Origin: Rhodospirillales bacterium
GTDB lineage: Bacteria > Pseudomonadota > Alphaproteobacteria > Bin95
Direction of reading: 5' to 3'
Length of the DNA: 54,065 nt
Assembly (NCBI GenBank): GCA_038143065.1
Contig: JAYQLI010000030.1
Span: 1 to 54,065 of the forward strand
The translations under genes were made by a program, and so were the position numbers. Positions 1 through 54,065 of this stretch are shown here, in pieces (within the stretch, counting starts at the first letter, position 1; each line of letters starts with the position of its first letter). The notes below the pieces were generated by a model, which was given only the letters and a program-made list of their open reading frames with translations, made no database searches and was not told the origin of the DNA.

Positions 1-421
1 GCAGCATTCGGAGTCATTAAATCGGCTATCTCCAATTCTAAGGAATTGGCCGATTGTGCTAAATCTATCGCTGCCTTTGTTGGTGCTGAAGAAGACCAAA
101 AGCGAAAGCTGAAAAGCGTAAGAAAGTCCTTTCAATAAAGCTCCTTGGCAAAGACGCCAACGATTTTGAAGAGTTCTTGGCGCTAGAAAAAATACAGCAA
201 AAAAGGTTGCCCTCCAGTCGCATATGCGCCTGTTTGGAAGGCCAGGAATGTACGATGCCTGGGTGGAATATCAGGCCCAAGCCCGTAAGGCTCGTAAGGA
301 AGCCCAGCGAAAACGTGAGAAAGAACGGCAGGAACTAATCGAGGTTCTAACTTGGATTTTCATCGTGCTCGTTGTCTGGGGCGGAGCAGGTTACGGCCTG
401 TATTACTACCTCACAGGTTAA
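1..421 (+). CDS. Conserved marine podovirus hypothetical protein with C-terminal transmembrane helix (5' end truncated, frameshifted)
   Basis: Reads AAFGVIKSAISNSKELADCAKS... and joins ORF 224-421, which ends in a hydrophobic segment (VLTWIFIVLVVWGGAGYGLYYYL). The likely ATG is at the far end of the window (54061). Confidence 0.6.
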
Positions 422-425
422 AATC

Positions 426-665
426 ATGGCCATCGATAAATCCAATGAAATGCAACAAACCCCGCCGAACCCCAGACGGCCCTAAGAAGTTTGTTGTGAA
501 GGCATGTGAAGACGGCAAGGAAAAAGATCATCCGCTTTGGCGATCCGAACATGCGGATCAAGAAATCAAATCCTGAACGCCGTAAATCGTTTCGTGCGAG
601 GCACAAGTGCAAGACTGCAAAGTCAAAACTCAGCTCGGTATTGGTCCTGGCAAAAACTGGTGATC
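426..665 (+). CDS. Small basic conserved phage protein
   Basis: Joined frames give KKFVVKACEDGKEKIIRFGDPNMRIKKSNPERRKSFRARHKC, a sequence typical of small marine phage genes. Confidence 0.55.
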
Positions 666-805
666 TCATGGCTAAAAACTCACTCGTCGGAAACATCAAC
701 AAACGTCAAAAGGCTGGAAAAGCCGTTCAAAGAAAAACAGCACAGTCAGCCCAAAAGCATATGCAGACATGAAAAAGGGCTGGCAAAAAGAAGAAGGCTT
801 AGTCA

Positions 806-1070
806 TGAGCGAAGACCGACTGCAGCGTATTGAGGACAAAGTGGATCAAATGGCTCAAGCAATAGTGGCAATGGCTCGAATGGAAGAGCGCATGATCACC
901 GTGTTTAAGCGTCTGGATGCATTTGATGCCGCAACAAAAAAATCGACGAGCGCATGGACGAAGCTGAAGAAGCAAGCGATCGCACGTGGTCAAAAGATTG
1001 CCTTTGCAGAGCGTCTATTTTGATGGTCCTATCAGGCGCAGTTGGCCTAGCTTTTATTTACCTGAGATAG
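806..1070 (+). CDS. Hypothetical coiled-coil protein with C-terminal hydrophobic segment
   Basis: ORF 769-1023 (MSEDRLQRIEDKVDQMAQAIVAMARMEERM), continuing after a frameshift into a hydrophobic tail. Confidence 0.5.
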
Positions 1071-1073
1071 TCA

Positions 1074-1446
1074 ATGGACGAACCAGTTAAATACACTGAT
1101 AAGCAAGAAGCATTTCTCGAATGCATTGATGTCTGAGGCACGAGGCAACATCGAGCAGCCATGGATATTGCTGGTTATTCAAAACAACAAAGAGTTCAGA
1201 GGTGGTCGGGCCACTAAAAGACGACATTATAGAGAGAGCCTCAATGATGCTTGCTCTGAACGCACCGAAAGCCGCATTCGGGATCGTTGATGTCCTCGAT
1301 GATCCATCTGCGCTGGGTGCAAGAAATGATCTCAGGCAGCACGTGAGGTGCTTGATCGATCTGGAATTGTGAAAAAGGAACAGGTCGAGGTTACGACAAA
1401 CACGGAGAGGCTTGTTTGTCTTACCTCCCGAAAAACTGGCGATGAC
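1074..1446 (+). CDS. Putative terminase small subunit
   Basis: Frameshifted reading YTDKQEAFL...AMDIAGYSK...ASMMLALNAPKAAFGIVDVLDDP...EVLDRSGIVKKEQVEV; lies immediately upstream of the large terminase. Confidence 0.55.
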
Positions 1447-3308
1447 GTGGCAGAATAAAAAACGACCCGAATGCAACGGCAAAAATTCCATTGCCTACAA
1501 GGCAAGTGATGACGATCCGTTGGTACTTGTCCCTGACGAGGAGAGGTTGGAATGGGTTGAAAGGCCATGGATCACTTGATCAAGGACCAGCAGTCGTCGG
1601 GTGGCTGCGTGGCTGGTGGAAAAACAGGCGAAAAGATTTCGCATCAAGGTATCTGAATATCTGGCGAGAGCACCGTGGCTCATCATCAAAACAAATCAAA
1701 AACTTAACAAACAAGCAAAACAAAAAAGCCAAAGACAAGCCAAGAAAAAAATTAGCTAGCTGTCAGACGGAAAAATTAGAAGCCAAACGCCGTCTGACAA
1801 TGTCGGAAAAAAACTTGCAAAACTTGAAGGCAAGGAAGAACCAGAACAATCGGTTTCGGATATTTAGATTTTAATGCAATCAAGCAGGCGGCACAGCAAC
1901 AGAGATCATATTCCAACCGAATCCTGGGCCTCAAACGGACTTTTCTCGCAGCATCAGAACGAGAAGTGTTGTACGGCGGATCGGCGGGTGGTAAAAGTTT
2001 CGACTATTGGCCGACCCCTTGCGCTATTTTCGAACCCGAACTTCAACGGATTGATCCTACGTCGCACCAATGACGAATTACGGGAATTGATTTGGAAGAG
2101 CAGGGAACTTTATCCGAGGGCATACCCTGGGGCCAAATGGCAGGAGAAAAAATCCCAGTGGACGTTCCCGAGTGGTGCCAAATTGTGGATGACCTTTCTC
2201 GAAAGAGACGAAGATTGCCTTCGCTATCAGGGTCTTTCATTTTCCTACATTGCCTTTGACGAATTAACACAACATCCAACGCCCATTTGCTTGGAATTAC
2301 ATGCGATCACGGCTACGGACCACCGATCCTGATCTACCAATTTTACGGAGAGCGACAACGAAACCCTGGAGGTCCTGGCATCACGGATGGGTGAAACGAA
2401 TGTTTATTGATCCTGCGCCAGCAGGGAAATCGTTCGCAGCAACCGACATCGATACCGGAGATACGCTTCAATACCCAGCTGGCCACGAAAAAGAAGGCCA
2501 ACCTCTATTCCAACGCCGCAGGTTTATTCCGCCAGCCTTAAAGATAACCCTTATTTGCAACAAGGTGGGCAATACGAAGCGAACCTTTGTCTCTGCCAGA
2601 GATGCAGCGGCGGCAACTTTTAGAGGGTGATTGGAACATCGCTGACGGCGCAGCGTTTCCTGAGTTCCGAACTCCGTTGTTCACACGATGGAACCGTTCG
2701 ATAACCCTCAGATTGGCGCTGATTTAGAAGCTGTGATTATGGATATTCAAGTTATTCTGCAGTTCATTGGTTTGCTATCGACCCAAGTCTTTGAAACGCT
2801 TTACGTCTACCGTGAATTGTATCTATCAAAGCATACGGGACGAGACCTTGCTAAGGCTATCTTGGCTGCGGAAGCAGGTGAAAAAGTCAGTTACGGCGTA
2901 TTTTGGATAGCAGTTGCTGGCATAATCGTGGCCAAATTGGACCGTCTATTGCCGAAGAAATGATTCCGAAGGCTGTAGATGGCGTCCGAGCGACCGATCA
3001 GCGGGAGCACGGGTTGCTGGAAAGAACAGGTTTCACCGAATTACTAAAGATCGATGAAGATACGGAACTGCCTGGCATCGTTTTCTTTAATACATGCCGC
3101 CAAATCATCTCAGATTTACCCGTAATTCCCTCTGATCCTCGTGGAAGCGACGACATCGACCCAAGATTATACTTCAAGCGATCACGCATATGACAGCGTG
3201 AGATACGGAATAATGAGCCGGGACCAAGGGCATTTTTCACCCTTCGATAACGGCAGAGGCGTTCCTGAACAACGCTGGCAACCTTCCGATACAATATTTG
3301 GATACTAA
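1442..3308 (+). CDS. terL: Terminase large subunit with apparent N-terminal extension (frameshifted)
   Basis: QTDFLAASEREVLYGGSAGGGKS (Walker A, ~1930-2000), LILRRTNDELRELI, YQGLSFSYIAFDELTQ (Walker B), RRQLLEGDW, and a C-terminal nuclease part (DYGYS, YRELY, FFNTCRQII, DHAYDSVRYG). Confidence 0.92.
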
Positions 3309-3310
3309 GC

Positions 3311-5462
3311 ATGGCCTTAATGGACAAACCCGATCCCGTAGATGCGGAACAATCGACCGAAACGGACGCTGTACTGGCGTTAGAGGAAGATGGTGACGTT
3401 GAGGCGGAGAATAACAGACCTTTCTGGTGTCTCTGGTTTCATTCAATCACAGTTTCAGCGGTCAAAAGACCGTCGTTTGTATGGATGAAGAGCGCCAATT
3501 CGGTGGATACGGTCATGGTTCGTAACTATCGTGGCATCTATGGCACCGATGTGCAGTTTACTGACACAGAAAAGTCAAAAGCCTCTGTCAAAATCACCAA
3601 AACTAAGGTTCTTGCAGAGCCTATGCGCAGCTGGTCGATGTTCGGTTCTTGCCGGAAGTAAGTTTCCGATCGGTATTGATCCCTCGTAGGTTCCTTCAAA
3701 CGTTGCTGATGCGGTAAATTAGTCGACCCAAACGCACTGACAGCTGAAAAGTACAAGAAAAGATCGGCATCGATTACTCTGTACCACGCAATATCATGCG
3801 TCCTGACGTGGCTCGTGACCTTGGCATCTACAAAGACAAAATTGATCCCCCATCAAAGATGAATTGGAGATGGGGCCTGAGGCAAAATCCTGGCTCAATC
3901 ACCTACGAACCAGCCAATCGTGCAGCTCAGATGCTCGAAAAGAAAATGCACGATCAGCTTGAGGAAAGTGACGCATCAAAACACCTGCGATCAGTCGCAT
4001 TTGAGTGCTCATTACTAGGGCAGGGCATCATTAAAGGGCCATTTGCCTACGATAAAGAATATCCTCGCTGGGACTCCAGAAGGAAATTATGATCCAATCG
4101 TAGAAACAATCCCTCGTGTTGAGTACGTGAGTGTTTGGGATTTTTATCCCGATCCTGATGCTCGCAACATGGGTGAGGCCGAATACACGATCAACGGCAC
4201 TGATTAAACCGTACGCAAATGCGTACGTTGAAAAAGCGTCCATTCTTTCGTGAAGAAAGCATTGAATTAGCGATCGCCTATGGCTCTAATTACGTTCGTG
4301 AATACTGGGAAGATACGTTTGGATGAAAGTGGGCTGGTGGATCAGCTGACCGCTTTGATTCTTTGAATATTGGGGCATTTGATGACAGTGAATTGGCCGA
4401 AGAGGCCGATTTTGACTTCCAAACGAATACGCTGACCGTGACCAATCCAAGTCAATGTTTGGATTTGTAACGGGCAGATTTTGCGGCTGGTTTCAACCCA
4501 TTTACGCCAGTCCGCATTCCATATTCCGCAGTTCCTTACGAGCTGCAAATCCATACAGCTTCTTTGGCATCGGCGTTGCAGAAAATATGGAAGACACGCA
4601 GCTTATGATGAACGGTTTCATGCGAATGCGTTGATAATGGCGCCCTGTCTGGAAACCTTTTAATCGAGATTGATGAAACAAATCTGGTCGCCGGGTCCAG
4701 GACCTTTCGATCTACCCAGGAAAAATCTTCCGCAGACAGGCAGGAAGCCCAGGCCAGGCCATACACTCGACTCGTTTAAGAACGTGGCGCCTGAACTTTT
4801 TGATGATGTTTGATAAGGCTCGACAGTTATCTGACGAAGCCACTGGTATTCCATCTACAGCCACGGTGTTGGCGGAGTGATGGGGTAGGGCGCACGGCAT
4901 CAGGAATGTCGATGTTGATGTCTGCGGCTGCCCAAAACATCAAAGCAGGTTGTCCGCAATATCGACGACTATCTGCTGTCACCTCTGGGCAAAGCTCTCT
5001 TTGCTTTCAACATGCAATTCAACTTCGATCAGGAATACACGAAGGGCGATCTGGAAGGTCGGGCACGAGGCACTGAAAGCCTGATGCGCAACGAGATCGA
5101 AGTCAAAGCCTTATCCGGTTCACACAAATGGCACAAAACCCAGCAATGGCTCCATTTGTGAAATACGATTATATTTTGCGTGAACTTGCAGCATCTATGG
5201 ATTTAGACGAGGACCTGATCCTTAACGATCCAGCGTGTTGCTATAATTCAAGCCAAGATGATGGCTGAAATTCAGGCATTGATGCCACAGCCACCTCAAG
5301 CCGCAGAAAAGGAAGCTGGTCCATCAGTCCAATGACCCAACTGGGAACTGGCGGTGGCAACGTAGCACCAGGTAACGCACCGGAGCCAGGCGCCGAAGGT
5401 TTCACGGGCGAAGGTGGTGGAGACAATGGTGGCCAACAGCCACAGCAACCCCCGTTCAGTAA
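3311..5462 (+). CDS. Portal (head-tail connector) protein (frameshifted)
   Basis: RNYRGIYGTDVQFTDTEKSK..VKITKTKVLA, MLEKKMHDQLEES, GQGIIKGPF, GVGRTASGMSMLMSAA; ~2.1 kb gene directly after terL. Confidence 0.85.
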
Positions 5463-5680
5463 TGGATAAATCAATATATCGAGCACTTCTGCCGCTCGTC
5501 CGAGACAAAGAGCAGATGGATCGCTCCTGAACTATACGCAAACGCTCGAATAGACTCCGCTCGTGAGCAGCTGGAGATCACGAGAGACCACCACCGCATG
5601 ATCGAAATCTTCAAGGCGCAGTCGCTGAACCTACGCAGACTTGAAACGCTTCGAGACGAAGTCATTGAGGGATCAAAATA
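5462..5680 (+). CDS. Small hypothetical protein after portal
   Basis: MDKSIYRALLPLV...LRRLETLRDEVIEGSK across frameshifts; stop/start overlaps at both ends. Confidence 0.5.
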
Positions 5681-6349
5681 ATGGAAAGCCTAAAAGAAGC
5701 CCGTAAAGGCATTCGCACACAAGCAGGTCAGGACATGGCCAACAAACGCTTCCAACTCGATCGCAAGAAAGCCGACGAGAACGGTGATGGTGAACTGACA
5801 AAGTACGAGGAAGCGAAAGCCGAAGCCGTACAGAAAGCGAAAGCAGATGGCGAATTGGTCGAAGATGAAGCCGTACCTTCTATGGCTCACGGTGGGATGC
5901 CTTGCGGGATGGACGATGGGATCATGGTTGAACCAGAAACTGGAAATGAAATTCCAATCGGTTCTTCAGCAGAAAATGTCCGAGACGACATCGAAATAAT
6001 GATCAGCGAGGGCGAGTACGTCCTACCAGCCAACGTCGTCAAATGGCATGGATTGAAACACATTATGGATATGCAAACCGAGGCTGAGATGGGTCTGATG
6101 GGCGTTTGCTGATGGGCTTATCCAGTACGTCGAAGAAGAAACCGTTGACGTTGACGACGGCGACGAAGGTGACCTCCGACGACGACGAAATTATCGAAAC
6201 ACCCGATGGAAATGAAATCGAGGTGACGAGTTTTGAGGTCGAAGAAAACGACCCCGAATATGAGGAAACCGAGGAATACGCTGACAGCGATTACGGCTCA
6301 GGAGCCTTACGGCACGATGGTGAAGCAAAAATACGCATTCATCGTGTGA
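5681..6349 (+). CDS. Acidic putative virion/assembly protein with EF-hand-like loop
   Basis: ORFs 5681-6112 and 6106-6354; DENGDGELTKYE loop and ENVRDDIEIMISEGEYVLPANVV motif common in marine podovirus structural modules. Confidence 0.6.
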
Positions 6350-6388
6350 TCTAACTGGGCGACCCGAAAGGCCCCCAAAGGTAAATCA

Positions 6389-7174
6389 ATGGCAAAATAT
6401 AAATAAGCAGGGTCTCGATGTTCTTGAAAAAAAAGATTGAGGCGGCAATGGCAAAAAACAACCACAGCAGGTACAAGAAATTGAACCAGTCGATGCAGAG
6501 GACGCATCATTTAAGAAACGATACGGCGATCTTGCGTCGACATTCACAAACAATTGATGCAGCAAAAAGATGGCCAAATCCAACAATTACAACAGCAGTT
6601 GGATCAGGCCGCAAAAGGCCAAATCAAGTTTCCAAAGACCGATGAAGAGATTGAGGCGTGGTCAAAAAATATCCTGACGTCGCACGAATTGTTGATACGA
6701 TCGCAAGGAAACGGGCAGGGGAAGCCTTGGAAGAAGGCGAAAAGCGGATGGAGAGTTTGAAGAAACTTGAGCGCAATTTGACCCGCAAAGAAGCTGAACA
6801 GCAGTTGATGAAGCTGCATCCTGACTTCATGAAAATTAGAGCAACACAAGATTTTCATGATTGGGTAGCGATGCAACCTGCTTACATTCAAGACGCACTC
6901 TATAAAAACAGCACAGATGCAATGGCTGCAAGCAGAGCTAATCGATTTGTACAAAGCCGATAAGGGCAAGAAAAAAGGCAAAAGCATCAGCGGCTCAAGC
7001 TGTTGGGCGCACCTCCTCATCCGCTCCTGCAAATACCAACTCAAAACGCAAGTTTACCGAAAGTCAGGTGTCTAAGATGAGCGAACGAGATTATGAGAAA
7101 AACGAAGAAGCCATCATGGAAGTCCATGAGAAACGGCACCCTTCGTGTATGATTTGTCGGGCGGTGCCCGATAA
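6389..7174 (+). CDS. Capsid scaffolding protein (frameshifted)
   Basis: FKKRYGDLRRH, FPKTDEEIEAW, KYPDVARIVDTIA, LMKLHPDF..IR..QDFHDWV; sits between portal and major capsid. Confidence 0.7.
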
Positions 7175-7391
7175 TACACCCCAGCAGTCAGGCCACCTTC
7201 GGGTCTACCCTGATCGCTAATTTTCCAGAAGAACTATGACGACAGTCTACCAGTAAGGCGAGGCCCGTCTATCAAGTGAAAAGTATATACACACTCGTAT
7301 ATACGCACCCTCAAGTTCTTACTGCCACGCAAGTCCTCTTTCTGAATTGAACGGCCATTTGGCCAGCCATTTCAAAGGAGACAACGTAACA

Positions 7392-8726
7392 ATGGCATTT
7401 CCATAAAGCTGCAGGTTATGGAAACCTTCCAAACGGAAATTTTCCAGCATCATCTACTCAAAAAAGGTCCAGCTAGCGTTCCGAAAGCAACGGCAGTCGT
7501 TGCGACATCACTAACTCCGATTATTTTCGGAGAGATCGTCTCAAGGCGCAACAGTGAAAATCATCAAGGAACCTGAAATTTCGGTCACAGTCTTACAAAC
7601 GTGGCACCGCAATCTCACCAGGACCTTGATGATGAAGACTTCTCACTTGTCATCGATAAGGCGAACTACTTTGCCTTCAAAATTGACGACATTGAGGAAG
7701 CACACTCTTAATAAATGGGAGCTTTTAGGTAACCCTAATCGAAAAACTGGGTGAATTGCTGGAACCCCCTAACGTTTAAGTCGAGGGCAATCAGCAGCCA
7801 AGCCTCGAAAGAGGAAGGTTCAACGACCATTCCGAAAGGAAGTAGGATCAAGCGATCCGAAGCGCCCAGCCCTGATAATTTCAGGGTGATGATATGGTCT
7901 TCTCTGCATGGAAACATGCAGCAGTTCATAAGAGAACGAACAATTAGCGACACTTGTTGAAAACACGGCACGTAAACTTCATGCAATTGGCAACTGACCG
8001 TGCGGCTTACCGCTTGGCAGACCAATTCGACCAAGAAGTTCTAGGGTACCTAGCAGGTTACAAACAATCTGCTCTTCACGGTTCGGCTGACACGGTCAAT
8101 GACCAAGTCAACGAACGAACGAAGGCTGTAGCAACAGCAGGTTCTGACGAACTACTTTCTTCAATGAAGTTGAAAAAGTCCGGATTTGGCAACATCACAA
8201 CTGCTTCTGCTGGCGACCATTCGTTCCACTAGCGGCACGTTTGCCAGAGCGACAACAATGCCAACCGCAACAGCATCACCAGCGATGGTTGCTGCTCGTA
8301 TGGCCCGTCTGCTTGATCAACAACAAGTTGATACGCAGGGTCGTTGGTTGGTCGTAGACCCTGTATTCATGGAACTGCTTCGTGACGAGGACTCTCGTTT
8401 CTTGAACGCAGATTATGGTGAGTCAGGTGGACTACGGAATGGTTTGGTTCTGAAGAATTTCCACGGTTTCCGTGTTTATACTTCAAGCAACCTTCCAGCA
8501 GTCGGAACAGGCCCAGGTACAACTGGTTCTGCTAACCAAAACACCAACTACGGTGTCATCGTTGCAGGTCACGACAGTGCCGTCGCAACAGCGGAGCAAA
8601 TCAGCAAAACGGAAACATACCGTGACCCTGATTCATTCGCCGACATCGTTCGTGGCATGAGCCTTTACGGCAGGAAAATACTCCGCCCTGGAAGGTCTTG
8701 TTTCATGCAAATACAACGCTGCGTAA
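7392..8726 (+). CDS. Major capsid protein, split by a group I intron (exon 1 7392-7708, exon 2 7969-8726)
   Basis: MAF..AAGYGNLPNGNF, VKIIKEPEISV, ANYFAFKIDDIEEAHS|HVNFMQLATDRAAYRLADQFDQEVLGY, ETYRDPDSFADIVRGMSLYGRKILRP; strong SD (AAGGAG) upstream. Confidence 0.9.
7709..7968 (+). ncRNA. Group I self-splicing intron (IA-like, with P7.1/P7.2), 260 nt, no homing endonuclease
   Basis: 5' exon ends in U pairing with guide GGGAG; P2 TTAGG/CCTAA; P3 CTGGGTG/CGCCCAG; P4 TGCTGG/TCAGCA; P6a CCTC-GAAA-GAGG; P7 GACCA/TGGTC (R: GTTCAACGACCA, S: GATATGGTCT); P7.1 TTCC-GAAA-GGAA; P7.2 GGATC/GATCC; P8 CCCTGA/TCAGGG; P9 TGCATG-GAAA-CATGCA; terminal G at 7968. Removal restores the reading frame. Confidence 0.93.
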
Positions 8727-8744
8727 GGGAGATTTGAACAATGA

Positions 8745-9128
8745 ATGGTATTCAAAATCTCAGTTGAACTTGAAGCAACTGCTCTATCAGCAGGTGCCAA
8801 CACAGTTGCAACTTTTTCCAGCGCAGACAGCTATTTTGGCAGCTGGTGTAGAAGTCACTGAGGCACTTACAGGTGCAACAGCTTTGACTTTTGATATTGG
8901 TACAGGTGACGATGATGACGAGTTCGTTGCAGCATATGCAATGGCTGGTAAATCAGTTGGTGCAGTAGCACCGTCACTTCCTGGCATCGCTTATGTCGGT
9001 GCGGAAGACACTTTGGACCTTACAATCGACACCCACAGGCACAGCAACAGCAGGTAAACTGCGTTTGGGCACTCGTGATGGATGTTGACGGTAAAGTGCT
9101 GACGAAGTGGCACGTGACCAAGTCTAAA
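8745..9128 (+). CDS. Putative capsid decoration/minor capsid protein
   Basis: ORF 8698-9057 (ILAAGVEVTEALTGATALTFDIGTGDDDDEFVAA), beta-rich, directly after the capsid gene and before a terminator. Confidence 0.55.
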
Positions 9129-9133
9129 ACGCA

Positions 9134-9165
9134 TGGGGCTGGCTTCGGCTGGCCCCACACTTTTT
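9134..9165 (+). terminator. Rho-independent terminator
   Basis: TGGGGCTGGC-TTCG-GCTGGCCCCA followed by TTTTT. Confidence 0.75.
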
Positions 9166-9180
9166 CCCGAGGAATAATAA

Positions 9181-9869
9181 ATGCCCACGACTTATCTTGA
9201 TTTGTGCTAATCAAAGTTTTGCGACGATTGAATGAGGTCGAGATCGCTCAAGACGACTTCGCTAACGCTCGTGGCGTTCAAGCATTGGTCAAAGACGCCG
9301 TGAAAGCATCGGTGGCTAGGATCAATCAACAAGAATATGAATGGCCCTTTAATGCGGCCTCTCACACAATGACATTAACGGCTGGCACCAGTGAATACAG
9401 CTGGCCCGACTTTTTTAAAGCAGCTGATTTTAATTCTTTTCAAATACAGAAAAACGATGGTTTAGGCACTGGGTTTAAAACCCTTACACCTATAGGACAG
9501 AGATGAGTGGTACCAGCGGCATCGTGACATTGATGACGAGGCAGGTGCTGCAGGGCGGGAGTGCCTGATCACGTCTTTGCAGGCACGGTAACGGATTTGG
9601 CGTAACTCCTGTCCCAGACAAAGCCTACAGCCTCAAATTCAAGTATTACCTGAACTATTCTGACTTGACGGATTATAATGACGTCACCGCATTCCATCAT
9701 CTTACGACACCGTTTTGATCGATGGTGCGCTTTATCATTTGTACATGTTTAAAGATAACATCGAGAGCGCACAGGCAGCGTTTCATGAACTTTGAACGAG
9801 GTCAGAAAAACCCAGACCCTCTACATCAATAATTTCGATTACGTCCGTGATACACGTGTGAGGTTCTAA
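9181..9869 (+). CDS. Tail tubular protein A / adaptor
   Basis: MPTTYLDL..KVLRRLNEVEI...INQQEYEWPF...TLTAGTSEYSWP; position after the capsid genes. Confidence 0.7.
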
Positions 9870-11516
9870 TGCCCGATCGCATAGAAAACCTCAAAATCGT
9901 CTGTGCAGGTGGGTTGGAACTCAAACGAAAATCACCTCGACCTATCAGACAATGATCCTGGGGTTGCAACACGCTTAGCCGAATTTTGAGCCTTCGCTTT
10001 GCGAAGCGGTTATCGCCGGATCGGTGGCTATGAGCCATACAAGTCAGATTATGCGGAAGTTACGAGCACTGCGGATGCTGCGACAGGTCCGGTTCTTTGC
10101 GTTGCAATCTTCAAGAATGATGCGCTGGGAAACAACGAGGATTATTGGCACGAGTTGGATGACAGCAGCAACACCTACGCATTCTATCAATACGTTCCAC
10201 TAACTGGCTGGGCTAAAATTTCAGGCGCTCCAACACCAAGCACTGGCACAGGATCAAGCAAAATAAAAAAGCTGCGCCATGCGCAATTCAACTTCGGTGA
10301 TGGAAACCACATAATCTTCGTGGATGGCCGCAACAACGCCGTGGTTTATGATGGTTCGTCTTGGTACACCATCGATCCCAACAGCATCAGGAGGCAGCAG
10401 CACACCAGGCGGTGCACAGGCTTTAGCAGCACCTTCGGTCGTAGATGTTTTTGAAAACCACATATTTATGAGTGGTGATCCCAACGATGAAGCCGTGGTA
10501 GCTCATTCGGCTCCAAACGATCCATTCGCATGGACGACAGCATTAGCAGGGGGCCAGCTGACAGTCGGCGTTGATGTTGTTCAGATCAAACCGTTTCGTG
10601 ATCAGCTTTTCGTCTTCGGCCCAAACGCCATAAAAAGGTTACATGTCGATAGCACAGGCGACCTTTGTGACTGAAAAATGTTACTGCCAATGTTGGATGT
10701 ATAGCACGGGATAGCGTAGTCGAAATTGGCGGCGATTTGATGTTTTTGCCCTCGATGGTTTCCGTCCAGTTGCGGGTACATCACGGATCGGTGACGTGGG
10801 AATTGGAAACCATTTCCAAGTCAATACAAGGCGCCATCGTTGATCTAATCGAAAACTTCGACATGGACACCGTGAACTCACTGGTGGTTCGGTCCAAGTC
10901 ACAGGTTCGTTTCTTTCGGTGACGACGCTAACTTTGCTGCTGACAGCGTAGGAATTATCGGCGGTCTTATCAAATTCTACAGGTTCAATCGAATGGGAGT
11001 TTGGTACCCTATTACATCAGGAGCCAGCTGTACAACATCTGGATACGATGGCACGGAAGAGATCGTCTTACATGGTGATTATGACGGCAAAGTATTTCGA
11101 CAGGAAAAGGGCAACGACTTTAACGGTGGCGACATCGTTTCTATCTACGCCACCCTTATCTGGATTTTGGTGATGCTGGAATCCGTAAATCAATCCGCAA
11201 GATCAACACGATTTATTCGGGCAGAAGGCCCTTTAGAAATGAACCTCGCACTCAGCTACGACTGGGGCGATTATAATACCGCTAGACCCTCAACTTACAC
11301 CCAAGAGTCTGCTGGTGCACCGACAGCTTATGGTGGACGCAATATCCGCTTGGGGCTCTGTAAATACGATCTATGCAGGTTCAGAAAACCCATCATGGAA
11401 ACAAATGTCCAAGGCTCTGGATTCTCAATGAGAGCCACATTCGTGACCGTAGGCACATACGACCTTTTTCAATCCAAGGGTTGGTAATCGAATATTCCGT
11501 CGCAGGGAGACGCTAA
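9869..11516 (+). CDS. Tail tubular protein B / nozzle (frameshifted)
   Basis: GYRRIGGY, VDVFENHIFMSG, IKPFRDQLFVFG, NVGCIARDSVVEIGGDLMFL; beta-propeller-like nozzle of T7-like tails. Confidence 0.7.
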
Positions 11517-11519
11517 AAC

Positions 11520-14500
11520 ATGGCTGGTTATACCCGGACAATCCGTCGCTGACATTATCAACGGTGCAGAAATTACTGCACCACCCATTAATGCGGAGTT
11601 CAACCAGCTTGTCTCCGCATTTAATGCGACTACGGGCCATGCTCACGATGGTTCGACAGGTAATGCTCCAAAGATCGATCTGACAACATCTGTCACGGGC
11701 TATCTACCAGCTGCCAACGGCGGGATAGGGGGCCTTAACAAGTTCGATGCAACCACTGCACCAGCCGTGAGCAATGACAACACCGAGGGTTATGCACCAG
11801 GGTCACTTTGGGAAAACACCACTGATGGCCGTGTCTATATCTGCGTTGGAAATACTTGAAGGTGCAGCCGTTTGGCGTGAACTGGTCACAGTTTCATCAC
11901 AAGTTTGAGCCGGTCACGTTGGCATAACAGACCTTTATTTGGTACAACCAGACTTCACACTCTTCAGGTGGGTTCCACAATTGAGGGGGCTTAGACCTTT
12001 GCTGGAACACTTACTGGTGTTTCTGGTCCGCTGATCGTGAGGGACCTATTCCAGAGGGCGGAGCAACTGATTGAGGGCAACAACCACATTCTAATGCTGA
12101 TGAGGGACGTTAGGTGTTACGGGCGCAACGATCGCTAGGCGGTAATGCTGCGACAGGAACGTTGGGGGTTACTGGAGACGCCACTTTCGCAAACTTATCT
12201 GCGACTGGCACCACAACGATCACCTCAATCGATCTGAACTCAGGTGCAATCGATAATACGGCGATCGGTGGAACCACAACAGCTGCGGCTGGTACATTTA
12301 CCACGCTGACCGCTAATACAAGCCTCACAGCAGCTACAGCAGATATTAACGGCGGTACAATCGACGGTGCCACCATTGGTGCAAGCACACCTTCGACAGG
12401 TGACTTCACAACACTTTCATCTTCAGGTCTCGCAAGTCTGACATCAGTTAATATTGATGGAGGTGCCATTGATGGTACTGTGATTGGTGCGACTACTGCG
12501 GCGGCGGGTAGCTCACAACAGTCCCATGAACTGGTCAGGCGACTTTAGCCACCGTTGATATTAACGGCGGTGCGATTGATGGCGCCACGATTGGTGCAAC
12601 CACTGCTTCAACAGGCGCATTCACGTCTTTGTCTGCCTCGTCTGGGCTGACTGGCGATGTAACTGGTAACGTCACAGGTAACCTCACTGGCGATGTGACA
12701 GGGGATGTGACGGGTGACGTTACGGGTGATTTGACGGGCAACGTCACAGCTTCCACAGGTTCATCCGTTCAATAACGTGACCATTAACGGTAGCCTCGAC
12801 ATGAACTCTGGCACCACAGCCACGATCACGAACCTGACTAGCCCAACAAATACAAACGACGCAGCTACCAAAAGGCTATGTTGATACACAAGTTGCCAAT
12901 TTGGTTGATAGCGCACCAGGAAACGCTTGATACGCTGAATGAATAGCGGCTGCACTCAACGACGATCCAAACTTTAGCACCACTATCACAAACAGCATTG
13001 GACCAAGCTGCCTCTAGCTGGCGGTACAATGACTGGCGCCATCGCTATGGGTACGTCCAAGATCACTGGTCTTGGCGATCCAACGGCTGCGCAGGACGCC
13101 GCCACAAAGAATTACGTTGACAACGCAGGATGCCCTACAGTTGACGAAAACAGGCGGCACTATGTCCGGCGCTATTGCGATGGCAGTTTCAACAACATCA
13201 CTGGTTTGGCTACGATAGCTGTGCCAATGACCATGCTGCTAACAAGTCATACGTCGATGGCATTCTTGGATCAGCTACAGCGGCATCTGCCTCGGCTGCG
13301 GCTGCGGCGACCAGCGAAAATAATGCCGCAACTTCTGCAACTGCTGCGGCAGCTAGCGCATCCACAGCTTCTTCTGATGCCGCTACTGTGGTGAATCTTT
13401 ATGACGACTTTGATGATCGTTATCTAGGAGCAAAGGCAAGCGCCCCAACGGTTGATAATGATGGTGATGCACTTGTTGTCGGAGCATTGTATTTCAACAG
13501 CACCAACAACATCATGTACGTCTATGGTTCTGGTGCTGGGTGACTGCAGGTTCATCAGTAAACGGTACGTCAGACCGCCAGACTTTACACTGCTATTGCA
13601 AACCAAACGGTCTTTGCTGCTACCTATGATGCAGGTTATGTGGATGTCTACCTGAACGGTGTTGCTACTAGCAGGAACTGACTTCACAGCTACTAACGGT
13701 ACAAGCATTACGCTTGCCTCTGGTGCTGCAGTAAACGACATCGTGGACATTGTGGAAGTTACGGTACATTCGTCCTAGCCGATCACCTCACAGAAACGCA
13801 GCCCATTGCGAAGTATGTGTAGCAATCGCATACAGTGGTGATGTTGATATTGCTGGTCTTGTTAAAATAGAAGGCATACATTTTGGACTTGTTATAAATG
13901 AGACAGACACAACTGATTTAAACACTTACTTTAATAGCAACAGTGGTAATTTCAGACTATTTACAACGGCGATGCTCGCATCTTTTATCATTGAAAGAAT
14001 GTGTTGATCAATTTACAGGCGACATCAGCTTCTACGACACCTTCAGAAACCTAGTTCTTCTGGATGCGGCTGATGAACGGTTGGGCGGGTAGCACAACCA
14101 CTCAAGCCAAATTACATCTAATCAGCCTTAACAAATCAAACGATTCAGCACTTAGAATCACTAACAATGCCGCTGGATCAGAATATATTGATCTTCAATC
14201 TGGAATAAATGGTGTATCAAATGCTGGTTTTCAGCTAGGCGTTAATGGCACAGCACGGTTAGTAGTAAATGACAGCGGCAATGTCGGGATTGGGACGATT
14301 TCAAGCAAGGTAAGCGCAAGACTAACTGTATCGTAAGGTTCAAGTGGTGGCTCTGCAACAGTAACGCTGAAGTTATTGAGGACAACAGCAACACTTACTT
14401 AAACTTAATGTCGCCAAATGGCTTTAATAATGGCATTTATTTTGGTGATGCTGCTGATAATGACATAGGTTATATAAACTATGCTCATGGTTCTGACAGT

Positions 14501-15834
14501 ATGGCATTTGGTGTTAATGCAGCAGAACGCATGTACATCGACAGCAGCGGTGCCATGATCCACAAGGGTGCGGCTACTCTCAATGAAGACGGTGTAAACG
14601 CAAACTTCCGCATTGAAAGTGACAATGATGGCTAACTCTCTTTGTGGCGGATGCTGACAGCGGTGATTTGGGTAGTATCGGCATTCACACTAACAGGCCC
14701 TAGCACTGACTTGGACATTGTTGGCGGTATGCGTAGCCGCTATCGACTTACAAACAATCCCGGTGGTCAGACAGGGGCGTAAACGACAACTACTGGAAAT
14801 TTGGAACCCTTACACTTGGGGCGGTAGCTGCCGCTGAGATAACAATTTATGGTACTGCAAGCTACAGTTCTGGCTATTCAATCGCAGGTAAAACAATGAT
14901 TGTTCTTGCGTGGCGGTACATCCTCCACGACACTAGATGGTATGGTGGTACGAAGGTGAGTTTAATTCAAGCCAAGTTAAGGATGTCGTCTATGTCCCAA
15001 CTGGGACTGGTAACGAGTTGACATCTACGTTAAATTTGGAAACTACCAGTGCTTCGATCACGAAGTCGTAACAGGCGGCAAGTGGGTAAATGCTATCACG
15101 AACACAGGCAGTTCCTCACCACCCTCTGGTCTCAGCTACTTAGCCGTGAATACAGCATCTGGAACGGCGACAATAACTTCTGGTACTGATGTTAATGGTG
15201 GCGTAGGTATGTCTTCTTCAACGAAAATGGCGGTAACATCGACTTCCGTGTTGAAAGTGACAGCAGCAGCTATGCTTTCTTTTTGGATGCATCAGCCAAA
15301 CGTAATTAATATTGACAATCATCAGCCGAATCACATCGCCTAACGCTTACTTTGCGGAGATAGGTCAGGCGGGTTTCCATATATGGCGGTAGCTAACACT
15401 TCAACATCCTCAACGAGTTCCCCGCTTTATTTGAACCGGACATAGTTCGGATGGACGCATCATTACGCTTCGTAGGGCAAACTCTACAGTTGGGTCTATC
15501 GACAAGTACTTCTGGCACCACCTACAACACCACCTCAGACCGCCGCCTAAAGACTGGACATTCAGCCTATCGAAAACGGCACTGAGAAGCTGATGGCGAT
15601 GAACCCTCGTCACTCACAAGTGGAAGGCTGATCCGCACAGGTGAAACAGTCCACGGCTTTATCGCACAGGAAATGCAGGAGATCGTCCCAGAGGCCGTAT
15701 CAGGTGATCCTGATGGCGAAGATGATGTCTACGGATTACGGACGCATCACGCCTGTCCTAGTGCAGCATTGCAGGATGCGATGAAAGAGATAACGGCACT
15801 GAAAGAACGTGTCGCAGAATTGGAGGCTAAGTAA
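11520..15834 (+). CDS. Long tail fibre with C-terminal peptidase S74 intramolecular chaperone (may be more than one gene)
   Basis: MAGYTRQSVADIINGAEITAPPINAEFNQL N-terminus; DINGGxIDG and GDVT repeats; DAATKNYVD motifs; GNVGIGT repeats; SDRRLK..IQPIENG..HGFIAQEMQEIVPEAV at ~15535-15700. Confidence 0.8.
12180..12750 (+). repeat. Coding repeats in tail fibre: ~4 (D/N)IxGG(A/T)IDGxxIG units, then ~8 G(D/N)(V/L)T tetrapeptides
   Basis: Visible in ORF 12114-12548 and in DNA 12650-12750 (GGCGATGTAACTGGTAACGTCACAGGTAACCTCACT...). Confidence 0.75.
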
Positions 15835-16284
15835 TGGGCGTTTCATTAAACACCAGTGGTCTAGCATACAGTGGTATTGACTAAGTTGAGACTGCACCGG
15901 ACGGACAAATCTACACCCCAAACGGTAGTGGTGGCTCTGTCATGGGGCGCATACTCTTATACCCAAGATAACAATGGAGACACGGCTACAGGACAGAATA
16001 TCTTAGGGCCAAGTGGTGGTAATTACCTTTCTGAGGTCACTAATGGTCAGTACACAGAGTTTGTAATTGTTACGTTGGGTACAGGAACGAATAACGCCTA
16101 CTGCCATTATAGGTACGACAACAACTCCGACTTAAACTACTACAACCTATCGTTCATTTCTGGGAACAGTGGTTCTTCTTCAAACCGTCCGTATATGGTG
16201 CTTTCTGGTGCAAACCCACAATGGAACAGTGGGCCCACGGGAAATTACACGGTTTCTATTTTTGTTAAGAATGTGGGGCATTAA
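15834..16284 (+). CDS. Hypothetical tail-associated protein
   Basis: ORF 15871-16284, Gly/Asn/Tyr-rich; start overlaps the tail fibre stop. Confidence 0.5.
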
Positions 16285-16288
16285 TAGT

Positions 16289-16600
16289 ATGAATATTACT
16301 ATTAATGAAGTTCCGTGGCTTTGGGAATTTAACGGTGAAGAATGGGGGCTTCGATCCTCGCTTGCCTCGTACACACGAACTTGAGCAGTTCACCATTCCG
16401 AGTGAGACACAGGAACAAATTGTAAATGACCACCATCTGAAGTATCAGAAAGGTGAGAAATGAACTCCTAGCAGAAACAGATTGTGGGCAAACTTCAGAC
16501 CCTACCATGACCGCTGAACAAACAGCATACTGACAAGCCCTTCGTGACATCACTGACACTTATACATCACTTAGATGATGTTTGGCCTACGAAACCATAA
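16289..16600 (+). CDS. Tail fibre assembly chaperone-like protein
   Basis: RKVRNELLAETD...MTAEQTAY.QALRDITDTYTSLDDV.WPTKP pattern across frameshifts. Confidence 0.65.
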
Positions 16601-16610
16601 GGACAGATAA

Positions 16611-18530
16611 ATGAGTAAAGCACGGACACTAGCCGATTTTATTTCAGACGCAGTAGCGAGTTTGCTGACGGTACGATTAGCGAAAGCGGAAGTGTCTGGT
16701 GCCGCCCCACTCGCAAGCCCCAGTTTTACGGGTAACCTGACTACAGGCGGGAATATCACGTTAGACGAAGCATCGCCTCTGCACACGGTGAAGCGACAAA
16801 GTTGCTGACTGCTTCTGGCAATGGCTACTATCAGGATTTGCGTATTTCTGCCAACGACTACGATTTTTCCGCTACGGGCCAAGCGCATGGAACTCAGCGT
16901 ATTCCGCATTGCAGATTAGCAGCACAGGTAGCGTTGTATTCAACGAAGGTGGGCTAGACGCAGATACTCGTTTTGAAGGCACTTCCTGACTCTAACGTAT
17001 TAGCAGTAAATGCGGGTAATAACAGGGTAGGCGTGGGTACCAATGGCGGCTTACATAAGCTGGAGTGTACTTCACACAGGTACGGCTCTTGGTGGCGTAG
17101 CACACTTCTATTGGTTCCGCTGCGTCAGCATACGCCACAACTGTGTTTAGAGTTGATGATGTTGATAACAACTTTGCAATAGACCAGAACTAACGCAAGC
17201 CAAGACCGTAAATAGGCTGTTCATTAAGCGTACTAATGGATATGTTTGCATTGGCGGTTACTTGCTCAACGCAATGTTACACGTTGAGTCTAACGGCAGC
17301 GGTAATTACGCCGCCATAGTCAATCACACGCAAGCGACGAACCCTAACGGCCTTTGGATTAACTATTCTGGTTCAGGCTACATTGATACTTATGCTCTTC
17401 GTATCCAAAATACGGATGGTGTTATTTGGGATCAGCGTGGGACAGGTAGCCTTTTTCACTATGCTCAAGACAACGCTACAGTTAGGTTCAACACAGGTGC
17501 TGCTAGTGTAGATTTTCAGGTCAAAAGTGATCTATACTCTAATATGCTTTTCGTCGATGGTTCAGCTAATCGTGTTGGCATCGGTACAGGCTCACCACAG
17601 GCTACTTTCGTCGTAGGGAACTAATGGCGTACAAAACAGTTCAAATGTTGTTGTGGTTTCAGGCGGTACCACAAATAATCACGGCTTATTTAAGGTCTTC
17701 GATTCCTCTGGCACAGCAAAATTCAGAGTTGATGCCGAATTAGGTCGTGTAGGTATTAACAATGATAGCCCCAGTTGGACTTTTGATGTTCAAGCTGGAG
17801 CGGCAGGTCTGATAGGTACATTCTACGACACAGACGAATGGCGGCGGTATGTATAATGCAGGTGCTGCAGTCTTGTCAGTATCTCGTCGATCAAATGGTA
17901 GCACTCTCAACATGGTGAACTTTTTAGGAGTAGGTCGGGACAACTCAGATGAGCAGTACAAGCTAAGCAACGTATCAGAGAGTTTTTTCACTGTTCGCAG
18001 TGACAGCGTTGTTGTGAATGAGAGTAGCAACAGCAGTCTTGACCTCCGTGTTGAGAGTGACGGTCAAACATAATGCTTTGCAGGTCGATGCTAGTGTGAC
18101 TGAGTTACTGTAGGAACGAAAGCACAAACTACATCGGTTCAAATCGGAGGCGATACGCACGAAGAGTTTGGGTTTTGTTTGCAATACGCTATCCCGCTAC
18201 AAAATATTTGACCTTAGCGGCGGCGGAACAGGAAACGATTTTGGCGTAGAAATCACCTGCTTGGCAGTAGGGGTGGCTCGTTAAACCACGGGTACTTGAA
18301 AGTCTATGCTGCGGGTAAACCCGTATGGCCCACACACTGCATTAATGAGTGCACAAAGTTGCGGGAACATCCACTGTTCTAAGGGTCATCTGGAACAGGA
18401 CCAAGGGGTTTATATTGAGGTACAGAACTCTTCAACCGCCGCCCCACAATATAGAGCGATAACGAAGGGATAATCCCTGGACAACATATACGTTGGATGA
18501 CCCAAATAACCTGCACCCTAGCAGTGCATA
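16611..18530 (+). CDS. Second tail fibre / receptor-binding protein (frameshifted)
   Basis: MSKARTLADFIS start; APLASPSFTG; repeated DFxV(K/E)SD..NMLFVDGSANRVGIGT modules. Confidence 0.7.
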
Positions 18531-18557
18531 AATCAGCCATAAAAGGAGAAACAGACA

Positions 18558-18905
18558 ATGGCTATCACTTGGAAAATAAATGATATGAAACGAGACACCG
18601 CTACTGGTGGCGTGAATACAGTCTACTGGGAATGTCGTGTAACCGAAGACGATACTCACACAGATTGCACGGCAGTAGAAGGTGGTAAATTACGCTTGGA
18701 GCCTGATGCTACGGCGGCAGACTTTATTGCGTATGCTGATCTAACCGAAGCCACAGTTTTGGCTGGGTTTATGACAGTTTAATTGAAGGCGATGAAACAG
18801 CAGCAGAAGCAAAGCAGCGCATCGAGAACAATCGCCAGGGTAAAGTCACTGCACAGGTTGCTCGTAAGACAGCCAAAGCAAACGGTATGCCTTGGGCGGC
18901 TTAAC
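18558..18905 (+). CDS. Conserved tail-fibre-associated hypothetical protein
   Basis: MAITWKINDMKRDTATGGVNTVYWEC...DFIAYADLTEATVL; strong SD AAGGAG. Confidence 0.65.
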
Positions 18906-18921
18906 TTAAAGGAAACCGACA

Positions 18922-19141
18922 ATGGCAGAAAAAAAAAAACCATCGTCATTGATGAAAAAGAATACACCGAAGATCAGCTGACAGATCAGCAAAAAATGAT
19001 GGTAAATCATATTGCAGATTTGGAACGCAAAATCGGAACTACTCAGTTCAACTTGGACCAACTGAACGTTGGTCGTGCGGCTTTCATGCAGCACCTCACT
19101 TTTCGCTAAATAGCGAAGAAAACGTAGAAAAAGCGGCATAA
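18922..19141 (+). CDS. Small conserved phage protein
   Basis: IVIDEKEYTEDQLTDQQKMMVNHIADLERKIGTTQFNLDQLNVGRAAF. Confidence 0.6.
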
Positions 19142-19204
19142 ATCGCTTTTAAAACCACACGTTTTGTGGTACAATGTGACGTATATAATCCCTTAAAATT
19201 ACAT

Positions 19205-19631
19205 ATGATCACCACACAGAAAGCTGTGATCGACAGCTTGTTTTTGTTCAACCAATCTGAAGAACATAAATTGTTCACACTGGTTGAATTTTCCCACTAT
19301 TGCCTCTTCCCGCTCATCCACCAAAAGGTCCAGTTGTTTTATGACAACAATAAACCTGTTGGGTTTGTTTCATGGGCTTGGGTGACCGAGGAAGAGGCAT
19401 CAGAATTTTTATCAGAACGCTGGATGCCAGGCGAAGAAGTTTGGAAGCGACCTGATCAAATAGATGACCAATATCAGCTTTGGGGAATAGATTTTATCGC
19501 CCCGTTTGGTCATTCAGTTTCGGTCATGCGAGGCATGATGAAACATTCACAATCCGTCCTTGGAAGGCGTGTTCCTGCCAGGATGGCGACGGTTCGATCA
19601 GCCAGACAAAATTCATAAAAAGGAGTTCTAG
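19205..19631 (+). CDS. HlyC-like (RTX toxin-activating lysine acyltransferase family) protein
   Basis: N-terminal S-x-x-H (NQSEEH), KPVGFVSWAW, and LWGIDFIAPFGH, matching the hallmark motifs of the HlyC family. Confidence 0.8.
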
Positions 19632-19632
19632 C

Positions 19633-21762
19633 ATGGGCGGCGGAGGCGGCGGGGATACCGTAACGAATACCTACACAGGATTGGGTGACGACCAGTTTGC
19701 GAACTTGCAAGGTGGTCAAGGCACAATTCAAGAAAACCAAGCAAACATTGCTGGCAGCATTGATTCAGCAAGAACTGACGCTGATGCTAGTTCAGAATAT
19801 TTACGACAGATTTAACAATCTCGTGAGCGTCAAGATAACGTGGATCAGCGATTGGCTCCAAAGGTCAAAGATTTGATTTCACACCCTGCGCACTCGCATT
19901 CAACGACAGCCTTAGGCGGAAACAAGCCACGGGGCTTCAGGATCAAGATTTAAAATATGACGTTAATGGCGATGGAAAGTTGATCAGCGGGATGCTGAAG
20001 GCATGATGAGCAACATCGTTGGCCTTGATTGAACACCGTTGATACGGGCCTATACAAAGAGTTCGCCGACCAGAATAAAAACCTCGATCAAGTTTGGAAA
20101 TGTCACCACGCAGTTTGGTGATTTAACCCGTGACAAGGTCAACAGGCCGTTGGATTCAACGGGGAGGGTCGCTTGATCTCAGCACATTTTGATGATGTTG
20201 AGAGTTGGTTTAGGAACCAATCGATGCCATTTGACGCTGTCGGCGAAGTTCAAACAACCGCAGACTGACAATTGATAGTAATACGGAAAACTTGGGGCGA
20301 CATTAGATACGCTGGCAACAAATCAAACCCGTGGCCAAACGCTTCGGTGATACTCTCGACCAGGTTTGATGACAGCAAGTGAAGATGGTTTTGTGATGCT
20401 CAAACCAGCCGTGAAGACATTGAACGAATCTGCGGGTCTGGGGAACGTGACAGACATCGTAGATGACTTGTCTGATTTAGGACGTGCACAGAGGACGTTC
20501 TGGTATCCGGACTTATGAGGACGCCTACGAGATGAACTCTAGGTGACGTTGAGAACACCACCGATCAATTTGATGACTAGCTTTATTGACGACTATATCG
20601 ATCGCTACGGTGACGACGTTGATCAGGCAGTTGAAGAACGATCAAACATTCTCACGGGTACTACAAACAAGACAACGTGGTCGACAGTGTAGGATGATCT
20701 GGGCGAGATATTGCGGCACAGTTTGGTGGATCAGAAGCCTTTAACGATCAGATTTAATCACGATCGATGCTGATAACGGTGATGTGATTACAGGATTTAT
20801 CAAGGCAACTTGGTTGAAACTTTAGACGGTGGATTCTAGGACAGACCGAAACAAAGTGGATCAGCCGTGAGAGGCCGGTGGCTTAGAGGAAACGATCGGA
20901 AGATGTGTCATCGTTGTTTGATGCGCAAAACGCCACCTTGACCGATCAGGGTTCTGAACTGCTTTCCATTGGCATGAATATGGAGGGGCTATCAGATCAA
21001 CAGAAAACTGATTCCAAGTTATTTCAGGAGCATTTGATCACAGGGCAATCTGATCCGTACAGGCCAAGATGAAATGGGCAACTTGGTAGAGCGTGAGATT
21101 GGATGCCAACGGCAACCTGATCGAACGTAAGTTTGATGACCAAGGCAATCTGCTTGGATCGAGACTGCGCTAAACGTGAATGACGTTATTTCTGGATTGA
21201 ACCAGCTAGATACGATCCTGGCAAATCCAGCAAGGGTTTGAAGGGGTTCAAGACGAGTTCAGTGAACAAGAGGGCATCATGGCTGAGATGGTCTGCAGAC
21301 CAAAGACAGCAGATGGCGATACACAGGATCAAATCACGACAGGTTTCGATGCCACCAGCAAACGATGGACACCCAACGATACGTGACCTAGCTTGGTGGC
21401 CATCACAGATGGACGATCTGGATATGGAATGCGTCAGCAGTTCTATCAACTGGATGCGCTTTTGACGACAATGGCGAACTGATTAGAAATACCATCGATG
21501 ACAATGGAAATACGATCCAACGGTCAATCGATACAAATGGAAACATTTTGCTTCAAGCCTTTCGACAATACAGGTCAATCAATAGGGCAAAATGTGATCA
21601 ATATTAATAGGGCGCTGGGCGATTTGGCTGATCTCGAAACAATGCCTGGCGCTAACATTTCGATGGGTAATTTGTCGCCAGCGTTACAGGCAGACCCACG
21701 AAGCAGATCAGCCGAACGTGCCGACCTCTGGGTTTATGGCACCTTACACGGAAACACGATAA
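19633..21762 (+). CDS. Putative internal virion (ejected) protein, acidic, starting MGGGGGG; heavily frameshifted
   Basis: SD AAGGAG then MGGGGGGDTVTNTYTGLGD; dockerin/EF-hand-like YDVNGDGKVDQRD at ~19955; repeated D(x)NGN(L/T)I units at 21030-21160 and 21460-21580. Confidence 0.55.
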
Positions 21763-22490
21763 TGCATCCCACCACAGTATCAGAAGACGGCATCGAACTC
21801 GTAAAACGTTTCGAGGGCCTTCACAAAGTACAAGAAGACGGCATGGTCGCAGCATACCGCTGCCCAGCTGGTAAATGGACCATCGGTTATGGATCAACAA
21901 AAGGCGTTCGCTCTGGAATGAAAAATGACTGAAGCAGAATGCGAACAACGCCTAATCCATGATTTGAAGGACGCTGAAGCAGAGGTTAAGCGCAGTGTTT
22001 CAGTCCCGCTAACACAGGGTCAGTACGATGCCTTGGTCTCATTTGTCTTCAACTGGGGCTGGCAACTTTCGTAGTTCAACACTGCTGAAAAAAGCTCAAT
22101 CAGGGTCTTTATAATGATGTTCCTGAGCAGATCATGCGATGGAACAAAGCCCGTGTTGAAGGCAAGCTGACAGTTTTAAATGGTTTGACACGAAGACGTG
22201 CTGCAGAAGCTGCTATCTTTCTTCAGACGCAAACTTCCAGCAGATGAAGGTGGACCTATTGGACCACAAAAGGTGACTGCAGCGGCCAAAAACCGCTTAA
22301 AAAGTCTAAAACAAATGGCAGGTGCGGGTATTGCTGGTGCAGCAACTGCGCTGGGTGAGATCACTCCACAGATTGAAGCCTTGGTGCCTTACAGCGCAGC
22401 ATGAAAACGATCTTTTTGTTGTGTGCGCTGGGCGGCATTGCTTTGGCGGCTTACGCACGGTTTTCAGACCATAAGCAGGGCATCCATTAA
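21762..22490 (+). CDS. Endolysin, GH24 lysozyme, with C-terminal hydrophobic extension
   Basis: MHPTTVSEDGIELVKRFEG...AYRCPAGKWTIGYGST, LTQGQYDALVSFVFNLG, RWNKA...NGLTRRRAAEA. Confidence 0.88.
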
Positions 22491-22735
22491 TGTTTAACAT
22501 TTTTGGCAAAATCAAAACCTACATCATCGCAACTTTAGCTTTGGCCTTACCGATCATCTACGTCATGGGACGTGTGAAAGGTAAAGCAGCCGAAAAAAAC
22601 AAAGTTCTGCGTGATGACTTGGACACCCAAAAAAAGGTGTCGAACTTTTATGAAAAGATGGCAGAGCATGAAGACGATCCTTCCACTAACGATCGCAACA
22701 GCCTTACTGAGCGGTTGCGCAGAGACGGTTTATAG
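22490..22735 (+). CDS. Inner-membrane spanin (Rz-like)
   Basis: Single N-terminal TM helix (YIIATLALALPIIYVMG) then a charged periplasmic tail; follows the endolysin and overlaps a lipoprotein gene. Confidence 0.6.
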   Translation: MFNIFGKIKTYIIATLALALPIIYVMGRVKGKAAEKNKVLRDDLDTQKKVSNFYEKMAEHEDDPSTNDRNSLTERLRRDGL

Positions 22736-22916
22736 GACTGATCTGGAAGTTTATTGCCCACCGATGGAGCAATACTCCTCCGAATGGAACACAGCATTGG
22801 CAGATGAATTGGATGCGCTAGAGGACGACTACACGTCGATCCCGATGGCGATAAACGATTACGCAAAGCTGCGTGATCGCATCCGCACATGCCAGAAGGA
22901 AAAGGATAAGTTGTGA
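22668..22916 (+). CDS. Outer-membrane spanin lipoprotein (Rz1-like)
   Basis: MKTILPLTIATALLSG-C lipobox; overlaps the upstream gene in another frame. Confidence 0.7.
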   Translation: MKTILPLTIATALLSGCAETVYRTDLEVYCPPMEQYSSEWNTALADELDALEDDYTSIPMAINDYAKLRDRIRTCQKEKDKL

Positions 22917-25378
22917 TGGCGAAGGGCAGAACAAGCACCACGATACGCGTCGATTATGGGTCAGCCCCACATGCTGGCGTACATTAACAGCGACGAAGAA
23001 AAACTGCTGCGTTCCCGTGGCGGTATGGGCATTGCTGGCCCTGCAGGAATTAAAGCGTATCCACCTGACAGCGCCATTGAAGCTGATTACGAAGCTATTA
23101 GCGGTGGATCAATAATGATGACACCGGATCAGACGATGATGGCCTGGGGCGGCGGCTGGTCTAACAGAGGTGGGATCCAGTTGAAGAAAAGAGATAAATA
23201 AGATGACGGCTGGGGAGGTGGCTGGTCTAATAGTGGCGGTTCAACGACAGGTTCCAGTGCCACCTGACAAAATAACGACTCTGGCTCTTCCAATGGCAGC
23301 AACTCCAAATCATCAAATGATTTCATAGATGCCAATAATGACGGGATCGATGATCGAGCCAGCTTTGGCAACGAACAGCCGTTTATTGATCCGTATGAGT
23401 ACAACGAACTCATCATGGAAAAGACGCCTGATGGGAAATGGAAGTATTCTGACACTGCTGCGTTTGATCTATCAACCATCGATCCGACAGAGGCCAGCGA
23501 GGAAGATTATCGCAGGTACGAAGAACTTGAAAACCAGTTTTACGTTGTAAATCCAACAAGCAACATTAACGACATCCAATACAATCAGCAAAAGAAAGTT
23601 GCTAAAATTTAGGCTTTTTTGCTGGTCCGATTGGATTTAGGTTTTAGGGCAATCACTGAATTACAACGGAAGGGCATTTTGCCTGGGCCATGGCTGGTGT
23701 GGAGTTCTACCACGTGATGACATACCTGATGTGACAGGTTCTGGAGGGAGGAAGCGCATTTAATGCAATTCTCAACGACGACACCCTAACTGATCAGAAG
23801 AACAGAAGGAAGCGGTTGAAGATTTTGACAGAAGGAGCGATTGCCGCTGGTGCAGATAGATTAGCCGCACAAATCAAAATTCTACGAGATGGTGCTTACG
23901 GCGCCAGTGAAGATCAGATCGCCTGAAGATGTTTAGACGATCCCACAATTATCACTGGAACCAATACGTTAGAGGACAAACTTCCCACGCTTGATGAATT
24001 CGCAGAAGGGACAAATATTGATTCAGAAGATTTTAAACAGCCTGAAGACGAAGCAGGTGCAGATGTTGAAACGATTGCTGATGATGACATCACAACGGCT
24101 AGCACAGTCGAAGAAGGTTCAGTTTCTGATTATAACGCTGAAACTGTCAGCGATGACTTGGACAGCGACTTCTGGCACGGCCAACGCATTGAAGGCAGTG
24201 TCAGTGATGAAGGCGCAAGTTGATGCAGAACAAATTGACGTTGAGGCTACTGAAAAAGGCTTAAACGCCGTAGGCAAAGCGCTTAATGACTTTGCTAAAG
24301 TCGATATTTCCCGTGTGATCGACACGTCGACCGTCCAGGGCAAGTTGCTGGCTGATAGTTTGGGTGAGGGTGGTTATGTCGATAGTAAGGCCACCATCAC
24401 TTGGCCAGATGTCGATAATCTCTGAAGAGTTCAAGGACAGCAATGGAAATCCGAAAATACCAGCATGGGCGCAGAGTCTGTTGCTCGTAACGTCTCGAAA
24501 ACTGTAGCCTTCAAAGGTATGACAGGATCAGCTGCAACTGCTGCTGTGACCAATGCGATTATGGAAGCATCGCTGGGAGTTGCAGAGAAAGAAGCAACAT
24601 TTTTTCAGACACTTACAACGGAAAATTTAAGTAACCGACAGCAAGCCAATAATCAACAAAGCGACTGTTCTATCGAATTTCGAAATTGAAAACCTCGATG
24701 CACGAATGACTGCAGCGGTTAATAATGCTCAAGCGTTTTTAAAAATGGATTTGGCAAACCTCGATAACCGCCAACAGGCTGGAAATTGTGAATACGCAAT
24801 TACGTGTTGATGCACTGTTAGAAGATGCAAAGTCAGAGAACGCTGCCCGTCTATTCAGTGCGGAAGCTGAAAATGATTTTACCAAATTCTACGATGAATT
24901 GAACACCCAGATCGAAATGCACACGGCGGAGCAGAAGAATGCCATGGAACGTTTCAACACAGGTGAGATCAACGACAACGCTGAATACAACGCCACGCTC
25001 GAACAGCGCCGGACTGAGTTCTACAAGGAAATGGCGTACAACATTGAATTGGCGAACGCCCGTTGGCGGCAGGAAGTTACGCTTAAAGAAGCTGAAATGA
25101 AGTTCGATGCGGCACGTATCGACTTGGAAAATCTAATCAGCATCAAGAAAGAGGCGCTTACCCAGCTTTGGGAACGAGAGGACGCCTTACTGGATTACAC
25201 GTGGAAGTCGGCTGGAGAGCGAACTGAACCGTGCAGTCGAACGCTACAAAGCCGATCGCAATTACGACGTGAACATGGCCAAGGTTAATATGGAGAAAAA
25301 GATGCCGCCACAGGTGCCGCTTGGTATGAAGGTCTCAAATGGGTCTACGACATCGGCGATGGCTTAGATTGGTGGTGA
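22917..25378 (+). CDS. Large internal virion protein (frameshifted)
   Basis: GQPHMLAYINSDEEKLLRSRGG start; acidic middle; C-terminal helical region (ENLSNRQQA, ENAARLFSAE, WEREDALLDYTWKS). Confidence 0.65.
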
Positions 25379-25382
25379 TCAA

Positions 25383-26081
25383 ATGAAACTAAGAACAGCA
25401 ATCGAAAAGTCGATCCGTGAATTTTACAACGGAAAACTGCCCGATGAGGCAATCAAAACCTCTGATGATGAATACATCTATACGCTGGAATTTTTGGAAA
25501 ACATTTTCAAAGAGAAAAGGACGAGAAGATGTGAATGAAAGAGGAGGACGAAGATGAAGTTTGATGGTCCTATTCCAGGCGAGAATTACACGTCTGATCC
25601 TGCAAAATTACCCGTGGCACCGACCCCTGACGAAACCGATTTTGTCACGATTGTCGATAAACGATCAAGAAAATGGCTACGAAAGAGCGTACAGGCTTGA
25701 TTTTGTCGGCTCTGGAAAGCGGTGAAACAATCTAGATTTTGTAACCGGTACAGCCCGTGTCTCGGTAGGTAACGGTCGGTTGCCAATTGATATGGCAATC
25801 TTAGCGGCAGGTCCTATTGCCCGTTACATCGAAAGCCTAGCAGAAGCTGCTGACATTGAATTTGAACGTGGTTGGGAACAAGACCCGCCAATGATCACAG
25901 CGGCGAAGTTTGCGGGCCTATGGTGGCACTGTGGAAGAAGTCGAAGAGCGGGACGAAGCAATGTCCACCGACAACGATGAGTTCGAAGGTGAGGGTTTAT
26001 GTCGATCGGCGATGCCACGGCGTCTGAGGAAGAACAGGCACAAATGCTGGCTACATGGGCGATGAGGAGATCGAAGAATGA
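25383..26081 (+). CDS. Two small hypothetical virion-module proteins (~25383-25560 and ~25554-26081)
   Basis: MKLRTAIEKSIREFYNGKLP and MKFDGPIPGENYTSDP...PIDMAILAAGPIARYIESLA. Confidence 0.5.
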
Positions 26082-28313
26082 GTATGAAATTCGCAGGTTT
26101 CATGGCCGCTCGGAAAGAAGATCGGTTACGCCAAGAAAAAATTGATCTTGAAAATCAACGCACACAAGACGAACGAGACTGGCAGTTAAAGCTGCGTGAT
26201 CTCACCAAGTATGACGAGCAACGCAAGAAAGACGATGAACTGGCCAAGAACGTGGACTGGTTTATGACGTCCTACAAAATCGAAAGCAAATTTCGTCCAT
26301 CCATTGCAAAATACATCGAGAACGTTGGCTTGAACGGTACTATCGATTTGTACAACAATGACAGGTTGACCTTTGGGGGCAACCTATCGATACATCCAGA
26401 TACACGACTGAGTTTGATCGACTGACAACCCAATACAATTTGCCGGAAGGGTATTTGATAACGACGGGTATGCTTGAAAGCAGACTTGATCCTATGGCTA
26501 AAAATAAGAACAGCACAGCCGAGGGTTTGTTTCAGTTCACGGATAAGACGGCAAACGAGTATGGCGTTGATAAGTACGATTGGAAGTCTTCAGTGGAAGG
26601 TGCGGCACGTCTTGCACAGGACAATTACAACAACTTGCGCAGATGTTGGGTCGGGAGCCTACAGCGGCAGAATTGTATTTAGCCCATCAACAGGGCGCTA
26701 CAGGGGCTGCAAATATTATTTTAAACCCAACGAAACTGGCGAAAGAAATCGTTGGTGCTGATGCCGTGCGTTTAAATGGCGGGAACTGGTTAGACATGAC
26801 AGCCCAAGAGTTTGGACAAATTTGGGTTGATAAGTATCAGGCGGAAGAAACCAGCGGACTTGCTGGGCTTACCTCACAGGGATCGAGCGTAACAATCAAT
26901 AAGGGGATGGGCGCACATTCCGTGATTATGCGGAAAAGGCGACAAGCTATGGCACAACCTTGAATCAGATTGCTCTGGCGAAGGCAGAAGGTGCCGACGA
27001 TACTGTGGTCAAGGAATTAGAAAGTCTGCTTGAGGATCATAAACGGCAAAAGATCGAACAGGCCAACCTAGAAGCAGGGATAACTCCTGCTGGTACAATG
27101 GAAGCCATTGTCACCGATGAGAATGGTGAGCGAACAGTTCAGCTTGTAACTTTTGAAAATGACGGCAAGGCATTCATCGATGGTAAAGAAGTAAACGCCA
27201 AGAAAATGCCGGAGAACATGATGGAAATGTTCTTCAAAGTTCCAGCACAAACCCAGAAAACAGCCAAAGATTACGTCGATGGATCAGTTGCACTTGCAGA
27301 AGGTCTGATCAACGCACAAAACCTTATGGATATTGCTGAACGTAATCCTGGCGTTGTCGGGTTTGAGGGCGACATATCCCAAGCAGTCGTAGGATTTGTT
27401 CGTGGTGGTTCTGCATTCGTGAAGGTTGGTAATGACTTGTTTGATACCAAAGAAGACCCAGAGAATGCATTGTAACCCTAGAAGAATACGAAGCAGAGTT
27501 GCGTAAGCAGGGGCATGTTGAGCGGTGATAAATCCCTCGCAGACATGACAACCTCAGAAATGGTGGAGTCGCTGGTATCCAACACCACGATTGAACTTGC
27601 TCGTGACACAACCTTGTTTGAGGCGCAAATGGTAGCCTTGGCGTTCCGTGTTGGCCGTTTAGAAGGTCAGTCCGGTAATGCGATGAGCAACAAAGACTTT
27701 GAGCGCATCCAAGAGATGGTGGGCAATTCCAACGGTGATCCAGAAGCATTCCGACAGCAGCTTCACGAATTTATGCGCCAAAAAATCAAATCCAATGATA
27801 TGCGAGTTGCTGGTTTCAACACATCAGCCAGCGGCTACGGCCAATTTGAAAAGGTTTATGGGATACTTCATATGAAAAACCCAAAAACGATTGCAGACTT
27901 GGCCACGGAACAAGAAGATGGCGAGTTGCTACAAGCAATTGACTTCTTCCGTAGCCCATATGCATCGGTTCGGAACCCCCAAAGGCACCCGAAGCAGAGG
28001 GACTGACAGACGATGATATGGGTCTTCCAGAAGGCCCAGTGACTGAATCTGAAACTGTTGAAGTGGTGGAAGAGCCAGAAGCAGCTACTGGTATTCCAAG
28101 AACCCAGTGAAAGATAAGGCTCGAATGGGCCAATAACGTATCGATTCAATTATTATTGGGATCATCATTGAAAACTTGCAGAACATCGCTGAGTTGGAAA
28201 AAACGATCCAGAGTTATCAAGACTTCCTCGACGACGTGGCCAGAACAATCTCTGAAAACCACGGGATAGAAATAACAGGTGCGGATTTGGCGAAAATGAT
28301 GGAGGGCAAGTAA
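26078..28313 (+). CDS. Internal virion protein with lytic transglycosylase (SLT-like) domain
   Basis: LESRLDPMAKNKNSTAEGLFQFTDKTANEYG and ELYLAHQQG (26440-26720) are SLT motifs. Confidence 0.75.
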
Positions 28314-31300
28314 TGGCAGATTTTGATTATGAAGAATATGGCTTAACGCCGCTTGAACGACCTTCTGATGTGAAGGCAACGTCAACAGGTGATGACTATT
28401 ATGACAACCTAACTGAAGGGCAGCGTCAAGAAATTCGACAAGATGCCAGAAGACTTGCAAGATTTGTATCGTCGTAATCCGTGCAATGACGATTGGAGAG
28501 CGACAACCTTGAAGCAACCGACCCCAATTACGAGATTATTGGTGGGCGTCGATCTTATGAGGTTACAGATCAGGTAAAAGACGTCGCACAGGCAGATGAT
28601 GCTACTTATCAGGCCATCTATCCTGATGCCAAAACGGTATCTACAGCACGGCGGTAAAAGCCAAGGCAGCTGACTTTTGCGAAGTTGGTGTTTCCAAACA
28701 TGCCTGAGACTGAGGCGCAGCAAGAAAACGAAGCAAACGAAAGAACGTAAGGACTTTTGGAGAAACATCAGAAGTCTACAATGACATCGGTGTGGAGGTT
28801 GATGGAGAGCGGGTATTAGAGCGTTGGACAAGTTGATGAAAACAATCAGTTGGTCATCGAAGACCGCACCCTTATTCCATCCCCAGATAGCACCTATTGG
28901 GGCCGTGTGCTTTCCAATACTCGTCGTCAAATTCAAGGCCAGTTTGGTAGTTTCTAACTGAAGGCGCAATCACAGCTGAAAGCGAGTTTGAAAAAGAATT
29001 CCAACGTTTGAGCAATCACCAGGCGAAGACTTTGTCACAGACCTGTTTGTCTTTGGCCTTCCAGCGACAGCAGTTTTAAAAGGGACAAAGGCTGTTCGTG
29101 GGGCAGCTGCATCAAGATTGTTGCCACAATCGATTGTGAACATGGAGCGGTTGGGTAGAGCCACCGCCTACCTCACAAATACGGCAGGTGTAGCCTTCTC
29201 TGACGCTGTGATGACAACGGCAGATGACCAGACCCTTTTTGATCCGCAGCACGTGGCAAATATCTCGGACTGGATGAAACAGCCGCTAAAGACTTCCAAG
29301 TTGCGTTGAAAGTTTTGCCTTCGCAGGTGCGTTTGATGGTGTTGCCGCACTGGTAACCCCAGTTGGGAGGTTCACAGGGCGCCGTTTTAGAAGGTGTTCG
29401 TGCATTTGCTGACACTGACTTCGTTAAAAACAAAGCCCAGCGTGGTGCCGTGTTAGGCATCATCAATATGCTCGATCCAGAGATCGTTAATGCCAAGCCT
29501 TGGCAGAAGAAGCGAAAGCTGGCGGCAATGGCTGACATGATGTCCGAAAATGCGATCTTAAAAATTACAGCAGGGGATGTCACAGGGGTAATCCCAGCGG
29601 ACACAGCCACTGCCGTGTTGAATGGTGCAAAGAAATACATCGCAAATACCCGCCTTGATATGCGGGGTAAAATGTCCGTTGATGAATACGTCCGATACGT
29701 TGATCAAGAAGCCGGAATAATGGCACTGACCATGCTGGAGATCGCTCGTACACGGGCGGCAAGGCCAGAAATGATACAGGCACAAGGTAACACCATGAGG
29801 GCCTACGAAAACTTCTTAGATGAGGTTTCAGTAAGCAAATTACCTGAAGGCCAATCAGTAAATGATGCGCTAACCACAGCAGTCGAAGATTTGGTTAATC
29901 TACGGAATATCAACATTGACGATGCAGGGTCTGATGTACTTGTGGCTCAAGCGGGTAGGGATCAGATTGAGGGACCGTCTCGCCAATGCAGTAAACGAGG
30001 TTCCTGAATTAGCGGCACTGGTCAACAACACTGATGCCATCTTCAATCAGCAAGCAATCGTATTACGATGCCATTACCAAATCGATGGTTGGCACGGTGA
30101 AGGCAAATCGCTCTTAAAAAGAATACAAGGCAGCATGGAAGGGCGTTCAAGATGCCTATGCTGACGTTCCTAACGTCCCAATCGATCTGCAGCTGTTCAG
30201 TGATAAACTTGATGAGGCACTAACTGCTTCTGGTCCTTTGGATCAAAGCACTGGGGTCGTCCGTCAGGTCTTGGGTGATATTGAGAAAATCTTTAAAACC
30301 GAAAAGGTCGGCGTCGAAGAAATTGCTGATCCACTATCTGATCCAAGAGTTTCTGCCGATACACGGACATCATGCAAACGAAGGAACAAATCTTTTGCTG
30401 GTTTAAGCGAAGTTGGTTTCCAAGATTTGCTGAAATTCAAAAAGGAATTGGAACGCCGGATCGGAAACATGCCCCTACGGTCAGGCACGGATCGATCTTG
30501 AACAATTCTCCCGCCACATCACGGATGCAAATGAAGGACAGTTGGCATTTGTTGCAAGCAGCGGAAACACAGAGGCTGCAGCAGCAGCCCAGAATGCAAT
30601 TGATACCTACATCACCGCCAAGAATACGGGAAAACTCAGCACCATTGCAGCAATTTTCGAAGCTGGCCAGGGAGACGACAGGTGGGAGTGATCCTCGTGG
30701 AATGCCCAACCTGCAGAAGTATGCCACAAATGACATGCCAGGACAGATTTTGGCAGACAAGAGTGGGGGCATTTCTGGACAACTACATCACGGCATTGGG
30801 GCGATTGGGAAAAACGATCCAGCACTTGGACCTTTGCGTGAATTGGCGGAAGCTAACGCTCAGTTTGAACTAGTTGCAGCCTTACGCAGTGGCGACACGG
30901 GCAGGGTGCAGAAGATCAACAAGTGTGATCAATGATAATCTAAATGAATTGAATGCGCTGGGATCAAAGCTACCAGACGACTTCGCTAAAATGCGTGACG
31001 ATCTTTCAGCTACCGAGGGTGATCTGGCAAGTGGATTGATGGATGCAGAAGCTGAACTGACAGCAGCAAAACGTCGTCTAGAGAAGGCTGAGAACACGAT
31101 CCTTGAAAACTTCGTATCAACGCAACCAGAGTTCAGGGATATGCCCGTAGGTAACGCACAAGAAGCCGTCGTTATGCTAATGACTGATGGTGTGGATGGG
31201 GCAAACAAAATACGTGCGCTAATGCAACGGACAGACGAATTACCCGAGGCCCAACGTGGCAGCTGTGCGTGAGGCCCTAAAGGTTCAGCGGTACGTGGGC

Positions 31301-31947
31301 TTATGACTGAGGTGTTCGGTGCCACACCAATTGCTTCAGGCGATACGGCAGCGTTTAATACCAAGATCGGTCGCTTGAAGAATGTGCTCGAACGAGATGG
31401 CAACGACTTCCTTGGTGGCTTGCGTGAATTGTATGCTGATGACCCAGAGGCGCTACAGGGCATTGAACTTGCTCTGACGGGTCTGATGCGCCAGAACGTT
31501 CCACAGCGGCTCAAAGGTAAGCCAGAGCGGCTCTGACACGGCATCTAACGAGCAACTGATCAAAGAAGTTAACGATAGTGTATCAGCTGGGGTCTTGTTG
31601 ATTTTCGGATATATGACGCCAGGTGGGGCCGCAGCGAGAAACGTCGCCCGTGGACGTATTCGTGACATATCGGAACTATCGCAAACTGTTGGTGACGAAA
31701 CTTTAGCAGTAATCCTGTCGAACCCATCAGGATTTGGTCAGTTGATTAGGATATTTCACAAACTGAATCCCGTGGAATTAGAAGCGCAATCACAAAGAAT
31801 TTTGTGGATACAACAACACACGGTTTAGGTTACCAAATTAGGGTCGAAGAAGCAGGTGAAGAGGGTGGTTCAATCGATGAACAAATGTTAGGAATTATCG
31901 AGCAAGGCCAGGATTTATATAGGGAATATGTTCCACCACGCCCTTAA
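28313..31947 (+). CDS. Very large internal virion protein (frameshifted)
   Basis: Chain of long helical ORFs (29363-30007, 30874-31272, 31303-31536, 31595-31828); last gene of the structural module. Confidence 0.6.
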
Positions 31948-31951
31948 AAGT

Positions 31952-32020
31952 GAAAACCCTCAAACCGAAGTTTGAGGGCCACTTACCTAGCTAGCGATCG
32001 GTGACCAAACCAATCGATGC
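31952..32020 (-). ncRNA. Candidate ~70-nt small antisense RNA
   Basis: Minus strand: promoter-like TTTACA-N17-TAGCAA (32055-32027); 8-bp hairpin with UUGGUC loop (U-G pair only on this strand); single-stranded CUAGCUAGGUAAGUGG; terminator CCCUCAAAC-UUCG-GUUUGAGGG-UUUU. Confidence 0.55.
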
Positions 32021-32568
32021 ACTAATTTGCTAGCAAACGGTATTTGTAATGTAAATAAATTATTTACCATTATTTACTAAAGATTACCATGTTTTACTAA
32101 GTAAGTTTAAAACCTAATACCTTGTTTTTTATAGCCTTTCCTTTTTTAGAGAGGCTTTTTTATTAACGTAAATAATTTTACTAAATTTTATCCCTGTGGT
32201 TATCCCGCCACAAATATTTGATGTATCACCTGTAATACATCAGAAATATGACAACTTTCACGATACAATTACCGTTTTGTCACAGAACTGTTACAAAACT
32301 TATTCAGACTCGATCCATCCACATAGTTTGCAAACGGACGTGCTATCCTTTGGAGTAGCGTAAAAGCGTGAAAAAACTTGCGTATCGCAAGTTGACGGAC
32401 TTTGCACAACACGGCAAACTATTGGCACGGGTGATTCGAGGGGCTGGAGGTCACCTGGTCACTTGGGGAGTGATCGCCGGAGTGCTGCAGTCTGACCAAC
32501 TGCGTGAAGGCACTTCAAAATACAAACCCCGTGGAACCCATTCTTTGGGGCCACTTACCTAGAAGGAC

Positions 32569-32829
32569 GTGCGTATGCATATCCCAAAACAAATGGTGCC
32601 AGCAGAAGTGGCATCACATCGGATGTCGATCGAGCAGATCGAACTCAGAGCCTTGGCACTGGAAGAAGTTCAGTTGATGGATGGTTTTCAGTTCGTGATC
32701 TATTTTTCGGATCACGATTACGAAATCGTCTGCATCGATGATGCAACTGCATTCGAGTACAATCCGATGACCGATATTTTGATCGGTGGTAAAAAAAATT
32801 TAGGGGGCAGCTGTGGTAGTTGCCCCTAA
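32569..32829 (+). CDS. Hypothetical protein (86 aa)
   Basis: Intact ORF with SD AGAAGGA, preceded by a long structured leader. Confidence 0.55.
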   Translation: MRMHIPKQMVPAEVASHRMSIEQIELRALALEEVQLMDGFQFVIYFSDHDYEIVCIDDATAFEYNPMTDILIGGKKNLGGSCGSCP

Positions 32830-33525
32830 TGATTCTCCCCTGATTCGGGGTGAAAATCTTAACTGCTCAAATAAAACATGTTTTATTTAGACAGTTAAAA
32901 CCAGTAATCCATAATAAGCCCGTTACAACACAACATCTTGTTTTCATACCTGTAAAACAAGATGTGGTAGGCAAAGAGAATTGTTTTGTAAAATCGTTAT
33001 TTTTCAATGTTTTGGAACAAATTACGAAACAAATAGGCCAACTATCCAAAAGGATGGTCAACCGAAAATTGTCTGCAATCGATAAATATTGCGGTTTACA
33101 GGGTGAGTCGGCCTACGTTATTATTGTGCCACGACGTGCATCAAGCGTCTGGCCTTTCGCAAGCGCAAAGGGCCACTTACCTAGATAGCGATCTTTATCG
33201 CACATGACCAAAAGGTTGGCGAACCAGATAACCGCCCAGATGGCGATCTTAAAACCGCAAAGAAACCGAAGGGGCATGTAGCCTCTTCCCCAATCGATGA
33301 AAGGATCATTACGATCAATCGTCCTCTGACTACGTTAGAGATGACCCCATATGATTTAGAATTGCTTATGGGGATCTCAAGGAGGCGATCCAAGCCTCCC
33401 AAGGTGAGGAGCTAGTCACAATCAATATCGAGGAGACGGCCTCGAATTTGATTATGAAATCCTGACGACTTACCGAATAAGAAGAAAAGCCTAGCTGTTC
33501 ATTTCAACAGCATCTGGCGGTGTTT

Positions 33526-33550
33526 AAGGCTCACTTCGGTGGGCCTTTTT
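33526..33550 (+). terminator. Rho-independent terminator
   Basis: AAGGCTCAC-TTCG-GTGGGCCTT followed by further T residues. Confidence 0.8.
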
Positions 33551-33574
33551 CATATTTAAGACCAGGATTTGCCA

Positions 33575-33776
33575 CCTTGGTAAAAATACCTTGGTGAAAA
33601 CCTTGGTAAAAAGAGAAATGCTCCAACCTTCTAAACCGTTGATATATATGGAAAATAAGAAGTTGGAGCGGGCGATGAGAACCCGCTTCACATTATAAAA
33701 ATAGCATAAAAACTCATAAAATATGGGGTTTTGCTTGCCTTGGTAAAGAAACCTTGGTAAAAACCTTTGGTAGAAA
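33575..33776. other. attP: attP site: tRNA-Gly 3'-end core (33664-33680), 3+3 CCTTGGT(A/G)AA-type arm repeats and an IHF site
   Basis: Reverse complement of 33664-33680 is TCTCATCGCCCGCTCCA (T-arm, acceptor strand and CCA of a tRNA-Gly). Repeats start at 33575, 33589, 33601, 33738, 33752 and 33764 (variant). TATCAACGGTTTA on the minus strand (33632-33644) fits WATCAANNNNTTR. Directly upstream of an integrase. Confidence 0.82.
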
Positions 33777-33788
33777 TACTGAGGTTCT

Positions 33789-35123
33789 ATGGCACGTAAA
33801 TCAGGAAAATATTTGGTTCAGCATTACAACACCTGGTGTGTTGAGATGACGATCCCTACGGACATCCGTCACCACTTCCCGCATGACGGTGGGAAGGCAA
33901 ATCTGCGTGGTAAGTTCAAACGCAAGTTGGCCAGATCGCTAAACACCAGTGATTTTGCTACGGCTGAAGTTGAAAAGCTGAAATGGATTTATGAGTGGGA
34001 AAAAATTGTTCAGCTTCTACCGCTCTGGCGGTACGGGAAGCATGAACACGGATCAGTTGACTGAGAATTACAAAGAACGTTTGGCTGCACACGATGACAG
34101 CGAGATCGGCAGAGCAGTTGTCAGCGATCAGGCATTACGCCGTGATGGTGATCTTTCCTCAGCGCAACTAGAAGCCCGTCAGACAGCTTGGGCACGATCC
34201 ACGGGCAGCTGTGCTCGGTCCTGGCACATATTGATCAGTTCATTGAAAACTATGGCTACAGCCCAAGCGTTGGATTGATGCAAGGGGTTTCTGAAGAATA
34301 GGTTTGGTAAAAAGTTTGAATACTTCGAATGGATCGAGGTGCATCAATTAAAAGAATACGTGACCGTCAGAATGGATGGGTCAGATGGCGATACACCGTG
34401 GGCACGTAGAAGTGCTCAGAAATACATGTCCTACGCCAAACAGTATTGAACTGGTGCATTGATCGAGGCTTAACTCAATCGCTGAACCTTATTGTTCATG
34501 ATCAGATTTTGCCTCGGTGAACAAAACCAAATCTCACCGCAAAGCTGGTAAAGACGCCAACCTGCCATACACGATTGCTGAATGCTGGAAGCTGTATAAC
34601 GCCGCTGTGGAACGGGAATGGCAGGAACTTGCAGATATGATCATCTTGGGATGTACACCGGATGTAGGATCGGCGAATTGGCCCACATGAAACTTGATGC
34701 AGTTGGTACGGATCGGTTCACAGTCGAAGATTCAAAACCGATAGCGGATTGCGTGATATTCCGATCCACAAAGAAGTTCAGCAGGTGGTTGAACGATTGC
34801 GCCAAACGAGCACTGACGGATACCTGATCAGTGGTTTGTCGGACAACAACCAAATCAAAGATCGGGCAGGGGTATTAGTTCCAAGTACGGGCGCCTTTAA
34901 ATCATCACTTGGGTTTCCAAAGAAAGAGAAAACCTTTCACAGTTTCCGTTCCACGCTGGCAACCCGTTTTCAGAGTTCAGGTGTTGACGAATTATTTGCG
35001 GCACGGATTATCGGCCATGCGGCAGGAAACATGACCTACGGCCTCTATGCGGGGGATATTGATTGGGACAAGGCTGTTGCGGTAATGTCCAAGGTCGATT
35101 ATCAGCGACATCTCCACGGATAA
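33789..35123 (+). CDS. int: Tyrosine integrase with DUF6538-like N-terminus (frameshifted)
   Basis: YLVQHYNTWCVEMTIPTDIR N-terminus; YTGCRIGEL (R), TFHSFRST (HxxR), IIGH (H), MTYGLYA (Y). Confidence 0.88.
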
Positions 35124-35132
35124 GGGACGGGC

Positions 35133-35589
35133 ATGGGCAAACTGCTTTATCATTTCACATCAGCCGCTGCGTTGAAGCAGATTTTGATAGCAATCGTCTT
35201 GAACTTGAGGGTCAGCATTTTGTTGATGAACCACTTGCGTACCCCGTTCAGGTTGCTAGGGCCTTAGACGAGCAGTACAGCGCCTGTGGTCGCTTTGTAT
35301 GGTTCACAGAGCGTAGGACCTACCATTCTAGCAATACCCCTGATATGGAAGCGCAGGGATACAGCAAAATGAAGCTGGGATCATAATCGACAGCGATTTG
35401 ATCAATGCGAAAAAGTGGCATTACGTGAAGCGTGATAACAAAAACAATGTTGCCTTTATGAAGGTCGCAGGTGAGAACGACAGAGCCGCCCAGCGCAATG
35501 GAGATGATCCCTATGACTGGTGGGTCTCACCTGAACCGATTGATCTCACGCAGAGACGTTTTTCATGGATACTTATAGCGGACGTGTAA
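35133..35589 (+). CDS. Hypothetical protein (ORFs 35063-35386 and 35398-35589, probably one gene)
   Basis: Two adjacent plausible ORFs with one apparent frameshift. Confidence 0.4.
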
Positions 35590-35861
35590 AAACTCCACTG
35601 CGTTCTCGTTTATAAAAAACGGATTGCAATACATATAAGATGTTGCGGCGACAACGAATATTGCACTGTTAGTCGCTCGACTTCTTGGCTTTTTAAATTT
35701 CGTAATCGGGTTTTGTATATCCCAATAGGCTTTCGTGGCAAGCAGGCGTCTCGTAGTAAACGGGGACCATTGCGATCTACCATTGCCCGTTGATTTACCG
35801 ATCTCACAAACGTAAGTGCATTTCTAACTAATACAAAGTGTAACTTGCATTCAACGATTTA

Positions 35862-36435
35862 GCCTGATGCAATCAGATTTAGCACTTGTTCAACGGGAAC
35901 GCTGTAGAATTGCTCCCCTTCAGGCACTTTGTAATTTTTCACAACAACGATCGGCGCAGCGAGGACAGATGCTCTGCTGGCTACTGCAGCATGGGGTCAT
36001 CTCGTTATTCAGGACGAAAAATGTCGTGGGTTCGTCCGTGAACTTTTTTGCGCATTGGGATGTGGAGGGAGGAATGGAAAAGTAGGACCCTCGCCAACCC
36101 TGTTTCACCTCAACCTCACACCCAATTTCTTACCCTTACCTTCGACGAGTAAATCAACGCCGAAGGTGTCGGGATTGTTCTGACAACTGTAGCTTCCAGC
36201 CGTTTCCAAAACGACTCGAGCGACTTTTCTAGCCTCTGCGTCGAACTTGTCGAACACATCCGGCTCAAAGTATTTAAGCACGGCGCCGTTCCCTATTTTT
36301 GAGATAAGCGCAGTTCCAACCACGGAGCCATTCACGAGCGTAGAATGACGTAGGGCGGTAGGGACAGTTGTCGTCGGTCAGAAAGGCGTTCCAACCAACA
36401 TCATATGGCCTTCGGCAGGAAAGATTGGTTTCATA
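35862..36435 (-). CDS. Hypothetical protein, possible PD-(D/E)XK nuclease fold
   Basis: NPDTFGVDLLVEG..LGVEVE, HIPMRKKKF, FFVLN, GEQFYSVPV across frameshifts; SD GGAG. Confidence 0.5.
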
Positions 36436-36482
36436 ATTCATCTCCAAATCTTCCTCTTTTGTGCTGCAACTGTTGGGTCAGT

Positions 36483-38218
36483 TTATTCGCACTTACGAAG
36501 CCCAGTTGATGGGTCGTAATAACAAGCGCCACCTTCTTCGATGAAGTTGTCGTTTGCGACTTCTGGTTCTTCTGCGATGTCCTCTGATGCGGATGCATTT
36601 AGGATACCGAAGCGTTTTCCTGCGGCTCTGAAAGTCGTACAGCCCGATGCGCCACCTTCGTAGGCATCCATGTACACTTTCTTGAAATCATCCCAGCCAA
36701 CGTTGTCGCCAACATTGCAGGTTTTTGAGCACGCACTATCGACGTAATAGGACGCCACATTCAGGACCTTCACGTGATCAAACACGGATAGTTCATCGGC
36801 GGTTTTACCTTCACGCCAAAGACCCGATAACCATAATCCTCAACACGCTCCACACGAGGGCCGTCAAAGGTCTTGGATCGTGCGATCGTAGAAATGGCTG
36901 AACACAGGTTCGATACCGCTTGAGACATTGTCCGCAGACAAGCTGATTGTGCCCGTAGGAGCCACAGAAAGCAGGTGAGAGTTGCGGATACCATGCGCAG
37001 CAATCTGATTGCGTATATCGGTCGGCAGGGTCTGTGCAAATTCGGAATCCAGATACTCCTTGCTGAACAATTCAAACGGTCCTTTTTCCAGTGCCAGGGC
37101 AATACTCGATTGGTATGCGGTGTCACGGATTGTTCCCATGATCTTGCAGAGCATGGATGAACTGGTCGGAACCATATTCAAATCCCAGCGCCTCAATAGC
37201 GTTTGCAACACCTGTAACACCCAGACCCATACGACGCTTTGTTTGCGCCTCAATGCGCTGCTTTTCAGTCGGGTACACCGCTCTATCAACAACGTTGTCC
37301 ATCGCCCGAACGACATGCGGAATATCGGATCAGCATGTTGCGGTTGAAGACATATTTGCCTTCATGCTCGACCACGTATTTGGTCAAGTTGAACGATCCT
37401 AGAAGACAGGCACCGTTGGGGGCAAAGGTTGTTCTGCACAGGGGTTAGTTGTTGCAATCGTTTCGCAGTAATGCAGGTTGTTTTTGCGATTAATGCGATC
37501 GATGAACAAAATTCCGGGTTCTGCCCAATCATATGTCGATCGCATGATGTCATCCCACAGCGCACGAGCCATGATCGTTTTGTAAACACGACCATCAAAA
37601 ACGAGGTCAAATTCGTCATCCGTTTTCACCGCTTCCATGAATGCATCGGTCACACCCACAGAGATATTAAATTGGGTCAATTCAGTGCTGTTGTTTTTAG
37701 CTCTGATGAACTTTTCAATATCAGGGTGATCAACCCGCATCACGCCCATCTGTGCGCCTCTACGGTGCCCTGCAGATGAAATCGTCTTACACAGGCTATC
37801 GAATATGCCCATGAAGCTAATAGGGCCACTGGAGCGGCTGTCTAAGCTGCGGATCAGGGCGCCATGTGGCGAAGCGTGGAAAAGTCGTATCCGATGCCGC
37901 CGCCCAACTGCATCGTCTTGGCCGCATTGGTTGCAGCCGTCATGATGCCTTCCATGCTATCATCAATCGTATCGCTAACGAAGCAATTGTAGGGCGTCAC
38001 ACGTCTTGGTGCGCCCATCGCAGATTGGACACGACCAGCAGGAAGGAACCGCTGGTTATAAAGAATTTGGCGAAACTGATTGAAGTGATTTTCATGATCC
38101 TTCAATGCTCCGCCACACGTGTCATTGCGTCTTTAAAAGTTTCACCGTCAGATCGATATTTCTGTGCGTGAATTTCCTTCGATATGGCCAAGGTTGGCCC
38201 GTATTCCCCCGTTGTCAT
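36483..38218 (-). CDS. nrdJ: Class II (adenosylcobalamin-dependent) ribonucleotide reductase
   Basis: [72 protein letters not shown]-terminal [14 protein letters not shown]; ~580 aa with no beta-subunit gene in the genome. Confidence 0.85.
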
Positions 38219-38658
38219 TGGTAGCTGCCTCTCATTAAGTCGGTTAGGGTTGGTGGCGCATAGTTTGGGCCTTTTAAGACCTTTCCATTCGCCTGTTTTA
38301 TTGGCTGGCCTTCATCATCCAGCTTGCTCATGTTTGAGGCGTGTACACGACGCACCGCCTCATCTAAGTCCCAACCAAAAGCAGCAGCATAGCCGTAGGC
38401 GACGTAGACCAGATCGGCCAACTCCTTCAGCAAATTATCTGGTGTTTCGGCGGCACATACTTCGTCAAATTCTTCCGAGACCAGCGTCAAACGCAGCCGA
38501 TCTAGTTCAGAATTTTGGACGTATGGTTGATCCAACTCCTGATCCATGATGCGATGAAACTGACGCACCATGTCCAAGGGTGATTTACCTAAATAGGTGT
38601 TTGGATCACGCAGGGCCTCATTGCCCTCATCAAAATATTCGTAACCAGGGGTGATCAT
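38215..38658 (-). CDS. MazG-like nucleotide pyrophosphohydrolase
   Basis: LVSEEFDEV, LKELADLVYVAYG, VHASNMSK, GKVLKGPNY. Confidence 0.85.
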   Translation of the reverse strand: MITPGYEYFDEGNEALRDPNTYLGKSPLDMVRQFHRIMDQELDQPYVQNSELDRLRLTLVSEEFDEVCAAETPDNLLKELADLVYVAYGYAAAFGWDLDEAVRRVHASNMSKLDDEGQPIKQANGKVLKGPNYAPPTLTDLMRGSYQ

Positions 38659-38943
38659 TTCTGTTCCCCCTCTAGTTTTGCGATCAGGCGTTCAATGTAC
38701 CAGATCGCTTTTTTCAAATCCTCAACAGGGCGCTGCTTGTACGGCCAACGCCACAAATACTTAAACGCATTTTGCCATAGGTAGGCTTGGTGTGCTGGGA
38801 GTTTTGATCCATCGACCATGCCTTCCATAGCGGTGATGCATTCAAGTTGCCCATTACGATAGTGGGGGTGTATTCACTGCGTTGTCCGCACGTAATTCCG
38901 CCAATGAACGGGTATCCAGTTTTGATAAATCCCATTTAGCCAT
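38655..38943 (-). CDS. DUF3310 (SaV-like) protein
   Basis: PHY..GQLECITAME, NAFKYLWRWPYK..VEDLKKAIWYIERLI across frames. Confidence 0.75.
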
Positions 38944-39289
38944 CAGTGCATCCTTTTCTTGTTGAATTGGATCACGTTGGAGTTGGGGCTTGTGTCGAGG
39001 CTTTTGAGCAGTTCCTGATCAGGTTCAAACTCAATGTCGAGTTCAGCCTCATCAAAATCATCCCCCCATGTTTGTTGCAGTTCACGGAACATGCCGCCGT
39101 GCGCCACCAACACTGTCGGGTGATGTTTTAAAAACAGGTTCATGCCCATAAGCAGATTGAGGTAAAAATCTGCCATTTCGTCATCGAACCGTCTGATAGT
39201 TCGTGGCCAACAGCGACTTCGATTTTACCGTCTTCGTGGCAGTTGATTATGATGCCCATCTGATCGGTTTCAAATTCAGGATTTTTCAT
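38943..39289 (-). CDS. Hypothetical protein
   Basis: Includes ORF 38943-39176 ending SNVIQFNKKRMH. Confidence 0.55.
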
Positions 39290-39290
39290 T

Positions 39291-39638
39291 TCAGTATCCT
39301 TTCAACAAGAGAAAAAAGTGGTCTGCATCGACCACAGCGAGTGGTTTGCGGCGATCTGCTTTGACGATGACCAGCGGCTCTGTACCGTCAGGGCAATTGC
39401 GCTGGGCTTGATCGTAGAAGCGGTAGACAGCGATCTGTTTTTGCGACTTACACTCGACCGAATAGGGAAATTGATCCCGTGCGGCGGAAGACAGTTGAAT
39501 GTCTTCGCCACCTTGTCCCATCGCCGTGGACCGCACATCGTCGGTGGTCAGGCTGGGAAATCGGTCAAGAATTTGGTCTCGAACAAACTGCTGCAACTTC
39601 CGCCCCTTGGCTTTCGCCGAAGAGGTTTTGATTGCCAT
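39291..39638 (-). CDS. Holliday junction resolvase-like endonuclease
   Basis: SAKAKGRKLQQFVRD, STAMGQGGEDI, FPYSVECK, EPLVIVK. Confidence 0.8.
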   Translation of the reverse strand: MAIKTSSAKAKGRKLQQFVRDQILDRFPSLTTDDVRSTAMGQGGEDIQLSSAARDQFPYSVECKSQKQIAVYRFYDQAQRNCPDGTEPLVIVKADRRKPLAVVDADHFFLLLKGY

Positions 39639-40488
39639 TAATCGTCCTTCACAAACCAATAGTGGGGTGGGTTTTTGCCTCAGATTTTGGATGCGCAATA
39701 AATTCAGCATCAGGCCAACAGGAACCAAGGTAGTTGCAAAACTCACATGTCTTACAAAGCCGTTTTTTGCCTGTAGGCTTGCCCTGCCACTTGTCTTCGA
39801 TTGGTTCGAAGCACCGTGCAAATGGTGCGTCTTGATTGATCGCAGTGACATTGCTTTCGATCATCTCTGTGACCGCTTGCACTTCATCATCTGAGGGATC
39901 GCATTCTACGACACGGACTGCTCCAGTGCTTTTACAAATAACGATCCATCCACCAGGTGGTTTACCCTTGGCTTTGGCGTATCCAATCAGCTGTCCAACG
40001 TAACCAAAGTCATCGTTGTTTTTCAGATACTCATAGCCTTGAGACCACTTGTTTTGGAAAGCCCAGGGGATGCGGATTTGATGTCATAAACTTTTCCATC
40101 AATCTCGATGTCGTCAGTGCCTTTAATGGTTGTACCTGCGACATCTAGCGAAACCCTGTCTTTGCCACCCGTTACGTTAGCCCCTGCAATTTTCAGAACG
40201 AAGTCCGTCAATATCTCGACGCAATCTCCAATCATCATTTGCATTTTAAAGTTGTACGGCTTTTTAGAAGGCACTGCGCCAGAAGCAGCCATCTGCAACT
40301 GGCACAGGTGTTTTCCCAACGTTTGACATCCGCAGCCCAAACGCACCGTCATTGGGTGTCATTTGGTGGCGAAGCACTTCCTTGAGTGCTTCACCTGCTT
40401 CGTCAATGTATTGGTCAAGAATTTCCAGCTGGTCAAACTGGTCATTCGACATGCGATCCAAAGCCAAATGGATTTGGGGTTCTAACAT
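39638..40488 (-). CDS. PD-(D/E)XK exonuclease (Cas4-like)
   Basis: LRMSNVGK..CQL, GTDDIEIDGKVYDIKSAS, FGYVGQL.GY, CEFCNYLGSCW. Confidence 0.8.
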
Positions 40489-41330
40489 CAGGCGACGTCT
40501 TCCAAATCATCTTCCAGAGCACTCTCCATCGCATCGATGGCGTTCTGGTCTAGTGATTGGTTGGTCAACGCAGCCTTGTACGCCTGATCGATACGGGCGT
40601 TTTCGGCACGGATTGCATCTGCAATCGCACCCATGCTGTCCACCACATCCTGCGTCAGTGAAACTGGGTTCTTCAGATCAGGTTTGAAGTGAAAGGTGAA
40701 CCAAGTCACGCTGCCATTTTTGTGGCGCTCTGACGTGATTGTCGCAGTGTAATCCCAGATGTTGCGATTACGTGGTAACTTTTTAAGGAACTCATCCTCA
40801 AAAGGATTCCAATTTGTGCCTTTCAACATCAAAATGACTGGCTGATTAACGTATTCAACCTTTTCACCTTCGGCGGTAACGCCTGTGAAAGTGACCAATC
40901 CACGTACTTGGCGGAAACACGTGATGTCGGCGTATTTTTGACGCTGTTCATCGGGCATTTCACGTAGAACTGATGAAATTGGTTTGCCGCAGCGTACTGT
41001 TCCATTGGTGTCACGAGCCTCCTGTCCAAAGTTTGAAATGATCAACGATTTTGCAGCCAATTTGTTTTGCTGCGTGTCGTAGTGCAGATATTGGTAGTGG
41101 TGTCCCAGCGGACGAAACTCAACGGTTTCGCCATAGGCTACCTTATCCAACCCTTTGATGTAGAAGTGCCCACGTGGCAGTGAGTTGCCCTGATCATCAT
41201 CCACCTGCGTGTTGATTTTCAGTTCAGGCATTCGGCTGGCGCTAGTGCCACCAGACGATTGCTGTGCAGCCCCTAGTTCGGCTGCTAGTTGGTCGATTGA
41301 ACGACCGTTCGATGTTACAAGTTTGGTCAT
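40488..41330 (-). CDS. Putative single-stranded DNA-binding protein
   Basis: Intact 280-aa ORF between polymerase and exonuclease, with acidic C-terminal tail (LEDDLEDVA). Confidence 0.65.
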   Translation of the reverse strand: MTKLVTSNGRSIDQLAAELGAAQQSSGGTSASRMPELKINTQVDDDQGNSLPRGHFYIKGLDKVAYGETVEFRPLGHHYQYLHYDTQQNKLAAKSLIISNFGQEARDTNGTVRCGKPISSVLREMPDEQRQKYADITCFRQVRGLVTFTGVTAEGEKVEYVNQPVILMLKGTNWNPFEDEFLKKLPRNRNIWDYTATITSERHKNGSVTWFTFHFKPDLKNPVSLTQDVVDSMGAIADAIRAENARIDQAYKAALTNQSLDQNAIDAMESALEDDLEDVA

Positions 41331-41405
41331 ATTTTTACTTACCTTTCTGTAAAAAATATTGCGTTAGCTAGATCGTCAGATTACCAAATATGGTATCCAA
41401 TATCA

Positions 41406-41423
41406 AGTACTAATACACTAGGA
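41406..41423. promoter_or_regulatory. Repeated ~17-bp motif AGTACTAATACACTAGG (other copies at 44915, 48062, 49604, reverse at 49320 and 45787)
   Basis: Near-identical copies in five intergenic promoter regions; here it abuts TTGATA-N17-TAATCT on the minus strand upstream of the SSB gene. Confidence 0.7.
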
Positions 41424-41435
41424 AGTGTAAAAAAA

Positions 41436-43522
41436 TTAGATGAGCCAGTTTGGACCGGACTCGATCTCGATCGCTAATGGGAGACAAGATTCATGTTCCC
41501 AGCGTTCACGGACTTCGTCTAAAACGCCCGTCATTGCCCAAGTCAGAGCATCATTCACAGCATCGGTTTCATCGGGATGCGTATCCACAACAATGCTATC
41601 GTGTACGGTCAGGATTATCAGTGAGTTTAGGCCAAGTTCCTGAAAGCGGCGGTGTGCTCTGATGCATGAAAGTTGCACCAGATCATTGCCGTATCCTTGA
41701 ACCGGATAATTTTTGACTTGTGTGCCGTTACTGATTTGTCCGTTGCCGTACCGTTTTGGGTCAGGCCAGTGATACTGACGACCAGAGGGGGTCTGAACGA
41801 TCCCCTTTTTCATGACGCTATCCGTCAAAGACTTGTGCCAATGGGCCAGCCCTTGTAGATCGTCATAAATTCTTTGAAATATGCTTGGATATGCGGTTCC
41901 TCACCAGCACCCATCCCTCCGTACAACGGCGCAAATGTGAACGCCTTCGCAGCCTGACGCTGATCTTTCGTCACGGTGTCCTTATCGATACGGTTGATGA
42001 TTGATGCCGTCTGGGAGTGCACATCTTTTTTGTTTTCAATGTCGGCAATGATCTGTGGATCACGGCTGAGTTCGCCAGCGCATATCCACTCCAAAGACGC
42101 AAAATCCGCCTCTGTAATGAGTCCGTTTTCAAACCTCGACACAACGCATTTGCGGATCGGAAATCCACGCTTTGGCTGGTTCTGGAAATTAGGGTTTGTG
42201 GAACTCAGGCGTCCTGTTGCCGTCACCGTCTGATTAAAGTTGGTATGAAGCAATCCGCTGGCCTGGTCCATGTTTTGATGCCTTTCACAAAGCTGTCGAG
42301 ATAAACCGATACCGCATTTAAGCGTGACATCTTTTCCAGAAACTCAACCGCCGTTTCATTGCCCTTGATCTTGGCTTGGCTGATCAGAATTTTGATGGTG
42401 CCTTTGTCGGTTTTGAAACCATTGATCGAAGCATAGCTTGCATCCGCAGGGTAAGACGAAGGCCAGCGGTTTTTCCGGTATTCTGATACAAAGCACCAGC
42501 ACCAGAGCACGATGTGCACTTCGACAAATTCTTGTACGGTTCCCCGTTCACTTTGATTTTCTGGATGCGTCCACGGCCATCACAAACATCACAACAAATT
42601 GCCATGGTTTTTTTGAATCACAGAGGTTGTGGTTCTGACAGCCTTTGCAAATTCGGATTTATTCATCCTTGGTGTGCGCAATGGTTTACCAGAGGGGCCA
42701 ACGCCAATATTAAACAGTCGCTTGTGTTCATCCCGATCGATCACCTTGCGGCTGTAGACCACCTTGGTCATATCAGCGCCGGAATTAAGGTTGATCGGGG
42801 TGTCGCCCATCACATCTTCTACGATTTCATTTAGCCGCTTTTTCAGGGTTATCTGTTCGGCCTTAAATTCTCTTCCACCGCATCCAAAGCATCGAGATCA
42901 ACATTGATCCCATTGCGTTCGATATGGATCAGGTGCGCAGCATTTCGTGCGACAGATCAAGGATCGGTTTTAGGCTTTATTTTCCGCCCGAGCAAAATCA
43001 TCCAGCTGTTGCAGGTAAATCTCACCACAGGCTTTAACATCGGCCACAGCGTATTCCGTGACGGTGTCGAGGGGCATAGCCTCAAACCCAACACCGCTTT
43101 TGAACAATTCATCAACCAAGTCTGATTTCTTATTGGTCACCTGACGGCGTTTGGCCGTGGCTTTCAGCGATAGTTCTGTCCGCTGGCCTTTGCTGAGAAT
43201 GTATTCGCCAACCATTGTGCAATAAATCTTTGGGGGCAAGGGTGAAGCCCATCTCTGTGAGCCACTGACAGTCAAATTTTGAGTTGTGTGCGCTATCAGT
43301 TCATCTGCTTGTTCACAACATGTTTTCCAACAGACTTCGGCAGTCAGGGTCTGGTTTGTCATTGTGATTGAAAACCAGCGTGAACACCTCATCAACTGTG
43401 TCCCAACCCAGCATTCCAAAATGCGCCGATACACATTTGTTTTCTGGGTTGAAAGGCGAGTTGTCGGTTTTGCCATCAAAGCGTTGAACTGTCGTTTCAA
43501 GGTCCAAAACAAGGCGCTTCAT
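41436..43522 (-). CDS. polA: Family A DNA polymerase with 3'-5' exonuclease and DnaJ-like zinc-finger insertion (frameshifted)
   Basis: LVLDLET (ExoI), YAVADV, CDVCDGRG...CTSCSGAG, TATGRLSS, ADFASLE (motif A), RQAAKAFTFAPLYG (motif B), TVHDSIV (motif C). Confidence 0.93.
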
Positions 43523-43702
43523 TTTTGCACCCCCATGATTTTCAACTGCAGATCGTTCACACGGCGCAGGATGTCCAGCTAAGTCCCGCATAATCTCCTG
43601 ATGGAGATCACGGGCCTGTTGATGTTGTTCTTTGCGCTTGCGTTCTTCCTGTTCGAAATATTCGTCCAGATCACCAGCCCAATCATGCTGAATACCGCCC
43701 AA
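43519..43702 (-). CDS. Small hypothetical protein
   Basis: HDWAGDLDEYFEQEERKRKEQ..., between helicase and polymerase. Confidence 0.45.
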
Positions 43703-44898
43703 TTTCTGGTTCGATCATCACTGGAATTGTGCCGTGATAGCCCGACAATTTGTTTTTGGAGATGGTCAAAAAACGGGTGTTATCAGGCAGCCCATCTTCG
43801 TTGTCGCCGCTGTGTTTGCCGATCCCAAGGATCACATCAGCTTCGGCGGCTTTGCCCAGTTTTTGAGCCTTCCGCCATCGAAAAATCGATCCTGGTTTTG
43901 CCCTCACCATCCGCAGAGGCTTGGGACACACCAATCAGTGCACATTGTGACGTTTCGCCAGTTCTCTGAGGCGACGGTACAGTTCACGCAATCGTTCGTG
44001 CGTTGCATTATATTGGCCACTCACGCCAACCTTGTCCGCCTGATCGATGATCAACACGTCGGGTTTCATCTTATGGCAATAGACATCCAACCGATCCAAA
44101 TCCCAATCGACCGTGTCTTTCATTTCCAGATTGGACTTCGACACACGCAAACGCAGCCAATGCTTCCTTTGGTTTTTCTGCAATTTCCTCACGGGTCATG
44201 CCGGATGCAGCTTGCACCGAACGCAACATGGTTCTGGTGGTTTCTTCTTCGTTGCCCAAATACAAAACGCTAGCGCCTTGATCTGAAACCGCCAGGGCCG
44301 CAATCAGGGATACCAAGAACGTGGTTTTGCCAGTTTCGGGTCTGGCCAACACGATCATAAATTCACCTGCTCCGATCCCGTAGAGTTGGCGGGAGAGCGT
44401 TTCGATATTAAACTGCCAACGAGCAGCATCAGATGATTTTGCCAACAGTTCGTCTAAATCCTTGGTGGTCGTCGGTCCAAAATCATCGGGCGCATAATCA
44501 GATGCGCATCGATCCAGTAGGGCCTGTAGCAACCCCATAGCAGATGCGTCACCTCCGACAGGTTGATGCCCAGATTTGTAATTTCACGGCCAATTTCTTT
44601 GCGCCACAGCTTTGCTATGACGTCCTTGGCGACATCATCACTGATCGCTTCAACCTTTTTGATGTCATCAACAACATCACGAAAATCGGCCTTCTGTGTT
44701 GGTCGCAACAGGATTGTCGGCTACCCACAGGGAATACAATTCTTCTTCGGTGATGTCGTGGTTGTAAGTTTCGTGCGCCTTCATGATCAGGTCATATGCT
44801 TCGGCGCAATCGTCAGAAAAAATTTGACGTTTCAGCTTTGGTTTATTTGCTCGATAGCTGTCGGTCTGCAACAATGTCTTTAGTAGGGATATTTCCAT
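43683..44898 (-). CDS. DnaB-like replicative helicase (frameshifted)
   Basis: ARPETGKTT (Walker A), LYLGNEE, LIIDQADK, RELAKRH, GKAAEADVILGIG, ISKNKLSG. Confidence 0.9.
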
Positions 44899-44951
44899 CG
44901 GTCCTCCAAGTACGGTACTAATACACTAGGAATATCACAGATGGAGAGACA

Positions 44952-44985
44952 AAAAAAGCCCCAATCAGACGAAAGGGGCTACTTT
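44952..44985 (-). terminator. Rho-independent terminator, possibly bidirectional
   Basis: A7-GCCCC...GGGGCT-ACTTTT. Confidence 0.6.
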
Positions 44986-45003
44986 TCGGAATTGAAGATT
45001 ATG

Positions 45004-45558
45004 TTACTTGGTCGTCAACTTTTTAGGTTGCGTATCAAATTTCATGGTCTTCATTTGCTCGGGGTTGCATAATACAGCTTTGGAACCGCTGTCGCTGTAT
45101 TGCAATGGCTCACCCGCATTATAAAGTTCCATCATATGATCACATTCCGTCTCTAACATCATTGTCAATTGATCATCAGAGAACAAATTACGGGCACCAA
45201 TACGATTGCGGAACTCTTGCAATCTTTTCTTCACACCTGCAGAGATCATTTGCTCTGTCTTAGATGTGCGCATTGGGATTTTAACTTTATGATTGGTTCC
45301 TCGGGTACCACGGAACACAATATCCTTGAGTTCACCCGTAGGTCCACGGCGCTCTGCTTGGGGTACCCCAGCCTTTGGATCGCCCTCTATAGTTACCAAA
45401 TTTGCTAGTTTTGCATTCTTTGAACGCAGGAACTGCTTAAATTCGTTGGCATACTCATTAACCAGTTGATGCAGTTCATACACTTCACTCGTATCACCAT
45501 TGATGTCTACATCCCAGATGATAATCGCTCTCTTCTTTACACCTTCCATTTTGGTCAC
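45004..45558 (-). CDS. Hypothetical protein (184 aa)
   Basis: Intact ORF between primase and helicase; no recognisable motif. Confidence 0.65.
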   Translation of the reverse strand: MTKMEGVKKRAIIIWDVDINGDTSEVYELHQLVNEYANEFKQFLRSKNAKLANLVTIEGDPKAGVPQAERRGPTGELKDIVFRGTRGTNHKVKIPMRTSKTEQMISAGVKKRLQEFRNRIGARNLFSDDQLTMMLETECDHMMELYNAGEPLQYSDSGSKAVLCNPEQMKTMKFDTQPKKLTTK

Positions 45559-45583
45559 TTCCCGCCCTTATGGGCTTCCCTCA

Positions 45584-46403
45584 CTAGGTACTTGGTTGAT
45601 GCGGTTTGTTTGTTGTTGTTATCCGCAATGTATTTAATAGTTGCTCTTTCGTAAGCTCTTTAGGGTCCTTGTTGGTCGTCCGTATGAATGTGTTGCCTCG
45701 TAGCATTTTCTGCATCGATACTGCTTTCTTCTGCGCATCGTTATCCAATAATATATATTTATATAAATAATTTCGCAATGTATTTTTTAGTGTATTAGTA
45801 ATGTTAGTTCCTAAAATAGCAAAACCGACTACATTACCCAATGATGCAATGCTACAAGCAGATGCCGCATCTTCCACTATTACTGCGGTTTCACCGCTTC
45901 CAACGGCTATTCCATGGCTTATGTCGCCATAGGTCATCCATTTCGGCCCTTTTCCGCCTAAATGGTACATTGCACGGCCTACAGCGCCATCATTGTCCTG
46001 ATTGTAAAATAATACCCGTTTTTCACGTGGGGCGTATCTGATCCTGATCAGGCCGTTTTCGTAGGCTTCGTAGGAGTTGACCGATCGGAGATATTCGCAC
46101 ACTTCGTCGTGATGTTCGATGCGTGTGGTAAAGGCAGGGATAGGGTAAACCAGGAGCCATGCGTTGCGGCTCTGCACGTTGAGCAAGATACGCTTTTGCG
46201 CCTGTGATCGTTTTATCGCCATTATACCGTCCTTTGGCGTTACAGGATGCACGAAAGCAATTCCATAGAAGTTCGCCAGTTGCAAGGCGATCCAATGTGA
46301 ATTTTTTGCGACCACCACAGAATGGACAGTCCAAAGTTTTGTGCTCACCCTCGCTGATGCGAATGCCTTTTATGATTTCAAGCTGGTCACGATAATTGTG
46401 CAT
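45584..46403 (-). CDS. DNA primase (zinc finger + TOPRIM), one frameshift
   Basis: DCPFCGG..WNCFRASC, AVGRA, VIVEDAASAC, AILGT, LLDNDA, DPK. Confidence 0.88.
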
Positions 46404-46412
46404 TGTGGTTCC

Positions 46413-46520
46413 TAATAAAAAACCCCGCCCGAGTGCCAAGAGGAGAGGCAAAGCACTGGGACGGGGCTATGCGACGGTGGTCGGGCCAGTCGCTAAGAGG
46501 TAGTTGATCAGGCTACCTTA
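46413..46520 (-). ncRNA. Structured 3' element/terminator with anti-SD loop; candidate 3'-derived sRNA
   Basis: Minus strand: three hairpins; the last is CCCCG..AGTGC-[TTTGCCTCTCCTCTTG]-GCACT..CGGGG followed by T6. Confidence 0.45.
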
Positions 46521-47015
46521 ACTTGCTGCTATCAACCCAGTTGTAGGGGCTTCCAATATTACTGGTGGCTTTTGCAAACGGGCATAGTCATACGTTTCAT
46601 TGAATATGCTCACGACGTCTTTTGGCAGACGATCAAGCGGATACGCATGGTATTCGCCGTTGTTGTAATGACCGCCGTATTCGAGGTTGCAGGTGTTCAG
46701 GAAATACCCAGACACGTGCAGACCTTCTTCGTGAAGGATTTCGTATGCGCCGATGGGTGGTGCCCAGGGCGATTCAAATTCCATCTCTAGGCTCCATTGA
46801 TCGTAGCCATATCCGTAAACGTCGTTGTTGGTGTAAGCGAGTGGGTCACGAATTTCCCACTTAACGCCCCATGTATCAATCGCACGTGTTTCCGCAAACT
46901 TGCCGATAGGTTTGACGGTTTGCAGAAAACAGTTTGCGACAGCGCCCTCATAGAGTTCGTGAATCCGTTCATACGGACCCACGACGCTCAAAATGTTGTC
47001 GATCATGCTGGGCAT
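46518..47015 (-). CDS. DUF1281/YubB-like ferredoxin-fold hypothetical protein
   Basis: WGVKWEI...FESPWAPPIGAYEIL motif. Confidence 0.65.
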   Translation of the reverse strand: MPSMIDNILSVVGPYERIHELYEGAVANCFLQTVKPIGKFAETRAIDTWGVKWEIRDPLAYTNNDVYGYGYDQWSLEMEFESPWAPPIGAYEILHEEGLHVSGYFLNTCNLEYGGHYNNGEYHAYPLDRLPKDVVSIFNETYDYARLQKPPVILEAPTTGLIAAS

Positions 47016-47975
47016 TATGCTAACACCTCGCTGAACGCTTGTGACGCCATGATCTTGGACACACGGTACATACGCTTGGTGAGGCTTTGCATTTCGTTAT
47101 CGACGTTGTCGGAATTGCGAACATGGCAAAGTTCATTATGCGTAGACCATGCGGTCAATGTGGATATGGCGTTCCATAGATTGTTGCCACGGATATGGGT
47201 TTCAGCAACGTAGTGATCCACCATCGCATCGATCTGCGTGTCAGAGAAACGTGATTGCTTCAACAAACGTTGGAATTTACGTGGACCCATCGAAATATCG
47301 CTGTAGTCACGCAATTCGTTCACACGATCCGCAAACAGTTTGATGTCTTCGATTGCACGTTCAGTGCGAACCGCAGGATCAAAGCCCTCTGTGCGACGGG
47401 TGCCAGATTCCGAAACTTCATTCAAAAGAATGATGTTATCGCATGTGTCATCCTTCGCAGCGATCATGATCTTATCAGAACTATACCCATGTGGGTTCAC
47501 GATCATTATGTGTAGGGACAGATTAGCAACCGAACCGTCCAGTTGACGAATTTGGCCGGAATAACCAGGATATTCCAATCGCAGCGATAAAACGCTCCGT
47601 TGTCTTCCACATATTCATTCTGCTTGATGTCCTTGAGCAGGTGGGCAGGGACCTGAGATGTCAGGGCTTTCCACGCTGCATCACGCACAACCTTGTTCTG
47701 GATTGGCACGTATTGCGATCCGCATGTGCCGATCGGTTCGTGTGTTTCCGTATTCATTAGAACACGTCCCACAGATGGATTTACAGAACGCACCGCACCA
47801 CGCATCGTAGCAGTAGGGCGGTGTCTGCTATATAAAGAGGCATACACGCCACTTCATATGCGCCTGCCCCAAGAGGCGGTTGCTGTACAGTCGAATTATC
47901 CGCATCCGCATAGTCAGATTGCGGGATAAAAAAGAACTCGTCAGCTGGGATGATGTTGTTGTCATATTTCGTCAT
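47015..47975 (-). CDS. DUF932-like protein (frameshifted)
   Basis: LMNTETHEPIGTCGSQYVPIQN, GNNLWNAISTLTAWSTH. Confidence 0.65.
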
Positions 47976-48354
47976 AATTGCGCTTTCATTGTTAAGGTCA
48001 GATGTCGCCGCTAGGTAAGAGGCCGTGATCGCAGTAGATCATATAAAAAGGGGGTGTGTCAAGTGCTAATACACTAGGAGATGCGTAATACCGTGATATT
48101 AGTATTTAACGCATTGATTTCAAAATAAATTTCTACTGATATTATGTCAGTAGTAAAAAGTAATAAAAACAACCACTTAACCCTTATAGGGTTAAGCAGC
48201 GTATTGTCTGTTGGGAAATTTTTTTCGTCACTTTTTAAAATTCTCGTCATAGACCTGCAGGTAATACCGCATTTGTCGCCCCATCTCTTCCAGAAATTCA
48301 TCTTTCTTGGATTTCCTCTTACCGAAACGGTCGAGAGACGCTGGGCGAGGGAGT

Positions 48355-49250
48355 TTATTCATAGGCTACCTCATGGTTGTTAAAACGCTTGTGCTGTGCG
48401 GCAGTTGCCATGCGCAGGGATGTCTTCACGTAGGTGCTGACAACCTGACGGGATTTGTGGCCTGTGATGGCTCTGATCTCGTCCTCTGTGCAATTGGCCT
48501 CGCCAAGTTCGGTGGCGCCCGTGCGGCGTAGGTCACCGATCTTCAGATCATCGGGCAAACCTGCCATTGATCTGATGTGTTGCGCCTTCTTGCGATACAG
48601 GCGTTCGCTGTATGGCGCATTCGTGCCCTCATATAGAATGATAGCAGAATTGGGATCACGGTTACTTGAGATGGCATCCAAACGATCCTGTAGGTCAGGG
48701 GATGCTGGCATCTCGATCAATGTGCCAGTTTTCTGCTGGCTGAATTGAAACAAACTGTCATTGTAACTGGACCATGTCATAAGACGACAGTCCACAGGAC
48801 GCTGGCAGAGATCGTAGGCCATCAAGGCAAGGGTGCCGAGGCTACTGATGTCCTGTGCGTCAGACGTATTAATAAAACTGTGCAGATTATCGTGCGTCCA
48901 TGAAATCGTACGAGAGGGCGCTGCGTCGATAGATACCGCAGAGAACGGATTGTGCGACACAAGTTCCAGGCGCTTGCCTGTCGCAAACACAGACTTCCAA
49001 ACACGCATGTACAATCCAGCGGTGGCCTTGGAATGTTTTTCAGACAGCTGCGCATATATCGCTTCCGCATGGATCGGGCGGATCGCATTAACAGATGTCT
49101 GTGCAATGGGCTTGCGGCCAATGGCGATCATCGCCAGCACTTCATTGAATGCGGCTTGATAGGCACGGCGGCTGCTAGAGCCAGACGGCGCCAACGGCTT
49201 GTGGTTTTGTAGTCGGTTACGAGGTGGGTTGCTTTATAAGTCTTGGGCAT
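48355..49250 (-). CDS. int: Tyrosine recombinase/integrase of the HMO-2011-type core module
   Basis: AYDLCQRPVDCR (R), QQKTG (K), GDLRRTG (in place of HxxR), ITGHKS, STYVK (Y); SD AAGGAG; promoter TTGACC-N17-TACATT at 49306-49278. Confidence 0.85.
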
Positions 49251-49277
49251 TGTGATGCTCCTTTAGGTAAGAACCTA

Positions 49278-49353
49278 AATGTACTACTCGCACGTCAGAA
49301 GGTCAAGTGCCAAATATTTTCCTATTGTATTAGTACTGCAGTTGCGGTATGCT
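49278..49353. promoter_or_regulatory. Divergent sigma70-type promoters
   Basis: Minus: TTGACC-N17-TACATT (49306-49278). Plus: TTGTAT-N17-TATGCT (49325-49353). Confidence 0.65.
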
Positions 49354-49359
49354 TGATTC

Positions 49360-49490
49360 GAGGGCGACGATATTCTCCTCTTGGTCGTTGCTCTCAGGAT
49401 TAGTAAGTCATGCTAGTTCCTTTTTGTTGGGTAAACTGGGCCGTTTTTCTCGGGTTTTAACCTCCTACCGAGAAAGCGGCCCTTTTTTTA
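49360..49490 (+). ncRNA. Candidate ~130-nt sRNA with anti-Shine-Dalgarno loops
   Basis: Own promoter; hairpin GAGGGCGACGA..TCGTTGCTCTC with TCTCCTCT in the loop; terminal hairpin GGGCCG..CTCGG-[GTTTTAACCTCCTA]-CCGAG..CGGCCC followed by T7; no ORF. Confidence 0.6.
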
Positions 49491-49728
49491 TACTCGCACG
49501 TCAGAACATATTTAGGTGACATATAAGACGTGCCATCTGAAAACACGTTATTACAAATGTTACTACATCCTGAAAACAAGTTCTCAGATCATAAAATAAA
49601 AAAAGTACCAATACACTAGTAAAGTATTGACGATATTGCTTGAATTTAGGATTCTAAGGGCAGGGGCAAGACCTGACCAGTCGACAAAAACGCCCCCGAA
49701 AACTTACCTAGCAAAAAGGAATCCAAAA

Positions 49729-50492
49729 ATGGGTTATATCAATTTGACGTTAAAGAGCCGCAATCAAAAAGTGGGCAAAGTGCCTGTATCAACAAGCGGC
49801 AAAAAGACTTGCCCCGACGCTTGCCCCTTAAAAGCAAGTGGGGCGTGCTACGCCGACGGGGGCCTTTGGCCTTGTTTTGGGACAAGGTTACAAAACAGGA
49901 AGCAGGGGCGCCGTATGATTTATTTGTTAAACAGGTGGCCGCATTACCAGAGGCCAGTTTTGGCGCCATAATCAAGCAGGGGATTTGCAACCTAGCCCCC
50001 AATTCCCTGACACCATAGACGCCCCAAAGTTGGTGCAATTGGTGGAAGCCAACAAGGGCCGCAACGGATTCACATTTACACATTTTGACATTCTCAAAAA
50101 TCCAGTGAATGAATTTGCAGTTCATGCGGCTAATAAAAACGGCTTCACAATCAATCTTAGTGGAAACAATGTAAGCCACGCCGACAAGCTAGCGGATGTT
50201 GATTGCGGCCCTGTGGTTTCAATATTGCCTCTGGAATATCAAAGACAGGGCAAAGGCAAAGACTTACACGGGAAAGCCTGGACGATTACAAAGCCAGGTT
50301 GTCAGCATTCTCCACAGACAACGCCAGGAGGGCGCAGAATTATTGTGTGCCCTGCAACCTACACCGACGGAATGTCTTGCAATGATTGCCGCCTTATGCG
50401 CAAAAGCAAATCGCAAGACAATCGTGGGCTTTCCAAGCCATGGACGATCCAAACGCAAAGCCGACGTAATAGCGCAGGGGGGCCGCATAATG
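49729..50492 (+). CDS. Cys-rich Gp88-like (DUF7227-like) early protein (frameshifted)
   Basis: SRNQKVGKVPVSTS..TCPDACPL...CYA, WRHNQAGDL, GFTINLSGN, VCPA..MSCNDCRL. Confidence 0.7.
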
Positions 50493-50812
50493 ACCGATCA
50501 AGTTTATGTTGTCAATGTTTACGTGATAAGAAGTGCCACAGGTGAACATAGCCAAAAGTGAAGGGCACCTAACGTTTATTTAATGGATCATTGGGAAATC
50601 TTGTTGAGTTTGGAAAAGCTAGGGACGAAGCAAAACAACGCTATGAGAATTTGTTTGCTGATGAATGCAAGCTTCATGGATATTCATTGCGCCGGAATTG
50701 CGCTGATCGATCCTGAATACAAAACAGACTGGATGTAATGGGGGAAATATGATCGCCTGTATGGCTTCATCTGTTTTTATTGGCATCTGTTCTGCCTGTT
50801 TACTTAAAAAAT

Positions 50813-50844
50813 CAAACCCTGCCTTGTTGGCGGGGTTTTTCTTT
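50813..50844 (+). terminator. Rho-independent terminator
   Basis: AAACCCTGCC-TTGTT-GGCGGGGTTT followed by TTCTTT. Confidence 0.65.
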
Positions 50845-50875
50845 CCCATATTAACGACAGCGGAAAGGATCAGAC

Positions 50876-51120
50876 ATGAAAGAATTTCAACAGTTTTATG
50901 CAAGATCAAAAGGGCTGATGTCGAACGTGAAGACTGGTATTACTTGTATATTGGCGCCACAGGTAGATATGTTTTGTATGAATGGGACCACGTCCAAATC
51001 AACGGCCCCAGCAGCAATGGCGTGAAGCTGATTGAACTGGAAACTTTCTTGGATGATCCATCACAATGGAAGCAGCAAAACACAAACTCAAGGATTTGTT
51101 GGCGGGTAAGTGATCCTTAA
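50876..51120 (+). CDS. Hypothetical protein
   Basis: 3' part of ORF 50749-51120 (EDWYYLYIGATGRYVLYEWDHV) with SD GGAAAGGA. Confidence 0.45.
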
Positions 51121-51149
51121 AGGGACAAAGTGCTATAGAGATATAGGAA

Positions 51150-51408
51150 CCTGTCACAATAACAGATTATTTTTGCCTTGCTGTGATGTCGAGATACTCG
51201 GGAAATAGCATCACCGAACGCATACAAGACAAACGCAATCACAGCGCCAAAAACCACGATCACAAACAAGGCTCTGGTTAAGGCAACCAATATCCCCCAC
51301 CAAGTCTGTCGATCCTGCGTAGGCCAAGGTTGCCCACAATTGGGGCAGGTCTTAGCTTCATCGGAACAATCATAAGAACAGGTCTTGCAAGGTAATGATT
51401 AACGCCAT
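51150..51408 (-). CDS. Zinc-ribbon protein with transmembrane helix (frameshifted)
   Basis: CKTCSYDCSDEAKTCPNCGQP followed by WWGILVALTRALFVIVVFGAVIAFVLYAF. Confidence 0.6.
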
Positions 51409-52067
51409 GCGCAATCACTAGCACGGTTTACAGGATCAACAAAGGGCCGAGATCATGCACCGCTAAGGCGCCCCATACGCTTTCTTAAAACTGGCAAACG
51501 ACCACAGAGGGCCGGATTTGGGGCCTGTTTTGTTGCGCTGTTATTTGTGATTGTTTTGCTTTTATCTTTTTCCGGTCCCTTTGGTTTAAAAATTATCTAT
51601 AAATTACAGGGCCTCAACTCTATTGGGGCCGCTAACTATTTATTAACGGCCTTAAATTAACCCAATAAATACAGGGGTTTACGCTAAGCGCATCGATCGA
51701 GCGGGGGCGGCAAGCGCCTAGGCCCCTCCATGGCGATAGCGTATATATCGCTTCTCGACATGATTATGCTTGCAACTGTAAATTGAACCAGGATGAAGGC
51801 GACCAGAGAATGGTTTCTGTCAAATTCCTTAATCTGTCTGGCGGATTTTGGATTGGCAGTTCTGTAAATAGGAAATGCATAAGCCCAGTTACTGGATCAG
51901 GTTGTAGGCACCAACCGTGTTTGACGCACTGGTCGAATATCAGTCAGTAACTCCAAACTAAAAAACATCAAATAAAAGTGTTATAATACAACATTAGTGG
52001 TTGCGGATTCAGCGAATTTGATCATTCAGGTAATATGTTTCGACCTGTTCTAATTGAAGGCTCAGAA

Positions 52068-52364
52068 CATGAGCATTTATGGAAATGATGCAGTTCTGCA
52101 GGTTCCAGTCTCCTTGAATTTGATATTGATGTAGACAACGATGGGGTGTCTTACCTAGTCGGTAGCGTCTATCTTTCGGATTCTGACGACAGCGAAGAAT
52201 GGCGTGTAGAACTAGACGAGGTGATTGAAGCCCTGTGCGCCGATTACGGAGATGTTGATGGTTATCAGCACCTGTACGTGGTCGCACATGAACTATCACG
52301 AGCATCCGAAACATTACGAGTAGAAAAAGCAGGTCTGGATAGGAGGACAGCGTTTACGCTGTGA
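52068..52364 (+). CDS. Hypothetical protein
   Basis: Includes ORF 52146-52364. Confidence 0.45.
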
Positions 52365-52386
52365 GCGATTTATTTCGATCTGACTG

Positions 52387-52775
52387 ATGACGGTAGCTTC
52401 GAGAAACGATGCAACCGTATGCATAAAAACAAACCGATTGATAATCGGCTTCAATCGGTCTAAAAGTCTTGGGCGACAGTGGCTCCCACGAGAGTGCTAC
52501 AGGTCTCACATGGCGGTCATTCGGCGCTTACACGTGAGAACAGTGTTCCTGATAATCACTGCTGTCCAATTTGCGGTAAATCTGTTGAAGAACGCATTCG
52601 CCGAGTATATGAACCTAGACGTCTTGGCGATTAGATCATGATGATGAAACAGGCAAGTTGAGGGTTTCTTTGCGACAGATGTAATACCGGATTGGGTAAG
52701 TTTGCGGATGATCCAGAGATTTTATTGTCGGCGGTAATTTATCTGCAGCAACACGGTAGTCATGACATTTGCATA
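52387..52775 (+). CDS. Endonuclease VII-family (recombination/homing) endonuclease (frameshifted)
   Basis: CPICG...LDHD.ETGKLRGFLCDRCNTGLGKFADDPEILLSAVIYL. Confidence 0.75.
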
Positions 52776-52852
52776 GCGGGATTTCCGCTTTGTCTGAGGT
52801 AATTTACGCCAAAATGCCTTATAATAAGGGCATAAGCAGAAAGGAGAAAATA

Positions 52853-53030
52853 ATGCTTAGATCAATCTACAATGCGATTGTAATCAGCCGTGCTACATCC
52901 AGCAGCACACGCAACATTAAATCACCTAACTGACCGTGATTTGGCGGATATGGGTTTCCTCGTGTTACAACTTCGTTGAGACAGTTGTGAACAGCGTTCG
53001 TGACGACCTGAAGACAGACACAAACAAAAA
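52853..53030 (+). CDS. DUF1127 (YjiS-like) small protein (frameshifted)
   Basis: Strong SD AAGGAG; MLRSIYNAIVISRA...LNHLTDRDLADMGF fits the L-x2-L-(S/T)-D-R-x-L-x-D-(I/M)-G signature. Confidence 0.65.
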
Positions 53031-53493
53031 GTCTGTTGGCGATGTTTACAATGCAATCGCAAATCCAAACTTAGGTCGGGGCTGTCTGAATTAGCCTCGA
53101 CCTTCTGATCGACGGCGGCTTTGTGAAAGAGCCGAACTTCAGGTCGGCCTGGTCGCGACAATTTGAACAACGGGCTTTAGCCAAAACGCTATCAACCAAG
53201 TGCCATCAACCCTCACGTTCCAATAAATCCTGAACCGCAATCTCAGCTTGGTGATTGCAGTGCTTGCATTGAACATGCATGAAATGATTAAGCGACTAGT
53301 AAGTAGGGCTATAGGGGGATTCTCTCTGCATGCTATCGGGAGTGTATACTTAGCCCACTCAACCGACAATTTAATGACGTGTCCATGATCTGTCTAGTCA
53401 TACGCAAATATCAATACACCATTAGTGTTGTGCCACGTATTTCCGTGGTATAACAGGGCAATTTCAAAAATTTATCATCGCAAGGAGTTTGTC

Positions 53494-53740
53494 ATGGCTG
53501 ACACAGCTAAGTGTGGTGCTTCCGTTCCATCTATGCGCAAGTCGAAGATGATGGGCGGGGGTATGCCATTGAAGAAGCAAAACCTAAAATGCCTGGTTAT
53601 GGTGGGATGGCCAAAAGAAATGATGCGCCGTACCCAACCTAGACAACGTCGTCCCATGGCTCGTGTGCAGCCTGTAGCTCCGTCCAGCGGCAGCTGCAGG
53701 TCGCAGACCTATGCCACAGGCGGCTCCTGCACCTCGTAGG
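53494..53740 (+). CDS. Small basic hypothetical protein
   Basis: SD AAGGAG; MADTAKCGASVPSMRKSKMMGGGM...YATGG. Confidence 0.5.
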
Positions 53741-54065
53741 GCGGCACAGGCCCCCAGACCTATGAATAGGGTGCAAGGCAGGAAGTGCAGATGCAGGATG
53801 GCTCACGGCGCCCTGTTTCTCGTCGCCCAATGCGGTGAATGCCTTCATTGCAATAATTACAGCTTGTATCGGACCATTTGCGCCTGATTGCAGGTCTTTG
53901 GTGAAGCCTGAACTTTTCTACAACCAAGCCGAATGCCAGGAGAGTGTGGATTCAATGTTGGGACTACTGCGAGAGCACAGCGTCTTAGCATCTGGAAGCT
54001 GCCACAAGATTAGTATGGGTGAGCGCAGCCTAGGCACGGCCAATCTAGCGGACCCAACTAATGTT

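What the first reader, a model, noticed from the sequence alone, without database searches (positions are those of the whole stretch)
31952..32055. Candidate two-site antisense RNA switch: a ~70-nt sRNA complementary to elements in several phage 5' leaders
Seen: the minus strand has a promoter-like site, a hairpin with loop UUGGUC(A), a single-stranded segment CUAGGUAAGUGGCCC and a UUCG terminator. The complement of that segment recurs on the coding strand of leaders: GGGCCACTTACCTAG at 32548-32562 (touching the SD of ORF 32569); AGGGCCACTTACCTAG at 33169-33184; ACTTACCTAGC at 49702-49712 (just before the SD of the Gp88-like gene); GGCCTCTTACCTAGC at 48024-48010 (leader of the DUF932/replication operon); CTTACCTAA at 49271-49263 (abutting the core integrase SD). 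Four of these leaders also carry the complement of the loop: CTGACCA as a hairpin loop at 32492 and 49673, TGACCAAA at 33205 and CTGACC at 48001-47996. I count six exact CTTACCTAG copies, five intergenic, where under one is expected for a random 9-mer. Established: P1/P7 C4 RNA and P4 CI RNA control lysogeny or immunity by two-site pairing. Inference: this phage has an attP and integrase but no recognisable CI repressor, so it may silence its early operons with an undescribed RNA-based switch.
Basis: partly seen in the sequence, partly recalled or inferred. Interest (0 to 1): 0.9.

Follow-up and report, generated by a model that had tools for sequence, protein, structure and literature searches.

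The report
Phage leader motif, possible antisense RNA
A marine phage genome repeats one 15-letter sequence ahead of several gene blocks and once beside a terminator on the opposite strand, which could make a small silencing RNA, but nothing yet shows that this RNA exists.

Summary
CTTACCTAG occurs 6 times in the 54-kb window against 0.06 expected. GGCC[A/T]CTTACCTAG occurs 4 times against 0.00 expected.

The window is a whole contig of an HMO-2011-type phage, full of 1-nt deletion errors. The four robust non-S1 copies, S2 to S5, all point the same way as local transcription. They sit in leaders or next to ribosome-binding sites. The copy at 52150 lies inside a conserved coding gene and is probably chance.

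At S1 the minus strand does look like a roughly 70-nt RNA. It has an 8-bp hairpin, an unpaired stretch complementary to the motif, and a strong intrinsic terminator. This block did not vary in two metagenome contigs although the flanking gene did.

The weak points:
- The promoter is weak.
- No RNA data exist.
- The second (loop) site is not significant.
- No relative allows a covariation test.
- The only other phage lineage with the exact 15-mer has it inside a conserved protein gene.
- A separate promoter-proximal repeat points to a protein regulator as well.

Verdict: a real, lineage-specific regulatory motif. The antisense-RNA switch is the leading reading at about 0.35, and it is unproven.

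The parts
31976..31990 (+). S1: GGGCCACTTACCTAG, 29 nt after the stop codon of the last gene of the structural block. On the minus strand it is the proposed seed (anti-motif).
31955..31980 (-). Intrinsic-terminator-like hairpin with a UUCG loop, followed by a T-rich tail. It abuts the anti-motif.
   Evidence: 11 pairs, 5 G-C; z = -4.73
31995..32016 (-). 5' hairpin of the candidate RNA: 8 contiguous pairs on the minus strand, loop UUGGUC. On the plus strand the same stem is interrupted by a C.A mismatch.
   Evidence: both folds
31950..32022 (-). Candidate small RNA of about 70 nt. Its ends are inferred, not shown.
   Evidence: Other metagenome contigs share only about 31980/31984 to 32018/32022 (table 7).
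32027..32055 (-). Weak promoter-like site TTTACA-N17-TAGCAA. An alternative is TAAATA-N17-TACATT at 32076-32048.
   Evidence: read by eye; not listed
32548..32562 (+). S2: exact 15-mer. It lies 6 nt before the GTG and 12 nt before the ATG of ORF 32569-32829 and touches the AAGGA ribosome-binding site. A hairpin precedes it (GUGGAACCC..GGGGCCAC).
   Evidence: The ORF has no gaps against a metagenome contig (record 27).
32485..32505 (+). Hairpin with loop CUGACCA, 57 nt upstream of S2. This is the proposed second site.
   Evidence: 7-nt match, p = 0.07
33169..33193 (+). S3: 24 of 25 nt identical to S1, preceded by a hairpin and followed by hairpin GCGAU-CUUU-AUCGC and TGACCAAA. It lies about 40 nt after a promoter-like site (33095-33124) and before a plus-strand terminator (33526-33557).
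   Evidence: (family D2)
48010..48024 (-). S4: GGCCTCTTACCTAGC in the leader of the minus-strand replication block, downstream of TTGACA...TATGAT.
49702..49712 (+). S5: ACTTACCTAGC, 17 nt before the ATG of the DUF7227 gene and just before its AAGGA.
49263..49271 (-). S7: CTTACCTAA (weak, 8 of 9). It lies 6 nt after the -10 box of TTGACC-N17-TACATT and abuts the AGGAG of integrase 2.
52150..52158 (+). S6: 9-mer only, inside a conserved coding gene. Probably chance.
48064..48077 (+). One of 6 copies of TACTAATACACTAG (the others at 41408, 44916 and 49606 on +; 49335 and 45800 on -). Each of the three at 48064, 49335 and 49606 lies just upstream of a -35 box, and each of those promoters is followed by an S site.
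   Evidence: 6 found, 0.02 expected

Best explanation
The 15-nt element, with core ACUUACCUAG usually preceded by a hairpin that absorbs the GGGCC part, is a cis-regulatory element in the 5' leaders of this phage's transcription units. These are the replication block (S4), the DUF7227/late-side block (S5), a small ORF (S2), the non-coding transcript upstream of integrase 1 (S3) and perhaps integrase 2 (S7).

The most likely effector is a roughly 70-nt RNA transcribed from the minus strand at S1. It would consist of a 5' hairpin, about 16 unpaired nucleotides that are the exact complement of the motif, and an intrinsic terminator. Pairing next to or over the ribosome-binding sites would block translation and/or trigger early termination. 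One RNA would thereby hold several operons down, as in RNA-based phage immunity.

Shown: the repeats, their orientation, the terminator and the predicted fold, and local sequence conservation. Inferred: that the RNA is made, that it pairs, and what pairing does.
For: 1. Repeats far above chance and specific to this contig.
2. S2, S3, S4 and S5 are all co-oriented with the local genes, 4 of 4. S2, S5 and S7 end 0-4 nt from AAGGA/AGGAG boxes.
3. S1 is the only copy with a strong minus-strand terminator directly after the anti-motif.
4. The minus-strand fold has two hairpins with the anti-motif between them, z = -4.73, and 0 of 200 shuffles fold as well.
5. The 5' hairpin pairs without interruption only on the minus strand, because its G.U pair becomes C.A on the plus strand.
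6. In metagenome contig X1 record 2 (31258-32080), all 23 substitutions lie at 31317-31908 and none at 31909-32080. By my arithmetic this has p about 0.005 if substitutions were spread evenly. In X5 record 25, 6 of 7 differences are listed and all lie outside 31870-32165.
7. Other contigs in 3 of the 4 runs laid share only about 31980/84 to 32018/22, which is the seed plus the 5' hairpin, with unlike flanks (table 7).
8. No known RNA family explains the locus.
Against: 1. No convincing minus-strand promoter. None is listed by the scan. The best hand-found sites match weakly.
2. S3 is a 24-of-25 paralogue of S1. The family could therefore be a duplicated cis element, and the S1 terminator could be incidental. 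S2 also has an A-rich tract before its hairpin.
3. Second-site complementarity is not significant outside S3. By my arithmetic, Fisher-combined p is about 0.2 for S2, S4 and S5.
4. The motif is absent from 160 related loci totalling 1.7 Mb, from 2 complete related genomes and from 36 genomes of the assembly's family. No covariation test was possible.
5. The one other lineage with the exact 15-mer has a single copy inside a conserved 85-aa gene and no S1-like locus.
6. In one variant context seen in two runs, the 30 letters shown after the anti-motif hold no obvious terminator hairpin (table 7).
7. The contig has indel errors, so spacings and homopolymer runs at S1 may be wrong. Record 2 has 6 gaps and record 25 has 2.
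Confidence: 0.35

Rival explanations
1. The element is a cis site read by a protein and no antisense RNA is involved. The reader would be a sequence-specific RNA-binding translational repressor, or a DNA-binding regulator acting just downstream of promoters. S1 is simply another copy, at the start of the next plus-strand unit or in the late 3' UTR.
For: - The copies sit next to ribosome-binding sites or 6-40 nt after promoter-like sites.
- S1 and S3 are paralogues with the same hairpin-motif-hairpin layout on the plus strand.
- The phage clearly also uses DNA repeats at promoters.
- Related phages use palindromic operators in the same control region.
Against: - Three copies are exact over 15 nt and a fourth matches 14 of 15. 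That is stricter than most protein sites.
- No candidate binding protein was found. Pfam and PHROGs gave nothing for the 20 fragments scanned around the S sites.
- This reading does not explain the minus-strand terminator or the G.U/C.A asymmetry at S1.
Confidence: 0.3
2. The element is a nut/boxA-like antitermination signal in nascent RNA: a linear box followed by a hairpin. It would load a host Nus complex or a phage factor onto RNA polymerase at the start of each early operon.
For: - There is one copy in the leader of each divergent early unit (S4, S5), and S1 and S3 have a hairpin 3-4 nt after the box.
- The S4 variant contains CTCTTAC, which loosely resembles the rrn leader box GGTCTTTAAC of the main chromosome.
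Against: - The hairpins after the box differ completely between copies, and S2 and S5 have none.
- The resemblance to the host rrn box covers only a few letters.
- Three copies abut start sites, where antitermination has no obvious use.
- No terminators were mapped downstream.
Confidence: 0.1
3. The element acts at the DNA level. It could be a recombination or arm-type site for one of the two tyrosine integrases, or a small mobile or mosaic-boundary module that spreads between related phages. Any regulatory role would be secondary.
For: - S1-S3 lie within 1.9 kb upstream of integrase 1, and S4, S5 and S7 flank integrase 2.
- S1-S3 are direct repeats spaced 572 and 622 bp.
- The S1 core occurs with unlike flanks in other contigs, and summed contig depth rises over it: 199-207 against 24 just before it and 81 just after it in X3.
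Against: - Orientation follows transcription in S2-S5, 4 of 4.
- The unlike-flank contigs keep a variant of the motif, so they look like diverged homologues and not breakpoints.
- A separate iteron array directly upstream of integrase 1 is a better arm-site candidate.
- No matching attB was found in the assembly. The longest shared word is 18 nt, which is chance level.
Confidence: 0.1
4. The element is a promoter for a phage-specific RNA polymerase or sigma factor.
For: It is a strictly conserved asymmetric 15-mer at the heads of transcription units, co-oriented with the genes.
Against: - The motif ends only 12-17 nt before the ATG start codons of S2, S5 and S7, with the ribosome-binding site in between.
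- No RNA polymerase fragment appeared among the 40 fragments scanned against PHROGs or Pfam. That scan was not exhaustive.
- Sigma-70-like boxes lie upstream of S3, S4 and S7.
Confidence: 0.03

Closest known systems
P1/P7 C4 antisense RNA (immI region)
   Same: A small phage RNA that is needed to keep an operon (icd-ant) off in the lysogen by binding a site in its mRNA (PMC8198154, passages read). As I recall it, not from a call, pairing uses two short segments. The candidate here would likewise hold phage operons down by short exact pairing near ribosome-binding sites.
   Different: - As I recall it, C4 is cut out of the same transcript that carries its target, on the same strand.
- The candidate here lies on the opposite strand and has its own terminator.
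- It would have 4-5 targets in separate operons.
- No Rfam family reached its gathering score, and the 9 sub-threshold matches listed around the S sites include no C4-type family.
- The second pairing site is not supported.
Satellite phage P4 CI RNA (described from recall, no paper read)
   Same: RNA-only immunity. A roughly 70-nt RNA pairs with repeated complementary boxes in leader transcripts and stops expression of replication genes.
   Different: In P4 the RNA and its targets lie in one leader and act through premature termination. Here the targets are spread over the genome and the outcome of pairing is unknown. No sequence or model match was found.
Lambda OOP and P22 sar antisense RNAs (recall)
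   Same: Short terminator-ended phage RNAs that act by pairing with phage mRNAs.
   Different: Those are cis-antisense to a single overlapping gene. The candidate here would act in trans on several unlinked leaders through a repeated 10-15-nt box.
Lambdoid nut sites (recall)
   Same: One conserved box in the leader of each early operon, with a hairpin nearby.
   Different: No conserved hairpin and little likeness to the host rrn box. Three copies lie beside start codons.

Membership tests
C4-type phage antisense RNA (P1 C4 / P4 CI; Rfam family, accession not checked) | Match to the curated covariance model | tested here: not met
   The whole window at gathering threshold gave only a group I intron. 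The E-value searches of 31800-33800 and 47800-49900 listed 9 sub-threshold matches (E 0.13-2.2), none to a phage antisense family.
C4-type phage antisense RNA (P1 C4 / P4 CI; Rfam family, accession not checked) | Two separate segments of the RNA pair with two boxes in the target | tested here: inconclusive
   The first box is exact. Loop-box matches within +-70 nt: S2 7 nt (p = 0.07), S3 8 nt (p = 0.02), S5 6 nt (p = 0.28), S4 5 nt (p = 0.73).
C4-type phage antisense RNA (P1 C4 / P4 CI; Rfam family, accession not checked) | RNA processed from the same transcript and strand as its target (recalled) | tested here: not met
   The candidate is on the strand opposite to all targets and has its own terminator.
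Trans-acting bacterial/phage small RNA with intrinsic terminator | Rho-independent terminator at the 3' end | tested here: met
   31980-31955 on the minus strand: 11 pairs plus a T-rich tail.
Trans-acting bacterial/phage small RNA with intrinsic terminator | Own promoter | tested here: inconclusive
   Nothing passes the consensus scan. Only weak matches were found. Indel errors in the contig may distort the spacing.
Trans-acting bacterial/phage small RNA with intrinsic terminator | Unpaired seed complementary to targets near their ribosome-binding sites | tested here: met
   Fold; site positions. This rests on prediction only.
Trans-acting bacterial/phage small RNA with intrinsic terminator | The RNA is expressed | not testable with these tools
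   No run on record as RNA was listed.
nut/boxA antitermination site | Box resembling the host rrn leader box, followed by a conserved hairpin | tested here: not met
   The host rrn leaders carry GGTCTTTAAC-type boxes. The hairpins after S1 and S3 differ, and S2 and S5 have none.
Phage single-subunit RNA polymerase promoter | Phage RNA polymerase gene, and a start site downstream of the motif that leaves room for a leader | tested here: not met
   No polymerase fragment in the 40 fragments scanned (not exhaustive). The motif ends 12-17 nt before the ATG start codons of S2, S5 and S7.

The most novel reading that the evidence does not exclude
An abundant marine HMO-2011-type temperate phage controls its replication, late-side and integrase transcription units with one trans-acting antisense RNA of about 70 nt. 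The RNA is encoded tail-to-tail with the structural operon. This would be a multi-operon RNA immunity switch unrelated in sequence to the P1/P4 C4 family. Read-through from the late operon would produce its own sponge. The same seed matches 17-18 nt of a conserved small gene in a competing phage lineage, so the RNA might also exclude relatives.
Probability: 0.25. Interest if true: 0.7.

Novelty: new variant of a known kind. Interest (0 to 1): 0.5.

Why it matters
HMO-2011-type phages are among the commonest phages in the sea, yet how the integrase-bearing ones choose and hold lysogeny is not known to me from any paper seen here. RNA-only or RNA-assisted immunity is known from only a few enterobacterial elements (P1/P7, P4).

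A simple, exactly repeated target box in several operon leaders would be easy to test with reporters and compensatory mutations. If confirmed, it would extend RNA-based immunity to marine alphaproteobacterial phages.

Even if a protein turns out to read the box, the motif marks the early regulon of this phage.

Tried and rejected
1. Other genetic codes as an explanation for the short ORFs. Rejected. Reading TGA, TAG or TAA through gives overlapping frames, not clean genes. Split Pfam and PHROG hits, and single-base insertions in metagenome contigs, show indel errors instead.

2. Near and distant DNA search of annotated phages. One gave no match and the other a 66-bp match.

3. Relatives through proteins next to the sites. 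None were found for ORF 47018-47614 or for integrase 2, in IMG/VR or in genome contigs.

4. The exact 15-mer in IMG/VR. It hit 16 contigs:
   - 12 belong to one lineage ('R-type').
   - 1 is a related phage whose match lies inside an AP2/HNH-like ORF.
   - 3 are unrelated coding hits from 2 distinct sequences.

   I first took the R-type copy as conservation of the element. I gave that up when its ORF proved to be a conserved 85-aa family with 1157 hits. There the 15-mer spells E-G-H-L-P-R in a patch that varies between members. The lack of variation around the copy in 8 R-type sequences fits protein constraint.

5. Homology of ORF 32569-32829, or of the ORF upstream of it, to that family. Rejected: hhalign probability 5% and 0.1%; tblastn E of 0.5 or worse.

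6. The S1 hairpin module and the S1/S3 25-mer in IMG/VR and genome contigs. No hits.

7. Complementarity of the motif to host rRNA. The best match is 8 nt, p = 0.52.

8. attB in the assembly. The longest shared word is 18 nt.

9. RNA duplex scan of the window with the candidate RNA. After the self matches at S1, S3 and S2 rank first and S4 ranks fourth, behind one site on the non-transcribed strand. This only restates the repeats, and the energies are inflated.

10. Expression. No RNA holder was listed among the 24 runs.

11. Literature. One search on HMO-2011 regulation gave nothing useful in its listing. Supplementary files were not consulted.

Full report
WHAT THE WINDOW IS. The window is the whole of contig C30 (54,065 bp) of a 4.63-Mb, 52-contig assembly. 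It shares no long stretch with the other contigs. Fragment-wise PHROG and Pfam hits give the following map:
- Plus strand up to 31947: terminase, major head protein and the rest of the structural block.
- 33789-35386 (+): a tyrosine integrase. Its DUF6538 N-terminal domain lies at 33783-34061.
- Minus strand, about 36.4-48 kb: ribonucleotide reductase, MazG, RusA, DNA polymerase, DnaB-type helicase and primase.
- 48358-49233 (-): a second integrase.
- From 49729 (+): a DUF7227 gene.

The head protein fragment is 72-83% identical to those of Roseobacter phages CRP-345, CRP-9, CRP-1, CRP-13, CRP-603, CRP-2 and CRP-207 and of Puniceispirillum phage HMO-2011.

The contig is poor in quality. It has no ORF longer than 292 codons, and none of it lies in ORFs of 300 codons or more, against 54% for the first 300 kb of the main contig. 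The DUF7227 gene is split over three frames. Metagenome contigs carry single extra bases, mostly G, at many places (table 4). Every ORF call and every spacing in this report carries that caveat.

THE OBSERVATION. The repeat counts are given under the observation check: 6 exact 9-mers against 0.06 expected, 4 copies of the 14-mer with up to one mismatch against 0.00 expected, and only chance levels in the rest of the assembly. I name the copies S1 (31976-31990), S2 (32548-32562), S3 (33169-33184), S4 (48024-48010, minus strand, one mismatch), S5 (49702-49712, 11 nt), S6 (52150, 9 nt) and S7 (49271-49263, 8 of 9).

S6 lies in a gene with homologues in 14-24 related loci and reads as ordinary coding sequence. 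S7 is at chance level on its own. S1 to S5 are robust. S1 and S3 share 24 of 25 nt.

CONTEXT OF THE COPIES. S2 to S5 all point the way the local genes are transcribed.
- S2 ends 6 nt before the GTG and 12 nt before the ATG of ORF 32569-32829, touching AAGGA. This ORF has no gap against a metagenome contig (record 27). All four runs insert a G after 32436. That makes the small upstream ORF stop at the TGA inside CTGACCA, so S2 is intergenic.
- S5 ends 17 nt before the DUF7227 ATG, just before AAGGA.
- S7 starts 6 nt after the -10 box of TTGACC-N17-TACATT and abuts the AGGAG of integrase 2.
- S4 follows TTGACA...TATGAT at the head of the replication block.
- S3 lies about 40 nt after a promoter-like site (33095-33124). 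It is followed 340 nt later by a strong plus-strand terminator, in a stretch of about 950 nt without a convincing ORF upstream of integrase 1.

At S1, S2 and S3 the GGGCC(AC) part of the motif is the 3' arm of a hairpin whose 5' arm differs in each case. This leaves ACUUACCUAG unpaired. S4 and S5 have weaker hairpins just upstream.

A second repeat, TACTAATACACTAG, occurs 6 times against 0.02 expected. It sits just upstream of the -35 boxes of the S4, S5 and S7 promoters and at three places inside the replication block. The layout is therefore: repeat, promoter, S box, ribosome-binding site.

THE S1 LOCUS. S1 begins 29 nt after the stop codon of the last structural gene. On the minus strand the anti-motif is followed at once by the best terminator-like site in the region: 11 pairs, a UUCG loop and a T-rich tail. 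It is preceded by an 8-bp hairpin with loop UUGGUC.

The 78-nt minus-strand fold has z = -4.73. The plus strand folds almost as well (z = -4.80), because the long hairpin is symmetric. Two details favour the minus strand. The 5' hairpin is uninterrupted only there, since its G.U pair becomes C.A on the plus strand. The U tract also exists only there.

The promoter is the weak point. The scan lists none, and the best candidates found by hand are poor.

COMPARATIVE EVIDENCE. The motif is not a general feature of the group.
- Among 80 IMG/VR and 80 metagenome loci anchored on the terminase (54-81% identity, 1.7 Mb), every 9-mer hit I inspected lies in coding sequence or an unrelated context. One example is the conserved terminase W-M-T-Y-L-E codons.
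- CRP-345 and MW202701 have none.
- 36 genomes of the assembly's family have none.
- The exact 15-mer in IMG/VR found one related lineage: 12 contigs, collinear with the window. There the copy is single. It lies inside a conserved 85-aa gene (1157 relatives), in a patch that varies between members. I therefore do not count it as support.

Public runs gave the most useful data. Twenty DNA metagenome runs from 10 studies hold 28-38% of the sampled words of 30500-34500. Contigs of four runs were laid on 31000-36000.
- They confirm the order S1-S2-S3.
- The S1 block is invariant where the adjacent gene is not. In X1 record 2, all 23 substitutions lie before 31909. In X5 record 25, the 6 listed of its 7 differences lie outside 31870-32165.
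- In 3 of the 4 runs there are contigs that share only about 31980/84 to 32018/22 with the window and run on into unlike sequence on both sides. Summed contig depth also rises over this stretch.

The seed plus 5' hairpin is thus a module found in other, more abundant relatives. One version carries a changed seed. That is the material for a covariation test, but I could not fetch those contigs.

THE SECOND SITE. I took a 15-nt probe around the S1 loop and searched +-70 nt around each copy. The longest matches were 7 nt (S2, p = 0.07), 8 nt (S3, p = 0.02), 6 nt (S5, p = 0.28) and 5 nt (S4, p = 0.73), against 20,000 random places. All centre on TGACC. In S2 and S5 the match sits in a hairpin loop. 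S3 is a paralogue of S1, however, and without it the combined signal is not significant. The two-site claim is unproven.

ALTERNATIVES TESTED.
- Known RNA families: none.
- Pairing with rRNA: none.
- nut/boxA: the host rrn leaders have a GGTCTTTAAC-type box with little likeness, and the hairpins are not conserved.
- Phage polymerase promoter: the distances to start codons are too short.
- Recombination site: orientation and the variant flanks argue against it, and no attB was found.
- Protein operator: cannot be excluded, and it is the main rival.

CONCLUSION. A strand-specific box of 10-15 nt marks the leaders of this phage's transcription units. The single copy at the end of the structural block is built, on its opposite strand, like the gene of a small terminator-ended RNA whose free segment is the exact complement of that box. 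I put the antisense-RNA switch at about 0.35, a protein-read element at about 0.3 and other readings lower.

If the RNA exists it works like P1 C4 or P4 CI, but it is not a member of that family. It shows no model match, lies on the opposite strand, has its own terminator and has several unlinked targets. That makes it a new variant of a known kind.

Noticed in passing
window 7699-7921 (+): A group I intron (Rfam RF00028, 92 bits, E = 2e-22) interrupts the major head protein region. A related phage runs straight across the site: its positions 12259 to 12269 correspond to window 7699 to 7969.
   Followed up: partly
window, whole contig; e.g. 34202, 34276, 34447, 34515, 35185, 35367: The contig is riddled with single-base deletions, mostly G, relative to metagenome contigs. 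Integrase 1, the DUF7227 gene, DNA polymerase and others are split over frames. This is an assembly artefact, not pseudogenes.
   Followed up: partly
window 41408, 44916, 48064, 49606 (+); 49335, 45800 (-): The 14-bp repeat TACTAATACACTAG, 6 copies against 0.02 expected, lies in either orientation just upstream of -35 boxes. It is probably the operator or activator site of a protein regulator.
   Followed up: partly
window 33574-33781: Four to five direct copies of ACCTTGGTAAAAA lie directly upstream of integrase 1. They are candidate arm-type sites or iterons.
   Followed up: no
window 32035-32300: An AT-rich stretch holds inverted GTAAATAAT-type repeats around a plus-strand terminator (32133-32165) and two near-perfect palindromes (32211-32250, 32274-32299). 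It looks like a switch or attP-like region.
   Followed up: no
window 32859-32898 and 32930-32968: There is a 40-nt palindrome (20-nt arms, no spacer, 85% complementary) and a 15-bp hairpin after ORF 32569-32829.
   Followed up: no
G000 contigs C35 (two copies), C39, C49: There are three different rRNA operon contexts with different leaders. The assembly therefore mixes at least three organisms, and the phage's host among them is not established. The 16S 3' ends read ...GGATCACCTCCTTTCT.
   Followed up: no
L037 19252-19509 and relatives: An 85-aa protein family is nearly invariant in its middle part (…HIPKSDVFYVRAAIEADTG…DHVERAMYLEG…) and has 1157 relatives on 55-58-kb contigs. Its function is unknown. 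No ortholog was detected in this window.
   Followed up: partly
window 47989-47973 (-): After S4, a 5-codon mini-ORF (ATG AAA GCG CAA TTA TGA) overlaps the ATG of the first gene of the replication block. This could be a leader peptide or a translational coupling device.
   Followed up: no
L037 18060-19250; L039/L040; L041: Related phages carry their own repeated operators in the divergent control region: TTGTGATCACAA in the R-type lineage and CRP-345, TGTCCAACGTTGGACA in CRP-345, TTGTACGTACAA in MW202701, and AGAGTTATAAC repeats in the R-type lineage.
   Followed up: no
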